Shown one piece after another: positions 1 to 64,000 of a stretch of DNA of 64,000 nucleotides (positions within the stretch are counted from its first letter, which is position 1; every line of letters starts with the position of its first letter). The notes below the pieces were generated by a model. That model was not told where the DNA came from, ran no database searches, and saw only the letters and a list, made by a program, of their open reading frames with translations. Source of the stretch: a virus. Taxonomy: Duplodnaviria; Caudoviricetes. The position numbers and the translations under genes are program-made. The stretch is from positions 96,001 to 160,000 of IMG/VR virus record IMGVR_UViG_3300049988_000124; one strand, 5' to 3'.

Positions 1-11
1 CTAGTCATGGT

Positions 12-350
12 CTACCTACCTGGATTGAGCCATCTATCCCTCAAGAACGCCGATGCAGTACTAGCGACGATGGGTACCGTCTCTGACTGCCACGAATCCA
101 CCCGCGTCACTTTGTGAGTTGGATAGCCGCTCTTGTACCGCTCGCTGGTTACCACGCCGTCCTTGATCACCCGGAAGTGGATATGACCACAGCGGGGACA
201 CTGGATTTCATGATTACCATCGAGGTCGTGGTTGATGGTGGCGATGAACTTGTCAGGGAGTCCTTGCTCACGACATCCGTGACAGTCCATGTCGGTCCGA
301 ATGAGACCGGAGCGCTTTAGCAGCGCACTGAGTTCACCCAGAGCAGGCAT
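12..350 (-). CDS. Small zinc-ribbon protein
   Basis: 112 aa with CHGC and CPRC Cys pairs; start overlaps the stop of the upstream gene (ATGA coupling at 350). Confidence 0.65.
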   Translation of the reverse strand: MPALGELSALLKRSGLIRTDMDCHGCREQGLPDKFIATINHDLDGNHEIQCPRCGHIHFRVIKDGVVTSERYKSGYPTHKVTRVDSWQSETVPIVASTASAFLRDRWLNPGR

Positions 351-862
351 CAGGGACGCAGTCCGCCGACTGCATGCTTCAGCTTACCCCAGATCGTCTT
401 CGCCGTCGAGCCGACTGGCTCCTCGGTCACGCCGGAGCGATCGAGCACGTCCTTCCTGGAGAGTGCCTCCGCCACGCGCAGCTGAAGCGACTCAGCCATC
501 CGCTGCGCTGCTGTGAAGTTATCCCCCACGTTAGCGAGAACCGGATAGGGCCGCTCGATCTGGCGCATGACCTTGTCCCAGGGCATGGGCGTCTTGTCGT
601 GCCAGGTCCACTTGACCGTGTCCGCCGCCTTCTTCTTGGGATCGTAGCTGAAGGTCTTCTCGAACTCCTTCAGCGGCATGGCGTGAGGGTAATAGACGGG
701 CGAACCTGGATCCTTGAAATCATAGATCTCGTAGATCACTCGGTCGTTCTCGTCGATGTCCTTCACGTAGATGAGCGAGCCATCCTCATGCTCTGCCCAA
801 CATCCGCGAGCAAGTTTGTCGCGGTTCTTCGGGTCTGCGCCCGGAACGGTATCAGTACTCAT
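350..862 (-). CDS. Hypothetical phage protein
   Basis: 170 aa, AAGGGA Shine-Dalgarno upstream of ATG, in the minus-strand operon. Confidence 0.75.
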   Translation of the reverse strand: MSTDTVPGADPKNRDKLARGCWAEHEDGSLIYVKDIDENDRVIYEIYDFKDPGSPVYYPHAMPLKEFEKTFSYDPKKKAADTVKWTWHDKTPMPWDKVMRQIERPYPVLANVGDNFTAAQRMAESLQLRVAEALSRKDVLDRSGVTEEPVGSTAKTIWGKLKHAVGGLRP

Positions 863-872
863 TGGAGTCCCT

Positions 873-1439
873 TTATGTTCGTCTAGTACCTCTTAGGATA
901 CTTGAAACAAGTTGATGGGAAACACCAAACTCTCTGGCCAATCCACGAGTTGAATCTTTACCGACGACTCGTTGTTTTCCTGAAAGTTTAGCTTCTTGAA
1001 GAGCAACATCGTACCGACTCTTAATCAGTTCGACATCTTTTTCTAACAAAACACACGAAGTGGAAGCTTCACCTTTTGGCATGGCTTTTAATCCGGTGTC
1101 GTGAGCATGCTGAGTGTTTTCAGAAGGCGTACAAGCTTCTAAGTTTTCAAAGTTGTTTTTGGAAGTGTCACCATTTTTGTGGTTTACTTGATGACCAGTT
1201 GGTATTGGTCCGTTGTGAACCAAATGGACTAAACGGTGCTTAGAAGAGTATCTAACTACGCCGTCTTCGTCTTTGCCTTCTATTCCAATGTATCTCTTTG
1301 ATCCCTTATTTTCAAATACCCATTCTTGTTTTAGATTAGACCAAATTCTTCCTTCAGGGGTTACTTGCCAGACTCCCGTTTCGACAAGATTTAGAAAGAA
1401 GTTGTCATTCTTTCCCCAGTCCTCTGAACTGACACCCAC
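873..1439 (-). CDS. Free-standing HNH homing endonuclease
   Basis: HRLVHLVHNGPIP..QVNHKNGDTSKNNFENLE..T.SEN..HA motif typical of phage HNH endonucleases, plus a C-terminal HTH-like segment (LAREFGVSHQLVSSIL). Visibly more AT-rich than its neighbours. Confidence 0.9.
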   Translation of the reverse strand: MGVSSEDWGKNDNFFLNLVETGVWQVTPEGRIWSNLKQEWVFENKGSKRYIGIEGKDEDGVVRYSSKHRLVHLVHNGPIPTGHQVNHKNGDTSKNNFENLEACTPSENTQHAHDTGLKAMPKGEASTSCVLLEKDVELIKSRYDVALQEAKLSGKQRVVGKDSTRGLAREFGVSHQLVSSILRGTRRT

Positions 1440-1522
1440 GACAAACTAACTCACTCTACCGGTATCTGTCGCCATTGTTAGATCCCTTCTCTAAATTCCT
1501 GCACCTTTGATTGACGTCAGTA

Positions 1523-1723
1523 CTAGTTTGCGTAGACCGCCTCGATAACCTCTGCCTTACGCAAACTGATCTTAACTCGCTCGATGTGCTGTGGATTGCA
1601 ATTTCCCTTTCTCGATTCGATCTCGTTTGCCCAAGCTTCCGGATCGATGATCGACGCCACGGTCTCCTTCTTGGTGAGCGTAGGGACTTGCGCTGCTTCT
1701 TCGCGGATAGTATCCGTCGCCAT
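1523..1723 (-). CDS. Small hypothetical protein
   Basis: 66 aa; strong SD (GAGGTAAGGGAG) upstream. Confidence 0.65.
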   Translation of the reverse strand: MATDTIREEAAQVPTLTKKETVASIIDPEAWANEIESRKGNCNPQHIERVKISLRKAEVIEAVYAN

Positions 1724-1778
1724 TGTTGAAACTCCCTTACCTCTTGTTCATAACTAGGTCAGGCTGAGGGTTTAAATT

Positions 1779-2363
1779 TCAGACCGTGACCTTCTTGGAA
1801 TCGGTTACCCGCTTCATCTCACTGTCGGAGGTGAGCTGTGGTACGGCCGCGACCTTTGTTATCCGAGCATCGAGGAAGTTAGCGATGATCCCCATGTAGG
1901 CACCAGCATCCAGCCCGAAGTACAAAGGATCCGTGAGGATAGCCTCCTGCTCTGCTCGCCGCTGATTCTCGCGTTCCTTCAGGTTGTGTGCGTGCCTGGC
2001 GGGAAGATCTTCCATCTCCTTGGGGTGGGCGATGCGGTACCGGATACCATCGAGGGTAATGAACGTAGGCTCGTAGTAGCCTGCATCCTCACCGTCACTC
2101 TCGACCCAATCACGGGTCCGCTCGACAGTGGATTCACCGCCGAGATCGATCTTGTGGATCTTGTTCTGACAGCCGTACTGGCTCTGGTACTTGAGCTGGA
2201 CCATTCCGCTCTTGATCGGCTTGATCTTCTCGATGATGATAGAACCGCTCATGTACCGGCTAGCACCGCGCATCGGATATCGACCAAGGGAAATCTTGTC
2301 ACCCTTCTGACACAGACGAAGGGGAATGTTTTCCTTGATCTTCCTGATGAGTTTCTGTTCCAT
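1779..2363 (-). CDS. Hypothetical protein
   Basis: 194 aa ORF packed in the operon; no recognisable motif. Confidence 0.7.
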   Translation of the reverse strand: MEQKLIRKIKENIPLRLCQKGDKISLGRYPMRGASRYMSGSIIIEKIKPIKSGMVQLKYQSQYGCQNKIHKIDLGGESTVERTRDWVESDGEDAGYYEPTFITLDGIRYRIAHPKEMEDLPARHAHNLKERENQRRAEQEAILTDPLYFGLDAGAYMGIIANFLDARITKVAAVPQLTSDSEMKRVTDSKKVTV

Positions 2364-2377
2364 GACTAAATACCTTT

Positions 2378-3640
2378 CTATTGCTGTTGTTGGTGAAGTT
2401 CCCTCTGATGTGCCTCGACCGCAGTCACCCCGCCAGCTAACAGGAGCTTACGGGTCGTAGAACCGGAGATGGGATAGAAATAAGGAAGCGAGTACGTGGA
2501 CGGATCAACGTCGAACAGTTTAGCCATACCCTCGAACTCAGGTTTTCCTCCGAAAGTGACTTCTACGATCTTGTCGAAACGTCCTGGACGACGCAGCGCT
2601 GGATCAAGCTTTTCCAGATGATTGGTCGTCGCAATGATGATCAGCCCGTCGGGGGTGAGTAGTCCGTCGATACTGTTCAGGAGCGCTGACAAGGTAATGC
2701 CGTTTGCCGTTACGCGCTTTTGTTCCGCATCCTCATCCTCATCACGCTTCAAGGGTACGCCGCTGGCGTCGATATCTTCGATCACTAGAAAAGCGGTGGA
2801 CCAGTCGATCACCCCCGACAAGAGAGAGGACAGTTCGTTCACCTTGTTCAAGGTTAGGTAGAAGATCCGCCTACCGGTCTCTGATGCAATCGCGTGAATG
2901 AGCGACGACTTACCCGTACCAGGAGGTCCTGGCAGAAGGATACCGGTGTGGTTGGGTAGACCTTTGGCTAGATTGAACTCTCGCTTGCTCTCAAAATCCC
3001 TGACGAAGTCGACCAGTTCCTGACCCAAGTTATTGGGCAGAAAGATCGTGTCAATAGAGCGAAGTGGTAGGAGAATGCTGTTGCCCCATTTGTCCTGAGG
3101 AACGTTAGCACGAACGCGGACACCTGGTTCATCGACCTGCTTTGCCTCCACGAAGGCATCCATCTCATCTTTGAAATCAGCGATCAACGCTTTGGAATTG
3201 GTGATGAAGTTACAGGTGCAATATTCCTTAAACTTCTCCGACTGATTAGCAGTATCCTGCCGCCGGTAGATGATCACCAACCTTCGCTTGTAAAAACCAA
3301 TGTGAATACCGTAGCCGATCTCGATGTTGCGACTGGCTAATTCCGTTCGTCTGCGGCCACCAGGAAGTATGGTGACTTTCTCCGTTGACGAGAAAACGTA
3401 GTTGCGACTGAACCGATCACTGATGATCGTGTTGGTGATATACTCCATCGCCTCAGTAAAGATCAGCTGATCACTGTTGAAGCGCACCGTGAGTGTGGAC
3501 CGCCGTTTAATCCACAACCAGATGCGTAACGGAATTTGTCTGATGGTGTAGGTGATTAGGGCTGCGGGCATCGCCAGAATAGCCGCTGAGGCGAACTGAT
3601 TCGTCTTCAGCTGCGTGACGATGAAATCCCATAAACTCAT
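2378..3640 (-). CDS. BCS1-like AAA+ ATPase
   Basis: Walker A GPPGTGKS, Walker B FLVIEDID, ITLSALLNSIDG, IATTNHLEKLDPALRRPGRFD; N-terminal hydrophobic anchor and BCS1_N-like region. Confidence 0.85.
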   Translation of the reverse strand: MSLWDFIVTQLKTNQFASAAILAMPAALITYTIRQIPLRIWLWIKRRSTLTVRFNSDQLIFTEAMEYITNTIISDRFSRNYVFSSTEKVTILPGGRRRTELASRNIEIGYGIHIGFYKRRLVIIYRRQDTANQSEKFKEYCTCNFITNSKALIADFKDEMDAFVEAKQVDEPGVRVRANVPQDKWGNSILLPLRSIDTIFLPNNLGQELVDFVRDFESKREFNLAKGLPNHTGILLPGPPGTGKSSLIHAIASETGRRIFYLTLNKVNELSSLLSGVIDWSTAFLVIEDIDASGVPLKRDEDEDAEQKRVTANGITLSALLNSIDGLLTPDGLIIIATTNHLEKLDPALRRPGRFDKIVEVTFGGKPEFEGMAKLFDVDPSTYSLPYFYPISGSTTRKLLLAGGVTAVEAHQRELHQQQQ

Positions 3641-3655
3641 GGAGTCCTCCTTTAT

Positions 3656-4003
3656 CTAGAACTCGTTGTAAGACTCGTCGCCGATGGTTTCACGAGTAAA
3701 GACCACCGGGACGCGTGCTGCAAAGGATTCACCGTATACCTGGTAGAGATAGTGCCAGAATAGCAAGAGATCTTGACCACGCCTGGCCCAGAGTGATCCG
3801 CAGTGGTAGCGGAACATCTCAGGGTTATAGCTCTCAAGATGTGCCTTTACCTTGTCGACGTAGTCGAGGTCATCGGTCTCAGCGGCTTCATCACAGTACA
3901 CCACATCACTATTAGTAAGCATTGCAGCAGACGTAATAAAGTCTTTTATCTCTGGCACCCTCTCGATGTTGGCAACACACCGGTAGTATTTGTCGTGGCG
4001 CAT
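3656..4003 (-). CDS. Hypothetical protein
   Basis: 115 aa, translationally coupled to the upstream gene at 4003. Confidence 0.7.
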   Translation of the reverse strand: MRHDKYYRCVANIERVPEIKDFITSAAMLTNSDVVYCDEAAETDDLDYVDKVKAHLESYNPEMFRYHCGSLWARRGQDLLLFWHYLYQVYGESFAARVPVVFTRETIGDESYNEF

Positions 4004-4521
4004 TACTTGTTCGCCCTCTCTTGCTTGCGAAGGACACGCTCCTGATGGGCAAGGCGGTCATACCCGGCCTCCAAGCGCTGCCTCATCTCGTAAGGTGCGT
4101 AACAGACAACGTGGGCGTCGAACTCGGGGCGTTCTTTCAAGTACATCCGAGTCTTACTCGTTCCAGCAACAGCTGCCTCAATGTGACTGATCCGGTCAGC
4201 GACCTTCAGCCTAGCAGCCTCCGGTCTCACGATCAGTCTGTTGTACATGTCGGCATTGCGCCAGCGCCTGAACTTACCCACGCCGTAGCAGGCGTGAACG
4301 GTTGCCCTTACCCATTCCCCGAAGAGACTCCGCAAGGTGTCCTCTGCTACGCCGGGTTCCTCAGGTGTGTCGTGAACCCAACCAGCATCCGACCACCTAC
4401 CGGTGAAACCGAAGTCAGCTAGGATCCCGACTACGTCGCGCAAGTGGTGCCAGTAGGGAACCTCTCCGTACATCTGACCGAGATGGGCATTCTTGGCAAA
4501 TTCTTCTGCGGTGATGTGCAT
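4003..4521 (-). CDS. HD-domain protein, RelA/SpoT/Mesh1-like small alarmone hydrolase family
   Basis: FAKNAHLGQ..GEVPYWHHL..V, AGWVHDTPEE and LKVADR match the HD_4 family layout. Confidence 0.8.
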   Translation of the reverse strand: MHITAEEFAKNAHLGQMYGEVPYWHHLRDVVGILADFGFTGRWSDAGWVHDTPEEPGVAEDTLRSLFGEWVRATVHACYGVGKFRRWRNADMYNRLIVRPEAARLKVADRISHIEAAVAGTSKTRMYLKERPEFDAHVVCYAPYEMRQRLEAGYDRLAHQERVLRKQERANK

Positions 4522-4545
4522 GAGTTTTTCCCTTTCTCTCGTTAC

Positions 4546-5388
4546 TCAGCTGAGCATCGCCTCCAGCTTACCAATGGCAGTGGGGGCGAGATCTTCCAGC
4601 TCATCAATCTTGTCGCCGACCTGGTAGAATCGACTTACATCATGCCCGATACCGATGGCATCGAGGTAAATGTCACCGTCTTGATCAATTTGATTGACGA
4701 CCTGGGAAAGATGGTTAATGAGATAACTGAACGTAGTGTTCATTGGTTCGTATACGGTGTGACCTTTGTTATCCTTCCTACCACTGTTTCGCTCAGTAGT
4801 GGACTGGTCGACCGGTTCGCCGTCGGAGATAACCAAGAGAATGCGCCGCTTTGCGTCTTGTTGACGAAGACGACCCGCCGCCCACTCAAGTGCTTCTCCG
4901 TCGATGTTTTCCTTGAGGAGACCCTCGCGCAACATCAAGGCAAGGTTGTTGCGAACATCGGAGAGTTGTTCGTCGAACTCCTTGTAGACGATGTGACGAA
5001 GCACATTTAGTCGTCCAGGATTATCAGGCTTACCCTCGGAGATCCATTTCTCACGAGCATCTCCGCCCTTCCATGCCTTGGTGGTGAAACCAAGAATCTC
5101 ATTGGGAATACCCATGCGATCAAGGTACATGGAGATGATTCCGACCACGCCAACGGCGAATATAATCCGCCGTCCCCGCATGGAACCTGAGTTGTCGACG
5201 AGGAGAGTGACCACCGTCTTCTCAGATGGTACGACCATCTTGTCCAGCCGCTCGCGCAGTGGTTCAAAGTCGTCAACTGGGCATATGGTGTGAAAGGACT
5301 CGGCAAGACTAGCCAGTTCTTCTGGACTGCTGAGATCAAGTGGTCGAACGACCTCATCGAACTCTGTCGTATAGATCTTGTAATCCAT
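4546..5388 (-). CDS. cobT: Stand-alone CobT C-terminal vWA domain (truncated cobaltochelatase CobT)
   Basis: DYKIYTTEFDE, TVVTLLVDNSGSMRGR, EILGFTTKAWKGG, PGRLNVLRHIVYK, LLKENIDGEAL and RRILLVISDGEPVD are diagnostic of the alphaproteobacterial CobT C-terminus; the N-terminal half is absent. Confidence 0.85.
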   Translation of the reverse strand: MDYKIYTTEFDEVVRPLDLSSPEELASLAESFHTICPVDDFEPLRERLDKMVVPSEKTVVTLLVDNSGSMRGRRIIFAVGVVGIISMYLDRMGIPNEILGFTTKAWKGGDAREKWISEGKPDNPGRLNVLRHIVYKEFDEQLSDVRNNLALMLREGLLKENIDGEALEWAAGRLRQQDAKRRILLVISDGEPVDQSTTERNSGRKDNKGHTVYEPMNTTFSYLINHLSQVVNQIDQDGDIYLDAIGIGHDVSRFYQVGDKIDELEDLAPTAIGKLEAMLS

Positions 5389-5399
5389 GTCTTAACCTC

Positions 5400-5921
5400 C
5401 TAACAGACGTAGTCGTCTTCGAAGAAACCGAAGTCATTCTCATCCTCACGCATGGGAGGAGAGAAAACGTTCGTCACGAAGTCAGCTGAAGTATCGATGT
5501 GAATCATGCGATTGGAATAGGACGTTTGAGCCATCTCCGCTTTGTCGTAGTGCCCTTTACTACTACTCCGATTAGCGAGCGCTTCTTGTCTTTCTGATTT
5601 GGTCCACTTGTGACCACAGTAACGATGTCCACCGAAGTGAGGATTGTAACGCCGCGCAAGCTGCTTTAGGCGACGAAGGGATGTCATAGGCAACCAGCGC
5701 TCCTGCCGCTTGCGACCATGAAACTTGGGCACGTGCCACCTGCCCTTATAATCACACAAGACAAGTTCATCGTCCCGCATGATCTTAACATGTTGACCTA
5801 CTGTGATGATCTGAACCCGGTCTTCATCGATCCGCCGCCAAACACGAGCAGGAGTAAATCCAGCTCGGTCTTTCTCGAGGACAACATCGTTGCGTCTGAG
5901 TTTACGTGGTTGTTCGATCAT
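5400..5921 (-). CDS. Hypothetical basic protein
   Basis: 173 aa, ATGA-coupled to the upstream gene. Confidence 0.65.
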   Translation of the reverse strand: MIEQPRKLRRNDVVLEKDRAGFTPARVWRRIDEDRVQIITVGQHVKIMRDDELVLCDYKGRWHVPKFHGRKRQERWLPMTSLRRLKQLARRYNPHFGGHRYCGHKWTKSERQEALANRSSSKGHYDKAEMAQTSYSNRMIHIDTSADFVTNVFSPPMREDENDFGFFEDDYVC

Positions 5922-6289
5922 GGTTCTACTTCCTTTTGTCGAATGAGCTCATTGTCTAACCAAGTAGAGCGTACGCTGAGTGGACGAGATGCTGACTTCT
6001 TATCTACCAGGGGCGTACCGTCTTTGTCAACGACACGAAAGCCGCTCTTGTCAATGAGAAAGATACCGACCATCGATTCCTCCACGGTCGTGTCAGTAGC
6101 CGGTATATCTTTCTTAATGTCGATGTCGAGGATACGAGGTGGTCGCATCCAGAAAGGTGTAGTACCAGGATCACGCAGATTGGCCTTGTCACCCCAGTTA
6201 GGTCTCAACCAGAATGCACTGGGAACATCGCGCGCTACTTGACGCTCTAGGCGCTCAGTAGCAGTTCCCTCATCATCAAGGACGCCCAT
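5918..6289 (-). CDS. Hypothetical protein
   Basis: 123 aa, coupled on both sides. Confidence 0.65.
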   Translation of the reverse strand: MGVLDDEGTATERLERQVARDVPSAFWLRPNWGDKANLRDPGTTPFWMRPPRILDIDIKKDIPATDTTVEESMVGIFLIDKSGFRVVDKDGTPLVDKKSASRPLSVRSTWLDNELIRQKEVEP

Positions 6290-6546
6290 CAGGGCTCTTT
6301 CTGATTGATACCAAAGCGACGATCGATGTCACTGGTGCTGGCCAGGCGAATGTCGGTGAGCTCACCCCTCGTGATCTTCCCATCACGATTGGCGATATGG
6401 TAGGCCAAGGCTCCGGCTGGACCTTGACGGGCCAGGACGTCTGCGTCCCGGTACCCTTTGTCGTTCACTTCGATCTGATTGTAGATCCAAGGCAGGTTGA
6501 CGATGATCAACCCACCCAGGAGAATAGCAAGGATGATTTTCTTCAT
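6289..6546 (-). CDS. Small membrane-anchored or secreted protein
   Basis: N-terminal MKKIILAILLGGLIIVNLPWI hydrophobic segment. Confidence 0.7.
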   Translation of the reverse strand: MKKIILAILLGGLIIVNLPWIYNQIEVNDKGYRDADVLARQGPAGALAYHIANRDGKITRGELTDIRLASTSDIDRRFGINQKEP

Positions 6547-6558
6547 GGTAAATCCTTC

Positions 6559-6906
6559 CTAGATGTTGAAACCCTGCGATCGACACAGACGCACGAGCTC
6601 TTCGAAGATTGCTTCGATTGCGTAAGATTCGACTTCCTTGTCGTAACCGATGTCCATGTATTCTCTGACGATTTGCCAGACGTGAACCGACTCGTGGACC
6701 AGAGACAGTCTGATCTCATCGGGTGGTTCGGCCGGATCGATAAATACCAGAACTCGATTATTGACAACGACACTACAAACAGAGCCCGATAGAGCTTTGT
6801 CAGTCAGGTCCAGTTCATGGCCGCTGTCTTTGGCGTACTGCTTATACTCCGCCCGCGACGTGAAGAGCGTGAGCGTCACAGGGGCGGTGATCAACGAAAG
6901 CGGCAA
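6559..6906 (-). CDS. Small HExxH zincin-like protein
   Basis: SLVHESVHVWQ followed by EVESYAIE (third ligand candidate); TTG start with AGAGGA SD. Confidence 0.6.
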   Translation of the reverse strand: MPLSLITAPVTLTLFTSRAEYKQYAKDSGHELDLTDKALSGSVCSVVVNNRVLVFIDPAEPPDEIRLSLVHESVHVWQIVREYMDIGYDKEVESYAIEAIFEELVRLCRSQGFNI

Positions 6907-7087
6907 GGTCTCGTTCCTCTTCTACTTGTTCGAGATGATGGATCTCGCACTCTAGACGAGCCAGTGATACGGCACGGACTACGAAAGCAGCCTCGGTTGG
7001 GCCGTAGTAGGAGTCGCTCCATACTCCGTGCATGAACCAAAGGTCGTCTAGTTTGCGGCGAGTTGCAAAAGCACGCGTGTCAGGCAT
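6842..7087 (-). CDS. Hypothetical protein
   Basis: 81 aa, coupled to the upstream stop at 7087; 3' end overlaps the next gene by 65 nt. Confidence 0.5.
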   Translation of the reverse strand: MPDTRAFATRRKLDDLWFMHGVWSDSYYGPTEAAFVVRAVSLARLECEIHHLEQVEEERDLAAFVDHRPCDAHALHVAGGV

Positions 7088-7479
7088 CAGCTACGCGTCG
7101 TCCGTGCTGCTTCTTCCTGCTCAATCGTCGGTAGTGGAATGTCGATGACATAGTCCCAGTGATCCATTTTGCCGAGCGGCTTCATGCACGTTCCCACCTC
7201 GTCACTGCGATACCAGCACAGCTCTTTTGCGCTCCACTGAGCAACCATCCATGAGCCGTTATCAGCACTACCACTCAGTTGCGGGTTGAACTTCAGCCAG
7301 TGATGACCACAATGACGGATGTGTGATCCAGGCGGGATCGGTTCGTGAGCAGCCTTGCGCTCGGCAATCAGCCGATTGTAATTACCCGGCTGCAAGAGGT
7401 TAGCGCCCGTGATCTCCTCGAGCTCTTCCTTCTTTGTCCCCTTGAGGCTGGTAAGGTGTGCTGCTAGTCCTGCCTTCAT
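7087..7479 (-). CDS. Hypothetical protein
   Basis: 130 aa, Trp-rich C-terminal half, coupled genes. Confidence 0.7.
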   Translation of the reverse strand: MKAGLAAHLTSLKGTKKEELEEITGANLLQPGNYNRLIAERKAAHEPIPPGSHIRHCGHHWLKFNPQLSGSADNGSWMVAQWSAKELCWYRSDEVGTCMKPLGKMDHWDYVIDIPLPTIEQEEAARTTRS

Positions 7480-7844
7480 GACGGCTTCTCCACTTCGTTG
7501 ACGGAGTTATACTGAACGTATCCCTGGAAATTACCCTCGCACAAAGTCAAGACTCTGACCGTCACCGTCGGAGTCCGGCGTCGCACGAGTTGGACGAAAG
7601 GTTCGCCCATCATGAAGCCATCGAGAATGGCAATGAGATTGTAGCGCGAGTCTCCAGGCTTGCCTTCATTTGCGAAAACAAGCTCGACATTCTTACTATC
7701 TCGAAAGTTACCATCGATCGCGTTGATGATCTTCGTGATGTCGGAATCTTCCACCCGTTTCAGGAGGTCGAGAATCTCCCTGGACACGTTGATTCCCTTA
7801 ACGATCTTGCGCAGTTCTGCGCGGTCTTCTGCTTCGGTGTTCAT
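7476..7844 (-). CDS. Hypothetical protein
   Basis: 122 aa; AGAAGGG SD and TTTTTACAC-ATG start. Confidence 0.7.
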   Translation of the reverse strand: MNTEAEDRAELRKIVKGINVSREILDLLKRVEDSDITKIINAIDGNFRDSKNVELVFANEGKPGDSRYNLIAILDGFMMGEPFVQLVRRRTPTVTVRVLTLCEGNFQGYVQYNSVNEVEKPS

Positions 7845-7858
7845 GTGTAAAAACCCTT

Positions 7859-8197
7859 CTACTGATTGGGGTCGATCCCCTCGACGGCAGTAAAGAGCCG
7901 CTTCCTGGTCTTGGCGTGGAGGAGGAGCTTCAGGGCCGACGTGATCTCCTCGTCCATGACTTCCTCAGCGATCCGCTCGAGACGCTTGGTGAAGCTCTCG
8001 GACAAGATAAGCTCTTCGACGTGCTTCCTGATGATCTCGTGGGCGAGACCCTCGGTGTGACCCTGGTATTGACCCGAGTCGAACAGATTGCGGACCGAAC
8101 GCCTGGCGGCCTGGAGAACTTCGCTCTCGAAGAGGGCCTCAGCCTCCTTCTGGGCCTTTGTAAGTGCGGTCGACATATCGAACTGGACGTTTTGCAT
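7859..8197 (-). CDS. Hypothetical helical protein
   Basis: 112 aa in the operon; AAAGGA SD. Confidence 0.7.
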   Translation of the reverse strand: MQNVQFDMSTALTKAQKEAEALFESEVLQAARRSVRNLFDSGQYQGHTEGLAHEIIRKHVEELILSESFTKRLERIAEEVMDEEITSALKLLLHAKTRKRLFTAVEGIDPNQ

Positions 8198-8675
8198 GAT
8201 TGAATCCTTTGGGTGGTTTGGACCAGTCGAGGCGTGGTGTGCCCCACTGGACGAACAGCGTATTTCTACGCATGGGGGTAAGAACAGCAGCGAGGACCTT
8301 GTCCATCTGCTGGCACTGGGTACGGCTGATGCCGTGGAGACCGATCGCGATGAGGTTCGGCATGAAGTTCTCGTTCATGGCGAAATAGTCAGCGAGCCGG
8401 TTCATGACCTGGAAGCCGTTCAGGCTGCGAGGTCCAAATGATGTGTCAAATGACAGGTGAGTGATCTGCTCCAGAACTCCTGTGTCTGAGTCCAGTAGCT
8501 TCAAGAACTCCTCTGGTGTTCGCATCACCGTCCAGCCCTCTGGACAAGGACGCGACGTATCGACGTAGATCCTAGCGGGTCCGTCGAGGGGGATAGTGAG
8601 AATCTCAGGCCTGGTCTTGGAGAGGAACTTATCTGAGGCAGGTCCTGCACGCTTGGGTTGCTTGCCAATCTTCAT
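8139..8675 (-). CDS. Cyclic-phosphate-processing receiver-like domain protein (degenerate copy)
   Basis: IYVDTSRPCPEGWTVMRTPEEFLKLL..ITHLSFDTSFG..NGFQV; paralog of the adjacent gene, with DD changed to DT. Confidence 0.65.
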   Translation of the reverse strand: MKIGKQPKRAGPASDKFLSKTRPEILTIPLDGPARIYVDTSRPCPEGWTVMRTPEEFLKLLDSDTGVLEQITHLSFDTSFGPRSLNGFQVMNRLADYFAMNENFMPNLIAIGLHGISRTQCQQMDKVLAAVLTPMRRNTLFVQWGTPRLDWSKPPKGFNHAKRPVRYVDRTYKGPEGG

Positions 8676-8700
8676 GGATGATACTCTTTTTTGTGAAAAG

Positions 8701-9240
8701 TTACAGAGACGGGGTACCGATGCGAAGACGAATGTTGTCGCGGTGAGAGAATTCGAGGATTTCCTCGAGGCTGCGACGCATCTTCTTGGCCTGATCGAGG
8801 TCTGAGCTATGAAAGCTCACGACCTTCAGATTGGGCATGTACGGTTGATTGTCGCAGTCGCCGTTGAAGATCATCTGACCAAGAACACCCACTGCTTCGT
8901 GCCCAGTCACCTGATCGCGGTGACCCAAGTACCAGTCGAGGGAAATGTGGGAGACCTGGTCGAGGAACTCTTTGTCCCGCTCGAGCATTTCCTTGAATTG
9001 CCAGAACGTTGTGCACAGCGTCCAGCCCGGCGGGCAGGGCCGCTCGTCGTCCAGGTAGATCTTGATCGAATTGGGAGAATTGTCAGGAACCTCGTCCATG
9101 ACAGATTCGTATACCGGGGCGGGTCGGTACTGGGCTGGACGATCATGAAGACCTACCTGATACTCGCGGTTAGCGCGGGCCTGGAGACCTTTGGCCGAGG
9201 GTTTGTGCCACTTGTTCTTCGGGGGTGGTTTCAACTTCAT
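8701..9240 (-). CDS. Cyclic-phosphate-processing receiver-like domain protein
   Basis: KIYLDDERPCPPGWTLC..F..ML..VSHISLDWYLG..TGHEAV..VSFHSSD matches the cREC family signature as recalled. Confidence 0.75.
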   Translation of the reverse strand: MKLKPPPKNKWHKPSAKGLQARANREYQVGLHDRPAQYRPAPVYESVMDEVPDNSPNSIKIYLDDERPCPPGWTLCTTFWQFKEMLERDKEFLDQVSHISLDWYLGHRDQVTGHEAVGVLGQMIFNGDCDNQPYMPNLKVVSFHSSDLDQAKKMRRSLEEILEFSHRDNIRLRIGTPSL

Positions 9241-9521
9241 GGTAGATATCCTTTCTTATCTAAGTTGGGATAATTCCCGTAGTGGGTGACTTGGTACGTT
9301 TCGTTCTCGCAGTGGATCAAGAAGCGGTCAGGATCACGGTCGTCGATACCGATAACCCGACCAGTCTGAATAATGCTGCTCTTACCCTTCCTGGGAACAG
9401 TGCGAACATACATCACCGAGATCATCTCATTCTGATCATCCCGGAGACCCAGACGACGACGATCTTTCTTGCTGTACCGCTGAACCTTGGCGTAGCGGTA
9501 GTCGGGTTGGATGTCGATCAT
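9237..9521 (-). CDS. Hypothetical protein
   Basis: 94 aa, ATGA-coupled. Confidence 0.65.
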   Translation of the reverse strand: MIDIQPDYRYAKVQRYSKKDRRRLGLRDDQNEMISVMYVRTVPRKGKSSIIQTGRVIGIDDRDPDRFLIHCENETYQVTHYGNYPNLDKKGYLP

Positions 9522-9751
9522 GTCTGATCTTTTTTGCCGAAAGGAGGGATGGGGGAGGGAAGATTCATGCCGTGAGCATCCAGACGCTTCATGAAGTAGG
9601 TGATGTCACGGTCAGCATCTTCGTAGTCCTTCTCAGGTCCCTTGGAGTGACAACCGTGACGGCATTTGAAGAACCCACCGATGCCGTGCTCACAAAACTT
9701 ACGCATTCTCCGCAGCCGTTTCCTTGAGCAAGAAAAGAGCCTGCTCTTCAC
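9518..9751 (-). CDS. Small Cys/His-containing protein
   Basis: 77 aa, CEHG...CRHGCH cluster. Confidence 0.55.
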   Translation of the reverse strand: MKSRLFSCSRKRLRRMRKFCEHGIGGFFKCRHGCHSKGPEKDYEDADRDITYFMKRLDAHGMNLPSPIPPFGKKDQT

Positions 9752-10310
9752 GAAGCTTTGAAAGCGACTCGTTGTTCATTCCGTCCCAAGTGGTGTCGTC
9801 GTAGTTCCAGACGATGTTTTCCTTAACAACACTCGTGATCGAGATGATCTTGGTGTCGGCATTTCGGTAATACGGACTAGGATAGACAGGAGGATCGACA
9901 GGAAGCGTTGGTGGATTCAGGATCATGAACTTGGATGGAATGACGCTCAAGTTAGTATCTACACCATTCCAATATTCAGAAGAGAACCGAACATCACTGT
10001 TCTCATGGTGACGATAAAGATAATCGAATATGAAAATATCTGGATCGCCAATATAGCCGTCATCTTGAATGACCCCGTATAGAAGGATCTTCTCAGGTCC
10101 CTCATATCCCTCGAACAGTGGGAGAGACAAGAAATACTTTTTGTCGAACTTATCGATGGGGAGCCAAACGTCGCGCGCGACATCGGGCATCAACGGAGCC
10201 TTTGGTGCTGCTTCTTTTTTCTTCCTGGCGTCTGTCGCTAGGTAATCCAATCCTGCAGCACGAATCTCACCAGCAAGGCGAATTGCATCCAATCTAGATT
10301 GATCAGTCAT
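9699..10310 (-). CDS. Hypothetical protein, first gene after an early-promoter motif
   Basis: ORF track starts at 10376; the likely start is MTDQSR at 10310 with ACAGGAG SD. Confidence 0.7.
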   Translation of the reverse strand: MTDQSRLDAIRLAGEIRAAGLDYLATDARKKKEAAPKAPLMPDVARDVWLPIDKFDKKYFLSLPLFEGYEGPEKILLYGVIQDDGYIGDPDIFIFDYLYRHHENSDVRFSSEYWNGVDTNLSVIPSKFMILNPPTLPVDPPVYPSPYYRNADTKIISITSVVKENIVWNYDDTTWDGMNNESLSKLREEQALFLLKETAAENA

Positions 10311-10351
10311 GTTGTTATCTCCTGTGATTTGAACGCAGATACACACTGCTG

Positions 10352-10370
10352 CATCAAGTGAGTGATATAG
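10352..10370 (-). promoter_or_regulatory. phiKZ-type early promoter candidate
   Basis: Minus strand CTATATCAC-TCACTT-GATG, intergenic; resembles the phiKZ early TATATTAC core. Confidence 0.65.
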
Positions 10371-10452
10371 GGACAAAGCTTTTTGAGGTCGGTTACTCAG
10401 ACGATATCAATAGCTAGGGTATAAACAATGTACAAAAAACAAAAGGAATGAA

Positions 10453-10482
10453 TAGAGAGGAGGGCAATTGCCCTCCTCTCTA
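10453..10482. terminator. GA-arm inverted repeat / terminator
   Basis: Perfect 30-bp palindrome TAGAGAGGAGGGCAATTGCCCTCCTCTCTA directly after the 10485 stop, with a T-rich tail on the minus strand. Confidence 0.8.
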
Positions 10483-10484
10483 CC

Positions 10485-11093
10485 TTAGTCATCGAGCTGC
10501 GGAACAACGAGGGTGAGATCATCACCGCATTTATTGGCGATGAGGTTGAGACCTTTGTCGACGCCGCCTATCCCGCCTTGGGAAGCAGCAAACTCCTGGT
10601 GGTCACCCTCGAAGAAGATAAACACATTGTCACCGTGGATACCGTGCTGCTGCCAGTGGAACTTACCAAAGCGTGTTTCCACTAACCAGTCACCATTGTA
10701 ATAGTCGGTGAACTGTCCCATCTCGCCTGAGATCTTCTCGATGCCAATGATCTTGACGAACTCCGCTGCTGGAATCCTGCTCTTGAAGATTCGTTCGGTA
10801 GTCGTCAGTGCCTCGAGATATTCCGGTGATCGGGTAATTGCCGCCTGCTCCCAGGTAAGGGTGGACTCCTGAACACGGACCTCTACGGTACCGTCGGTGT
10901 CCTTCTCCTCTTCAAGGTCGAGGGTCGGGGAGGATCGATAGAGAAGCTCGGCTACTTCTCCCATGGTCCAACCCTCAATGGGGCTAGTGGAAGTAGTGCC
11001 GATGACTTTTAATTTTCCGAGTGCTGCATTACCTTGAGTAAAACCGATGGCATCATCAAGACCTGCTTTCATCATCTCGAATGCTTTGGTCAT
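10485..11093 (-). CDS. Hypothetical protein
   Basis: About 202 aa, AGGAG SD, own promoter and terminator; N-terminus MTKAFEMMKAGLDDAI resembles the N-terminal helix of some HTH/antitoxin-like proteins. Confidence 0.7.
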   Translation of the reverse strand: MTKAFEMMKAGLDDAIGFTQGNAALGKLKVIGTTSTSPIEGWTMGEVAELLYRSSPTLDLEEEKDTDGTVEVRVQESTLTWEQAAITRSPEYLEALTTTERIFKSRIPAAEFVKIIGIEKISGEMGQFTDYYNGDWLVETRFGKFHWQQHGIHGDNVFIFFEGDHQEFAASQGGIGGVDKGLNLIANKCGDDLTLVVPQLDD

Positions 11094-11137
11094 AAACACT
11101 ACTCCTAAGCTTACACGCGACCTAAATAACGCGCCTT

Positions 11138-11156
11138 CATCACTTTAGTGATATAG
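11138..11156 (-). promoter_or_regulatory. phiKZ-type early promoter candidate
   Basis: Minus strand CTATATCAC-TAAAGT-GATG. Confidence 0.65.
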
Positions 11157-11174
11157 CGTCACAGGCGTGATGAT

Positions 11175-11342
11175 TTATTTCCCGAACAGTTTCTTCTTGC
11201 GCTTCTTCTCAGCCCGTTTCTCATGACGATTGAGAGGTTTACCAAAGGGTGAGTAAGTTCGCTCATTCCCTGGGATCGCTTGATTGTTTTGTGTCAGGAG
11301 AGTCTCACTTGACCCAAAGTTCCACGTCGTTCGTTGACCCAT
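11175..11342 (-). CDS. Small protein with Lys/Arg-rich tail (not in ORF track)
   Basis: Hand translation MGQRTTWNFGSSETLLTQNNQAIPGNERTYSPFGKPLNRHEKRAEKKRKKKLFGK (55 aa); ATAGGAG SD; fills the gap between genes. Confidence 0.6.
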   Translation of the reverse strand: MGQRTTWNFGSSETLLTQNNQAIPGNERTYSPFGKPLNRHEKRAEKKRKKKLFGK

Positions 11343-11354
11343 GGTGCAGAGCTC

Positions 11355-12167
11355 CTATTCTTCTTCGACCCCGCGATCACCGTCGCGCAGACGATGTTCG
11401 AACTGCTCACGTGACTCAGGGTTCATGTGCGCTTTCTTACATCCCTTCAAGTAGAAGTGATGCCAGCGCTCTCTCACGACTGGGATGGGATGATGAAAAC
11501 CGAGCACAGCTGCTGCGTGAAGGAAGTGGAGGATGAAGTGGCTGTTATACTCATCCCACCGACTGTAGAAACGAGCTTGCGTTTGATCCCACAAGTCAGC
11601 ACTGGCGAGAAGATCCATCCGCATGAACAGATCATGTTCGTAATGCTGACCCAGGTCCATGGGCTTGCCATCGATCCCGGAGTTCATCACACAGGCACGA
11701 AATGATCGAAGGGTATCCTTACAAGGGTGCTCCTTGTAAAAGCCGTCAGGGCCTCTTAAACCAAGGATAAGGACACCTTGCTGACGCCTAGTGATCTGAC
11801 CCACCCAATCCTGGAGAACGGGAATAGCGCTGGACGTATTAGCAGCAGGCTTCATGATCTCGTTCATCATGAGGAACCACTCGCGCTGAGCCGCTGTCTT
11901 GACTTCGTCATCGATAGCGGCGTCTACGATCTCACTCCAAGGACTAGTAATTACGTGACCATGCGCGCAACACGAGTAGCGTCCCTGTTTCCGATTGTCG
12001 CTGGTGAAATAGTCAGCATCGCGACCACAAACGGGGCACTTGGGTGTCTTGTGTGCATTAGCGAACATTGCTACGACGTTGTCGAGGTTCTGCTCGTCTT
12101 CTGGTGTAAACTCTCTGGCCAAGTTTCCAACGGTAACAGAGCCACCTAGATAAAGTTTATCGGACAT
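11355..12167 (-). CDS. Zinc-finger plus conserved His-rich phage domain protein
   Basis: CPVC..CCAHGH N-terminal region; C-terminal VLQDWV..QQGVL..LRGPDG..HFILHFLHAAAVLGFHHP..W..FY..HMNPES resembles an uncharacterised phage family. Confidence 0.7.
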   Translation of the reverse strand: MSDKLYLGGSVTVGNLAREFTPEDEQNLDNVVAMFANAHKTPKCPVCGRDADYFTSDNRKQGRYSCCAHGHVITSPWSEIVDAAIDDEVKTAAQREWFLMMNEIMKPAANTSSAIPVLQDWVGQITRRQQGVLILGLRGPDGFYKEHPCKDTLRSFRACVMNSGIDGKPMDLGQHYEHDLFMRMDLLASADLWDQTQARFYSRWDEYNSHFILHFLHAAAVLGFHHPIPVVRERWHHFYLKGCKKAHMNPESREQFEHRLRDGDRGVEEE

Positions 12168-12230
12168 GACTTAGGGTATCCTTTATCTTTAGTCATAGCT
12201 TCACGCTGAACAAAAACGAAATAATAGAAA

Positions 12231-12260
12231 GGAGTGAGGGTATTACCCCTCACCCCCCTC
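12231..12260. terminator. Imperfect hairpin terminator
   Basis: GTGAGGGT-ATT-ACCCCTCAC after the 12268 stop, T-rich tail on the minus strand. Confidence 0.55.
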
Positions 12261-12267
12261 GATTGTG

Positions 12268-12990
12268 TTAAAACAACTTAACGATGTCACCTACGTTGAC
12301 GACGATGATGAGCCAGAGTAAAATAATGGTACTGACACCCTTCGCGACCACGGTCACTTTGTGTGTCGACCATTTGTTATTCACCCATGACACGGTGTCA
12401 ACAACGATTCGTCCACCATCGAGTGGAAAAAGAGGAATGAGGTTAAAGATACCCAGACCAACGTTGAGAGCAAATAATGACAAGATGAACGTAATGAGGA
12501 GTCCATCTTTTTTCGTTACCTCCCCTAGCACATCATTCGACTGTACTATTCCTGCCAACTCATGCGCCGGATCGGGCGGAATGAGATGAAAGAAGTCAAT
12601 GGATCGACCAAGGGATTTCACGATGGCAACTATGGTGTCGATGTACAAACCCCATCCTGCGGACAGAGTAGCGACAACTCCCAGTATTGGGAAAGTAAGG
12701 AGCATGATGGGAATGAGATTAAACACAGGTCCTGCTAGGGACACCACAATCCGCTTCCATGGATGCTTCTTCTCCAAGCTTTCCACGTCCATGCTGACGT
12801 AACCACCAAGAGGAATTGCTCTCAGGGACCAGTCGTTCTTGACTCCCTTGTGGGTGATCAAGCTGGGACCAAAGCCCACGTTGAAGGAATCAACTTTGAT
12901 CCCGAACACGCGGCACGCCAAGAGGTGACCTAGCTCATGCCAGGCCACAACCAGGAGTACGGCGAAGAGAAAAACAACGGTTGACAACAT
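12268..12990 (-). CDS. M50 family site-2 intramembrane zinc protease (RseP-like, no PDZ)
   Basis: WHELGH, FNVGFGP, LRAIPLGGYV, SLAGPVFNL and NLIPLFPLDGGRI, with several TM segments. Confidence 0.92.
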   Translation of the reverse strand: MLSTVVFLFAVLLVVAWHELGHLLACRVFGIKVDSFNVGFGPSLITHKGVKNDWSLRAIPLGGYVSMDVESLEKKHPWKRIVVSLAGPVFNLIPIMLLTFPILGVVATLSAGWGLYIDTIVAIVKSLGRSIDFFHLIPPDPAHELAGIVQSNDVLGEVTKKDGLLITFILSLFALNVGLGIFNLIPLFPLDGGRIVVDTVSWVNNKWSTHKVTVVAKGVSTIILLWLIIVVNVGDIVKLF

Positions 12991-12994
12991 TCGC

Positions 12995-13747
12995 CTACTC
13001 CTTTAGTGGCTTCATCAGCTGACCAGGCTCACCGGCACCAAAGTTATTGGCATCGAATTTGGGGCTAGCCTCGACCATCACTCGAAACAGTTCCACTGCG
13101 ACTTCCCTTGCGCTATCGGCTGGGAAATTACGATGCTCTGCCAGGAACTTCTCTCCAGCATCGAGCATCGCTTGCGGTAGAACACTGTTGCTGGGTTTCA
13201 GTGCTGTGTTGTCAACGGCCACGACTTTGAACTGCGTCTTGCGATCAACGGAAGGGGCGGTGATCATGTGCATCTCACTTGCGGGGATACCATGGCTGAA
13301 CCGCTCAGCCATTGACTTAAAGAACGCCGACGACTTAGCCTTCTCCTTCATCTGCTTGATGTCGGGATTGAGCATTTCCACCGAGGGCATTCCGAAACAC
13401 TCACGAACAACCGCTGCGATCAGGTTGAGATTCGTGATAACGAATCCAGCCTTGGTACCTTCACCGTAGATCACGATGGCCATCAAGCAGTTCATTTCAC
13501 GCGAGTAATAAGGCTCGGAATGAATGTCCCGTACGAAAGTGATCACTTCGCTACACACTACTCGCAGCTTGTCGAAGTTCCAACCAGTGTACGGGTTGAT
13601 CTGCTGGCATGCAAGGAAACGGTGGAGGATGTCCCTAGCGCGTGCTTGTTTAGTGGTATCGAGGAATTCAACACTACCCTTTAGATTACCGGTAAGAAGA
13701 TAATGCAATCCGGGGAAAGTGAAGCTCTTAAATGCGGTGTCGGTCAT
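12995..13747 (-). CDS. Hypothetical protein
   Basis: 250 aa, ATGA-coupled. Confidence 0.7.
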   Translation of the reverse strand: MTDTAFKSFTFPGLHYLLTGNLKGSVEFLDTTKQARARDILHRFLACQQINPYTGWNFDKLRVVCSEVITFVRDIHSEPYYSREMNCLMAIVIYGEGTKAGFVITNLNLIAAVVRECFGMPSVEMLNPDIKQMKEKAKSSAFFKSMAERFSHGIPASEMHMITAPSVDRKTQFKVVAVDNTALKPSNSVLPQAMLDAGEKFLAEHRNFPADSAREVAVELFRVMVEASPKFDANNFGAGEPGQLMKPLKE

Positions 13748-14460
13748 GATTTGCTACCTTTCGGTTTTCGCTTAAGCGGAAGGTCTGGTAGATGGGGCTC
13801 ACCAGGTAAGTCCACCCGACCAGTGATGAAGCAAGCAGTGATCCAACTAACATGGTCAAGGTGATACTTAACCAGAGGAATATTCTCCTCCATGCTCGCT
13901 AATTCAAGATCAACTACTAACTGAGCTAGAAGAAACTCGAGTGCCCTGAGGGGAGGATCCCATTGACGACACATGACGAGTACGTGACCAATCTCCATCT
14001 TAACTTCTTCGGAATAGAGAAACATCCCGAAATAATCATCGATAGAGACTTTCTGAACTTTCTCTTGGAGTGACTTAAGAGCAAGTCTTAGATCTTCCAT
14101 GAGGTAGTTCACGACAGATTTGCTGTAGTCACGACCCGCCATCCGAGATGACAGGACGTGCAAGAAATTGTCTCCGTGGCATCCAATCACGCGCTTGGGT
14201 TGTTTACACCAGCAAGCAAGGTCACGTCCTCCCAGGTCCGCTCGCAATTGAGGAAGCCTGAGAGGATCGTCGATCAGTGACCGGTAGAGGTCGATGCGAT
14301 GAAGAGCAATACATTCCTCCCTTGTCCGTTTACCGGAGGTAGAGGAATGAGGATTCCCGAAGGGGGAGGGTCGTCCAATATAGACGGTATTAGGGGGAAG
14401 TTTGTCAGGCCCACCGAACCAGTGAGCATTGACTACCTTGGGGACATGCTCTTCTGACAC
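13744..14460 (-). CDS. DUF4326-like domain protein with helical C-terminal domain
   Basis: VYIGRPSPFGNP ... LGGRDLACWC ... CHGD signature. Confidence 0.8.
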   Translation of the reverse strand: MSEEHVPKVVNAHWFGGPDKLPPNTVYIGRPSPFGNPHSSTSGKRTREECIALHRIDLYRSLIDDPLRLPQLRADLGGRDLACWCKQPKRVIGCHGDNFLHVLSSRMAGRDYSKSVVNYLMEDLRLALKSLQEKVQKVSIDDYFGMFLYSEEVKMEIGHVLVMCRQWDPPLRALEFLLAQLVVDLELASMEENIPLVKYHLDHVSWITACFITGRVDLPGEPHLPDLPLKRKPKGSKS

Positions 14461-14466
14461 ATCGTA

Positions 14467-14673
14467 TTACCTCATGTCCTCAGTTGACAGCGTTCTGAAA
14501 CCTGCAGGGATATCCTCAACGAAACTGGCCTCGCCACCAACCTCGATGCAAGCACCAGTCGGTAGATTGAACTGATCGAATCCTCCGAGCATCAGTCCTC
14601 CATCATCGATTGCGATGCTGTGACTGTCGTCAATCATAGCGAGCCATTTCTTAAGTTGCGCTGCGTTGATCAT
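14467..14673 (-). CDS. Small hypothetical protein
   Basis: 68 aa, GAGAGG SD. Confidence 0.6.
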   Translation of the reverse strand: MINAAQLKKWLAMIDDSHSIAIDDGGLMLGGFDQFNLPTGACIEVGGEASFVEDIPAGFRTLSTEDMR

Positions 14674-14685
14674 CGTGCTATCCTC

Positions 14686-15477
14686 TCAGTTCTTGCCCGA
14701 GATCCCTTCTGCGAAAGCCGTGGCGTTGAAGCCCGATCCGATCATCTTCAGGGTCATCTCATTGTGCAGACGCTCCTGGGCACCCTTGGCGTACTTCCAG
14801 TAACTCTGCACTAGCTCAGAGTCCGGGTACTGGTAGAAGTGTGCCTTTCCTTCGCTGAACTCACTGGAGAGCGCATCGTTGAAGTCAGAGTCACGCACCA
14901 AGGCGTTCATGGACTCCACGAACTCACCGCGAGGATCGTTCAGAACGTCGGTGAACCGGTAGAGGTCAGCTGGATCGAGCTTGTCGTTGGCAGCAAGAGC
15001 CACCATGATCTTCAACGTCATGATGAGCTTGTGAACGCGTGCGTCGTTCTGCTTACCCCAGCGCTTGCGGTAGGGCAGCTTCTCCACGATACCACCCTCA
15101 ACTTCAACGGGGGCAATGTACGCATCCATCAGCGTTTCGCGCGCATGACTCATCCAGTAAGGCACCAGGAGCTGCATGATGGTTGCATTGATCTTCTGAT
15201 ACGCGTCAAAGAAGTCACGGTAGAAGTTGAGCTCTTCTTGCGTCTCAGTACCGATGAAAGGAATGAACCGAGCAACCATGGTACCAGTCTTCGTGACTTC
15301 GAGTCGCATGTCCTCGAAGTCCTGGTAACCGCGAGAACCGATCATCCCGCTGACGAGCTCGTGCTTCCACGCCTCGATGATCTCATCCATGAACCGCTGT
15401 CGCCGCGTGAGCACTTTGTAGGCGAAACGATCGAGGGGAGCGGGGTACTTCACGTTGAATACTTCAGAGCGCTTCAT
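14686..15477 (-). CDS. Hypothetical helical protein downstream of an early-promoter motif
   Basis: 263 aa ORF with phage-like codon usage. Confidence 0.75.
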   Translation of the reverse strand: MKRSEVFNVKYPAPLDRFAYKVLTRRQRFMDEIIEAWKHELVSGMIGSRGYQDFEDMRLEVTKTGTMVARFIPFIGTETQEELNFYRDFFDAYQKINATIMQLLVPYWMSHARETLMDAYIAPVEVEGGIVEKLPYRKRWGKQNDARVHKLIMTLKIMVALAANDKLDPADLYRFTDVLNDPRGEFVESMNALVRDSDFNDALSSEFSEGKAHFYQYPDSELVQSYWKYAKGAQERLHNEMTLKMIGSGFNATAFAEGISGKN

Positions 15478-15513
15478 GATGTAAACCCTTTCGTGTTAAA
15501 AACCAACCAAGTC

Positions 15514-15529
15514 CATCTGGGTAATATAA
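15514..15529 (-). promoter_or_regulatory. phiKZ-type early promoter candidate
   Basis: Minus strand TTATATTAC-CCAGAT-G in the divergent intergenic gap. Confidence 0.6.
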
Positions 15530-15542
15530 CGTTGATTAGCCG

Positions 15543-16046
15543 ATGGATCTGAAAAACAATAGACATTGGCGTAATATCTATAGAGTGACTTCGACAAGAT
15601 CAACAATTTCATTCGCCCATTACCTCGTTTCAACAAGAAAGGTGTTGTTTCCCATGCTAGATGGTTACCGCGTATCCCGCACCGATGATCGCAATCACCA
15701 GGTCGCTGTTGGTAGTGACAGCCACGTCATTCACCTGACCAACGATCAGAAGCAGTATGTCAGCTTCGTTGTTTGTCCAGACGTACCAGACTTTGAGCAG
15801 TCCGTCTCCTCCAAGGTCATCTTCGCGACGCCAATTGGTCGCCTGGTTCTCGACAGCAACGTTGTTCTAGCGCCTGAAGCATTTGAGCAGATCAAAGACT
15901 TTGATTACAGTTTTTTTCGACACACTGACAAGTCACCCACCACAGTAGTACTGCCTCCCACTGTTGACCGTATTGGTCTGGAGGTCTTTAGTGACGACAA
16001 GGGCCGCACCTGGTCTGTTAACAACCTGACGCTCTTTCACGACTAA
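15543..16046 (+). CDS. Hypothetical protein (lone plus-strand gene)
   Basis: 167 aa, ends just before the convergent hairpin at 16058. Confidence 0.6.
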   Translation: MDLKNNRHWRNIYRVTSTRSTISFAHYLVSTRKVLFPMLDGYRVSRTDDRNHQVAVGSDSHVIHLTNDQKQYVSFVVCPDVPDFEQSVSSKVIFATPIGRLVLDSNVVLAPEAFEQIKDFDYSFFRHTDKSPTTVVLPPTVDRIGLEVFSDDKGRTWSVNNLTLFHD

Positions 16047-16057
16047 ACGATAAGGAA

Positions 16058-16087
16058 TAGAGAGGAGGGCTGATGCCCTCCTCTCTA
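16058..16087. terminator. Bidirectional GA-arm hairpin
   Basis: TAGAGAGGAGGGC-TGAT-GCCCTCCTCTCTA between convergent genes. Confidence 0.8.
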
Positions 16088-16106
16088 CTCATCTACTCAC
16101 TGGTGT

Positions 16107-16346
16107 TTACGACTTGGTACGCAGTTGAACGACCCAACCAGGATTACCCAGCGGATTCGTTGCGGGCTGAACCACCACGCCGTTGTAGGACAGGTAAGAC
16201 TTCACCTCGAGTTTGTCCCAGCCATCCTGAGCTTTCATCCAGGTATAGCAGGCATCGATCACTGATGACTCAGCAACCGCGACCACGGTCATGTCAAGCT
16301 TCGCAGCCTGGACCTGGTCGATCTTGGTAAGCAGATCGGGCTTCAT
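16107..16346 (-). CDS. Small hypothetical protein following the tailspike
   Basis: 79 aa, AAGGA SD. Confidence 0.65.
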   Translation of the reverse strand: MKPDLLTKIDQVQAAKLDMTVVAVAESSVIDACYTWMKAQDGWDKLEVKSYLSYNGVVVQPATNPLGNPGWVVQLRTKS

Positions 16347-16355
16347 GACTTATCC

Positions 16356-18845
16356 TTAATTGTAGATACGAAGGTATTCGTTGGCCGTGGTGAAACGAGC
16401 CATCTGGTACATACCAGCACCGGTCGCCGAGGTTCCATTGGAACTGATGACGATCTCTGCCTTGGTCTCAGGATGTGTCAGAAGAACACGACCTTCACCT
16501 GTCTGCACGTTGAACACGATGGTGACGATCACGTTCAAGAACACCTGATCAAAACCAATAATGGCCCTGACAAGTGAATTAGGAATGTAACCGGCAAATG
16601 CACCACCGACAATCACGCGCAAGTTACCACCATCGAACAGAACGCCGTACTTCACGGTACCAAGACCGGAATTATTGGTGATCCAATTCTCAGGATAGTC
16701 ACTGTTGTAGGTGAGCCCTGCAATAATGCCACCAGTGATCATGGACGGCGCTGCAACGCGGCATGTTGCCCAAGGATAACCGAGTGACGAGGTGTATCCA
16801 GTCTGGTTCTGACTACGCCAGAATGCTTCGCTGTTCTTGGTGGCCATGAGACGGTTGTTGTCATCGAAGACCACGCCCGGTGGCGTACTTGTCTCAGTCT
16901 TAGCGCCCGGTGCCACAAAGCCAGTCGGCAGAACCGTTGACAAGATCGGCAAACTACCTGCAGCAAAAGACGGCGTCCAACGATCAGCAGGCGAGGGACC
17001 AGTAAAGGTACCAGTCTTGCGGATCGTCTCGAACTCACCACGAGGAATGTCGTAGCGCGTTGTTACCGAGGCACCATTTGGCCACGCTGAGGTATTCTGC
17101 GGAATCCGGTTAACGCGAGCACCAACCGCAACGAGTCCCTCGGCCTGGAGGGTGTTGCTCGGGTGATAGGTCACAAAGACGCTCTCGCCACGAATGTCAG
17201 GCTTGCCGCTATTGGGGGCTGGGAACGGTGACTGATCGTAGACCCGCATCGTGAGCGTCATCGCGGGCGATGTCGGATTGGTGTTCACGATCTTGTTCTG
17301 GTCAATGATCAGGTTGCGCGTAATACCTGGGCCACGCCAGGTAAAGTCAGCGCCACCGCAATCTTCGAAGGTGTTGTAAGAGATTTCTCCGGAAGCACCA
17401 ATGATCGAGAATGCACCAAGGTTTGCCCAACCAACACGGCGGAAGATGTTGTCAGTCAGGACCACGTGGCTAGCAGTAGCCATGATCGCACCCTGAACGT
17501 ACTCAGCACCACCGACGACTTCGTTACCGATCTCACCGTTACGGTCGCAATCAGAAAAGAGGTTGCCGGTCATCTGAATGCCGTTCATTCCAGCCAGCTG
17601 GAACGGGAAGCGACAACCAACGACCTTGTTGTTGATAAAGGAGGCGTGATACTCAGCCCCTGCGTAGGATGAACCGGTGGTAACCAGACCACCCTTCAGT
17701 CGCTCGAAGGTGTTTCCATCAGCCGTGATGAACTGAACAGGATTGACTGCCTGACGCGCATCGGTGTTAGCATTGAAGAACCAAGCAAGGCCTGCTGCAC
17801 CACCATCACGCGACGTCGAATCCTTGATGGTGACGTTGCGCATGATCGAGACTGACACCAGCTGGTTCTGCTTCAGTGCCAGGAACGAGGCGAGCATCGG
17901 ATTGCCGCTGTTGGGATTGAAGTTGTCCTGGGTAGAACCAGTAAACGTCTTACCCGACTTAGCACAATTGCTGGTGTGAACGTTCTCGATGGTGAGATAG
18001 TCAACGTCCGTTACCACGATCGCGGAGGCGTTATTCTGGTTGGCCCCATTGATGTTGGTGTCACGAATGATGACGTGACGGTTGTGACGATTCTGCTGAC
18101 CACCATCGATGTGACCGTTAGCGATCTGAATAGCCACACCCCGGTGACCTAGGATCTCGCAATTCTCGAACAAGAAATGCTCAACGGCACTGGCGTGAAT
18201 CTGTGCTTGATACTCAGAGAAGCCGTCGGACTGAACGTTACTAACAAGGGTGATACCGTTGAAGTGAATGTTCTTAAAGACGTAGGCCTGACGGTCTTCG
18301 CCGTTCGTCGTGGTACCAGGAGTGTTAACGGGATTGCATGTGAAAATATACGGCTTGTTACGATCAGCACGGCGGAAGCGGGAGAGACCCTTCACACCGT
18401 AGACGGTCATTCCTGACCACATATTGCCCGAGTCATTGGGATTGGGCAGAGCGTTGTTGGTAGGGGCAGTAAGTGTGCCACCGTTCGCAGTGTCACTGGC
18501 CTGCGACCAGCTGTCCACCAGATAGTCACCGACCTGGTCACGGAAGCGAACGATGATGGCAGCGTTCGTACCCTTGTCGACGCCGTCGTCGCGCGTCGTA
18601 CCGCTACCCTTACCAGGAGTAGCCCAGATCGGGAAACCCTTGTCGATCTGGATTACCTTGGCACGCTGGAGCGCCAGCTTGTCATCGAGCTCACCTGCAC
18701 GGCGCAGTTCGTTTAGGTAGATATAGCCCTTATAGTCGTCGGTGACCGTACCAAGATTAGCAGTCTTGGCTTCGAGGGCTGCTGTTCGGCTTTTCAGAGA
18801 GATAATGTCGTTGGTATCACGCAGATACCTATTTGTCGCACCCAT
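16356..18845 (-). CDS. Tailspike / depolymerase with right-handed parallel beta-helix
   Basis: 829 aa rich in Asn/Gly/Thr/Ile with pectin-lyase-like repeats (ITADGNTFE, ASFINNKVVGC, MTGNLFSDC, LTDNIFRRV, ISYNTFEDC) and a short N-terminal coiled anchor. Confidence 0.7.
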   Translation of the reverse strand: MGATNRYLRDTNDIISLKSRTAALEAKTANLGTVTDDYKGYIYLNELRRAGELDDKLALQRAKVIQIDKGFPIWATPGKGSGTTRDDGVDKGTNAAIIVRFRDQVGDYLVDSWSQASDTANGGTLTAPTNNALPNPNDSGNMWSGMTVYGVKGLSRFRRADRNKPYIFTCNPVNTPGTTTNGEDRQAYVFKNIHFNGITLVSNVQSDGFSEYQAQIHASAVEHFLFENCEILGHRGVAIQIANGHIDGGQQNRHNRHVIIRDTNINGANQNNASAIVVTDVDYLTIENVHTSNCAKSGKTFTGSTQDNFNPNSGNPMLASFLALKQNQLVSVSIMRNVTIKDSTSRDGGAAGLAWFFNANTDARQAVNPVQFITADGNTFERLKGGLVTTGSSYAGAEYHASFINNKVVGCRFPFQLAGMNGIQMTGNLFSDCDRNGEIGNEVVGGAEYVQGAIMATASHVVLTDNIFRRVGWANLGAFSIIGASGEISYNTFEDCGGADFTWRGPGITRNLIIDQNKIVNTNPTSPAMTLTMRVYDQSPFPAPNSGKPDIRGESVFVTYHPSNTLQAEGLVAVGARVNRIPQNTSAWPNGASVTTRYDIPRGEFETIRKTGTFTGPSPADRWTPSFAAGSLPILSTVLPTGFVAPGAKTETSTPPGVVFDDNNRLMATKNSEAFWRSQNQTGYTSSLGYPWATCRVAAPSMITGGIIAGLTYNSDYPENWITNNSGLGTVKYGVLFDGGNLRVIVGGAFAGYIPNSLVRAIIGFDQVFLNVIVTIVFNVQTGEGRVLLTHPETKAEIVISSNGTSATGAGMYQMARFTTANEYLRIYN

Positions 18846-18893
18846 GTTTAAACTTTCTCAAACAAGAAGAACAGTGGTTGAGATGTTCAACCA

Positions 18894-19448
18894 TTAGGCA
18901 TTCAGCGTGCGCAGTGCCTTGACTTCGTTTGCCGGATCAACCTGCGCAAACGCCTGATAGAGAACTGCCTTCAGGACCGAGATCACGGTCTTCAGCGCAT
19001 TGTTGATGAGCTGAATACGGTTAAGGGTCGAGCCGGGAACCAGACCAGGGCTCGCAATCAGAGTCAGGATCACCGAACCAATGAACGTCGAGAGCTTCGT
19101 GAAAAGGGTGAGAATGGAATCGGTAACCGTACGAACACTCTCGGTGTTATACTCAATCGTTACCTTGCCCTCGGAGACCTTGTTGAACTCCGATGAAACA
19201 ATCGTCAACTGCTCGATGAACTCAGAGGCCAGACCCACGCCCTTCTCCATACCAGGTACCTGGCTCAGGATGGTCATGATGGTGTTGGCGCTGTTCAACG
19301 TTGCCTCGAGGTAGGCGTTGATCTTCCCGACGTTCAAGACGATTGTGGTAGCGGTTCCCTCACGTGTGGTCATACAACCGCCAGTGGCGGCAATAAGAGC
19401 GCCAGCACTCAATAATGAGAACAGGCGACGACGGTTAAACGTCTGCAT
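18894..19448 (-). CDS. Putative twin-arginine-signal lipoprotein
   Basis: MQTFNRRRLFSLLSAGALIAATGG-C: RRxF motif, hydrophobic core and a lipobox-like Cys; amphipathic helical body. Confidence 0.65.
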   Translation of the reverse strand: MQTFNRRRLFSLLSAGALIAATGGCMTTREGTATTIVLNVGKINAYLEATLNSANTIMTILSQVPGMEKGVGLASEFIEQLTIVSSEFNKVSEGKVTIEYNTESVRTVTDSILTLFTKLSTFIGSVILTLIASPGLVPGSTLNRIQLINNALKTVISVLKAVLYQAFAQVDPANEVKALRTLNA

Positions 19449-19507
19449 ATAAAACTCCTAATGGTATAAAATAACTGTAGGTAAAACCCGTCCATACCAT
19501 CACAAGG

Positions 19508-19543
19508 GATATACCCTAGGGCCAATTGGCCCTAGGGTATATC
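19508..19543. repeat. 36-bp perfect palindrome (terminator-like)
   Basis: GATATACCCTAGGGCCAA/TTGGCCCTAGGGTATATC downstream of nrdB. Confidence 0.85.
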
Positions 19544-19565
19544 TGTCTTTCTCGTTTGTTCTAAC

Positions 19566-20708
19566 TCAGTTAGCCCATGCCTCTTCCCAGGTGCCCTTGG
19601 TGGCTGCCTTGGAATAGTCAGTGCCGGTCTGCTCGAAGAAGTTAACGTGCTCAATGCCGCCCATCATGTCGTTGACGAACTCACCGATCACCGGATCCAT
19701 CTCGGTATTGAAGAGCTTCTTCAGACCGAACTGCGTCATGCGCAAGTCAGCGATGTTCTCGATGTAGTTCTTGACGTTCTGAGCCTCCAGACCCTCAACA
19801 CCGCCCAGCTGGAAAGCGAGGTCGGTGAAGCGGTGCTCACCCTTAACGATGGTGCGGCACGCCTTCTCGAAACGATCCATGAGGAGGTCGAGGTCGAGGA
19901 GGTGACCATATTCCTGAAGGAAAGCCTTGAAGAGGCGAGCAACGAAGGAGACGTGGAGTGACTCATCACGCACTGACCAGCTGACAACCGTACCCATGCC
20001 CTTCAGCTTACCGAAGCGGGTAAAGTTGAACATCGTCACGAAGGAAGCGAAGAGCTGCACGCCCTCAGTCAGACCACCGAAGATGAGAAGAGCAAGAGCA
20101 ATCCCCATCAAGCTGTCCATCCGGAAGCCTGCGGTGAAATTGTACTTGTCCGACATCTCGGCATATTCCATGAACACGGAATAATGATCAGCCGAGAAAC
20201 CAAGACCATCCAGGAGATGCGAGTAGGCAACCTGGTGAATGCCTTCCTGGTTCATGATCGCGCTGATCGCCAGCTGCAACTCAACGGGACGGAAGATCTT
20301 GTAATATTGGTCGCCGTACGCGTTACCGACCAGGACGTCATTCTGCACAAAAAGCGGGAACATGTGCGTCATGAGATTCTGTTCGGCTTTGCTCATCTTG
20401 GTCTTCCAGTCACGAAGATCAAGCTCAACATCGATCTTGTGCCAGAGCCAGTGCAGCTGATTCTGCCGCTCGAACATCTTAAAGCCGAAGTCGTAGCGGA
20501 ACGGCTTGAAGCACGCAGACGGCGTCATGATGTTCGCCTCAGGTACCCCTGGCAGACGCGTCAAGTCGAGATACTTCAGCGGAATGTCAGCGATCTCTTT
20601 CTGGGGGATACGCCCTGAGATGATGTCCGACATGATGGACTCTCGCTTGGAAGCGAGGTTCTCATACTGCTCCTTGTCATACGTCATCAGCTGGGAGAAG
20701 ATCGACAT
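19566..20708 (-). CDS. nrdB: Class Ia ribonucleotide reductase beta subunit
   Basis: FKPFRY, D in VQND, EGIH..AY (radical Tyr), TEGVQLF, RDESLH, C-terminal NFFE..TDY; likely start MSIFSQ at 20708. Confidence 0.95.
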   Translation of the reverse strand: MSIFSQLMTYDKEQYENLASKRESIMSDIISGRIPQKEIADIPLKYLDLTRLPGVPEANIMTPSACFKPFRYDFGFKMFERQNQLHWLWHKIDVELDLRDWKTKMSKAEQNLMTHMFPLFVQNDVLVGNAYGDQYYKIFRPVELQLAISAIMNQEGIHQVAYSHLLDGLGFSADHYSVFMEYAEMSDKYNFTAGFRMDSLMGIALALLIFGGLTEGVQLFASFVTMFNFTRFGKLKGMGTVVSWSVRDESLHVSFVARLFKAFLQEYGHLLDLDLLMDRFEKACRTIVKGEHRFTDLAFQLGGVEGLEAQNVKNYIENIADLRMTQFGLKKLFNTEMDPVIGEFVNDMMGGIEHVNFFEQTGTDYSKAATKGTWEEAWAN

Positions 20709-20746
20709 CGGTAATCCTTCTTTCTTGTGCAAATAGAAATGGACTA

Positions 20747-20776
20747 ACAGGAGAGGGGAACCAGCCCCTCTCCTGT
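20747..20776. terminator. GA-arm hairpin between nrdA and nrdB
   Basis: ACAGGAGAGGGG-AACCAG-CCCCTCTCCTGT. Confidence 0.7.
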
Positions 20777-20847
20777 GAACTTGGGGTCTATATAGTGTTT
20801 AAACGAAGAGGCAGAAAAGGTTTTATCTGTCTAGGAGACAAGTAGGT

Positions 20848-22809
20848 TCATTGACAAGCGAGACACTCATCATAGTCAATCTTCTTGTACTCAGTCTGGA
20901 TCTCAGCGCGATTACCACCAGTGGTCGTATCAGCACGCTGAATGGAGAAGGAGCGCAGGTAGTACATCGACTTGATACCGAGCTTCCAAGCCATCTCGTG
21001 GATCTTCCAAAGATCACGCTTGTGGCAATCAGGCGTCATCGCGATGTTCAGAGACTGCGATTGTGAGATGTAGGGAGTACGGTCGGCTGCAAGCTCGATC
21101 AGCCAACGCTGGTCAATCTCGAAGGACGTCTTATAGGTGAGTAGTTCATTCTCGTCGAGGAAGTCGAGATGCTGAACAGAGCCATTGTTATCAAGGATGC
21201 TATCCCAGACTACAGCGGTATTCTGACCCTTGGCTTCTAGAAGCTTCTCGAGGTGGAGGTTCTTTACCTTAAAGGAACCATCCAGCGTCTTTTGCGTGTA
21301 GACGTTAGCTGGGATCGCATCGATACCTGCTGACACACCACCACAGATGATGGAGACAGAAGCAGTAGGAGCAATCGCGGTCTTGTTAGAGAAGCGCTCC
21401 ATGATGCCGTGTTCATTTGCGTCAGGGCAAGCACCACGCTCTTCGGCAATGAGGCGTGAGGCTTCATTTACTTTGGCGTCGATGTGCTTGAACATCCTGA
21501 GGTTCCAGGACTTCGCCATGGCACCCTCGATGGGTAGACCCTTGCCCTGCAGGAAGCTGTGGAAGCCCATGACACCCAGGCCAACCGAACGCTCGCGCAT
21601 CGCTGAGTAGCGTGACTTCTCGAACTCAGGACCTGCATTGACGATGAAGTCTTCCAGCACGTTGTCGAGGAAGTACATGATGTCCAGGATGAACTGGGGA
21701 TCCTTGCTCCACTCTTCGAACTTCTCCAGATTGGTCTGGAAGAGGCAGCAGACAGCCGTGCGGTCAATGCCGTGGTGATCGCGCCCAGTTGGCAGCGTAA
21801 TCTCCACGCACAGGTTGCTGGTCTTGACGAGCAGACCCGACTTCTTGTGGTGCTCCGGAATGCGCTTGTTCACGTTGTCGATGAACAAGAGGTAAGGCTC
21901 ACCGTGCTCGAGACGCTCGATAAGGATAGCCTGCATCAGCTCACGGGCATCAACGGTCTCGACGACCTCGCCGGTCTTGGGGCAGATAAGCTCCCAACCG
22001 ATACCCTGCTGGACGGCTTCCATGAACGCATCGGGAATGGTAATCCCGTGGTGAAGGAAGAGAGCCTTGCGCTTGGGATCACCACCGGTGTCGTTGCGCA
22101 TGTGGATATAGGTGACGATCTCGGGATGGTTGATCGGCACGTAGACGGCAGCAGCGCCGCGACGGTTGGTCCCTTGCGAGATACAGGCGGTCAGCGAATC
22201 CATGACCTTGGTAAAGGAGAACGCACCGGAGGTCTTACCGTTCAGCTTGGCCTTGGCACCGATGCCGCGCACGTTGCCCCAGTAGGTACCGATACCACCA
22301 CCTGCAGCACCCATCCAGATGTTGTCGTTCCAGGTATCGACGATCCCACCCTTGCCCTTGAGCGAGTCATTGACTTCGTTCAGGAAGCACGAGATGAGGT
22401 TGCCCTTCATGTTGCCGCCATTCGACAGGATCGGTGTCGCAGGCATGCACCAGAGCTTGGAGATATAACCGTACATCCGCTGTGCATGGGCTGCATCATT
22501 GGCATAGTAGCGCACGCAATTGGCGAAGCGGTCCTGGGGTGTCTCATCCTCGATGAGGTAGCGGTCCTTCATGGTCGACAGACCAAAAGGCGTCAGGAGA
22601 CTGTTCATGCTATCATCAACGATGACCTGGGGAACAGGCATCGTGCGGGCGACCGCATTCTCGTTGTCACGAGCGTAGCGCTGGTTGCCCGTCAGTACGG
22701 ATTCGGCGACACTCGTGACCGACTTGGCGGCGACGTAGGTCGGCTCGTCGTAGGCAGCTGGAACGGAATCTGCGCTTGCAGGGTCGAAGGACCCACTGAA
22801 ATCCATCAT
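20848..22809 (-). CDS. nrdA: Class Ia ribonucleotide reductase alpha subunit (no ATP cone)
   Basis: PATPILSNGG, LISCFL, TSNLCVEI, AVCCL, RERSVGLGVMG, TAIAPTAS, SQSQSLN, KSMYYLR, C-terminal CLAC. Confidence 0.97.
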   Translation of the reverse strand: MMDFSGSFDPASADSVPAAYDEPTYVAAKSVTSVAESVLTGNQRYARDNENAVARTMPVPQVIVDDSMNSLLTPFGLSTMKDRYLIEDETPQDRFANCVRYYANDAAHAQRMYGYISKLWCMPATPILSNGGNMKGNLISCFLNEVNDSLKGKGGIVDTWNDNIWMGAAGGGIGTYWGNVRGIGAKAKLNGKTSGAFSFTKVMDSLTACISQGTNRRGAAAVYVPINHPEIVTYIHMRNDTGGDPKRKALFLHHGITIPDAFMEAVQQGIGWELICPKTGEVVETVDARELMQAILIERLEHGEPYLLFIDNVNKRIPEHHKKSGLLVKTSNLCVEITLPTGRDHHGIDRTAVCCLFQTNLEKFEEWSKDPQFILDIMYFLDNVLEDFIVNAGPEFEKSRYSAMRERSVGLGVMGFHSFLQGKGLPIEGAMAKSWNLRMFKHIDAKVNEASRLIAEERGACPDANEHGIMERFSNKTAIAPTASVSIICGGVSAGIDAIPANVYTQKTLDGSFKVKNLHLEKLLEAKGQNTAVVWDSILDNNGSVQHLDFLDENELLTYKTSFEIDQRWLIELAADRTPYISQSQSLNIAMTPDCHKRDLWKIHEMAWKLGIKSMYYLRSFSIQRADTTTGGNRAEIQTEYKKIDYDECLACQ

Positions 22810-22982
22810 AAAAAGTGTTCCGTTGCTTGTGTAAAAGGAAACTGGTAACCGGTTCTAAGAGAAGTATTCGGCATACAATCTAGCTCTTGAACCTGATCAC
22901 AAATTAGCCTCTTACTATGTCAAAATCGTCATGTCATGACACCCAAAAGCAACGTAAATATTTTCACTGAGCACCATTTCTT

Positions 22983-23246
22983 ATGGTTCCACAATGTTTA
23001 TACAACAGAGGATGGTTCGTTATGGTAATTTCACCCATCGCCACCGGGCGAAAGCAGTGGCAGGTCCATGTCGGCTGCTACGCTAAGCATGACTTGAGTG
23101 AATTGAGTAGGCACAGCTACGGTCCTTTCAAGCATCGCTGGATTGCAGCCATGGTCGGATGGTCTCTTTCCTGGGACTCATGTGGCGGAATCATCTGTAA
23201 CTACTGGACAGAAGAAGTACCATTGTCATCACTTGATGCTATGTAA
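22983..23246 (+). CDS. Possible small plus-strand protein
   Basis: 87 aa ORF (or a shorter form from MVISP) in the gap between nrdA and the next core gene; no motif. Confidence 0.4.
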   Translation: MVPQCLYNRGWFVMVISPIATGRKQWQVHVGCYAKHDLSELSRHSYGPFKHRWIAAMVGWSLSWDSCGGIICNYWTEEVPLSSLDAM

Positions 23247-23271
23247 AGGGCAAGCGGTGAGTATTTGATAC

Positions 23272-23433
23272 ATGATAGCAAGTATATTTAAAGTCGACTC
23301 TGAAACCAGGACTCCTAAAGAAGACTGGATCAGAGACGTTCAAGAATTTCAGATACTCAGTCGCGGCGGTGAAGCACCTGACAGTGCTGAATCTTTGTCA
23401 ATTGAATATGACAAACAAGTAGCAGCGTCTTAG
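23272..23433 (+). CDS. Possible small acidic protein (not in ORF track)
   Basis: Hand translation MIASIFKVDSETRTPKEDWIRDVQEFQILSRGGEAPDSAESLSIEYDKQVAAS (53 aa), ending just before the convergent hairpin at 23451. Confidence 0.4.
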   Translation: MIASIFKVDSETRTPKEDWIRDVQEFQILSRGGEAPDSAESLSIEYDKQVAAS

Positions 23434-23450
23434 TTACCATATCTAACACT

Positions 23451-23484
23451 AGTAAGAGAGGGTGCACATGCACCCTCTCTTACT
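23451..23484. terminator. Bidirectional GA-arm hairpin
   Basis: AGTAAGAGAGGGTGCA-CA-TGCACCCTCTCTTACT. Confidence 0.8.
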
Positions 23485-23490
23485 GTGCTG

Positions 23491-24732
23491 TTATTTCATC
23501 TTCTGGATCATGCGGTAGATCATGTAATAGATTACCGCCAGACGAAGGGCTGAGCGACTGGCATCATTCACCGTGATGTTGAATGAATCTACCAAGAGCG
23601 ATACTGACCGCTTCACTGCAACGATGTCGACGTCGGTGTTCCTTGATGAGGAATAAGCATTCTTCATCTCGCGAAAGACTAGAACGCGGTTACCCATGTT
23701 GATGCGTCGTTCCCGGCAGATCCGAATCATTGAGCGAATGATCTGAATCGTAAGGGCACGCACACCAATGTAGAGGGTTCCCTCCTTGTCGGTCTTGACC
23801 TGGTCGAACGTTCTGGCTGTAGTCTGGAGCACCGCTGTCTCGTTGATACGAAGAAGCGCTGTCTTTAGCATGCGAGGAGAGATCGTCTGGAAGAGCCCGG
23901 CTGTGTCATTCACCGAGATATCGTGAACGAACATGTTGGGGTTCAGAAGCTCTGTTGCCATGGCCGCCGACGCTGATTCAATGACTGAAGCCGTCTGTGC
24001 AACAATCTTCTCGCCGTCTGCATTCTGTGACACAGAAGAGCGTGAACCAATCGAGTCACCTGCTGCATGGGCTTCGTAATAAGCTTGAGCAAAGGTCACG
24101 ATCTTGGCACGAAGCGAGGTCTGCGTCTCTGAGATTACCTGGAGGAACTGCTCATCAGGCTGGCCATCGATCAAGGTCTGGTAGAAGCGGTCATTTGGAT
24201 CCAGGATCTTCTCGACGTGGGAGTCAATGAGTTTCCTCCATGACTCGAAGCGCACGATGTCTGACTTCTTGGAGAGGCCAGCAACAGTTGCAAACATGAT
24301 GCCTTCGTTGGTACCATGGCGAAACGAGTTGTTCACGACCGAGCAGAAGATCTTGTACAAGTAGAGACGCAAGACATTCATCTGAAAGTCACGCGCTACC
24401 TTCTTGTCCTTGATGTAGGTAGGAGCCAGATGCACCAGCCACATCGAGAGCAGGTTGTAGGGATCAGACTGCACCATGAAGCTACGATTGATCGTAGGGG
24501 TGGCCGCAATCTTTAGCTCCACATCTTGTTTCCTGATATCGAAGAGCTCGAACAAGGCGTTGGTGTCGGACGGTAGCCAGGAAACAGGATGGACCCCGAG
24601 ATAGGGTCCATTAAAGGTTAAGGGGTGAACCTTTCGGAACACGAAGTGAGCTGCTAGTTTCTCGATCTCGGCGATCTGCCTACTGGAGATCGTGAGGGCA
24701 AGATTACCAAAGTTCTCTAGAATGGTACCCAT
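23491..24732 (-). CDS. Conserved phiKZ-like core protein adjacent to the terminase
   Basis: 413 aa; LGVH, TIN.SF.VQSDPYNL and ESW..L..H pattern recalled from terminase-adjacent genes of phiKZ-like phages. Confidence 0.6.
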   Translation of the reverse strand: MGTILENFGNLALTISSRQIAEIEKLAAHFVFRKVHPLTFNGPYLGVHPVSWLPSDTNALFELFDIRKQDVELKIAATPTINRSFMVQSDPYNLLSMWLVHLAPTYIKDKKVARDFQMNVLRLYLYKIFCSVVNNSFRHGTNEGIMFATVAGLSKKSDIVRFESWRKLIDSHVEKILDPNDRFYQTLIDGQPDEQFLQVISETQTSLRAKIVTFAQAYYEAHAAGDSIGSRSSVSQNADGEKIVAQTASVIESASAAMATELLNPNMFVHDISVNDTAGLFQTISPRMLKTALLRINETAVLQTTARTFDQVKTDKEGTLYIGVRALTIQIIRSMIRICRERRINMGNRVLVFREMKNAYSSSRNTDVDIVAVKRSVSLLVDSFNITVNDASRSALRLAVIYYMIYRMIQKMK

Positions 24733-24789
24733 GTGTAAAAACCATATCCTTGATTCTATCTATCACAACATGGTAGCTTGAAAACAAGC

Positions 24790-27429
24790 TCAGTTGATCC
24801 CCATGACAGCCCGCAAGGTATTGGCCATCTCATCCTGGTTCACGGGACGCTGTGCCTGTTCTGCGGTGTTGGGGTTCACGAACCGACGAGGATCACGCTG
24901 AAGCTCATCAGCAGTGGTCGGGATCGGGACGGCTGAGCGGTCAACCATGGTGCCCAAGAACTTCAAATCAGCCTCGATGATCTTGCGCATGGCTGGATCA
25001 TGCGTGCGCTTGAGTGCGCTAGACAATTCCTCGATACGCTCGCGGATCTTGTTCTGCTTCTCCTCAATCAAATGAGCCTTGTCGTGCATGTTGGCACCAT
25101 TCAAGCTCATCACACTTCCTGGTTTAATACCGTAGAAGTCATGATGCTTGGCATGAAGAATGAACCAGAGTGCCAGGAGCCAGGCAACCGTGGTATCATC
25201 GTGGCCACCCACTGCATGGTCAACACGACCATTGCGCACCGTCAGGGAGTTCAGTTCACGAATGAGCGTCTGATCCTTGATGCGCGTCTGGGCACGCTCT
25301 GCTCCTTCGAGAAGAACATCACCGTAGAGCTTATCGCGGGCAGACTTATCGGTCTTGATACCAAAGTAGCGCTTGGCTTGTGTGTCGAGAAGATTCAAGT
25401 CACGAATGTCGAAGCGGGCATATTCTGCCTCGTGGCGATTGTTGGCAATCCAGTTAAAGATGCGGGTGAAAGGATTCTGCCCGTGCTTTCTCAAGAAAAG
25501 TGCCACGATGTCGATGAGCGAGGTACCTGAACTCTTATTCTCCGGGATCCAGACGATCTTGGGATATCTGAGCATCAAGTCTGCAATCATCACACCGAGC
25601 TTGTTGATGTTACCCTCAGTACAGTGGAAGGTGAACATCGTGTCCAGACTGCGTGGGTCAATACCCACGAGCGTGGTCGCATCTCGGCCGATCATCTCAG
25701 AAGAATCGCAACCAACAACGATGGACTTTTCCTTGAACGCGGCACTGCGTACTACTGATTCTGGAACGTACCAGTAGATGGCAAACTTATCGCTCAAGAT
25801 CTCGACCCAGTCAGGATCACGCTGACACTGGTTGATCATCGCCAGAACGTGCTTGGGAATGATCGGGGTCTCAGCAATCGACACGCGCTGGTTCAAGAAG
25901 TCGCGCTTCACCTGATCCTCAGTCATGCGACCACGGCGGATACGCTCGCGCAACCATTCATTGTCGTAGCCGAGCTGGAGGTGCGAGAACACACCCAGGA
26001 TCATCTTCTGCGGTGAGCGACCAGCAACCAGGTCATGGAGGATCTCACGATTCTCCACATCGTAGAGCTGCTCGGTAAAGGGCATCGCCCCCTCTAGGAT
26101 GGCGGCTGCCTCCTTACACGGCTGGGTCATGGGATCACCAGCGGTGGTCGTGATCAGGTTGGAGTGAGGCTTGCCGTTCTTCTTAGCGTTCTCACGCGCC
26201 GTAGAACCCGATGACATGATCGTCGGGTAAGACGTTCCGATGTTGGCGGTATACTCAAGCTCGTCCCAGTGGAACATGGGCATCGAGCCACCGCGACCCT
26301 GCTTATCGGCTGCTGCCTTCTCCTTCTGCGCCACGAACGTTTGATAGTGCGTGCGGTACTGGTTGTAGTAGATCTCCTCGGCGTTGAACTTGTCCTTGAA
26401 CTTGTCTTTGAGGAGCCACCAAGAGGGAAGGTTATCACCGAACGCCTTGACGCGCTTCACGTTCTCCTGGCGAAGATCGTTGTCCTTGGCCATCATGCCA
26501 ACGACGTACTCGAGGCCTGAGCTGTACATGATGGATGCGGTCAGACTCAGCGCACACACGGTGTTGTGGGTGACAATGTAGTCGTCGGTGATGTAGAGGT
26601 GGTCAGGGTGATCAATAACGATACACTGCGCTTCCTCATTGGCAACGAAGTCGTAGGACTCGATCTTAGCCCGGTCGATCTCAGGCGTGTTGGGGTCAGA
26701 TACCGGCAAGTAGATATCGAACCCGAAGTTCATGAGGTCATTCAACTCGAACACATCGTAGATGTCGTGCTCGGGGTGAACATAGGCTTTCCACATATGG
26801 TCAGCGGTTGACTCAGCACTGCGACCACCAGCAAGGTTGACCTTGAAGATGTCCTGCAAGCCTTGAGGATGGACCTCCAAGACCTTGGCTTCAGATCCAT
26901 CGGGTGTGATCACCCAGTGGTCCGTCGTGATCTCACCCATCGTTACCCAACCAACCGTGGTCAAGATACGAGCCCGCAACGGCTGGGGCTTACCAGTCTG
27001 GCGAGGCTGCATGGAGGTATAGTCAAGACCATTCAACCAGCACCAGGTCATGGCGCACGAACCACGGTCCAGACGGAAGGGCACAGGGTTACCACCCTGC
27101 TCGTAGATGCGCAGGCATTCACGAAGGAAGTACCAGGTGTTACGACGAGCCTCCACCTGCACCTTGGTGCGCAGGATGTTGTTCTCGGGCGTATTCTCCT
27201 CTAGCGCATGAACGTCAACATCGACGAGGTCAGGATCGTAGAGGGTGAGAGGAAAGGCGTAGTTCTTGATACCCATCCGCTTTAGCAGATGGCAAGTACG
27301 AAGGAATGACTCGTTCTTGGTGGTGGCGTGGGGGATGGCGCGCCAATGACCCTTGGGAGTCTTCCACTGGTTCTGGAAGGTGATAGCCATGATGGACTCG
27401 GTTTGTATAAAAAGATGACGGGGAGGCAT
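24790..27429 (-). CDS. terL: Terminase large subunit (phiKZ gp25-like) containing an intein
   Basis: VEARRNTWYFLRE, Walker A PRQTGK/T split by the intein, Walker B FHWDE, TTTAGD, nuclease motifs GCDSSE and GGHDDTTVAWLL; alternative start MAITFQ at 27390. Confidence 0.92.
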   Translation of the reverse strand: MPPRHLFIQTESIMAITFQNQWKTPKGHWRAIPHATTKNESFLRTCHLLKRMGIKNYAFPLTLYDPDLVDVDVHALEENTPENNILRTKVQVEARRNTWYFLRECLRIYEQGGNPVPFRLDRGSCAMTWCWLNGLDYTSMQPRQTGKPQPLRARILTTVGWVTMGEITTDHWVITPDGSEAKVLEVHPQGLQDIFKVNLAGGRSAESTADHMWKAYVHPEHDIYDVFELNDLMNFGFDIYLPVSDPNTPEIDRAKIESYDFVANEEAQCIVIDHPDHLYITDDYIVTHNTVCALSLTASIMYSSGLEYVVGMMAKDNDLRQENVKRVKAFGDNLPSWWLLKDKFKDKFNAEEIYYNQYRTHYQTFVAQKEKAAADKQGRGGSMPMFHWDELEYTANIGTSYPTIMSSGSTARENAKKNGKPHSNLITTTAGDPMTQPCKEAAAILEGAMPFTEQLYDVENREILHDLVAGRSPQKMILGVFSHLQLGYDNEWLRERIRRGRMTEDQVKRDFLNQRVSIAETPIIPKHVLAMINQCQRDPDWVEILSDKFAIYWYVPESVVRSAAFKEKSIVVGCDSSEMIGRDATTLVGIDPRSLDTMFTFHCTEGNINKLGVMIADLMLRYPKIVWIPENKSSGTSLIDIVALFLRKHGQNPFTRIFNWIANNRHEAEYARFDIRDLNLLDTQAKRYFGIKTDKSARDKLYGDVLLEGAERAQTRIKDQTLIRELNSLTVRNGRVDHAVGGHDDTTVAWLLALWFILHAKHHDFYGIKPGSVMSLNGANMHDKAHLIEEKQNKIRERIEELSSALKRTHDPAMRKIIEADLKFLGTMVDRSAVPIPTTADELQRDPRRFVNPNTAEQAQRPVNQDEMANTLRAVMGIN
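26563..26988 (-). mobile_element. Class 3 mini-intein (142 aa, no homing endonuclease) in TerL
   Basis: Begins PQPLRARILT..GW, block B STADHMW, block F AQCI, block G IVTHN followed by Thr; removing it restores PRQTGK-TVCALS. Confidence 0.9.
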
Positions 27430-27471
27430 GACATAGACAGAAGTTATTTCGTTCTTTATGTCAGCAACAAT

Positions 27472-27507
27472 CAGTGTAGAGAGAGCTTTCGCCCTCTCTA
27501 CACACTG
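27472..27507. terminator. Imperfect GA-arm hairpin
   Basis: CAGTGTAGAGAGAGC-TTTC-GCCCTCTCTACACACTG after the 27530 stop. Confidence 0.55.
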
Positions 27508-27529
27508 GTGTCATAGTAAAGTAGGTGTT

Positions 27530-28156
27530 TTACGCCTTACGAGCGTCCTTGAAGCGAGAATCGGGTACTGCAACGTGTGAACCACGGTCCAGACGATCAC
27601 CCTCCTCAGCGGTCAGCAGACCGCGCTCTACGGCCTTCGAGACCATCCACTTGAAGTAATCATGGATAGCCTTGATCGGACCCGATGCATCCTCGGAGCG
27701 ATGCGTCATGTAGGAGGGAATGAACAGTGCGCCCTCGGTTCCCTTGATGATGGTCTCGGGAATGAGGTAGAAGTAAGCGAGGCCGTCGTAGACCACGTTG
27801 TCGAGCTGGATGCTGAGCTTGGCCTTCGTGGAGGTAAGCGCTGTCATCAGGTTGATGAGGGCACCGGGCGGAATGTCGGCCATGACCGAGAGCACGGTGA
27901 GACGAACGACGTTGGTCTCATTTAGACCAGCCAGCCAGATGGCAAGCTGCTGTGCTTCAGTCTCACCGTCCATGCAGTGACACACGTAGATAGTTGCATA
28001 GAACACGCCGTTATCAACAACGATGTTCAGAGGCTTGAAGTTACTGGGACCCTTCTGACCAGACCCCATGGTAAGGTCAGGGGTAAATGACTCCAGCGCC
28101 ATGCTGGTGTCTGATGCAGGGAGGTCATCGCCCCAAGGAATGATGTCGCCAATCAT
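27530..28156 (-). CDS. Catalytically inactive ClpP-fold protein (ClpR-like) with N-terminal propeptide
   Basis: Aligns by eye to the adjacent ClpP domain (LMTALTSTKAKL vs LISAINRTKAKV; GLLTAEE vs GLFTEAE) but lacks the catalytic Ser and His; has MALESF near the N-terminus; likely start MIGD at 28156. Confidence 0.6.
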   Translation of the reverse strand: MIGDIIPWGDDLPASDTSMALESFTPDLTMGSGQKGPSNFKPLNIVVDNGVFYATIYVCHCMDGETEAQQLAIWLAGLNETNVVRLTVLSVMADIPPGALINLMTALTSTKAKLSIQLDNVVYDGLAYFYLIPETIIKGTEGALFIPSYMTHRSEDASGPIKAIHDYFKWMVSKAVERGLLTAEEGDRLDRGSHVAVPDSRFKDARKA

Positions 28157-28180
28157 GATGTTGTATCCTAAAACAAACAA

Positions 28181-29338
28181 TTACGCGCCAGTGGTCTCGC
28201 CGCTGATTTCACCCACGCGACTGATGGCTTCACGCCCTGAGATGTAGACGTCCGACGACTTGTCAATCATGTCACGCATCTCAGCCTCGGTGAAGAGACC
28301 CGTCTTAACCAGCGTCTCCAAACGCTGCGTGATGTAGTTGACGCAGAACACGGCCTTGGCCTGAATGTCGGTGGTCTTACCAGCCAGGAGCTGCGATGAC
28401 ATGTGCTGCATGAAGTAAGCACCGGGACGAATCCGACGCTGATGTCCAGCAGCCCAGATTGCGGTAGCAGCCGATGCAACGCAGCCCTCAGCGATGGTGA
28501 TAACTTTGGCCTTGGTGCGATTGATCGCCGAGATCAGACGACCCATCAGAATCACTGACCCGCCGGGCGAAGCGATATGGATGTAGGCGGTGTCCTTCTC
28601 GGTAGCCATCTCCAAGATGCGACAGTAAATGTCGATCGGGTTCGACCACACGTCGTGGCAGAGGGCTGAGTAGAAGTACATGTGGTACTTGAACGCATTC
28701 TCACCAGCCACCGAGGTCTTGATCTTGGGACCCTTGGAGAGATCAGGGAGTTCGACAATCACACCACCGACCTCGTCGCGAGGTGCTGGCATGTCACCGC
28801 CGGGGCGGAAGAACGCCTGGATACCCTGAACCTTCTGGAAGCTCACACCCTTGCCGGTGAACTGCGAGGAGGGACGAATGGTGTTACCCTCACCCTTGAT
28901 CCAGCTAGCGAATGCCTCCGCTGTAAAGGTCGTGATCGCACCGATGCGATTACCGCCTGAGCCATCGGAGAAGACCTGGCTATAGGTGTGGATCACTTCA
29001 CCCACTGAGCTAAAGCCCAGCATGACCTTGTGCTCATCGAAATAGCCGGTCTGCGGATTGATCTGGTCAATGACGTAGATCTCACCCTTATCATCAGGAG
29101 AGGACGCCAGGTAGAAGTCGAGCTCTTCACCGTGTGAGTCAGTGGTACCCAGGATACGACCGTAAGCGACCGGGAACTCGTTGGCGATAACGATACCAGC
29201 GATTGTCTTGCGACGGATTTCGCCTGCGAGGAACTCGATCACCAGAGTCAGGCAACCGAAGGTATAAGGAACTTCTGTTTCCCAGTCATGGTCGAAGCTC
29301 GGCAGAGCCACGGGCGTAGTAGCAGATGCAGTGCGCAT
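28181..29338 (-). CDS. clpP: InPase-domain / ClpP protease fusion
   Basis: N-half YG.I.GT..G.ELD..L..VYVIDQ..G.FDEHKVMLGF matches the inorganic pyrophosphatase-like InPase domain of polyvalent proteins. C-half IHIASPGGSV, GCVASAAT (Ser), AYFMQH (His), SSDVYIS.REA (Asp) is ClpP-type. Confidence 0.8.
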   Translation of the reverse strand: MRTASATTPVALPSFDHDWETEVPYTFGCLTLVIEFLAGEIRRKTIAGIVIANEFPVAYGRILGTTDSHGEELDFYLASSPDDKGEIYVIDQINPQTGYFDEHKVMLGFSSVGEVIHTYSQVFSDGSGGNRIGAITTFTAEAFASWIKGEGNTIRPSSQFTGKGVSFQKVQGIQAFFRPGGDMPAPRDEVGGVIVELPDLSKGPKIKTSVAGENAFKYHMYFYSALCHDVWSNPIDIYCRILEMATEKDTAYIHIASPGGSVILMGRLISAINRTKAKVITIAEGCVASAATAIWAAGHQRRIRPGAYFMQHMSSQLLAGKTTDIQAKAVFCVNYITQRLETLVKTGLFTEAEMRDMIDKSSDVYISGREAISRVGEISGETTGA

Positions 29339-29419
29339 GAACTAATCTTTCTTCGTGTAAAAAGATACCAAGCCTTGGTTAAGGGCTCAAACAAGTGTGC
29401 ATAACATTTCGCTAGAACA

Positions 29420-29449
29420 TACCTAGGAGGGCATCAGCCCTCCTAGGTA
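29420..29449. terminator. GA-arm hairpin
   Basis: TACCTAGGAGGGC-ATCA-GCCCTCCTAGGTA. Confidence 0.75.
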
Positions 29450-29457
29450 CATGAGTC

Positions 29458-30732
29458 TTAGTGACCTGCCAGACGCAGGAGAACAGAAGCGATCAGATGG
29501 TAACCACCACCGATGTAGGTCTTAGCCAGACGATAGGTCGCCCAGAAGAGACTGGTGATGATCGTGTGCGAGACACGCTTGGAGACACCGGGGACCTGAA
29601 GAGCCTCGGTGGCAGCCACGTCCTTGGCACTGCTCAGATAAGTCGTTGCACCCTTCACGAAGGTAGCGATAGCCGACTGTACCTTACCCGTCACTGTGAT
29701 GATGTTGTTGCTCAGCGAGACGATGTTCTGCTGTGTCCAACCGAGCTCCTGGAGGGTCCCAACGGTTGGGACATCACCCACCATATGGGCAGCTCCTGCC
29801 TTCTCGGCATGGAACTTGGCTGTGCGGTAAAGAGCATTAACCTCGACTTGTGCTTTGGACACGCCGTGTACATTAACACCCTGAAGAAGTTTATCTGCGC
29901 CCGCGTTGTCGAATTTGGTAAACATGGAGAAGCCGCGTGCTGACCCGTCAGCACTTTGTGTTTTGTTTACCAACTGCTGTGCTTCGAAAATGATCTTCTC
30001 GATGTCAGCATTGTGCTGACCCAGACGCTGGCCAATGAGCGCAATAGCAGCTGCAGCTGCAGCAATGCCACCGACTGCAATCAGAGCAGACTTATAGGGA
30101 TGCGCCTTGATGGTGCGACCGACGGACTTGGTCGTGTCGGCAACCTTCTGTGCCGCTACCTTCGCTGAAGCTACGATCTTTCCGCTGACGTCCTTGAAAG
30201 AGATATCACCGATGCGCTTGACGAAGTTCAAGATCTTGACTGACCAGGCAGCAGCCTTGTCCTTGATCTTGTCCATGATGCCCTCAAGGGCCATCTTCGA
30301 CTGATAGTCCTCAGGACCAGCAGCGGCCATGTCCTCGACAGCGATCGAGGCAAGTGACGTACCAGCCAGGAGGTTGGTGGCCTGCATCATGCCGAACGAG
30401 GCAGGGCTCACGCCGTGCGCTTCGATGACGTCGCACGCACCGTTCAGCTGATCGATCTCGTTGGTCAGCTGGAAGAGCTCATTGCCCTCGTCCTGCATCT
30501 GCTCATCGAGCGAGGGAAGGCTCTCCAGACCAGCCTCATCCATCGCATCAATCTGAGCGAGCACAGCGTCGTGCTGCGACATGATGTCCATCGACTCGAG
30601 ACCCAGGTTGTCTCCTGAGACCTTGTCGTGGTTAATGAAGGCGATCAGCTGAGCCGAAGGACCCATCGCTGCGGTGATCGCCTTATACGCCAGGCCCATT
30701 TCCTGGCGCTCGAGAGCTTGTTCAAATGACAT
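29458..30732 (-). CDS. Inner-head/ejection protein with long acidic propeptide (paralog 1)
   Basis: Repeated maturation motifs LGLES, AGLES, IAVED and MALEG in an acidic N-terminus; directly follows the head protease gene; likely start MSFEQ at 30732. Confidence 0.7.
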   Translation of the reverse strand: MSFEQALERQEMGLAYKAITAAMGPSAQLIAFINHDKVSGDNLGLESMDIMSQHDAVLAQIDAMDEAGLESLPSLDEQMQDEGNELFQLTNEIDQLNGACDVIEAHGVSPASFGMMQATNLLAGTSLASIAVEDMAAAGPEDYQSKMALEGIMDKIKDKAAAWSVKILNFVKRIGDISFKDVSGKIVASAKVAAQKVADTTKSVGRTIKAHPYKSALIAVGGIAAAAAAIALIGQRLGQHNADIEKIIFEAQQLVNKTQSADGSARGFSMFTKFDNAGADKLLQGVNVHGVSKAQVEVNALYRTAKFHAEKAGAAHMVGDVPTVGTLQELGWTQQNIVSLSNNIITVTGKVQSAIATFVKGATTYLSSAKDVAATEALQVPGVSKRVSHTIITSLFWATYRLAKTYIGGGYHLIASVLLRLAGH

Positions 30733-30736
30733 GGTA

Positions 30737-31585
30737 TTAGATTTCCTTGAAGAAGTCGTTGAGGATCCCACGGGTGTAGAGACCCGGGAAGCGATCCATC
30801 ATGGAAGGATCGGGCTTGACAATCGTGGTCGACTGAATGATGCGTGCCACATCACAGGTACCGAACAGTTCGTTCAGGTCACTGTTGTGGAAGCTCTCCA
30901 GCGCTACCTGGTCGATGACGAGGTTGCCGTTCTCCGTGATGTTAACGCTGCACTCGAGGTGATTGTCGGAAGCAAAGGACTCCAGACCAATCGCGTTTGC
31001 CTTGTCAGTCGTCGCATAGCCCGAGGGACCAACGGTGTCGAAGGTGGTGAGCGAGCGCACCGTGCGGTACTTCAGACCATTGGGTTTCACCTGCGTATCA
31101 ACGTAGGCACGAAGTGAGAAGGCGGTGTTCAGGATCGGATCATCAAGGCTGTCCTTGAAGACCTGACCCATGGGTCCGGTAGGCTTTACATTGGCCCGGA
31201 GCACGACGGGTGTTCCAGGGCGAGCATTGTCGTCGGTGTAGAAAGATGTAAAAAGATGCGAGATATTGCGTTCGTCAATCATGGTGAGGCGCTGAAGCTT
31301 CTCACCGTCACTTAGCCCGAGGAAGCTCGGGTGACCGTACTCGCCGTAGGCCTTCTGCTGCGAGAAGATCTTGGCGAACCGGGATTCAGGATTGGTGATC
31401 TGGTTCATGATCGAGGTCGGGTCGTAGTAGGTACGCTGCTGCGTTTCCTCACCCAAGACCATCATCGGTAGACCAGAGTAGATACCGTTGTCGTCGGGGC
31501 GGATGGTACCGACCCGGTTGTTGCGGCGAACGTAGAGTGTTTCCACTCGGAACGAGATGTTCCTTGGAATAGCAAAACTAGACAT
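30737..31585 (-). CDS. Prohead maturation protease (phiKZ gp175 / SPN3US gp245-like)
   Basis: AYGEYGHP, NISH, VKPTGPMG, NTAFSLR and TFDTV..G; C-terminal self-cleavage-like GLES and ALES motifs. Confidence 0.88.
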   Translation of the reverse strand: MSSFAIPRNISFRVETLYVRRNNRVGTIRPDDNGIYSGLPMMVLGEETQQRTYYDPTSIMNQITNPESRFAKIFSQQKAYGEYGHPSFLGLSDGEKLQRLTMIDERNISHLFTSFYTDDNARPGTPVVLRANVKPTGPMGQVFKDSLDDPILNTAFSLRAYVDTQVKPNGLKYRTVRSLTTFDTVGPSGYATTDKANAIGLESFASDNHLECSVNITENGNLVIDQVALESFHNSDLNELFGTCDVARIIQSTTIVKPDPSMMDRFPGLYTRGILNDFFKEI

Positions 31586-31657
31586 GGTATCCTTCTATAT
31601 TCGAATCCTCCTAGGACAAGCACGTCCTGGGCTTTACATAAGATTTAGTGAATACCC

Positions 31658-31685
31658 ACACAGGGAGGCATTTGCCTCCCTGTGT
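31658..31685. terminator. GA-arm hairpin
   Basis: ACACAGGGAGGCA-TT-TGCCTCCCTGTGT. Confidence 0.75.
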
Positions 31686-31696
31686 AAGCATCGTTG

Positions 31697-32434
31697 TTAC
31701 TTCTGATTGGCAAGTTTAGGGGCAATCTTCTTCAGCAATGCCTCTGCCTGATCGGCTGATCCAGCACCGGTGGTGTCCATCCCGTGCATGAGATGAATAG
31801 TGCGGTTGATGATCGCTTCGATCTTGGCCTTGTCCTCGCCAGCATCAGCGAGTGACGCACGCGCAGCAGCGAGCTTTGCCTGGTGACTGGTAACAGTATC
31901 CTTGCTCTGCTTTTGTGCGTTCTTGGTCCAAGCAACAGCCGTGTTGTAATTGGCCTGATTCCAACCGGACGATTCGATATCCTTGGCACCTTTACCCACG
32001 ATGTGATTGTTGACCTCGGAGAGGTTCTTGAAGTACGTCTCCTGGCTATCCTCAACCTTCTTCTCGAACGCTTCCCATGCTTTAAGGTCAGCCTTGGCTG
32101 GTACCTTGTTCAGGACCGCGTTCAGATAGTTGATCGTGTGCGTGTGAAAGTTCTGGAAACTCACGAACTCGCTGCGAAGAGGAATCTTCTCACCGAACAA
32201 CTTGCTAAGGAGACCCTCGATCGCCAGATGCATGCTGGTATCAGTGCCGATGTGTTCAACGATCTGCTCATGCTGATCCATGATGTTGAACGACTCGAGA
32301 CCCAGTGAGTCGGGAGTAACGCGGTCGTAGTTTACGAATGCCACGAGCTGAGGCGACGGACCCATCTGCGTGGTGATCCGCTGATAGGCACGGCCCATGC
32401 GGTAGCGCTGGTATAGTGAATTGAAGTCAGACAT
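31697..32434 (-). CDS. Inner-head protein (paralog 2)
   Basis: Shared N-terminal module MG.AY..IT..MGPS.QLVAFVNYD.V..SLGLESF.IMDQHE, then LAIEG. Confidence 0.7.
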   Translation of the reverse strand: MSDFNSLYQRYRMGRAYQRITTQMGPSPQLVAFVNYDRVTPDSLGLESFNIMDQHEQIVEHIGTDTSMHLAIEGLLSKLFGEKIPLRSEFVSFQNFHTHTINYLNAVLNKVPAKADLKAWEAFEKKVEDSQETYFKNLSEVNNHIVGKGAKDIESSGWNQANYNTAVAWTKNAQKQSKDTVTSHQAKLAAARASLADAGEDKAKIEAIINRTIHLMHGMDTTGAGSADQAEALLKKIAPKLANQK

Positions 32435-32475
32435 TGAGGGTACCTTCTACTTGTTTCTTGTCTGCTGACGGACTG

Positions 32476-33519
32476 TTACTTGTGATTGATCTCGTAGTGC
32501 CGTGAGACATGAATCATCGACTTGTACAGCCAATGCTCAATCTTAATAATGAGAGCGACTGCGTCGCTGACACATTTACTGGCTTTGTTCATCGAGACAA
32601 GAACGTGAGCCGGAACCATCTTCATCAGCGCTTCGTGCTGAGAGCGACGGTTCTGACGCGCCATTTCATTGGTTGCCGACCGTGCTGCATGCTCTACCCA
32701 GTTACGATTCTTGTGATCGTCTCCTCCCCTGGAAAAGCTGGTGGCAACGTTCATGACGTCAGATTGGCGGCTGTACGAATCCCACCTCTGCTGATGTTGC
32801 GAGGCTTTGATGAGCAGAAGAAGCTTGGCCATCTGGTCGCACGTATCAGTGACTCGGTCAGCGTAGGTGTGATACTTATCCTGCGAGACAGCGATTGCCT
32901 TCAGTGTTCCTTTGAAGGTCGCAACATTCCACCCACCCTTGGCGAAGTCATCTTCCTTACCAAAGTCCTCGAATGCTGCGGCATTGCGCTCGGTATTGCG
33001 AATGTGGGCACCGAGCTGACTCGAGCCAGAGTTCTGGATGTGCGCTTTGTAGAATTTCTCCCACGCATCACCGTCCGTACCACCCGGGATCTTGGGAAGA
33101 ATGAAATCAAGCGTCTTGAACGCATCGTCGATGTAGCGAAGCGCTCGCTCTGCTTGACCCTTCGAGATCGTGTAGATGTTGCTGCTCTTCTCACTAAGAG
33201 GCTCACGCATCATGTCGGTGAGGTTGTCGGCACGGTTGAACGTGATCTTGTTCTTGAACCGCTCCGCCACTGACTTCAGGCGACCCATGAAGCTCTCGCA
33301 CGCCATGTTCATTGACGGGTCTGCGAGAATCTCAGCAACGATAGCTTCGTGCTGATCCATGATGTCGAATGATTCAAGACCGATTGACTCACCCGTCACC
33401 TTGTCGTAATTGACAAAAGCAACGAGATGATGCGAGGGTCCCAGCTGGGCGGTAATTGACAGGTAAGCCATACCCATCGCGTAACGATCAACTAGGGCAT
33501 CGGTAACTGGGTCACTCAT
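32476..33519 (-). CDS. Inner-head protein (paralog 3)
   Basis: Same N-terminal module (IGLESFDIMDQHE), then MACES. Confidence 0.7.
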   Translation of the reverse strand: MSDPVTDALVDRYAMGMAYLSITAQLGPSHHLVAFVNYDKVTGESIGLESFDIMDQHEAIVAEILADPSMNMACESFMGRLKSVAERFKNKITFNRADNLTDMMREPLSEKSSNIYTISKGQAERALRYIDDAFKTLDFILPKIPGGTDGDAWEKFYKAHIQNSGSSQLGAHIRNTERNAAAFEDFGKEDDFAKGGWNVATFKGTLKAIAVSQDKYHTYADRVTDTCDQMAKLLLLIKASQHQQRWDSYSRQSDVMNVATSFSRGGDDHKNRNWVEHAARSATNEMARQNRRSQHEALMKMVPAHVLVSMNKASKCVSDAVALIIKIEHWLYKSMIHVSRHYEINHK

Positions 33520-33549
33520 GTGTTTGTCCTTTGGAGTGTTAAAAGATAA

Positions 33550-34554
33550 TTACAGAAACAGGATCATGGTGCTCTTGATGATCAAGACCGCACTGCAGCA
33601 GATCTCGTAGACGATCTTGGCAGCAAGGAGGGCTAGCTTCAAACAGAAGCCGTAGAAGGCAACCGTGAGACCGATGTAGGATGCGTGACCCAGGAACTTG
33701 GAGCGGGTGACAGCATGGACCATGACGGGTGCCTGCTTGGTGAACTTGCGACCAGCCTCGAACGCCTTGGGGATACCCTTGACCACGAAGTTAGCGGCCT
33801 GGCGTGCAAAGACGCCGATCGTGCTGAAGGCTGAACGAACAACCGTTGCACTACCATTACAGACTTCGTTCACGGTCGGACCTGACCAACCAAGCGAGCG
33901 AGCAGTGCCCACGACTTTGGTCGGAATAGTTACCGGCGTAATGGTAACACCAGCCCTCGCCGTTGCTGCTGCTTTGATTCCACTACCTGGAAAAGGAATA
34001 GCGGATAGCATGTCCTTGATCTTACCGAAGAACGCCATGAACACTTCGCGGCTAGCCATACCACCTGGCATGCGAGAGCCACAAAAGGCAAGTACGGCCA
34101 TCGCTGCTGTAATAGCGGCGAGCGCCATCATCACTGTCTTGAAGGGATGGGCTTTGATCTCTTCGCCAGCCTCGATGACCTTGTCCTTCATCGAAGCTTT
34201 TACATCCTCAATGATGTCGAGGAGTTTGTCACCCACGGGCTTGAAAATCTCGAGGAGGTGATTGCCGACGTTCTTGAGAACGTTGATAACCTTGGCGGAC
34301 CAAGCCGCACTCTTCTCAGATGCTTCGTTAGTCAAAGCTTCAATAGCGAGATTGTCCTGGGCAATGTGGCCAGACATCGACTCAGTGGCAATCGCCATGA
34401 ACGATACCTGACTAAGAAGACCCGTTGCCTTCAGTACACTCAAAGTAGCAGGGGTGACCCCTTGCTGATCAATCGCGTGAATTGATTGAATAGTCTGCTC
34501 CAGCTTATCATGAGCCTGAAGCAGCATGTCGGTTTCTGCCGCCGTATAGGTCAT
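33550..34554 (-). CDS. Inner-head protein (paralog 4)
   Basis: Shares the second module with paralog 1 (GVTPAT..ATGLL, IATES, LAIEA, AAWS.K, AHPFK). Confidence 0.7.
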   Translation of the reverse strand: MTYTAAETDMLLQAHDKLEQTIQSIHAIDQQGVTPATLSVLKATGLLSQVSFMAIATESMSGHIAQDNLAIEALTNEASEKSAAWSAKVINVLKNVGNHLLEIFKPVGDKLLDIIEDVKASMKDKVIEAGEEIKAHPFKTVMMALAAITAAMAVLAFCGSRMPGGMASREVFMAFFGKIKDMLSAIPFPGSGIKAAATARAGVTITPVTIPTKVVGTARSLGWSGPTVNEVCNGSATVVRSAFSTIGVFARQAANFVVKGIPKAFEAGRKFTKQAPVMVHAVTRSKFLGHASYIGLTVAFYGFCLKLALLAAKIVYEICCSAVLIIKSTMILFL

Positions 34555-35315
34555 GACAGGGGAGTTCCTTCTGGTTCTTCGTGAAGGTGGGCGGGAAGAC
34601 CACGCAGGATGTTCTCGAAGGGCTGCGTCTCATCGACCTGCCACCGAAGAGCCGAGGTCATGCCCTGGTCACGGAAGTAGGAGCCGTTGATACGCGCAAT
34701 CGTCGAGGTGGGTGCCTGCGAGACACTGTTCAGTGCCACCATCTTGAATGGTTTGGTCTGATCAGTCAGACGGTACTGGATGGAGATCTTGTCACGGTCC
34801 CTGGACAAGTGAGCAATGATCCCCTCGAACACGGATGCGGACACACCGATACCCTGGCCAGTTAGCTCACGCGCATGAGCGAACAAGCGTAGCATGTCTT
34901 GGTACTGAAAGAAATAGGGTACCTTACCTTGCGTCACGAACTCAGACCAGAGAACGTAGACGATGTGTGGATCCTGAATAACCCGGTAGGACGTCATGAA
35001 CACATCACCTTCTTTCAGGTGCAACACCAGATACTCGATGTTGTTGTAGGTCATGCGTCCCATGTCGGAAGGGACGATCGTGAACGAGGCCAGGAGGTTC
35101 AAACCAACATGGTACTTGTTATCAAAGATCATGTCCATGACGCCGGGCGTCGTGACCGTGTCACCGATCGTCAAGGCATCATAGGCCTGGAACTTCAAGG
35201 GGATACGCAACTCCAGTGACTGACCAGTAAAGACCAGTGACTGGTTAGCCTCATCCTTCTTGAAGTAGGGTGTCGTAGTCGATAACGTTTGTAGTTTTTC
35301 TGGGTAGGGGCTCAT
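34551..35315 (-). CDS. Putative virion RNA polymerase beta-prime C-terminal subunit (phiKZ gp176 / SPN3US gp244-like)
   Basis: RIP, G..D.IFD..Y, GKVPYFF.Y.D..LF, FE.IIA..SRD..YR, V..TST.ARI.GSYF..G..SAL, FENILR pattern; lies near the gp175-like protease as in phiKZ. Confidence 0.65.
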   Translation of the reverse strand: MSPYPEKLQTLSTTTPYFKKDEANQSLVFTGQSLELRIPLKFQAYDALTIGDTVTTPGVMDMIFDNKYHVGLNLLASFTIVPSDMGRMTYNNIEYLVLHLKEGDVFMTSYRVIQDPHIVYVLWSEFVTQGKVPYFFQYQDMLRLFAHARELTGQGIGVSASVFEGIIAHLSRDRDKISIQYRLTDQTKPFKMVALNSVSQAPTSTIARINGSYFRDQGMTSALRWQVDETQPFENILRGLPAHLHEEPEGTPLS

Positions 35316-35550
35316 AGGACAAACCTTTGATAATCACTGATGGTATTTGATACTCATCAGGATAAGCGTAGCAGCTGACGTTAAATCCTTGATCCTCTAA
35401 CGATTCAATTAGATCATCGAGTGAGTCAAAGGACAGTGACCCTTCAACTTCGACGCAGAATCGGTGGATTTGATTTAACTCGACCATGTCGGCACGAATC
35501 TGTTTTGCTAGGTTGAAATCAACGACGTTGGAAGGCTGATCGTTTTCCAT
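35251..35550 (-). CDS. Small acidic hypothetical protein
   Basis: 99 aa with CAGGA SD; overlaps the next gene by 65 nt. Confidence 0.55.
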   Translation of the reverse strand: MENDQPSNVVDFNLAKQIRADMVELNQIHRFCVEVEGSLSFDSLDDLIESLEDQGFNVSCYAYPDEYQIPSVIIKGLSYEPLPRKTTNVIDYDTLLQEG

Positions 35551-35598
35551 GAACCAGTTTCCTGAACAAGTGTGTAAAACCGTAACAGTTATTCTTGG

Positions 35599-36870
35599 TT
35601 AAGCGCAGACGTAGTCGAAGAATTGAGCAGGCAGGTTAACACCCTGGCTGTGCTCGGTCACCAGTGCTGGGATGAACGAAGGATTGATGCTCTCGTCTTG
35701 GCGGTCAACGTCATAGTCCTGGTCAGACAAGAAGATCGACTTGCGATCAAAGGAATCAGACCAGATCAAGTAACTAGGACACAGACCACATCCGTAGTTC
35801 AGCATGCCCGACAATGGCCGCTTGGAAACTTCCTGGTAGAGCTTAGGCGTTCCGGTTGGAATCACGTCAGTTGCAACCGTGAACAGATTGGGATTGTTCA
35901 TGACCACGAGGAAGCTGTGATAATGGGCCAGGCGTGAGTGCTGGAATTCCTTGTTGGCCAGCGTTGCCACCGGCAGTGACGTCTTGTTCACGAACACCGC
36001 ATCATACGGGTCTGAATACTTCAGTGATGACTGCGATGCACCCACCCCGAAGCGGTCAGGCTTGTAGAGCGTGCGCGGGTTGTGGCGGAACTGCTGGATC
36101 AAGGGAAGCTTGTTCGTGTTGATCGAAACGTGGGTTGAATCCACGACGCCTAGAACCTGATGATCCCGGTGGTAGAAATATCCATCGATGACCGCGAAGA
36201 TTGACTTACCCAGAATAGAGGGAGTCGTGACCACCGCGCGCTTCTGATAGTCGGGCTTGGATACATTGGACTTGGTCATGGGAACGATCTTGTGACCACC
36301 CACAGCCTTGGTGTCAACGATCACGATGTCCTTGCGACCACTCAGACGAATGGTCCGAAAGCCGTCCATGACGTAGAGGACGTTTCCCAGGATCACGGTA
36401 CGGTGAAACACCCCGTTAATTGCGACCAGGTAATTGCTCATGTCCTCGTCAGACTTGATTGCTAGATCATCGAGCGTACCTTTGCGCTTGGGATCATTCT
36501 TTACATCGGGCGTATTAACCGAAGTAAAGTAGATCTCATAGTCCCCGTAAGCCAAGGGATTAAAGACCGAGAGCCTGCGGTCGTAGAGACCAGAGACGAG
36601 CTTTAGAGGAATGGTGTCGTTCTTGTAGCGAGCAACGAACAAGTCGGTGAGGAGCGAGTTCAACCCGGTACTAATCGGCTGGGTTAAATCAAGACCGGTG
36701 ACAGCGTTGAAGATTCGCCCCAGAGAAAGGCAGGAGAAGGTAAACACGTTCTTGCTGACCACAAGGTAGTGCTCGCCGTGAATAAAGGCTGAGAGGGGAC
36801 GGGTGAGGTCCTCTGACTCAATCAAGCGGTTGTTCTTGACCGTAACGGTCCGGGCAACAGTGTAGGGCAT
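35599..36870 (-). CDS. Conserved phiKZ-like virion structural protein
   Basis: NYLVAINGVFH..LYVMDG pattern; likely start MPYTV at 36870 with AGCGAGG SD. Confidence 0.6.
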   Translation of the reverse strand: MPYTVARTVTVKNNRLIESEDLTRPLSAFIHGEHYLVVSKNVFTFSCLSLGRIFNAVTGLDLTQPISTGLNSLLTDLFVARYKNDTIPLKLVSGLYDRRLSVFNPLAYGDYEIYFTSVNTPDVKNDPKRKGTLDDLAIKSDEDMSNYLVAINGVFHRTVILGNVLYVMDGFRTIRLSGRKDIVIVDTKAVGGHKIVPMTKSNVSKPDYQKRAVVTTPSILGKSIFAVIDGYFYHRDHQVLGVVDSTHVSINTNKLPLIQQFRHNPRTLYKPDRFGVGASQSSLKYSDPYDAVFVNKTSLPVATLANKEFQHSRLAHYHSFLVVMNNPNLFTVATDVIPTGTPKLYQEVSKRPLSGMLNYGCGLCPSYLIWSDSFDRKSIFLSDQDYDVDRQDESINPSFIPALVTEHSQGVNLPAQFFDYVCA

Positions 36871-36917
36871 TAAAACCTCGCTAATAGAGGATTCTGAAAT
36901 CATAAAATTGAGACAAA

Positions 36918-36950
36918 TCAGTGAGAGGGGCACATGGCCCCCCTCACCGA
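36918..36950. terminator. Imperfect GA-arm hairpin
   Basis: TCAGTGAGAGGGGC-ACATG-GCCCCCCTCACCGA after the 36960 stop. Confidence 0.55.
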
Positions 36951-36959
36951 CGGATATGG

Positions 36960-38654
36960 TTAGATAAATGTACCAACCTTGACATTGGTCGGGCAACCGT
37001 AGAGAACGTTCTTCACCGACGCATTGACGATGTTGAGGAACTCTACGATCACGACGGCATCCTTGTAGTTACCCGTCGTGTCACCGATGATGTTGAAGGC
37101 GTCCTTGTAGTTGGTCACCGGAATCGGTGCACTAACGAGCTGAGCGCCTGTCAAGACATCACGCACCACGAAGTGAGTCGGCACCTGCGGGAGGAGCGAG
37201 ACTTCCGGATCGTAGGGCGGGGTTGCTTGCGTATAAAACGAGTTCAGGAACGATGACAGATTCCCAAAGATCGAGCTCGGCACGAAATACTGCTTCTTGG
37301 CGGTATCGTAGTGCAGCGCAGGCCTGCGGGCTGTCGGAATGTCCTGCCCCAGAATGTAGGGCGAGCTGATTGCATCCTTGATCGTCCAGCGAACCAGACC
37401 ATTAGGAGCCCCGAACTGAATCACGATACCTTGCTGGTAGAGCGTGGTGACCGGATACGCAACAGGATCCACCGCGTTCATGTCAACGCCGATCGCGTAG
37501 ACCTGCTGTACCCCGAAGTAGGACGAGTCCGTCGTCAAGTTACCAACCGTGATCGTCACGAACGGCGTTACATCAATGTGGGTGCGACCATCGGCGAAGT
37601 AGAGCCAGTAGCGCATGATGTAGCGAGCAAGCGTTGAGTTATAGGTCGGGATGGGCAGGATCTTGTTGGTAACAGCAAAGTCATTGGGAATGACCGTCAC
37701 TGGTACATCGATTGAGATCATTGAACCCGTAGCATCACCCAGACCAGGGGCAATCGCTTCACTATCGGAGCGGTAGTATTTCACCGTCACGATCTGCTTC
37801 AGTCCAGCAAAAGCTGAGATGAAGTCGTCCTGACCATAAAGGATACACTTGGTACCATCAATGGTGGTAGCAGACGTGGAGCCATCATCGTAGACCACCG
37901 TGGCGGTCAAGCCGAGGGAGGCGAAGTCCTGCTTCTCGTAGACGAAGAAGGTACCATTGGCGAGCTGCTGGTGACCCGAGATCGTCATGCCGACGATGGT
38001 GGGCGCGTAGAGCACGTCCTCGTTGATGACCTGGGACTCAGTGGCAAAGAGAAGCGCTGAGAAGACCTCAGAACCATCCTCACTAAAGACCTTGACCTGG
38101 ACTTCCTCGTTGTGAGCGAGGGTAACGTTGACGTGACTGCGCGGCAGCCACCAGCTCGTGCGGCTACTATCGAGCGGGGCAAGCGGGATCATCTGGGAGA
38201 TGAGCATGCCCGTTGAGTCGTAATATTCCGAGATCACTGTAGCATCAGCGGTCCCAGGGTATCTGGTCAAGGTGTAGAAACGAGGAGACTTACCGATCAC
38301 GACGCACTTGGAGTCAGGGGTCACCGGGTAGGGCATACCCCTGCTATCCACGAACAAGCGAAGCGTGGTAGCACCGTAGTCCAGGATCGAGACAACGTTG
38401 TTGTTGTCTTTGGAGAACGTCACAGCCTCGTAGGTCGGGTAGAAGTTAACTTCATTCACCGAAGTGACCCGAAGGAGTGTTCCATCGGTGTCACTAACGA
38501 GTGAGTCCACAGCTGGAACGATCTTGGCACCGAGATAAGCGGCGTAGGTCGGATCATTCCACATCGGATCGTAGATCATGTTGCGTGCATAGACGCCCGG
38601 TGCCTGAGGCTTCAGGAGTGCCACCGGGGGCAGAATGGGATTGGGTGTTGTCAT
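36960..38654 (-). CDS. Virion structural protein (phiKZ gp26-like)
   Basis: 564 aa, VP.V..LV.D..G, RLFVDS..P, VISEYYD..G..IPL; position in the gp26-gp30 block. Confidence 0.7.
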   Translation of the reverse strand: MTTPNPILPPVALLKPQAPGVYARNMIYDPMWNDPTYAAYLGAKIVPAVDSLVSDTDGTLLRVTSVNEVNFYPTYEAVTFSKDNNNVVSILDYGATTLRLFVDSRGMPYPVTPDSKCVVIGKSPRFYTLTRYPGTADATVISEYYDSTGMLISQMIPLAPLDSSRTSWWLPRSHVNVTLAHNEEVQVKVFSEDGSEVFSALLFATESQVINEDVLYAPTIVGMTISGHQQLANGTFFVYEKQDFASLGLTATVVYDDGSTSATTIDGTKCILYGQDDFISAFAGLKQIVTVKYYRSDSEAIAPGLGDATGSMISIDVPVTVIPNDFAVTNKILPIPTYNSTLARYIMRYWLYFADGRTHIDVTPFVTITVGNLTTDSSYFGVQQVYAIGVDMNAVDPVAYPVTTLYQQGIVIQFGAPNGLVRWTIKDAISSPYILGQDIPTARRPALHYDTAKKQYFVPSSIFGNLSSFLNSFYTQATPPYDPEVSLLPQVPTHFVVRDVLTGAQLVSAPIPVTNYKDAFNIIGDTTGNYKDAVVIVEFLNIVNASVKNVLYGCPTNVKVGTFI

Positions 38655-41281
38655 TATACCAGAACCTCACTAATGGCCAGCTGTGCAGGAAGAAGCGTCA
38701 GCGAGATAAGCCGTTGTACCAATACCATTTGCGTGGCATTTGCCCCGGTGAGATTGGCGTAATGCGCCGCCAGCGTCACGAAGCGACGATCAAGAAGCGG
38801 GTTAGCCCGACCCAAGATCACATCTCGCTCGAGAAGGAGCTTGTAACCATCTAACTGCTTCAAGAACGCATCATCCTTGGCCTCATCAATCAGAACCAGT
38901 GTTCCATCAGCCACGTCTCGCACGATTCGGGCAAGGTAGGGACTATAGAGCGTGTACTGATCCGTGATGGTCACGAGCGCTGGGTAGACAGGCTTGGTGA
39001 GACGCAGGACCCGCGTGATACGCGTCCGCAGATTCTCCTCACTCACCGGACTGATCGTTGACAAGATCTTACCAACACCGTAGGGAACCGTCCACTCTAG
39101 AAGATAGGGTGAGCCATCCTTCAGGTTAGTCTGGGAGATCAGCGTGGTTCCATTCTCGGTGACCTTCTCAACGAGCTTACCGCGCACGAAAGCGCGACCA
39201 CAAGACGCACTCCAGGCCATCGGGGGTAGATCCCGGTGAAGCTTGTTCTGGATGGCGTAGCCCTTGTCAATCGAGACCGGCTTATCACCGTGAACGAGAA
39301 CTTCTAGAACATTGCCGCTACCGGCAAGATCCAGATACTCCTGATTGCTCACCTGCAAGATCTGCTGGAGCACATCACCATTGTCGCCGAGCACTGGCGT
39401 ACAGCTGTAATCGATATCCTCGATCAAGCGGTAACCATTGGTGTAGATCTCGATGATCTCAGAGCCAACAAGTGGGATGACCTGATTGTTGATGTCCTTC
39501 ATCTCGAGCGGCAGCACGATTGGCTGCTTAGCCTGGATCATGGCATCGAGCTCTACTACTTGCGTAGTCAGACCACAGATCGGCACCAGGTAGAACGCAT
39601 TGTTGTAGTGCGAGGTACTCACCTTGAAGGTAGAGGTGCCATTGCTGTTCTGCGTCACTCGGTAGTCAGCGGGGCTTACTGGAATTGTCCGGTATCCCTT
39701 GGTAGTGCTTCCACCAACAATGGTCTTGGGCGTGTCGTAGGGAACGACCTTGACTAAGCGGTAGTCATCGTGGGGTACCGTGATCGTCGGAACACTAAGG
39801 GTCGGGTTATAGGGGATAGCAGCGTTGCTACCGTCCTCAGTGATGTAGACCCCGATGCGGGTACCATGAGCAATGAAGCTGCCTGCCTTAAAGCCGAGCT
39901 TGACGCCACCACCACAATCCGTCAGACCAACGAAGTGGTGCGGAACTTTCCGGCCATCAGCGTAGACGATAACCTGACACGGAAAGTCAATGAGCCGAGC
40001 AGGCTTCGAGATCGTGACCTCACCACCTTTGTAGGTGTAGTAATGCATCGTCTCAGCCAGCGTGGAGGCAACGTTGTAATAGCCCATGGCATCAGTGTAG
40101 CGCTTGGCCAGGTTGGTGTCACCCAGATGATCGAAGTGGTAGAGAAGATCCAGGAACGCGGACTTCTCGAGGAACGATGCCTTCCACTCAGTGATCTGAT
40201 TCGCTGACATCCCAACGAGCTGCCGCTTGATCTCGGCATCACTCAAGGTGTAGAGATCCTTGATGTGATTGGTCTCATCCTGGAGACGCTGCGGATCTGT
40301 TGGGAAGCGCACGTAGAGACGCGCACTAACGCCCGTAGACCCCAGTGAGTTCTGGAAGACCTGGAGGTTGTTGCGACCGACCGAGAAGTCATTGTGGGTG
40401 ATGGACTCAACCGCGTGATCATCGATCTGATGACCATAGACACCGCGCCCAGTTGCTGGATCAAAGACCACCAGGGTCAAGGTATCGTTGGTGATCGTGA
40501 CGTTGTTGGGGTTGAGGGCCTTGGGGATGTGAAGGACCTCGCGGTACTCCTTGTAGCGCTCGCTGTAATAGCCCGTCACATTGTCATCGATCGCAAGCTC
40601 ACAGTAACCAGCAATGTCCGGATCACACGTGATCTGAACGATGTTACCAGGAGTAAGCGTTGGGTAACGATCAGGCGTGTACGTCCAGCCGTTGATGAAC
40701 AGGATGGTTCCTGCTGGATATTGCGCTTTAGCAGCAGCGATAGCCGCTGCAACATTAGCCGGTGACTGTGCTCCAGTTCCCACGGTCATCAGCTGCGTCA
40801 CCGTCGGCGTCAACCGCGTGGTGTCGTAGTAGACCGTCATGTAGAGCTTGGGGTAGGACTCACCGATGCAACCCGAGGTGAGATTGCGATCGATCGCCAC
40901 CAAGACGGTACCGCGCAGTGGATCAAAGCGTAGCCACACACCCCCTTCGGGGATCTTGCGACCGGAGGATGCATAGGTGGAGATCTGGACGTGGTCCTCG
41001 GCAAGGACGCTACTGTCCTTCACCCACTCGTGTGAGGGAAGAGAGGTAAACCGACCAAAAGCGTGAACAGCTACCCGGTACACTGCATAGACCTTGTCGG
41101 TGGTGGGAAGACCCACCACCGAATGGCCAACAGGAATGGAACCAGTTTGAAGCCGCTCAGCCGCCTTTGCTAAAGGAAAGTTTGCCCGACCATGATCATT
41201 GGTAGCGTTCCACACCTGATGGAAGTAAACGCTACCCAGATGATTCATCATCGCGCGAGACAGGGCTGACGGTAGTCTCAT
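38654..41281 (-). CDS. Virion structural protein (phiKZ gp27-like)
   Basis: 875 aa, QVWN, GVY.H..A..ITHND.S, KRY..A.GY, LYSP..I; size and synteny. Confidence 0.72.
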   Translation of the reverse strand: MRLPSALSRAMMNHLGSVYFHQVWNATNDHGRANFPLAKAAERLQTGSIPVGHSVVGLPTTDKVYAVYRVAVHAFGRFTSLPSHEWVKDSSVLAEDHVQISTYASSGRKIPEGGVWLRFDPLRGTVLVAIDRNLTSGCIGESYPKLYMTVYYDTTRLTPTVTQLMTVGTGAQSPANVAAAIAAAKAQYPAGTILFINGWTYTPDRYPTLTPGNIVQITCDPDIAGYCELAIDDNVTGYYSERYKEYREVLHIPKALNPNNVTITNDTLTLVVFDPATGRGVYGHQIDDHAVESITHNDFSVGRNNLQVFQNSLGSTGVSARLYVRFPTDPQRLQDETNHIKDLYTLSDAEIKRQLVGMSANQITEWKASFLEKSAFLDLLYHFDHLGDTNLAKRYTDAMGYYNVASTLAETMHYYTYKGGEVTISKPARLIDFPCQVIVYADGRKVPHHFVGLTDCGGGVKLGFKAGSFIAHGTRIGVYITEDGSNAAIPYNPTLSVPTITVPHDDYRLVKVVPYDTPKTIVGGSTTKGYRTIPVSPADYRVTQNSNGTSTFKVSTSHYNNAFYLVPICGLTTQVVELDAMIQAKQPIVLPLEMKDINNQVIPLVGSEIIEIYTNGYRLIEDIDYSCTPVLGDNGDVLQQILQVSNQEYLDLAGSGNVLEVLVHGDKPVSIDKGYAIQNKLHRDLPPMAWSASCGRAFVRGKLVEKVTENGTTLISQTNLKDGSPYLLEWTVPYGVGKILSTISPVSEENLRTRITRVLRLTKPVYPALVTITDQYTLYSPYLARIVRDVADGTLVLIDEAKDDAFLKQLDGYKLLLERDVILGRANPLLDRRFVTLAAHYANLTGANATQMVLVQRLISLTLLPAQLAISEVLV

Positions 41282-41328
41282 GTGCGGAATATCCCTGAGT
41301 TGGATTTTCTATAAACGAGTAACAGGAA

Positions 41329-42369
41329 TTAGATGTCAAAAAAACTAGGGGTCTTGACTACTTGACTGAGCACTTCCTTGCCTTCATTCAGAAGGTTCAA
41401 GTTCTTCATCGAGAAGGACAGACCAATACGCTCAGCGGAGAGGACCTGCATGATGAGGAACAAGAAGTAAGGCGGGTATTCCATGGCGATCGCCGCCACG
41501 GGCTTATCCGGCGTGATCGAGGCAAGCTTGGCATTCAGGACTGCTCGGCTGAGGCGAGCATTGTTCAGCTGATCATGGTCATAGGCGTCGATGACCTTGA
41601 AGACTTCCTCGAGCGTCTGGGGGACAGCCTTACCGAGAACGTCGTGCATCATGGCCAGAATCTGCTGGAGATCAGTACCCTGAGGCAGACCCAGCGGCTT
41701 GGCATGGGCTTTCATGAACGCCTCGGCGATGTCGATCGAGGTCATCTTGCCGATGTAGAAAGCACAGAAAATCGACTGCACAAATAGCTGAACATTGAGA
41801 GTCAGACCAAACAACTTGGCCAGATTCCCCCCTATGGTCATACTATAGACCTTGGCGACATAGCGTACAAGGGACGTGGATATCCAAGCGCTGCTTGTCG
41901 AGTTGTAGTAATGCCTCGACAAGAAATCCCGCACTACTCGGTTATAAAACCTCGATGCGTCGAGGAAGTCGCCGTTGGCTTTGGTGATATCCGTGATGTT
42001 GATGACCAGCTTGTCGTTCAGTTCGGGAATGAGCGATAATGTTCTGGTGGATGACGTTGTTGTCATCTCTTTCATTTGGAGGAGATCAATCGGGACGAAA
42101 GTTTGGTCTACCGCCTCGCGCAGCGCGACGGTTTTGCTGGGGAGCCGAAGGAGTGCAAACTCTTTGTCGACTCCCGACACATTGAGTCGGTATACGAGGT
42201 CACTTAACAACGAGTGACCGAAGAACCGTGTTTTGAATGCTTCGCTCGTTTTCTCGTGCGGAAGAATATAGGCTCGATTGTGGACGAGGAAATCCTCAAC
42301 ATCCTCAATCATCTTCGCGGGCATGAACGATGCTCCGCTGGGCGTTTGGTACACATTCTGTCGTCCCAT
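41329..42369 (-). CDS. phiKZ gp28-like protein
   Basis: 346 aa, divergent from the sheath gene, AIAMEYPPYF motif; synteny. Confidence 0.6.
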   Translation of the reverse strand: MGRQNVYQTPSGASFMPAKMIEDVEDFLVHNRAYILPHEKTSEAFKTRFFGHSLLSDLVYRLNVSGVDKEFALLRLPSKTVALREAVDQTFVPIDLLQMKEMTTTSSTRTLSLIPELNDKLVINITDITKANGDFLDASRFYNRVVRDFLSRHYYNSTSSAWISTSLVRYVAKVYSMTIGGNLAKLFGLTLNVQLFVQSIFCAFYIGKMTSIDIAEAFMKAHAKPLGLPQGTDLQQILAMMHDVLGKAVPQTLEEVFKVIDAYDHDQLNNARLSRAVLNAKLASITPDKPVAAIAMEYPPYFLFLIMQVLSAERIGLSFSMKNLNLLNEGKEVLSQVVKTPSFFDI

Positions 42370-42436
42370 GTTGGGAACCTCCTCACGGACGTTAAAAGTT
42401 CAGTCATAAGATTTGTTTAAACACGAAAGGACTACC

Positions 42437-44431
42437 ATGTTCAACACTGGTTACCCGACCACGAATTTCGCGTGGAGGGATGATTCCGGTGCAGCCACCG
42501 GCGCTCTGCTCTCAGCTCCTACTGAGGGTCTCAATGTTCCCTTCTTCTTCGTTATGTCAGAGCGCGGCACGCCTGGTGAGATCTACTACGGCGCTGGCGC
42601 TGAGATCACCAAGGCCCTGGGTGCTGGCACCTTTGATCCTAACTCGCCTTTCTACAACACGTCCACCGTGTTCGCAGCAGCGGCGATGGCGGGTCAGGGC
42701 GTCGAGATCATGCGTCTCGTTGACCCCGATGCCAAGAAGGCCTCGTTCGGTCTCTTCTTGTCGGCGTCGGCCAAGGACGTCACCCAGTATCAGAAGAATG
42801 CCGATGGTAGTCGCAAGATCGACGGCGTCACCGGTGCTCCGCTCCCCAAGCTCGCTAGCGACAACGTTACCGTCGTCAAGGAGCCGGGTGTAGTTCTGAA
42901 GTGGTCGGTGCGCAAGCTCGCCGACAACGAGGACTTCTCAGCCCTCACCGTGGTCACCACGACGGCCTCGGGCGTTACCACCAAGACCTACCCGATCATG
43001 GCAGGCACCCTCGAGCAGGGCACCTTTGGTAACCGTCAGGGCTTCAGCCTCTACTCGTCACCGGCTCGTGGATCAACGGCTGCGCAGGAAATCAACTCCA
43101 CGCTCTACCGTTTCGTTCCCTATGAGCTGCCGACGGCGGTGTCCACCACGGCGCGTCCGATCAACGACGTCAACGGTAGCCAGTTCAACGACTTCTCGTT
43201 CAAGAACAGTGCTGTCTACAACGGTACCGGTTACAACTACGCGGCCAACTCGGTGTTCAACAACAACTACGTTGATCGCCAGGGCAACCAGCTCCTCCCC
43301 TATGACTTCCACGTCTACGGCGAGAACATCGGCCTCATTGGTGCAGCTGCCCTCGCGGTTAGCCCTGAGATCGTTGGTGTTGATGCCTACGAGCTCGACC
43401 TGGTAACGGGTACTGATCTCGATGGTCACTTCTTCGATCACATCGTGATCGACGATGCCTCGAGCACGGTGGTGAACGCTTCGGTCGTGAACTACGCCTC
43501 GGGTGGTACAGACGGCGACACCAGCTGGGCCAAGCTCGACGCACTCGTCAAGGATTGGCTGAACGGCTCAAGCCACGGTGAGTTCTCGAACCTCCAGCAG
43601 CATCCGATGACGCACTACTCGGATCCGGGTTTCTCCATGCCGACGAAGTTCGCGCTTCTGAACATGCTGAGCCTGCGGGACAACATGAAGATCGACCTGT
43701 CCACGCAGGACGTCGCGCTTCGTCCCAACACCAAGGCCGAGGATATGGCAGCGGCACAGACGCTGCTCTTCCGCACGCAGATGTACCCGCAGTCGATCAT
43801 CAACGGTGTTGGCTGTCTCCGGGTGGGCATCTACGCGCACGCTGGTCAGCTGGTCGTGGGCTCTGGGTACGACAAGATCGTTCCCTACACCTACAACCGT
43901 CTGCTGCAGCGCCGTGACCTGGATGGTGGTGCCTACATCAAGGGTTCGTCAGGTGGTCTGCCTAACTCGGGCGTTACGGTGTTCCGTAAGGCTAACTGGG
44001 TGGCCGACGATGAGCCGACGCAGGCTGCTGCCTGGGCTGGCTGCGTGAACGTGGTTCGCCACGCTACGCGCACGACGACCTTCTACCCCTCGATCCGCAC
44101 TGTGTACCCGAACGATACCTCGCTCCTGTCGGACGATGAGATCTCGGATCGCCTGCTCTACCTCGTCAAGATCTGCCGTGAGGTGTGGGCCAATTACGCT
44201 GGTGCTCGCCAGCCGACCAAGGACCTCTACCCGCGCATTCAGAACGACATCAATCAGCGCGCTGCTGCTGCCTTCTCGGGCGATAGCATCTCGGTGATCG
44301 CGACAGTGGGTCAGACCGCTGTGGATGCCAACCTGGGTTCGCAGATCTCCATTGACCTGAACGTGACTGGCCCTGCTCCTCTGCGGACCATGAACTACAA
44401 CGTCATTGTTGGTCGGGTACAGCCTGAGTAA
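42437..44431 (+). CDS. Tail sheath protein (phiKZ gp29-like)
   Basis: About 665 aa; P.F..ERG, MRLVD..A, YASGGTDG, DPGFS..TK, FYP.IRTVY.NDTS.L; AAAGGA SD before MFNTG at 42437. Confidence 0.88.
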   Translation: MFNTGYPTTNFAWRDDSGAATGALLSAPTEGLNVPFFFVMSERGTPGEIYYGAGAEITKALGAGTFDPNSPFYNTSTVFAAAAMAGQGVEIMRLVDPDAKKASFGLFLSASAKDVTQYQKNADGSRKIDGVTGAPLPKLASDNVTVVKEPGVVLKWSVRKLADNEDFSALTVVTTTASGVTTKTYPIMAGTLEQGTFGNRQGFSLYSSPARGSTAAQEINSTLYRFVPYELPTAVSTTARPINDVNGSQFNDFSFKNSAVYNGTGYNYAANSVFNNNYVDRQGNQLLPYDFHVYGENIGLIGAAALAVSPEIVGVDAYELDLVTGTDLDGHFFDHIVIDDASSTVVNASVVNYASGGTDGDTSWAKLDALVKDWLNGSSHGEFSNLQQHPMTHYSDPGFSMPTKFALLNMLSLRDNMKIDLSTQDVALRPNTKAEDMAAAQTLLFRTQMYPQSIINGVGCLRVGIYAHAGQLVVGSGYDKIVPYTYNRLLQRRDLDGGAYIKGSSGGLPNSGVTVFRKANWVADDEPTQAAAWAGCVNVVRHATRTTTFYPSIRTVYPNDTSLLSDDEISDRLLYLVKICREVWANYAGARQPTKDLYPRIQNDINQRAAAAFSGDSISVIATVGQTAVDANLGSQISIDLNVTGPAPLRTMNYNVIVGRVQPE

Positions 44432-44444
44432 CACCAAGAATACC

Positions 44445-44476
44445 TAAGGGGGGATAGTTGATAAAATCCCCCCTTA
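44445..44476 (+). terminator. Intrinsic terminator between sheath and tube
   Basis: TAAGGGGGGAT..ATCCCCCCTTA followed by CTTTTTT. Confidence 0.65.
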
Positions 44477-44510
44477 CTTTTTTCTCACGTACATTAGGAG
44501 TTTTAACACC

Positions 44511-45383
44511 ATGGGTCAGATGCGCGGCAGCCTGATCGCCAATGGCGGTGCTTTTGCTGCTTCCCCCAGTTCGTACACAGCTAATGTCGTAGAAGGTGGC
44601 CAGCTCGGTTTTGGTCCTCTCCTCGGCAACCTTGATGCCAACACCCCGCAGGTTCACCTGCCGCTGCAGTTCGTCGTAACGCACGTTCCGACGTTCTTCC
44701 AGTACATCCCCAATGGTGCGGCAATCTTCAAGGCGCTCTTTGAGACTCACCTGGTCTCGATGGACGGTCTTGATTTCACCTACTCGATGGAAACCGAGGG
44801 TACACCTGTCGGCCGTGATGGTCAGCAGCAGATGGTCCCGACACGTCAGACCCGTTCGCAGATCTCGCCCACCGGGACCTGGCCGGAGAAGATCGGTAAC
44901 GTCATCTACAACCTCGGCCGTACCTGGCTGAACGCCATGCGCGACGTTGACACTCAGGCATCCTCGATGGCTGGTATCATCTCGCAGGGCACCGTCCTGC
45001 CTCCGCACGTCGCCTCGATGTTCGCCGCTGACATCTTCGCGATTCAGTACGACACCACGATGCGTCCGGAGAACATCATCGACGCCTTCGCGATGACGAA
45101 CTTCTTCCCGACCGATATCGGTGGCCACGGCTACCAGTATAACGCGACGGAGGTTCATCGCCCGGATCGTACCTTCACCTTCACCTGCATGGTGCAGCAC
45201 AACAACAACACCGTGAACGTCGCCAAGAGCCTCGCCACGCTGACCAACCTGCACCGTGTCAACTACCAGGACGCTCTTCCGATCGCGCAGCGCATCGAGG
45301 ACAACCTGGTGGGTGAGGGCATGGCTCGCCAGGTCGACGACTACCTCAGCGCCTTCCGTAACCTGAACGGGGCTGTGGGTTAA
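44511..45383 (+). CDS. Tail tube protein (phiKZ gp30-like)
   Basis: 290 aa after the sheath; P.FF, KALFETH..S.DGL, P..TW.EK.G, A..TN.FP pattern. Confidence 0.85.
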   Translation: MGQMRGSLIANGGAFAASPSSYTANVVEGGQLGFGPLLGNLDANTPQVHLPLQFVVTHVPTFFQYIPNGAAIFKALFETHLVSMDGLDFTYSMETEGTPVGRDGQQQMVPTRQTRSQISPTGTWPEKIGNVIYNLGRTWLNAMRDVDTQASSMAGIISQGTVLPPHVASMFAADIFAIQYDTTMRPENIIDAFAMTNFFPTDIGGHGYQYNATEVHRPDRTFTFTCMVQHNNNTVNVAKSLATLTNLHRVNYQDALPIAQRIEDNLVGEGMARQVDDYLSAFRNLNGAVG

Positions 45384-45402
45384 TCGTTTAACCAACTGAA
45401 GA

Positions 45403-45434
45403 GTAGAGAGGAGGGCACATGCCCTCCTCTCTAC
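45403..45434. terminator. Bidirectional GA-arm hairpin
   Basis: GTAGAGAGGAGGGCA-CA-TGCCCTCCTCTCTAC between the convergent tube and portal genes. Confidence 0.85.
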
Positions 45435-45449
45435 CTTTATCGCATCTAT

Positions 45450-48011
45450 TCAGTAACCAGCAGGGGGTACTTGGTTGTTAGGATCACTCATGGGATCCAT
45501 GGGAGCCGCTGCTGCTGCCTCCTTGGCTTTAGCTGCTTCCCTGATCTGGATCTTAGATTCCACCATCTCAGTGAGATTCTCCAAGCCGTTATGAAGCTCA
45601 GAGATAGCACTAAGGTGATCACTGAAGTTGTTACCCTCAGGAATCTGCACACCCGACATCCCGACACTCTCGAGATAGTCACGAATGTTGCTACCAACGA
45701 TTCGACTACGCAGAAGACCAATGGTGGCACGAAGCTTGTCATTGGATCCAGCGAGCTCGTCTGGGAAGAGCGAGGTAACCAAGTTGGTGATCGCACTGAT
45801 CATACCGTCCATGGACTCGAACTGTGCCTTGGAGGGCGCGATATTCGGCTTGGGTAGCGTGATTGACATTCCCTCAAGGAGTGTCTCCAGTGTACAATCA
45901 GCTGGAAGCTTGGTCTCGGCCTCCTTACCGTTGGCTGGCTGCAGCGCTGACTCATCGGTGCTGCTGTTGCCCTTGTCCTTACCCTTTGACCGCTTCTTAC
46001 CGAGCTCAGGAACAATCTCAAGGAGTTCCTTCTGGAACTCAGCGGAGAAGCGCGCATATTTGCGAATCACATCGCTGATGTGCTTGATCACCGCGTCCTG
46101 ATAGATCTGGACTTCCATGGCAAAGAAGAGATTGGTCGTTGTCACCGAGCGAGCATATTCATCCTCGTTCAGGGAGTTCATCGTGGAGGCTGGCACATCC
46201 ATGCCGTTGATGATCGACTTATCCAGATACTCCATCATGGATGAGTCAAAGTCAGTAGCACTACCCTTATCAGCGGCAACGTTGTCGACGCTGAAGTTCT
46301 CCATGCCTGGAATGCCCTCAGCCTTTACGGTAAAGGCTTTCTGCTGGATCTGGGACTGGATATGCCCAGGGTCCGTTGAGAAGGTCATGGACGTTTTCTG
46401 GATGTACTGGTCAATGAGCGTCTGGAACATCATCTCGGGCTGTTCCATGTTGTTCTCATCGAACTTCAAGGTGAGAAGACGCTTATCCATCGCTGACTTG
46501 ATTGAGGCCAAGACGCGTGAGACCTGGACGGCCATCTTCATACCCAGGGCAAACTTAATGCCGTTGAGCTTGGAGACACCGTAGCCGTATTGATCGGTCT
46601 CAAAGGTCATGTAGGTCACCAGTTCCTTTGGCAGGAACAAGATGCGGGTTCGCTTCTCTCGGAGCATGCGAGTGAAGAGACAACGAAGGGTTGCATCCAT
46701 GTTGGGGATCTCAACCCGGCCGTAGCCAGCTTTGCCTAGGCGCTTCTGGATGTGACCGCCGATGACCTTGGAGTAGAGATGCTGCATGGTCTGGCGATCC
46801 ATGGCGCTACGCCCGGTGGTACCCATGCCATATGCTTGATTGATTTGTGAAAAGATGTCATTGCCGCGTTTGCTATAACGAGCGTCTGCTTCTTGTTCGT
46901 CTGCGTCTTGGGTTACAACACTAACGGGATTGCCGGTTACATCGAGAAGAATGAGGTAACCCTGGTGATCGCCTGGCTCTCCTGGTGTGTGGATTACCGT
47001 GACCGACTCAGGTGGCAAGCGCATGAGGAGCGGATTGCCATCGGGGGCTGAGCTATCCTCTGGATCAACGTCGATCTCGAGGAGCGGCTGATGAGTCGCT
47101 AGCTTGAAGCGCTCCTTGATCTTCTTGTGGGTGGCACGCTTGCGCTTCTCGTCCCCTGCTGCATTAACGCGCAACACTGAGGGATTGTCAGTGAGATTGA
47201 GCGACTCGGTCGCCAGGAACCTCTCCACGGCCTGATGGGCAGCAGCAGTGAGTGCTCCCTTGGGAATCTGACGATCTGAATCACTCATGAGATCAAGGGC
47301 ATCATACCCCAGTGTCTCCAGACCGATCCGCTCGTCTTTGTCAGGACGCGCCGTGTTGCTGTCACCAAAGCCAAAGAGGCTTTCCTGACACAGAGGCTCA
47401 ACCACATCCTTGACGAACGCTTCTGTTGCCAGGTAGGAGTCGTCGTGGATCTTCTCGAACGAAGAAAGAGGAACTGTGGCAAAGACCGAGGCCCCGGTCT
47501 CATAGCCGAACTGGTAAACCCACTGAGGGGCTGCTGTCTTCAAGTTCAGCTTCTTCTGAAAGAACTTGGTAGCCATGACACCGAGCTTGGTCTCGATAGA
47601 CTCATCCACGCCCTCGATATCGAACTGGATGCCGATCTCTTTGCGACTAAGATCAGACGGAGAGAAGATCGAGGCAACCATGAGCCTGGCGGCTTTGCGC
47701 ACGTCGGGCATGAGTTCGAGGATCCGCCGGTTCTCCATGCGGTCCTGGCCTACGCGCTGATAAGCGGTCGACATTAGACCCATGACAGAGCCGATGGGCG
47801 AGGGCCTACCAGTTGCAGTCTTGGTCTCTGGACGAAGCGCTGTACGCAGGAGTTTGGCGCGGGTATCGTTGGGGATCAGCTCGGCTGTACCGAAGCTTCT
47901 GGTAACCGGAGTGTCTGTACTATCTGACTTGCGGAAATCGAATAAGCCTCTCGACATCTTCATGATATTGAGGGCTTTAGTTCCTGAGGTCTTGCTTGGC
48001 GACTGAGCCAT
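45450..48011 (-). CDS. Portal protein (phiKZ gp129 / SPN3US gp81-like)
   Basis: 853 aa; LPPESV.VIHTPGEP..H.GYLILLD..GNP, LF.RML..RT..LFLP.EL.Y, G.G.S.L pattern; xxES/xLET propeptide motifs; divergent from the gp128-like gene. Confidence 0.78.
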   Translation of the reverse strand: MAQSPSKTSGTKALNIMKMSRGLFDFRKSDSTDTPVTRSFGTAELIPNDTRAKLLRTALRPETKTATGRPSPIGSVMGLMSTAYQRVGQDRMENRRILELMPDVRKAARLMVASIFSPSDLSRKEIGIQFDIEGVDESIETKLGVMATKFFQKKLNLKTAAPQWVYQFGYETGASVFATVPLSSFEKIHDDSYLATEAFVKDVVEPLCQESLFGFGDSNTARPDKDERIGLETLGYDALDLMSDSDRQIPKGALTAAAHQAVERFLATESLNLTDNPSVLRVNAAGDEKRKRATHKKIKERFKLATHQPLLEIDVDPEDSSAPDGNPLLMRLPPESVTVIHTPGEPGDHQGYLILLDVTGNPVSVVTQDADEQEADARYSKRGNDIFSQINQAYGMGTTGRSAMDRQTMQHLYSKVIGGHIQKRLGKAGYGRVEIPNMDATLRCLFTRMLREKRTRILFLPKELVTYMTFETDQYGYGVSKLNGIKFALGMKMAVQVSRVLASIKSAMDKRLLTLKFDENNMEQPEMMFQTLIDQYIQKTSMTFSTDPGHIQSQIQQKAFTVKAEGIPGMENFSVDNVAADKGSATDFDSSMMEYLDKSIINGMDVPASTMNSLNEDEYARSVTTTNLFFAMEVQIYQDAVIKHISDVIRKYARFSAEFQKELLEIVPELGKKRSKGKDKGNSSTDESALQPANGKEAETKLPADCTLETLLEGMSITLPKPNIAPSKAQFESMDGMISAITNLVTSLFPDELAGSNDKLRATIGLLRSRIVGSNIRDYLESVGMSGVQIPEGNNFSDHLSAISELHNGLENLTEMVESKIQIREAAKAKEAAAAAPMDPMSDPNNQVPPAGY

Positions 48012-48103
48012 GTGTATAAATCCTCTTTAAACTCGTATTTGGGGGGTTTACTGATGAAAAGTAAACAACATACCCCTCACATCATGGAAGGTAGATTTTC
48101 AAC

Positions 48104-50305
48104 ATGATTTCACCTGATAGGATGCTGCCGCAGCAGCAGATCTACAACTTCCTGAGAACCACCACCGTTAAGTTCAGCCCGCTTGCTGATTACTTGAACG
48201 CTACCTTGATCCAGAAAGGATTCGAGGTTAACGATCAAGATCCCGCATCGTGGAAATATTACCTGAACATGGTAGGTCGCTATCACGTGTCCGACACGCC
48301 CATGGTGGTAATGTCGGTTGACACCCACCAGCAGATCGTGTTCTCACCGGAAACATTGAAGAATCATCCGCGCACCAAAGCTGCCTACGTACCAGGCGGA
48401 CCTTTTTATAACAGGCTCTGTGACACCTACCCCGATCAGGTAGATCTCATCAAGTCTATATTATTCCCAGTAGAATCGCTGGAAAAAGCAATGATGGCCG
48501 AGGACTTAACGCTCCTCAAGTACGGCCACGGTTACCTCGAGGAGTATGAGGAGTCGGTCCTCATCATGAAGGTCGAGGCGTTCCTCGAGATCATGAAAGA
48601 GCGCTGGTACTTCGACTTCCTCGATGATGAGCCGTTCTTCCACATTACCTTCTGGGCAAGTCTCCCCATTCATCTGGCATCGCTGCTGATGACGGCCAGG
48701 CTCGAACATGTCCACACACCCTATGTTCACAGCTTCGAGCTCTGGAGCACGCTGAAGGCAGAAGGACTGGATGACTATTCAGACATCTTGAGCCGTGAGA
48801 AGGCCATGATGCTCTACCAGAACATCAAGTACTTTCGCAACAATGCCGGTAAGCAGAGTAACCTCGATATTCTGACCACTCGTCTGTTGTCGGACTTGGG
48901 TATTGGTATCTACGGCCGCATCGTTGTTCAGCAGTCCGAGAAGCGAGCAGAGGATTATCAGCTAACCCCGCAGCTGGTCCCGATCCGTCTTCCGGTGGTC
49001 TCCGAGGCTCTGCCTGCTCCCATTGAAATAAAGTCGGTCTCCACGGTTCAGTCAGAAATCTTGGAGAAGGGTCTGACTGACTCCAACTCCGCTGAGATGG
49101 TAACCACCATTGAGCGAAAGCTCGGCGACACCAGGCTGAATGAGTTTGCCACCAAGTTCCTGGAGATCAGGCCGGTAGCACAGAACAAGCCCTACGTGGA
49201 ACTCCTAAACGGGTTCTTGATGGAGACCTTGACGGTCTCGATCATGGAAGGTTATTATTCCAAGGCTATCGAGGTCAGGGATCCGCTCACCAATGAGTTG
49301 ATCTTCTTGAACCCCAAGGAACTCTTGGCCCTCTACAATTACGCCGTCTATAAGTCCATGGGTCTAGAGCCCGAGGATTTCCCCAGAAGCGTTCTCCTGC
49401 GCCATGCGTTTAATACGACGATTGGGAAGCCTGCGGCCAAGATCCCTTACTACAACGGGGAACTCTACGTCAAGATGGCTGTCGAGCCGACGGAGTATCT
49501 GAGTGGTCTGGACTATGACCGGGATATTCAGAGCCCGGCTGAGTTCACCGAGCAGGCAACGCGGTTGTGGCTTCGCTACATGACGCACTACCTGGCTGAC
49601 CAGGGTACCAAGATCGACAGTGTTCGAACCATTCTAGAATATCTAAATGGTTTCTGTCATACCCGGCGTGAGCAGCCGATTGATCTCATCACCGGCTACA
49701 CCAATTACGCTGAGTGGTTGGGTCCAACAGGTATCAATCTGCAGAACAACATCATTCCGCAGTATGACCTCCAGACTGATCCGCGCAAGCAGTGGGGTAA
49801 TCTTGCTGACACGATCATCAGTACGCTCATTCCGATCAACGACACGCTTCGACGCTTTGGTAACTTTACCTTGTCTAACTCGGGCTTCGAGCGACTGCGT
49901 CAACTCTTTGTTCAGATGTGCAGCTACCGCGTGGTCTTCTTGCAGAGTGATCGTGAGACTTCAGAGCACCTCGTTGCCGGTAAATGGTCGACCTATTACG
50001 GTCCTGACCATATGGACACTTTCTCTGACTTTATCGTCACCACCAACATGGATGTCAACCACAAGGTTAACTTGAGAAAGGATCTCACTCTTCTAAGTGG
50101 AGTGACCGAACATCTGGCAACAAAGGTCAGCAGTCCTGCTGGCTATAGTGTGACAACAACAGTTGTTGATCAACACAATCACGCCGTATTGAAGTCTGAA
50201 CATCTGAGAGCTACCTCCACCACCATCGGAGTCTCAGAGGCACAAGGTACCTTGCATCTCGCACGCACGCCGATCATGGCTCAGGGCATCTTTCCCGCTT
50301 CGTAA
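48104..50305 (+). CDS. Virion structural protein (phiKZ gp128-like)
   Basis: WKYYLNMVGRYH..D..M.V.S.DT...I.FS.E.L..H..T..Y..G..Y..L...YP.Q..LI..IL.P pattern; 733 aa. Confidence 0.78.
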   Translation: MISPDRMLPQQQIYNFLRTTTVKFSPLADYLNATLIQKGFEVNDQDPASWKYYLNMVGRYHVSDTPMVVMSVDTHQQIVFSPETLKNHPRTKAAYVPGGPFYNRLCDTYPDQVDLIKSILFPVESLEKAMMAEDLTLLKYGHGYLEEYEESVLIMKVEAFLEIMKERWYFDFLDDEPFFHITFWASLPIHLASLLMTARLEHVHTPYVHSFELWSTLKAEGLDDYSDILSREKAMMLYQNIKYFRNNAGKQSNLDILTTRLLSDLGIGIYGRIVVQQSEKRAEDYQLTPQLVPIRLPVVSEALPAPIEIKSVSTVQSEILEKGLTDSNSAEMVTTIERKLGDTRLNEFATKFLEIRPVAQNKPYVELLNGFLMETLTVSIMEGYYSKAIEVRDPLTNELIFLNPKELLALYNYAVYKSMGLEPEDFPRSVLLRHAFNTTIGKPAAKIPYYNGELYVKMAVEPTEYLSGLDYDRDIQSPAEFTEQATRLWLRYMTHYLADQGTKIDSVRTILEYLNGFCHTRREQPIDLITGYTNYAEWLGPTGINLQNNIIPQYDLQTDPRKQWGNLADTIISTLIPINDTLRRFGNFTLSNSGFERLRQLFVQMCSYRVVFLQSDRETSEHLVAGKWSTYYGPDHMDTFSDFIVTTNMDVNHKVNLRKDLTLLSGVTEHLATKVSSPAGYSVTTTVVDQHNHAVLKSEHLRATSTTIGVSEAQGTLHLARTPIMAQGIFPAS

Positions 50306-50334
50306 TTTTTAAGACATTTAGGACACCTAGATCA

Positions 50335-51192
50335 ATGGCTACCAACACCACGAGCTTCACCCCCATCCAGCACGCCAAGGAAAGCCTCCTTGGTATGACT
50401 CACGCACTCGAACAGCGTTTCGGGTGCGAGCCCCGACTGGACAAGGGAACAACGCTGAACACCAAGTTCGATACCTTCCCCAACAAGCTTCCCGCCAACG
50501 CTCGCCACGTCGCTTTCTTCGCCTGGGGTGTCGGTGGACGGGTCAACGATGATACGCACCTGACTTCGGCTGAGTTCGCGCTCGGTACCAATATGGCGCT
50601 CTACGATATGCGCCCGTTCCGCGCGGTTCCCTTCGAGACCGATCTCTCGGCCGAGGAGCGTGCTAAGTACGGCATGCGGGTGCTCAAGATGATCAACGGC
50701 ACGATGTACTGCCTCTACTACCTGAAGAGGATCGACTTCACGCAGAGTCAGGTTCAGTATATTCGTACGGACTCGCAGTCCGGCGAGCGCAGCTCCTACG
50801 AGATCAACTACGCCAATCTTGGTACGGCGACCGCTGGTCCTGCTCGTCCCGTACACGGCAGCAACGGTGTCGTCGAAGACGTCGCTGACTCCGTCTCAGT
50901 AATCCTGCCTGGTCTCATCACCCTGACGGGTCAGGAAGTCTACGAGTCGGTCGCGGTGATGGACAATGGTGATCCGCGTTTTGCTGTAGCAAGCGAGCTC
51001 GGTTTCGTCTCGGCTTCGATCGAGTCGGTGGCAGTGACTGACTTTGCTGGTCGTCCGTTCAATTACCAGGAAGCGATCTTCGCCCAGCTCGTTGACCAGT
51101 ATAACTGGACCGGTCAGTCGTTCGTCTCGACTGCTGACGTTCTGACGCGTGATCTGTCCTTCTCAATGAAGAACCTGATCAACCAGTCGTAA
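50335..51192 (+). CDS. Virion structural protein (phiKZ gp127-like)
   Basis: 285 aa; GVGG, ALY..RPF, L...ER.KY.MR, YYLKRI, ISELG-like ASELG; synteny. Confidence 0.72.
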   Translation: MATNTTSFTPIQHAKESLLGMTHALEQRFGCEPRLDKGTTLNTKFDTFPNKLPANARHVAFFAWGVGGRVNDDTHLTSAEFALGTNMALYDMRPFRAVPFETDLSAEERAKYGMRVLKMINGTMYCLYYLKRIDFTQSQVQYIRTDSQSGERSSYEINYANLGTATAGPARPVHGSNGVVEDVADSVSVILPGLITLTGQEVYESVAVMDNGDPRFAVASELGFVSASIESVAVTDFAGRPFNYQEAIFAQLVDQYNWTGQSFVSTADVLTRDLSFSMKNLINQS

Positions 51193-51215
51193 TTTCAACA
51201 AAAAAGAAACATGAG

Positions 51216-51247
51216 CATAGAGGGGAGGCACCAGCCTCCCCTCTATG
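51216..51247. terminator. Bidirectional GA-arm hairpin
   Basis: CATAGAGGGGAGGC-ACCA-GCCTCCCCTCTATG between convergent genes. Confidence 0.8.
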
Positions 51248-51254
51248 TCTGTTG

Positions 51255-51638
51255 TTATGCGGGTTGTTTGTTGCGATTGCGAATGGAGTTCACGTGATCC
51301 CTCAACGACATGTTCAGGTCGTATCCGTGAACGTCGCAGTTCTCGAGGGTGGAATTGAGTTCATCGATCGTGGAACACATCGCCAGATTAATGATCATCT
51401 GTGCCTGCTCGAACGAGTCGTACGTGTAATTGTCCTGGATGGCGAGTACTGCGTTACAGAACGCATTGTCGAGACCTGGTTCCGGAGTAGTCTCACCTGC
51501 GATGTCCTGCAACCACTGCGGAAGAGGTACATCCATCGCATTGTTCTTAACGTAGTCAAACATCCGCTGTGCGTCTTCTGGACTGATGTTCTTTGGATCG
51601 ACCATGTCACTCTCCTTTGCTACCACATCATTGAACAA
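51255..51638 (-). CDS. Hypothetical acidic protein
   Basis: 127 aa (may start at MVDPKN). Confidence 0.6.
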   Translation of the reverse strand: MFNDVVAKESDMVDPKNISPEDAQRMFDYVKNNAMDVPLPQWLQDIAGETTPEPGLDNAFCNAVLAIQDNYTYDSFEQAQMIINLAMCSTIDELNSTLENCDVHGYDLNMSLRDHVNSIRNRNKQPA

Positions 51639-52164
51639 ACCATTGTTGATTAAGTGGTACTACATCATTAGATGTATCAGGATTAGAATTATCGCTTTCC
51701 TGAGGAACTAAGTCGATCGCCGCCAGATCATATTCATCGAGCACATTCTCTACGATAGAAAATGGCGGGCCGTTATAGTTTCTGGGATCTTCTTGATCCA
51801 GAGTGATATAAGTGGCGGTCCTGGTACCGATATCGGTTATCCGATTACGTACCTCCATCCCACGGAACACGAACTCGGTGTCGATCTTAAGGTTGAAGAG
51901 CGTTAGTTGACCATTGGCCACTTCTTGAGAAATGTTCTCAGTGGTCCGGTCATAGTCAAGAGGAATGATCCCCAACGCTTCCACTTCACTGGATACTAGA
52001 TCCCGGTGATCATCTGCATCTGTACCAGTGACGTGTTCGATAACCGGTTGAACAGATACGATGCCTTTACCATCCGGTAGCTGAATCTGATTCTTGGCTC
52101 CTTCGACGAACGTTGAGCCTTCAGGAAACTTGTACGCACCAGAGAGGGTGAAACGAACGTCCAT
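51628..52164 (-). CDS. Hypothetical acidic protein
   Basis: 178 aa, AGGAG SD. Confidence 0.7.
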   Translation of the reverse strand: MDVRFTLSGAYKFPEGSTFVEGAKNQIQLPDGKGIVSVQPVIEHVTGTDADDHRDLVSSEVEALGIIPLDYDRTTENISQEVANGQLTLFNLKIDTEFVFRGMEVRNRITDIGTRTATYITLDQEDPRNYNGPPFSIVENVLDEYDLAAIDLVPQESDNSNPDTSNDVVPLNQQWFVQ

Positions 52165-52174
52165 GACTGTTCTC

Positions 52175-52489
52175 CTAGTGAAGAGTGGCTTGTGTGTGAT
52201 AAAGCTTCAGAGTCTCGAGCATGTACTTGTGAGCACGAATGAGGAACGCTTCCATCTCAGCCTCGTCGAACACGAAGTCGTGCGCGACATCGAGGTCGAG
52301 GGTTACTTCCTTGTTCGTCTGAGTGAAGGTGAGAAAGACTTTGTAGTCGTGATCATCAGGATCTTCAGTCAACGCCATCTTCAAACAGCGCTGATCAAAC
52401 CCCCGCCTCGATAATTCCTCGTAGACATTGATGATCTTGTTCATCGTTTCTTGGTGAGGACTACCTGCCCCATCAATTCTGTCTGCCAC
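52175..52489 (-). CDS. Hypothetical protein
   Basis: 104 aa, GTG start with AGGAGG SD embedded in the upstream gene. Confidence 0.7.
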   Translation of the reverse strand: MADRIDGAGSPHQETMNKIINVYEELSRRGFDQRCLKMALTEDPDDHDYKVFLTFTQTNKEVTLDLDVAHDFVFDEAEMEAFLIRAHKYMLETLKLYHTQATLH

Positions 52490-53096
52490 TAGGTAACCTC
52501 CTTTGATTGCCCTCGATCACTATCGTGGGGGAAGTCGATCCCTCGATGATCACTCCCTCGAGTTTGTCGAAGATTTCGCACCAGTCAGCATATTGCATGC
52601 AACAATCAGCGTTATCACTAAAATCATCCGGCTTGATCACCGTTTGAACGTGACGAAAGACGCCGTGTGGATCAACATCGTTACCAAAGATAATCGCTAG
52701 GTTTCGAGTGATGTTGGTCGGGCAAGTGTGCTCGTTGATGTAGTAATCTTGACCCTCAAGTTTGAGAGTGCCGTCATTACTGAACATATGTGAGTAAAGA
52801 GGCTGATCGAAGACGAAGTAGATCTGTTCCTTACCTGGCTCATCATAACCAGGATAGGCGATCTTCAAGAGCATTAGACCTTGACGCTGTCTTGGTTTAT
52901 CAGTGGTCTCGATAGAGACATTGTTGTTCTCATCCACCTCGCCCTTGATGTAGATACCACAATGCTCACAAGGCCAAGGACCAAAAGAACGTCGCACGCC
53001 TTCGAAGAGATGATCGACTTGGAAAGTATCCGTTGCCCCGCAGTCGGGACAAGGAATGAATACCCTGGAGACGACACATGGTTCAATCTTGATCAT
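52473..53096 (-). CDS. Zinc-ribbon protein with conserved EHTCPTN/DPHG domain
   Basis: CPDC and CEHC pairs; likely start MIKIEP at 53096 with GAGGAG SD. Confidence 0.7.
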   Translation of the reverse strand: MIKIEPCVVSRVFIPCPDCGATDTFQVDHLFEGVRRSFGPWPCEHCGIYIKGEVDENNNVSIETTDKPRQRQGLMLLKIAYPGYDEPGKEQIYFVFDQPLYSHMFSNDGTLKLEGQDYYINEHTCPTNITRNLAIIFGNDVDPHGVFRHVQTVIKPDDFSDNADCCMQYADWCEIFDKLEGVIIEGSTSPTIVIEGNQRRLPSGRQN

Positions 53097-53109
53097 GATA
53101 AATTCTCCT

Positions 53110-53496
53110 CTAACACTTACCTTGTGGTTCATCTTGTTCAGATACAAGACCATAGCGACTATTGACTCGTTCTAATCCAGATGCACTTACTTTTGATGCA
53201 AAGTAAGCGATCATCCTTCTCATGCGAGACAATAGGTCGTCTTCATCTGCGATATTGTTGGAACTAAATCCCGTTTTGGTACCCTCATCGTCTTCGTCGA
53301 CATTGATGAAGACTTTGTATGTTTTACCGGTATCGGATTCGGTTACATCGCCTTCGAATGACAACGAGTTTCCCGAACCATCTCCTTCGAAAGTTTCCTC
53401 TCGATTAAGTTCTTGTAAAAGGAACCCGAGTTTGATAGAGAGGTGTCTAAAACGTTGTTCACCATCTGGAGTAGTCTGAAAGCTAGTCTTTGTCAC
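53110..53496 (-). CDS. Hypothetical acidic protein
   Basis: 128 aa, GTG start, AGGAGG SD. Confidence 0.65.
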   Translation of the reverse strand: MTKTSFQTTPDGEQRFRHLSIKLGFLLQELNREETFEGDGSGNSLSFEGDVTESDTGKTYKVFINVDEDDEGTKTGFSSNNIADEDDLLSRMRRMIAYFASKVSASGLERVNSRYGLVSEQDEPQGKC

Positions 53497-53498
53497 AT

Positions 53499-53918
53499 CT
53501 ACCTCCTCTGATTAGTTTCGATCATGATGGTTGGAGATGTGGATTCCTTGGTGATCTCTTCGCTCTCACGACTCTCCACCTCAACCGTATCCCAATCTTC
53601 TTTCAACTGACCTATGGTTAGGATAAGTGGAACTGGAGACTCAGGGTTGAACTGACGATGGGTAAAATCATAAGTGAGATCACCGACTCGAACAACGTAG
53701 TGGTTGTAAAAATCTTCATTGAACCATATCTCATGGATATTTGGAAAAGGTTCCCCCATCCAATCCATTAGGTGGATCAGTTCACTTTGGATGCCATATT
53801 TGTCTAAGTGGTCCATGAATTGCAAAGAAACATGGTAACACTCGCCTGCAATGTCGTCAGCATTGAAGTCAGGTGTCCAAGGAAGCTCAAACGCATCAAT
53901 GAGTTGTTGTTCTATCAT
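53499..53918 (-). CDS. Papain/transglutaminase-fold protein (Cys-His-Asp triad candidate)
   Basis: AGECYHVS..F, NHYVVRVG, YDFTHRQF; likely start MIEQQ at 53918 with GGAGGGAG SD. Confidence 0.55.
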   Translation of the reverse strand: MIEQQLIDAFELPWTPDFNADDIAGECYHVSLQFMDHLDKYGIQSELIHLMDWMGEPFPNIHEIWFNEDFYNHYVVRVGDLTYDFTHRQFNPESPVPLILTIGQLKEDWDTVEVESRESEEITKESTSPTIMIETNQRR

Positions 53919-54023
53919 TACTCCCTCCGGTTCCAAATATCTCGACCCAACCAATCAAATCCAAAGGCTCTACCTAAGCAGAGCCAGAGGATCGGAAAGA
54001 TCAGTAACCAAATAGGAATAGGA

Positions 54024-54542
54024 TCACCCATGACGACTTGGCAGCATCTTGAGATCGTAAAGGAAATCATCAGGGATCATGCCATTCTCAAATGAGTGAT
54101 GGTAACCCTTCTGCTCTTTGCGATTAGCCGGAGTGAAGAACTCAATCCCTGTGGCGCAGTAACCAGTGAACGTACCAAGATCCACTCGCTCAATCTTGAA
54201 GCCCGCTTGGACCATCTGATTGATTCGGGTAATCATCTCATTGTAGCGGCGGACCAGGTCGGTCACCTGTGCTGGCGTGAACGCACGCTTTCCCATGTCG
54301 TTCGTGTTCACGAACGTATTAGTGGGCGCTTTGTTACGCACGAACGAGAAGCGACAGATAACACTGTCCTGGTTGCTACCCAGAGGATTCATCGCTTGGA
54401 CAAGCATCTCCTCGAAGATATCAGCAGAGAGAAATCCAATGTGGTCTTCACGCCGGAGATCTAGTTCTTGATTACTGTCCGCCACGATTATTCTCCTTGA
54501 CTTAAACACTTGGTCAAAAAATAAAGCAGGAGGGGGTACCAT
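54024..54542 (-). CDS. Hypothetical protein
   Basis: Up to 172 aa; the listed start lies inside a hairpin, so the true start is probably further downstream. Confidence 0.6.
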   Translation of the reverse strand: MVPPPALFFDQVFKSRRIIVADSNQELDLRREDHIGFLSADIFEEMLVQAMNPLGSNQDSVICRFSFVRNKAPTNTFVNTNDMGKRAFTPAQVTDLVRRYNEMITRINQMVQAGFKIERVDLGTFTGYCATGIEFFTPANRKEQKGYHHSFENGMIPDDFLYDLKMLPSRHG

Positions 54543-54550
54543 CCCCTCCT
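54528..54550. terminator. GA-arm hairpin
   Basis: AGGAGGGG-GTACCAT-CCCCTCCT with a T-rich tail on the minus strand. Confidence 0.6.
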
Positions 54551-54572
54551 ACTCTATCAGGTCACTATTTGG

Positions 54573-56426
54573 TTACTGCGTAATCCCCAGGCTGGGTACA
54601 TTCTTGTACGCCATGATCACGGCATTGCCGTTGCGCTGATCATCGATCGTGGTGAACACGTCGACGGCCTGAAGATACTGGTGCGGATCCACGCCGTACT
54701 GGACGGCAAAGATCGTCTGGTCCACCGGAAGGAGTGCACTCTGATACTTACCAAAGCGCTGCATCTCCTTCTCGTTGTACTCCTTAGGATCAGCCATATA
54801 GTTCTTGAACTGATCGGTGGGATGCACCTCAGAGGCGTAGGGCTCAACGGAGATCCGATCAAGACTCGACTGGTTCGGGTCACTGAAGGGAAGACCGCAC
54901 TGGGCCATGTGGAAGATATCAGCAATCGGGGTACTGATGAGCTTGGGCTTCTTATCCAGGCTCGGCAGGATCGTCTTGTTCGTGACGTTGGTGATGACCA
55001 CCCGCCTGCGCGACAGAAGGTAGGTCTTCTCCACCAGGACCTTGTCGTTCAAAGCCTTCATGAACTCCGGTGCATCCGGACTGTCGGTAACAGGGATAGC
55101 GAACTTGTTCGGGTACACGCCATCAATCGAGTAAGGGAAGGCAGGTGACGACTGGATCGCGTGCGTCGGGACCGTCTCACCATCCTCGAACATCACGTCC
55201 ACGCTCTTAACAAGAGCGTTCCAGATCGCATTGGAGACAATCGTCTCCAGTTTGTAGCGACCATCTGGATGATTGGTGAACGAGCTGGTGTACGAGGACG
55301 ACAGCAGTTCATTCAAGTCATCGAAGGTCGTGATCTGAACCGACGTACCAGGCTTGGTCGACAAGCGGAACGCCAGGTAGAGGGCACGGTTGACGTGCTT
55401 GACTAGATAGTTGGTCAGTGCTCGGTAGGAGCCCATCTGCATCGTCTGGAGCTTGTTGATCAAGTGCTTGTGAATCATCCCGTCGGGATCATTCTCCACG
55501 GCCTCGATGCACTTGTCACGAACCTGGATGAAGTCCTTGGTGGGAACATCCAGAACATCCAAGTGATTGTAATTGACGATGTAGAAGAACACCGTTCCCA
55601 GGAGTGAGTTGGGTGCTACGGCGTAGAAGTCACGCAGGACCTGCATCGGATCATCGAGGATTTCCTGATGATAGGAAATTGCTGCCTGTACCGTGAACTG
55701 CTGATCACGCGTCTTGAAGTCGATCCGCTCACCGATCATGATGCGATCGTCCTTGGCACGCTCGCCTGCCCAGCTCTTCTTGGCCGTGACGTTGGAGAAA
55801 GCGACATCTCCGTCCGGCAGTGTGTCCAGAGGATTGGTCACGTACTCAACTGCTGGAGTGAGTGGTGCTACTGGGAGTACCGGACCGCCGTTCGGTGCAT
55901 CAGGAGCAAACACCGACTTACTCGCAGTCGGGGTCGGGGTGAAGTTGGTCTTGGAAGGGAGATCATCACCGAGGTGTGATCCAGCCATGGGACGCTGCGG
56001 CTGACCACCGAAGTTGCCACCCTGCCTGCCGCCTTGTGAGAAGATCGAGCCACCACCGATGCCACCACCGAACATGCCCCCACTACTGTTCATCTGAGGC
56101 TGCATCTGATAGCCGTTGAAGCCACCAAAGGTCGTGTTCTGCGCCATGCGCTGCTTGTACTGGTTGAAGATGTGCTCGACGAACTGTCCCACGACCTGGA
56201 ACAACTGATCCTGATTGATCTGTCCACCGCCATTAGGGTTGACCTGTCGACCATAATTCACGACGTGGTTGAAGAGACCTTGCGCATTTGCCATGGTCTG
56301 CTGGTTGTTGGGCGTGAAGTCCGACATGAACACCCTAGCAAAGTCAGCACCGACGTTAGCGATGTTGGCCTGGAGGATGTTGTGCGCTGCTTGAAGGATG
56401 TTGTTGTAAAAGACGTGATCGAACAT
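54573..56426 (-). CDS. Conserved phiKZ-like protein downstream of nvRNAP gp123 (gp122-like by synteny)
   Basis: 617 aa; helical N-domain, Gly/Gln-rich linker, large C-domain. Confidence 0.55.
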   Translation of the reverse strand: MFDHVFYNNILQAAHNILQANIANVGADFARVFMSDFTPNNQQTMANAQGLFNHVVNYGRQVNPNGGGQINQDQLFQVVGQFVEHIFNQYKQRMAQNTTFGGFNGYQMQPQMNSSGGMFGGGIGGGSIFSQGGRQGGNFGGQPQRPMAGSHLGDDLPSKTNFTPTPTASKSVFAPDAPNGGPVLPVAPLTPAVEYVTNPLDTLPDGDVAFSNVTAKKSWAGERAKDDRIMIGERIDFKTRDQQFTVQAAISYHQEILDDPMQVLRDFYAVAPNSLLGTVFFYIVNYNHLDVLDVPTKDFIQVRDKCIEAVENDPDGMIHKHLINKLQTMQMGSYRALTNYLVKHVNRALYLAFRLSTKPGTSVQITTFDDLNELLSSSYTSSFTNHPDGRYKLETIVSNAIWNALVKSVDVMFEDGETVPTHAIQSSPAFPYSIDGVYPNKFAIPVTDSPDAPEFMKALNDKVLVEKTYLLSRRRVVITNVTNKTILPSLDKKPKLISTPIADIFHMAQCGLPFSDPNQSSLDRISVEPYASEVHPTDQFKNYMADPKEYNEKEMQRFGKYQSALLPVDQTIFAVQYGVDPHQYLQAVDVFTTIDDQRNGNAVIMAYKNVPSLGITQ

Positions 56427-56455
56427 GGGGTTTAGTCCTTCAACTATGAATTAAA

Positions 56456-56482
56456 AGGGTGATGCTACAAGAGCATCACCCT
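56456..56482. terminator. Hairpin
   Basis: AGGGTGATGCT-ACAAG-AGCATCACCCT after the 56498 stop, T-rich tail on the minus strand. Confidence 0.7.
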
Positions 56483-56497
56483 GAATGGATATGGTAG

Positions 56498-58051
56498 TTA
56501 TCGAGGAAGTGCTGCCTTGATCCGGTCAATGTCAGCAGCATAATCTGGATGGGTAATAGCACCGTTACGGTCCGTTGGAACGTACGGGTTCAGATACCCA
56601 GTGCGACCAATCGTCTTACCGACGAAGGCATTGATTGATTCGCCCACCACCATGGAAGGGTGAAGACGCTGCTCAGCGCGACCACCCATGCGGATCTTAC
56701 TGAGACCACCTGCGAGCAAGTAATTGTCGCTGACAATTTCAGGCGGAGCCACGTAATCCTTGTCCTCGTCGGGACGCGCTGAACTACTGTGGCGGAACAT
56801 CATCGAGTTGATGCGCAGCGCTAGCTTTACATCACGCAAGGAGATGTTGGAACGCTTGGCCAGCGGATAAATCTGCTTGGTCATGCGGGTGCCGTAGGAC
56901 TTTACCAACAAGCCGTTGGCGACGTCCATGCGAGAATTGTAGAGATCTTGGACCTGGTTGTTAACCATGAACGAGTCAATCTCGCCGAACACGTAGACGA
57001 GCAGATCGTAGATGTCATCGATCATCACGCCGAACGCCCGCAAGCGGTCACAGGTCATGGGATCGATAAAGGAGTCAACCGAGTTCAGATGCGACTCTGC
57101 GTTACTGTGGGCTTTGGGACCAGCGGGATCGGGGAAGAGAATAACCCCGAGCATGATCTTCCAAATATAGCCATCAACGTACACATTGTCGATATCTTGA
57201 ATACGAAAAGCAGTGAGCGTGTAAAGAAGGTTAACGACGAACTTCTTGATCTGGTCATCACCCAGCATCGTCTTCCTGACGCGCAGGTAGAGACCGGGAC
57301 CCTGCTCGACCTTGTCGTCGTACTTCCTTGCAGCGAAATACTCAAAGGCGTCAGTGTCCTGACCGACCTCGGTGGTGAAGTCGATGTCTTTCTGGTTAAG
57401 ACCGAATTTCAGCAAGGTCTTGGTGAAACCGAACTTGGCCAACATGTAGTGAACAAGCGTGGTCTCGCAAACCTTGTTGGCGATCGCACCGTGGAAGAGC
57501 CTGGAAGTCACCACGAAGTGATCGTAGTAGGCACCAGAATTGTAGGACTGAATCTTGAACACAATCTTGCGATTGAACGTCAAGTTCACGCGGATGGGAG
57601 AGACGGACATGCCGTCTTTGTCTTTCTCACTAACGCGCGAGAAGGTCTGCTCCAGGATGACCTTTCGGATCATGGAGTATTTATCACGGATCATCAGCAT
57701 GTCGTTGAACATGTAGGGCATGTAGAGATGAACCGGTAGGTGGTGTTCACCAAAGCGCACGTTGTAGCGTACCAGACGCATGTGCGTGACGGTAAGTGGG
57801 ACTTTAGCACGTCCCGCAGACTTACTCGAGCCAGACGTTAGCTCGTGGAGGACCGTCTCCTCCGGACTCAGGATAACAGGATCACCCACTAGTTCCAGCT
57901 GATCACCGACGAGCTTGAAGCCCTCTCGGAGAACCATGGCTGGGAAATGGGGTGACTCATCGATGTTCTCCTTAACAAAACCTCGCAAGGCGAAGTCGTT
58001 GAAGGGGGGACATTCATCCGAGACTTCCTTAACCAGATCATCAAAGGTCAT
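56498..58051 (-). CDS. Non-virion RNA polymerase beta N-terminal subunit (phiKZ gp123-like)
   Basis: PPFN, SPEE, RYNVRFGE..LYMPY, TTLVHYMLAKFGF, ESHL.S.D.FID, DLY pattern of the gp123 family. Confidence 0.8.
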   Translation of the reverse strand: MTFDDLVKEVSDECPPFNDFALRGFVKENIDESPHFPAMVLREGFKLVGDQLELVGDPVILSPEETVLHELTSGSSKSAGRAKVPLTVTHMRLVRYNVRFGEHHLPVHLYMPYMFNDMLMIRDKYSMIRKVILEQTFSRVSEKDKDGMSVSPIRVNLTFNRKIVFKIQSYNSGAYYDHFVVTSRLFHGAIANKVCETTLVHYMLAKFGFTKTLLKFGLNQKDIDFTTEVGQDTDAFEYFAARKYDDKVEQGPGLYLRVRKTMLGDDQIKKFVVNLLYTLTAFRIQDIDNVYVDGYIWKIMLGVILFPDPAGPKAHSNAESHLNSVDSFIDPMTCDRLRAFGVMIDDIYDLLVYVFGEIDSFMVNNQVQDLYNSRMDVANGLLVKSYGTRMTKQIYPLAKRSNISLRDVKLALRINSMMFRHSSSARPDEDKDYVAPPEIVSDNYLLAGGLSKIRMGGRAEQRLHPSMVVGESINAFVGKTIGRTGYLNPYVPTDRNGAITHPDYAADIDRIKAALPR

Positions 58052-58095
58052 GTAGAACCGCTCCTCTTTGCCTGGCTAAGAGGTAGGACCGATTC

Positions 58096-59493
58096 CTACC
58101 CCATGGATATTCGTACGTTGTATTTCTTCAGAAGCGCAAAGAGCGCCAGGAAGCCTCCTGTGATAGCAGTTGCGATACCCCACCCGGACTTCATCATGTC
58201 CGCGACGTACTTATACATGGTGGCTTTGTGGCTCAAGACCATCCCAGTTGCCCTGTGGTCTTGTTCGGTTCGGTCATTCTCCAGCTTGACCGACTCATTA
58301 CTGAGCTTGGCATCCTCATTGTCCAAACTCTTCATCACAAAAGCAGTACTCATGCGGGCATCCTTGTGATCAAGAATCTCCTTGATGGTTTTCTCCCGCT
58401 CGTTGACATCAGCGGTAAGCCGCTTCTTGTCCGCACGAAGCGTGATGTTTTCTTGATCCTTCTCCTGGATCGCAGCTTGTTGCAGATCCAAGGTACGTCT
58501 AAGGGTTGTGATCTCCTCTTTGAGCATGGGGTCACCACTGCGCTCGGCTAGGAACAACTGCTCGTCATGGAAGCGTTCAATCGATTTGCGCTGAAACACA
58601 TAGTCACGGTGTCGCGACTCTGAAGCAAACAGCGCCATGCCGTAGAACTTACCAAACATTGTGTCACGAAGATCAGCATCGAGGACTGTTGCCCCCAATT
58701 TACTAAGCTCCGTGTACGTAAACCGGAATTCGCCCTTGGCTGCCAGATGAAGATTCTCGATGACAAATTCATCAGGACCTAGAGTCGGGTCGAACACCAA
58801 GTTATCATAAGCAAAAGGAACAAAATAATGATCCAATATGGCGATCCGCATTTCCTTCACGACATCTGGGGCTTCGCGGTGATGATAGTCAAAGCCTGTA
58901 CGCACTTGAATTAGGTCTTGACGCTTGATGCAATATTCCACCAGACTCTTGTACTGGTGGTAGATAGCGGTGGGGTCCTGAATGATAAGGGAGGAAGGAA
59001 GGTTAACGATTGCCTCGTCGTGACGGTCAGCAACGTCGCGTGCGATCAGCTCTCGCGTTGCCTCCAGGTTCGACTCGGTCGTCAAGTAACAGTCGAGCTC
59101 GTCGATAAAGACACTGCCCTGGTTGAGCATGGAACCCGGAATCCGGATCTCTGACTTACTCACCTGAACAGGCTTGCCCTTGGTGCCGTAACTGGAAGGA
59201 TTCTCGCTATTGTGGATCTTGATAATCACGTAATTGCGCTGGTCATTGCGCGGACGCGTATTATCTTGAATAAGCGACTTGATCTTGGTGGGCGTCGAGC
59301 GCACGTTGGCACCCAGCATCACCGACTCGGCCATGTAGTTCTGGACCGAGATCTTCAAGTTAAAGCCAGGGTTCTCCATTGAGATAACACGAGGATCACT
59401 CTCGTAATCCTTGGCGGTGGGCTCACTTTGGTAACTGAACCTCGGCACGTCCGAGCTTCGATCAAACCGTTTAAAGTTGATGTTGTCGAACAT
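58096..59493 (-). CDS. Early protein with coiled coil and C-terminal membrane anchor
   Basis: 465 aa; heptad-rich 330-420 region, C-terminal GWGIATAITGGFLALFALL; first gene after the 59546 promoter motif. Confidence 0.7.
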   Translation of the reverse strand: MFDNINFKRFDRSSDVPRFSYQSEPTAKDYESDPRVISMENPGFNLKISVQNYMAESVMLGANVRSTPTKIKSLIQDNTRPRNDQRNYVIIKIHNSENPSSYGTKGKPVQVSKSEIRIPGSMLNQGSVFIDELDCYLTTESNLEATRELIARDVADRHDEAIVNLPSSLIIQDPTAIYHQYKSLVEYCIKRQDLIQVRTGFDYHHREAPDVVKEMRIAILDHYFVPFAYDNLVFDPTLGPDEFVIENLHLAAKGEFRFTYTELSKLGATVLDADLRDTMFGKFYGMALFASESRHRDYVFQRKSIERFHDEQLFLAERSGDPMLKEEITTLRRTLDLQQAAIQEKDQENITLRADKKRLTADVNEREKTIKEILDHKDARMSTAFVMKSLDNEDAKLSNESVKLENDRTEQDHRATGMVLSHKATMYKYVADMMKSGWGIATAITGGFLALFALLKKYNVRISMG

Positions 59494-59545
59494 GATAAAA
59501 GAGCTCCTCAGCTTTTATGTTCTGGGTCGAGGAAAAGACCCGACT

Positions 59546-59564
59546 AATCACTTGAGTAATATAG
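59546..59564 (-). promoter_or_regulatory. phiKZ-type early promoter candidate
   Basis: Minus strand CTATATTAC-TCAAGT-GATT; heads the unit containing the nvRNAP subunit, which must be made early. Confidence 0.7.
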
Positions 59565-59580
59565 CGGTTAACCTTGCTTG

Positions 59581-59614
59581 AGTAAGAGGGAGGGCTGATA
59601 CCCTCCCTCTTACT
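59581..59614. terminator. GA-arm hairpin
   Basis: AGTAAGAGGGAGGG-CTGATA-CCCTCCCTCTTACT. Confidence 0.8.
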
Positions 59615-59620
59615 GGTTGA

Positions 59621-61228
59621 TTAGATTGTTTTGAGTTTTCCATCAGCACCCACACCCATGGACCGACTCTGGAAATAGTCCGTCATGGTAGAGCTCTGAA
59701 AGACCGCATTGGTGAAACCAGGATTGATCGCGGGAATCAATGCTCCGTTGTAGACCGGATACTGACTCGTTGATACACCCGGTACCGTCATGGCGTCCTT
59801 GGTGGTAGTGCCGAGCTTCGTAAACAACCCATCCACGGTAGTTTTACTACTGGCTGATAGATTGGGGTTGGTGAGAATACTGATGCTCAGATCAGGAGTG
59901 TTGAGCGACTGGGGCGCATCGATCTTGTCAATGACGCTACCTGCGATCCCCACCTGACTACCTACCACGTTACCGAAGATCTGACCAAGGAGCTGCTGGC
60001 CCATCGGTGAGGAGGCACGTGAACAGTTGAGAAGATCCTCAACCAGGTCAACCATACCCTCGAGTGCTGCCAAGAGCAGACCAAGACCAAACAAACTATC
60101 GGCTTGATTGGCGGACATATAGTCCTGATCACGAACTGCGCAACCAAGACTGCGAACCACGTTCAAGATAGCATTAGCAGTGGTGGAATCCACTCCCGAG
60201 TTATTCGTGTTGACAACAGAGCCGTCTTCACGAATAAGGGTGTGGGCTGCATTGGTGACGAAGAATGATGACAGATTGTCTGACCCAGTAGCAGCCGCGA
60301 GCGGTGACACTGTAGCGTTGAACTCTAGTAGATCATTCGACGAGGCTTTCTTGGTCGAGTCCTTGGTGACCTGACCCATGATCTGCTTAACACCGAACTG
60401 TGATCCACGCCTGATTGCTTCATTAACGAGAAAGCCACCGAGGGTTTCCTCGCTCTTTCCAAACAGATCAATAGCAGCGTTTCCAACAACTTGACCAAGC
60501 GCGTTACTGAAAAGACCGGTTAGCTTCTGCTTGGTGAAAACGTTCGCTACTGTTCCAGGTAGATTCTTTAGCTGAGAAATGTCTGACTTGAAACGAGAAG
60601 CGAGAGTGAGAAGGTTGGTGCCCGTCATCTGACGAGATCCACTACCTTGTGTCACCGTACCACTCGTGATCGGTGCAGACCCTGCCTGGATACCCGTTAC
60701 CCGGAACGATGTCGCCACTGGGCGCTTAGGGCTCAGGAGCGTACTGGAGACAGGATCTGAGATCTGGGTAGGGACAGTGGATTCAGAAGAAACATCGCGG
60801 TTCTTGAACACACCAGCGAACCGGTTGCTGATCCCTGAGGCAAGACCGTTTGCAGCTTTGTCAAAAGTTCCGAGGCGAGACTGAAGGGCTGAGCGAAGAG
60901 ACCCAACCAAATTACCAGCAGTTTTATCAAGGCCAGTTAGACCAACCAGCGCCTGGACTGGCGCAGAGCTAGCAACAGAGGCAATCTTACCGGCACTACC
61001 GAGCACCCCTGAGCCGAGCAGCGCAGCACCACCGCCCAGCGCCAGTCCACTGACTAGGTTGCTGGTGTTATTGGCACTGATGGCTTTCTTCAAGGAGGCA
61101 GAAGCACCGGTGTCAATGGTAGTTAGGTTGATGTTCGTACTACCGACGGCTATGTTGGGAGTGCCCCCGATGGGTGCCACTTTGGCGAGGGTTTTGTTAT
61201 TGGTCGAGGAGGGTTGAATGAATGCCAT
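59621..61228 (-). CDS. Ser/Ala/Gly/Thr-rich putative virion protein
   Basis: 535 aa, low-complexity N-half, co-transcribed with the vRNAP subunit; AAGGAGGGAG SD. Confidence 0.6.
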   Translation of the reverse strand: MAFIQPSSTNNKTLAKVAPIGGTPNIAVGSTNINLTTIDTGASASLKKAISANNTSNLVSGLALGGGAALLGSGVLGSAGKIASVASSAPVQALVGLTGLDKTAGNLVGSLRSALQSRLGTFDKAANGLASGISNRFAGVFKNRDVSSESTVPTQISDPVSSTLLSPKRPVATSFRVTGIQAGSAPITSGTVTQGSGSRQMTGTNLLTLASRFKSDISQLKNLPGTVANVFTKQKLTGLFSNALGQVVGNAAIDLFGKSEETLGGFLVNEAIRRGSQFGVKQIMGQVTKDSTKKASSNDLLEFNATVSPLAAATGSDNLSSFFVTNAAHTLIREDGSVVNTNNSGVDSTTANAILNVVRSLGCAVRDQDYMSANQADSLFGLGLLLAALEGMVDLVEDLLNCSRASSPMGQQLLGQIFGNVVGSQVGIAGSVIDKIDAPQSLNTPDLSISILTNPNLSASSKTTVDGLFTKLGTTTKDAMTVPGVSTSQYPVYNGALIPAINPGFTNAVFQSSTMTDYFQSRSMGVGADGKLKTI

Positions 61229-61240
61229 GGTTCTCCCTCC

Positions 61241-61906
61241 TTACACGTTAGTATCGAGGTGCATGGCCTGAAGGGTAGTCCTCAGTGTCTGCACTGACTT
61301 CACGCCCTGTGTGCCGAGCATCACGGATGTATCGGAGTCGCCGGTTTCCTCAATCTCAGACTTCATCTGAGCGTAAGCGGTAAGGTCACCCCCTCGCACC
61401 GAGATCATCTCGTGGAGCGTCTTGGTCAAGCCCTTCTCGGCAATCATCTGTGCCTGCGGGAAGGAAATGGCCGAACCCTTATCGGGCTTCACCACCTGAT
61501 CGGTCAAGGGGTTCAGACGCTTATCAGAATCAGGTACCGACAGACCATCCATCAGATACTGCTTCAAGCGGCGAACCGGAAGCTTCAAGACGTAGTATTT
61601 CTCCGGGGTCAGGCAGTAGCGACGACCAATGGGATCCCACAAGCGAAGACGCTCGAGTACCTGGACACCCAGGGCCTTGGCGACCTTGAAGGAAGCCTCC
61701 AGGCTGATCACCACCTTGAAGGGGGGAACCAGGAACTTCAGCTTGGCGTTCTTATTGTCGCGCAGGGTTTCCATGTAGCGATGAAACTCCTGGTCACTCA
61801 TGCCAGCGAAGAAGTCCTCGTACACCTTGCCGTTATACCCAGATGGGTCTTGCATGTTAATCATCTTCAGGATGAACTCCTGAATCTGCTGTCTCTTAGG
61901 GGTCAT
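61241..61906 (-). CDS. Virion RNA polymerase beta C-terminal subunit (phiKZ gp149 / SPN3US gp218-like)
   Basis: KR..I..FI, F.GMSD.EF..YM, TPEKY.VL.LPVRRL.Q, LT.QV...KG..IS.P, L.EM..VRGGD; likely start MTPKR at 61906. Confidence 0.85.
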   Translation of the reverse strand: MTPKRQQIQEFILKMINMQDPSGYNGKVYEDFFAGMSDQEFHRYMETLRDNKNAKLKFLVPPFKVVISLEASFKVAKALGVQVLERLRLWDPIGRRYCLTPEKYYVLKLPVRRLKQYLMDGLSVPDSDKRLNPLTDQVVKPDKGSAISFPQAQMIAEKGLTKTLHEMISVRGGDLTAYAQMKSEIEETGDSDTSVMLGTQGVKSVQTLRTTLQAMHLDTNV

Positions 61907-61953
61907 AATGCTGTTTACCAATCGCGATTGGGTTAAGTCATAAAATCACACGA

Positions 61954-61987
61954 CTGGTAGGAGAAGGGCTAATGCCCTCCTCCCCAG
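61954..61987. terminator. Imperfect GA-arm hairpin
   Basis: CTGGTAGGAGAAGGGC-TAAT-GCCCTCCTCCCCAG. Confidence 0.55.
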
Positions 61988-61992
61988 CTTGT

Positions 61993-62820
61993 TTACAAAT
62001 CAAAGTGCAGTTTGTTGTTCATCTCGAACTTAAGATCGATCCCGAGCGTTTCTGCCAACTCTACGGTCTCGTTCATCGATGCAAAGAAGCGGCGGAATAG
62101 TTCGCGCTTATTACCACCGGTTGGATCAAACATCTCTGGTGCACCACCATCGAGCACCTTCTTCGTAATACCCTTATCTGAGCTCCAATCAATCTTGTCG
62201 AACTGGCTCCAGTGACGAATGCACGAAACAAGATCAAACATTGACTTGTCTTTACCAACCACGCTGCCATCGAGATTGTATCGACGATCCTCGCTGTCGG
62301 AAAAGGTCACAGGCTTACCTGGAGCCGCAATAACACCAGTGATCGAGATCACCAGGCCCATGCGATTCAGATAATGAGACTTCTCACTAATCTCCGACTT
62401 ATCGGGGATAAGAGAAGCAAACCATGCTTTCATGGGCCAATGCTGGGGATGGACCCAGAGATAAGGCGACATTGGTTTGGTGGTTTGGCGAAGATCATCA
62501 GGGGCAATGACATCGACCAGATCACACGGGTTCTCTGTTTCAGGGAAACATTTTCCATCGGCGTAGAAGAGTTCGCCCTCGCTACTGTAATAGCGCAACC
62601 CTTCTTCATACTCAGCCGTACTTTGTTCGACCATTCCACAAAGGTCGACTCTGCGTGAACTCCTTGCCCGATAAGCCTGGGGTACCAGAAGCATCATAGA
62701 CGGGAGAAACGATGACACCAGTGAGCTCTCGCCCATACCGAGAATGTCAAGCATTCCACCCAGACCACCTTCTACTGGGTGACCCATACTCAAGAGCTGC
62801 CCAACTCCTTTAGCGTCCAT
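61993..62820 (-). CDS. Hypothetical protein
   Basis: 275 aa, GGAGGGTAGG SD. Confidence 0.7.
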   Translation of the reverse strand: MDAKGVGQLLSMGHPVEGGLGGMLDILGMGESSLVSSFLPSMMLLVPQAYRARSSRRVDLCGMVEQSTAEYEEGLRYYSSEGELFYADGKCFPETENPCDLVDVIAPDDLRQTTKPMSPYLWVHPQHWPMKAWFASLIPDKSEISEKSHYLNRMGLVISITGVIAAPGKPVTFSDSEDRRYNLDGSVVGKDKSMFDLVSCIRHWSQFDKIDWSSDKGITKKVLDGGAPEMFDPTGGNKRELFRRFFASMNETVELAETLGIDLKFEMNNKLHFDL

Positions 62821-62900
62821 TGGTAAGCCTACCCTCCTAAACTAAACTGTAACCGATGCAAACCCTACTCGTTGTTAACCACGTTCCCCCGATTCGTTAC

Positions 62901-63254
62901 TTAACCACCAATCCCCATGTGGTTCTCTACTGGCTGCTCGCGGCCATCCTTGACCGTGATTCCGCCAGCTGTATCGCGCTCGATCACGGCAACCTCATAG
63001 GGACCAACGAAGGCCAAAATGGGTAGCTCGGCAACCGAGTAATAGACCGTCTCAGGATGACTGAGCTTTGCCATGGTCTCATCAAAGAGCTGGTGCAGAC
63101 CATCAGGATCAGGCAGCTCTGTTGATGCTGGCATAAAGAGACAATACGCCATCTGGCTCGTCTCAGTGTCGACGAAAACCACGAGGTGTTCAGCCTCATT
63201 GGTGCCCGTAGACTTAATCAGATCATCAACATTCTTCGTTAGTGGCATGTGCAC
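62901..63254 (-). CDS. Hypothetical acidic protein
   Basis: About 115 aa, GGGAGG SD. Confidence 0.65.
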   Translation of the reverse strand: MHMPLTKNVDDLIKSTGTNEAEHLVVFVDTETSQMAYCLFMPASTELPDPDGLHQLFDETMAKLSHPETVYYSVAELPILAFVGPYEVAVIERDTAGGITVKDGREQPVENHMGIGG

Positions 63255-63290
63255 CTCCCGCTCACATTGTCAAAAAAATACAGGAAGATA

Positions 63291-63314
63291 GTGGGAGGCA
63301 TTGCAGCCTCCCAC
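63291..63314. terminator. GA-arm hairpin
   Basis: GTGGGAGGC-ATTGCA-GCCTCCCAC with a T-rich tail on the minus strand. Confidence 0.7.
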
Positions 63315-63333
63315 GTTTCTTCGATTGGATTAA

Positions 63334-63756
63334 CTATATCTCAATCCCACTAATGCCGATTTCCTGGGATGTCTCGAGACGCTTCTTGAGATCATCGATG
63401 GTATCATCTGTGGAAAAGGTAAGTTCTTCACCTGACATGCGATCCCTCAACCGGATGGAGATCGCCTCAATGTCGTAGCCCATTGCAATCAAGACGTTGC
63501 GCATCATGTTGATGGTCAACTTCCTGGGGTCCAGGAGGAACTTCCGGTCAGCCGCCGCTTTCTGGGAATGTTCCTTCTGGGTCTTGTTGGTGTTGTTGTT
63601 CTCGAGGTTGTGATGCGCGTAGCGCTTCAGGTAACCATCGTTGGTAATCTGCAATCCATGAAAGATCACACGAACCAACCGAGGAAGGTCTGGCGAGCTT
63701 ACCGACCGGACGTCTTCCTCTTCAAACATCAGCTTATTGCCACTGACTCGGCCCAT
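63334..63756 (-). CDS. Small conserved phiKZ-like protein, possibly DNA-binding
   Basis: 140 aa, AAGGAG SD; LLDPRKLTINMMRNVL..G resembles a small helical family of phiKZ-like phages. Confidence 0.55.
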   Translation of the reverse strand: MGRVSGNKLMFEEEDVRSVSSPDLPRLVRVIFHGLQITNDGYLKRYAHHNLENNNTNKTQKEHSQKAAADRKFLLDPRKLTINMMRNVLIAMGYDIEAISIRLRDRMSGEELTFSTDDTIDDLKKRLETSQEIGISGIEI

Positions 63757-64000
63757 GGCATAATGCTCCTTTTAAGTGAGTAACCGTATCTTGCAAACAA
63801 TCTGTGATAGTCAGAAGAGCGGGGTGCGGTTCAGTCGCTGCTTCGAAGATCAAGGTTACGTGCGTGAGATACAAGCCATAGAGAAGCGAGAACGCGAACA
63901 AGTCACCGTGGTCAGCGAGATATTGACTGGGGTGATGATGCTCACGCATCGCGATGTCGTGGAGATGCGCTTTGATCCCCGACTGCTGACGGCGCAGTTG
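63734..64000 (-). CDS. Partial hypothetical protein (5' end beyond the window)
   Basis: The frame of ORF 63734..63949 stays open to the window edge (QLRRQQSGIKAHLHDIAMREHH...). Confidence 0.5.
   Translation of the reverse strand, partial: QLRRQQSGIKAHLHDIAMREHHHPSQYLADHGDLFAFSLLYGLYLTHVTLIFEAATEPHPALLTITDCLQDTVTHLKGALCHGPSQWQ

What the first reader, a model, noticed from the sequence alone, without database searches (positions are those of the whole stretch)
27530..29338. Two-gene ClpP module: InPase-ClpP fusion plus a catalytically dead ClpP paralog carrying a head-maturation motif
Seen: 28181..29338 joins an N-terminal domain (YGRILGT..ELDFY..VIDQ..GYFDEHKVMLGF) to a ClpP domain with an intact Ser/His/Asp pattern (VASAA, FMQH, SSDVY). 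The next gene aligns by eye to the same ClpP fold (STKAKL/RTKAKV, GLLTAEE/GLFTEAE), but the catalytic Ser and His positions are replaced, and its short N-extension ends in MALESF, the same motif found in the neighbouring inner-head proteins. Established: the FDEHKVMLGF domain is the InPase domain of phage/plasmid polyvalent proteins, many of which are injected with the DNA, and ClpP plus inactive ClpR subunits form mixed rings in plastids and cyanobacteria. Inference: the phage may package a hetero-oligomeric ClpP/ClpR-like protease, licensed by the head protease, with an attached InPase-fold domain that could act as sensor or substrate recruiter and be delivered at infection. I know of no description of this architecture.
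Basis: partly seen in the sequence, partly recalled or inferred. Interest (0 to 1): 0.78.

Follow-up and report, generated by a model that had tools for sequence, protein, structure and literature searches.

The report
Phage pyrophosphatase-ClpP with dead partner
An uncultured phiKZ-like giant phage from leaf metagenomes carries, inside its head-gene block, a two-gene unit: a pyrophosphatase-like domain fused to an intact ClpP-type protease, followed by a catalytically dead ClpP copy that bears the head-protease cutting motif; it is probably a capsid-packaged protease complex, which no paper in the searched library describes, although parts of it occur in cultured phages.

Summary
Gene 28181-29338(-) is a true InPase (PF18823) + ClpP (PF00574) fusion. 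Ser289 and His312 are invariant and Asp363 is about 90% conserved across 25 aligned homologues. The next gene most likely starts at the ATG at 28156, not the TTG at 28180. It has a ClpP fold (VIA-align Z 11.5; top 50 entries all ClpP) and is related to the neighbour's ClpP domain (hhalign E 8e-6), but it has lost the Ser, the His and the SPGG motif.

Its disordered N-terminus ends in A-L-E|S-F. That motif occurs only 13 times in the 308-kb genome, 7 of them in this head block.

New here:
- The pair is adjacent in every relative examined.
- One relative encodes ClpP and pseudo-ClpP as a single polypeptide with S-T-E-S-F in the linker.
- A complex prediction supports binding (0.64 against 0.00 for controls).
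- A strain variant shows almost only synonymous changes.

The claim "no description" is only partly right. InPase-ClpP fusions exist in cultured Cellulophaga and Tenacibaculum phages, and this scan already reported the same module in another genome. Packaging, cleavage and ejection are inferred, not shown. Verdict: a real, conserved new variant of a known kind. Interest 0.55.

The parts
28181..29338 (-). Gene for the InPase-ClpP fusion protein (385 aa; TAA stop at 28181-28183)
   Evidence: ORF. Pfam InPase + CLP_protease. At least 75 homologues carry both domains. 27 synonymous against 1 non-synonymous change in a strain variant.
28895..29260 (-). InPase (type I pyrophosphatase-like, OB-fold) domain, aa 27-148
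   Evidence: PF18823 E 6e-23. Invariant Y59, G60, D74, D91, Q92, D101, E102, H103, K104; E71 at least 90% conserved. In the canonical D-G-D-P-x-D block, the first Asp is His69 and the second is Glu71.
28724..28894 (-). Inter-domain linker, aa 149-205; low model confidence; contains a conserved D-E-x-G-G-V block
   Evidence: AF2 pLDDT 50-64 at aa 170-200. Alignment A2.
28199..28723 (-). ClpP-type serine protease domain, aa 206-380, with SPGG, Ser289, His312 and Asp363
   Evidence: PF00574 E 1e-13. Foldseek to solved ClpP, E 6e-11. Conservation. NCBIfam best hit is the ClpP-related head maturation protease, 50.6 bits, below its cut-off of 120.
28166..28169 (-). AGGA ribosome-binding site, 9 nt before the ATG at 28156
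   Evidence: Sequence read directly.
27530..28156 (-). Gene for the catalytically dead ClpP-fold partner (208 aa from the ATG at 28156). Same reading frame as the fusion, 24 nt after its TAA
   Evidence: ORF. Start. Homologue family. ClpP fold at Z 11.5. hhalign to the fusion's ClpP domain, E 8e-6. 9 synonymous against 2 non-synonymous changes in the variant.
28091..28156 (-). Predicted propeptide, aa 1-22, ending A20-L21-E22, with the presumed cut before S23. The A-L-E-S-F motif lies at 28085-28099
   Evidence: pLDDT below 50 for residues 1-36. L21, E22 and S23 at least 90% conserved. 24 of 43 family representatives carry the motif. Motif distribution in the genome.
27533..28048 (-). ClpP-fold domain of the partner, aa 37-208. 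D124, S148 and H194 occupy the Ser, His and Asp positions
29422..29447 (-). 11-bp stem-loop between the upstream head gene and the fusion gene
   Evidence: Sequence read directly. In the variant strain the only changes here lie in the loop.
27474..27503 (-). 13-bp stem-loop (terminator-like) just downstream of the partner gene, before the terminase gene
30737..31585 (-). Context: Peptidase S80 (phiKZ gp175-type) prohead protease, the presumed enzyme that cuts the motif. It carries two copies of the motif itself
   Evidence: PF20034 E 7e-34. phrog_3014. Motifs at 30988 and 30904.
24790..27429 (-). Context: large terminase gene (intein-interrupted), next gene downstream
   Evidence: phrog_2 E 3.5e-27. 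Same gene order in relatives.

Best explanation
The two genes encode the subunits of one ClpP-family protease complex that belongs to the phage head.

Subunit A is an intact Ser-His-Asp ClpP domain carrying an N-terminal pyrophosphatase-like (InPase) domain on a flexible linker. Subunit B is a ClpP-fold protein that has lost the catalytic residues and the oxyanion-hole motif, so it plays a ClpR-like structural role.

B is made with a roughly 22-residue disordered N-terminal propeptide ending in A-L-E|S-F. This is the same S/A/G-x-E site that marks the neighbouring inner-head proteins and the S80 (gp175-type) prohead protease itself.

Most likely sequence of events:
1. A and B co-assemble laterally, as ClpP subunits do.
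2. The complex is taken into the prohead with the other processed head proteins.
3. The S80 protease trims B.
4. The complex then works without an ATPase as a peptidase on unfolded or cleaved polypeptides.
5. The InPase domains are carried along as capsid cargo. Like other InPase domains of portal, minor-head and polyvalent proteins, they are most likely meant for the host cytoplasm or early infection compartment, where they would hydrolyse PPi or a nucleotide-like compound.

Shown: the domain identities, the loss of catalytic residues in B, conservation of the motif, gene linkage, the natural single-chain form, and purifying selection.

Inferred: assembly, packaging, cleavage, the substrates, and ejection.
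For: - Domain identity: Pfam, AF2 with Foldseek and VIA-align, hhalign between the two families.
- Active site: kept in A across 25 homologues down to 32% identity, lost in B.
- Gene order: S80 protease, then fusion, then partner, then terminase. This order is conserved in a relative whose fusion protein is 38-40% identical (L001) and in a 25.6-kb Logan contig. The same order up to the contig end is seen in L005, and the partner lies directly downstream of the fusion in L012.
- Single-chain form: P0110, directly after an S80 protease gene on a 190-kb contig, joins ClpP (aa 38-236; hhalign 99.5%) and pseudo-ClpP (aa 296-479; 96.3%) in one chain, with S-T-E-S-F at aa 246-250 in the linker.
- Complex prediction: score 0.64 (runs 0.60-0.68) against a best control of 0.00. 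That mark was reached by 58 of 80 solved complexes and 2 of 110 mismatched pairs. Runs agree in at least 86% of contacts, and the partner's pLDDT is at least 83. A like complex (ClpP1P2) is solved, so part of the pass may reflect likeness.
- Motif: 13 in the genome, 7 in the head block. It is present near the N-terminus of 24 of 43 family representatives, including very divergent ones.
- InPase in capsid proteins: solved portal gp19 (9b41_L) has a C-terminal InPase domain. PHROG hits include a minor head protein, a virion structural protein and DarB-like proteins. Iyer et al. 2017 (PMC5512222) argue that InPase domains are packaged.
- The Cellulophaga phiST homologue is annotated as a virion structural protein.
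- Strain variant: 27 synonymous to 1 non-synonymous change in A; 9 to 2 in B, with both replacements in the propeptide and the A-L-E-S-F core kept.
- No ClpX/ClpA-type AAA_2 domain in the complete phage genome.
Against: - There is no experimental evidence of any kind. No cultured phage with this pair was found in the phage collection.
- The fusion protein itself has no conserved S/A/G-x-E site or recognisable targeting peptide, so its packaging depends on the inferred binding to B.
- A distant sub-clade (L001/P0119; P0098-P0107) keeps the pair next to the S80 protease but lacks B's N-terminal motif.
- A ClpP-type ring cannot pass a tail channel intact, so ejection would need disassembly.
- Only a 1:1 pair was modelled. 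Mixed rings, separate rings or no ring cannot be told apart.
- The first Asp of the pyrophosphatase signature is His in this clade, so PPase activity is not assured.
Confidence: 0.6

Rival explanations
1. A cytoplasmic host-takeover protease. The phage ClpP works in the infected cell with the host's ClpX or ClpA to degrade host or defence proteins. The dead copy tunes ring composition, and the position among the head genes is incidental.
For: Iyer et al. 2021 (PMC7824862) list ClpP as the most prominent patchily distributed peptidase of jumbo phages and suggest it is deployed against the host. Other jumbo phages carry Clp genes outside head modules: Xoo-sp13 beside its ligase and primase, and BONAISHI ORF86/87 beside a helicase and RNAP genes. 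The triad is intact.
Against: Matches to ClpP profiles start only at position 39 of 182 (Pfam) or 26 of 165 (NCBIfam), and the score against the ClpP equivalogue is 28 bits against a cut-off of 308. About 200 residues (InPase plus linker) sit on the N-terminal face that an unfoldase would dock on. Synteny with the S80 protease and terminase is strict. The partner carries the head-protease motif, which also lies in the linker of the fused form. The BONAISHI pair is not detectably related to this one.
Confidence: 0.2
2. An auxiliary maturation peptidase only. The complex acts inside the prohead to shred the propeptides released by the S80 protease, is then itself degraded or expelled, and is never delivered to the host. 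The InPase domain is a structural or vestigial appendage.
For: The best NCBIfam and several PHROG matches of the ClpP domain are ClpP-related head maturation proteases. In Cellulophaga-type phages the InPase-ClpP protein sits between the gene preceding it in the head block (portal-like by position only) and the capsid-like gene, where a prohead protease-scaffold gene usually lies. ClpP cores are known to degrade short unfolded peptides without ATP (established knowledge).
Against: The near-invariant InPase residues argue that this domain is under selection for its own activity, and that activity has no obvious substrate inside a capsid. The phiST homologue is annotated as a virion, not prohead-only, protein (basis of that annotation not checked).
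Confidence: 0.15
3. No complex. The second protein is an independent processed head protein that merely descends from a duplicated ClpP gene and no longer binds the fusion protein.
For: Sequence similarity between the two is very low (BLASTP E 0.56). A pass in the complex prediction can come from likeness to solved ClpP assemblies (caveat).
Against: The genes are adjacent in every locus examined and fused in one lineage. The predicted interface is reproducible, with controls at 0.00.
Confidence: 0.05

Closest known systems
Cellulophaga phage phiST CGPG_00081 (YP_007673462.1) and its homologues in phi13:1, phi19:2 and Tenacibaculum phage Larrie (phrog_20705)
   Same: N-terminal InPase domain followed by a ClpP-family protease domain in the same order. 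Encoded in the head-gene block. Annotated as a virion structural protein.
   Different: These are ~77-79-kb phages, not phiKZ-like. The protein is about 600-690 aa, with a roughly 260-aa C-terminal extension that is unrelated to the dead partner. There is no separate pseudo-ClpP gene and no S80 protease. Only about 25% identity to the window protein.
ClpP/ClpR mixed cores of cyanobacteria and plastids, and ClpP1P2 of actinobacteria
   Same: An active ClpP subunit combined with a paralogous subunit in one core. In ClpR the catalytic residues are lost (established knowledge). Solved ClpP1, ClpP1P2 and Chlamydomonas Clp core chains are among the best structural matches of the partner.
   Different: No detectable sequence relationship to ClpR. 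The phage proteins lack the canonical N-terminal region. The active subunit carries an InPase domain. The inactive one has a propeptide with a phage head-protease site. The stoichiometry and ring type are unknown.
phiKZ gp175 / SPN3US gp245 (Peptidase S80) substrates: head and inner-body proteins processed at S/A/G-x-E
   Same: The partner's N-terminus ends in A-L-E|S. The same motif is found in the adjacent inner-head paralogues and in the S80 protease. The gene lies in the same block.
   Different: No protease or pseudo-protease is among the described substrates, to my knowledge. Cleavage has not been tested here.
InPase domains of phage polyvalent, portal and minor-head proteins (Iyer et al. 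2017, PMC5512222; solved portal gp19, PDB 9b41)
   Same: The same Pfam family (PF18823) and a capsid-associated context.
   Different: This is a small two-domain protein, not a multi-effector giant. The partner domain is a ClpP protease, a combination not mentioned in that paper (0 occurrences of ClpP).
Vibrio phage BONAISHI ORF86/ORF87 (adjacent Clp-annotated genes)
   Same: Two adjacent Clp-annotated genes in a roughly 289-kb phage.
   Different: Located beside helicase and RNAP genes, not the head protease. No InPase domain. ORF86 shows no similarity to the partner family, and ORF87 only a weak generic ClpP similarity.

Membership tests
Pfam CLP_protease (PF00574) / MEROPS S14 ClpP family: fusion protein | Sequence match above the family's gathering score | tested here: met
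   51.9 bits against a cut-off of 20.2, aa 241-372.
Pfam CLP_protease (PF00574) / MEROPS S14 ClpP family: fusion protein | Ser-His-Asp triad and SPGG oxyanion-hole motif | tested here: met
   S289 and H312 invariant, D363 at least 90% conserved, SPGG present in 25 homologues.
Bona fide ATP-dependent ClpP (TIGR00493 equivalogue) | Score above the curated equivalogue cut-off; canonical N-terminal axial region | tested here: not met
   28.2 bits against a cut-off of 308.6. Profile matches begin at position 39-59.
Bona fide ATP-dependent ClpP | Works with a ClpX/ClpA-type unfoldase; forms a tetradecamer | not testable with these tools
   The phage genome has no AAA_2 domain. Only a 1:1 pair was modelled.
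ClpP-related head maturation protease (NF045542) | Score above the curated cut-off | tested here: not met
   This is the best NCBIfam hit, but at 50.6 bits against a cut-off of 120.
InPase (PF18823) | Sequence match above the gathering score | tested here: met
   81.6 bits against a cut-off of 26.8.
InPase (PF18823) | Conserved acidic metal-binding residues | tested here: inconclusive
   E71, D74, D91 and D101 are conserved, but the first Asp of the D-x-D-x-x-D block is His69 in this clade. Activity is untested.
ClpR-like inactive ClpP paralogue: second protein | ClpP fold | tested here: met
   VIA-align Z 11.5, rmsd 3.6, 155 aligned residues; top 50 entries all ClpP. hhalign E 8e-6 to the neighbour's ClpP domain.
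ClpR-like inactive ClpP paralogue: second protein | Loss of catalytic residues | tested here: met
   Ser to D124, His to S148, SPGG lost. The replacements are not conserved in the wider family.
ClpR-like inactive ClpP paralogue: second protein | Co-assembly with an active ClpP subunit | tested here: inconclusive
   Prediction score 0.64 against a best control of 0.00. A natural single-chain form exists. There is no experiment.
ClpR-like inactive ClpP paralogue: second protein | Common descent with cyanobacterial or plastid ClpR | tested here: not met
   No Pfam or NCBIfam Clp hit at all. Its nearest detectable relative is the phage's own ClpP domain.
Substrates of the S80 (gp175-type) prohead protease | S/A/G-x-E site near the N-terminus, gene in the head module | tested here: met
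   A20-L21-E22|S23. Conserved in 24 of 43 representatives. 7 of the genome's 13 motifs lie in the head block.
Substrates of the S80 (gp175-type) prohead protease | Actual cleavage and presence in virions | not testable with these tools
   The phage is uncultured, and no proteome is available.
Polyvalent proteins (Iyer et al. 2017) | Large multi-domain protein combining several effector domains, usually with a processing peptidase | tested here: inconclusive
   Only two domains in 385 aa. It shares the InPase domain and the capsid context but not the size or domain multiplicity.

The most novel reading that the evidence does not exclude
A self-compartmentalising ClpP/pseudo-ClpP protease decorated with pyrophosphatase domains is a bona fide capsid cargo of a clade of phiKZ-like phages. 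Entry would be licensed by the head protease acting on the dead subunit's propeptide. The complex would then be ejected with the DNA and virion RNA polymerase and act in the first minutes of infection, clearing PPi or nucleotide signals and degrading host or defence polypeptides. This would be the first packaged and injected Clp-type protease.
Probability: 0.25. Interest if true: 0.8.

Novelty: new variant of a known kind. Interest (0 to 1): 0.55.

Why it matters
If the complex is packaged, it adds a chambered protease and a pyrophosphatase to the enzymes that giant phages carry in the capsid. It would also give a second, independently evolved case of a ClpP core that needs a dead subunit, alongside the plastid and cyanobacterial ClpP/ClpR cores. 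The dead subunit's propeptide, and the same motif in the linker of the single-chain form, offer a simple handle for studying how phiKZ-like proheads choose and process their cargo. The InPase domain could bear on how the injected virion RNA polymerase is supported in early infection. If the complex is not packaged, it is still a conserved, undescribed phage Clp system that may act on host proteins.

Tried and rejected
- Nucleotide search of the stretch against the phage collection found no match.
- tblastn of the partner against phages found no match.
- A word-based scan of IMG/VR with the partner alignment found no relative. With the fusion alignment it found one full-length homologue (L012); the rest were InPase-only hits in other proteins.
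- I considered stop-codon read-through joining the two in-frame ORFs and rejected it. The stop is TAA. An AGGA plus ATG follows. In L001 the partner gene overlaps the fusion gene by 4 nt in another frame. The TAA is kept in an independent sample and in a variant strain.
- I considered a permuted triad in the partner (D124, S148, H194) and rejected it. H194 is absent in 2 of 10 close homologues, and none of the three residues is kept in distant members.
- The C-terminal extension of the Cellulophaga-type fusion is not a hidden pseudo-ClpP.
- The Clp gene of Xanthomonas phage Xoo-sp13 lies in a replication context and is not this module.
- A search for a phage-encoded Clp unfoldase found no AAA_2 domain. 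The three PF00004 AAA proteins are a BCS1-like protein and two short AAA proteins far away, with no link to the module.
- No RNA holder was listed among the public runs, so expression was not assessed.
- A literature search for InPase together with ClpP found 0 papers. A search for a paper on the portal-InPase structure found none.
Full report
**Setting.** The window is part of a 307,821-bp IMG/VR virus record that CheckV rates as 100% complete. It is a very distant, uncultured relative of phiKZ-like phages. It has a Peptidase S80 (gp175-type) prohead protease at 30737-31585(-) (PF20034, E 7e-34). That protease's best matches in cultured phages, such as Erwinia Ea35-70 and Pseudomonas PhiPA3, are at most 33% identical. 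The stretch itself is held by leaf metagenomes from at least two studies. The two genes of the finding lie on the minus strand. Upstream are the block of inner-head paralogues and the S80 protease. Downstream is the intein-containing large terminase. Stem-loops at 29422-29447 and 27474-27503 bracket the pair.

**The fusion.** Gene 28181-29338(-) encodes 385 aa.
- Pfam finds InPase (aa 27-148, E 6e-23) and CLP_protease (aa 241-372, E 1e-13), both above their curated cut-offs.
- The AF2 model (pLDDT 84.5) shows two well-folded domains joined by a low-confidence linker.
- Foldseek matches the C-terminal domain to solved ClpP at E 6e-11, TM 0.72 and rmsd 2.8.
- At least 75 homologues carry both Pfam domains. 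Most come from metagenomic contigs, several of 250-300 kb.
- In an alignment of 25 homologues, down to 32% identity, the ClpP nucleophile S289 and base H312 are invariant. D363 is at least 90% conserved and the SPGG motif is present.
- The InPase block keeps Y59, G60, E71, D74, D91, Q92, D101, E102, H103 and K104. A pairwise alignment with a more canonical InPase shows that the D-G-D-P-x-D signature reads H-G-E-E-L-D here. The domain therefore probably still binds metal, but its activity is not assured.
- Against NCBIfam the protease domain scores best with the ClpP-related head maturation protease model (50.6 bits, cut-off 120). It reaches only 28 bits against the ClpP equivalogue (cut-off 308.6). 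It is a divergent member of the ClpP family. It cannot be filed as a true ATP-dependent ClpP or as a known prohead protease.

**The partner.** The listed ORF starts at the TTG at 28180, but that is only the first codon after the fusion's TAA, in the same frame. An AGGA lies 9 nt before the ATG at 28156, which gives a 208-aa protein. In a variant strain the Met of M-A-L-E-S-F is Ile, which excludes that Met as the start.
- The protein has no hit in Pfam, PHROGs or NCBIfam, and BLASTP against the fusion is not significant.
- It does have a family: 10 close homologues and 34 representatives in an exhaustive profile search.
- The AF2 model (pLDDT 77, residues 1-36 disordered) hits the ClpP/crotonase superfamily in Foldseek. 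Re-ranked by VIA-align, it gives Z 11.5 over almost the full length of ClpP, and all 50 listed entries are ClpP.
- The catalytic Ser, His and Asp positions are D124, S148 and H194, and SPGG is lost. In the wider family these positions vary freely. So it is a pseudo-protease and not a permuted triad.

**The motif.** The partner's disordered N-terminus ends in A20-L21-E22|S23-F24. L21, E22 and S23 are at least 90% conserved among close homologues.
- [SAG]LES[FL] occurs six times in all six-frame ORFs of the window. Every copy is in the minus-strand genes 27530-33519, and two are in the S80 protease itself.
- Genome-wide, [SAG]LES[FLM] occurs 13 times, 7 of them in the head block. Four of the other six sit in the N-terminal part (residues 14-188) of ORFs of 468-748 aa.
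- A looser form is present near the N-terminus in 24 of 43 family representatives. These include very divergent ones at E 1e-4 to 1e-6.
- This fits the S/A/G-x-E specificity described for phiKZ gp175 (established knowledge; not re-read here).

**Linkage of the two genes.**
- The order S80 protease, fusion, partner, terminase recurs in a relative whose fusion protein is 38-40% identical (a 299,677-bp contig, L001) and in a 25.6-kb Logan contig.
- The S80 protease, fusion and partner recur in that order in L005, and the fusion and partner are adjacent in L012.
- Seven further pairs share contigs by length.
- The most telling relative is P0110, on a 190-kb contig directly after an S80 protease gene. 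It has a ClpP domain (aa 38-236; hhalign 99.5% to the fusion family; Ser and His present) and a pseudo-ClpP domain (aa 296-479; 96.3% to the partner family) in one 505-aa chain, without InPase. S-T-E-S-F lies at aa 246-250 in the linker.
- So ClpP plus pseudo-ClpP is the conserved core, InPase is an addition, and the motif sits exactly where a cut would separate the two subunits.

**Assembly.** A complex prediction of the fusion's ClpP domain with the partner's folded domain scored 0.64 (runs 0.60-0.68) against 0.00 for the best of three controls. That mark was reached by 58 of 80 solved complexes and 2 of 110 mismatched pairs. The runs agree in at least 86% of contacts, and the partner's pLDDT is at least 83. 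The contacts involve head-domain helices 228-244 and 262-274 of the fusion and the beta-sheet edge of the partner. I read this as a side-by-side ClpP-like contact, but I could not inspect the coordinates. Solved ClpP1P2 and ClpP/R cores exist, so the pass may partly reflect likeness. It supports binding but does not show it.

**Selection.** Contigs from an independent sample are identical across the junction. A roughly 96%-identical variant keeps the TAA between the genes. Its differences are 27 synonymous to 1 non-synonymous in the fusion. In the partner they are 9 to 2, with both replacements in the propeptide and outside the A-L-E-S-F core.

**What is already known.**
- InPase was defined in phage polyvalent proteins, and its authors argued that it is packaged. 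They do not mention ClpP (PMC5512222).
- A solved portal (9b41, gp19) carries a C-terminal InPase domain.
- The InPase-then-ClpP domain order also exists in proteins of 600-690 aa from cultured Cellulophaga phages phiST, phi13:1 and phi19:2 and from Tenacibaculum phage Larrie. There the gene lies in the head block and is annotated as a virion structural protein, a tail protein or simply ClpP. Their C-terminal extension is not a pseudo-ClpP.
- Jumbo-phage ClpP has been noted as a probable anti-host peptidase (PMC7824862).
- No paper in the library holds both InPase and ClpP.
- This scan had already described the same module in another genome (note e1-5325168). My results agree with it independently. 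They add the single-chain form with the motif in its linker, the genome-wide motif count, the complex prediction and the strain-variant data.

**Mechanism and rivals.** I judge a head-associated two-subunit ClpP-type protease, taken into the prohead and trimmed by the S80 protease, as the most likely reading (0.6). Whether it then clears peptides in the head, is ejected to act in the host, or both, is open. The conserved InPase residues favour a role after ejection.
- The main rival is a cytoplasmic Clp core working with host unfoldases (0.2). Three things weaken it: the missing canonical N-terminal region, the bulky N-terminal fusion, and the strict head-module linkage with the protease motif.
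- Against the licensing idea, a distant sub-clade keeps the pair but not the motif, and the fusion protein itself has no conserved site.

**Verdict.** The module is a new variant of known kinds (ClpP/ClpR-type cores; InPase capsid cargo; S80 substrates). Interest 0.55.

Noticed in passing
window 28156-28183: The fusion gene and its partner are in the same reading frame, separated by TAA plus 24 nt. A relative (P0110 on L003) has the two ClpP-type domains in one open frame. Either a stop was gained here or lost there.
   Followed up: partly
window 2378-3640 (-): A 420-aa protein with BCS1_N (E 2e-7) plus AAA (E 5e-20) domains, that is, a BCS1-like AAA ATPase in a phiKZ-like phage. BCS1 moves folded proteins across a membrane, which could matter in a phage that builds internal compartments.
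   Followed up: no
own genome G000:C1 at 33800 (+, 748-aa ORF), 52418 (-, 594 aa), 198014 (-, 468 aa), 218430 (-, 603 aa): Four large ORFs outside the window carry [SAG]LES[FL] in the N-terminal part of the ORF (ORF residues 14-188). They are candidates for further S80 protease substrates (virion proteins).
   Followed up: no
PDB 9b41 chain L (gp19 portal, 765 aa), residues 635-760: A solved phage portal protein carries a C-terminal InPase domain (E 3e-26 to a metagenomic InPase-ClpP protein). I found no paper about it in the library.
   Followed up: partly
L092 (Vibrio phage BONAISHI MH595538.1) 22277-23340: Two adjacent Clp-annotated genes (ORF86, ORF87) next to helicase and RNAP genes. ORF86 has no detectable similarity to the partner family here, so this looks like an independent Clp pair.
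   Followed up: partly
window 29422-29447 and 27474-27503: Strong stem-loops (11 and 13 bp) bracket the two-gene unit. In the variant strain the only changes in the upstream one fall in its loop.
   Followed up: no
L003 9691-11619 and the Logan contig: In relatives a class I ribonucleotide reductase lies near the module: directly after it in L003, where no terminase was recognised, and two genes after it, beyond the terminase-sized gene, in the Logan contig. Gene order around the module is therefore not fully fixed.
   Followed up: no
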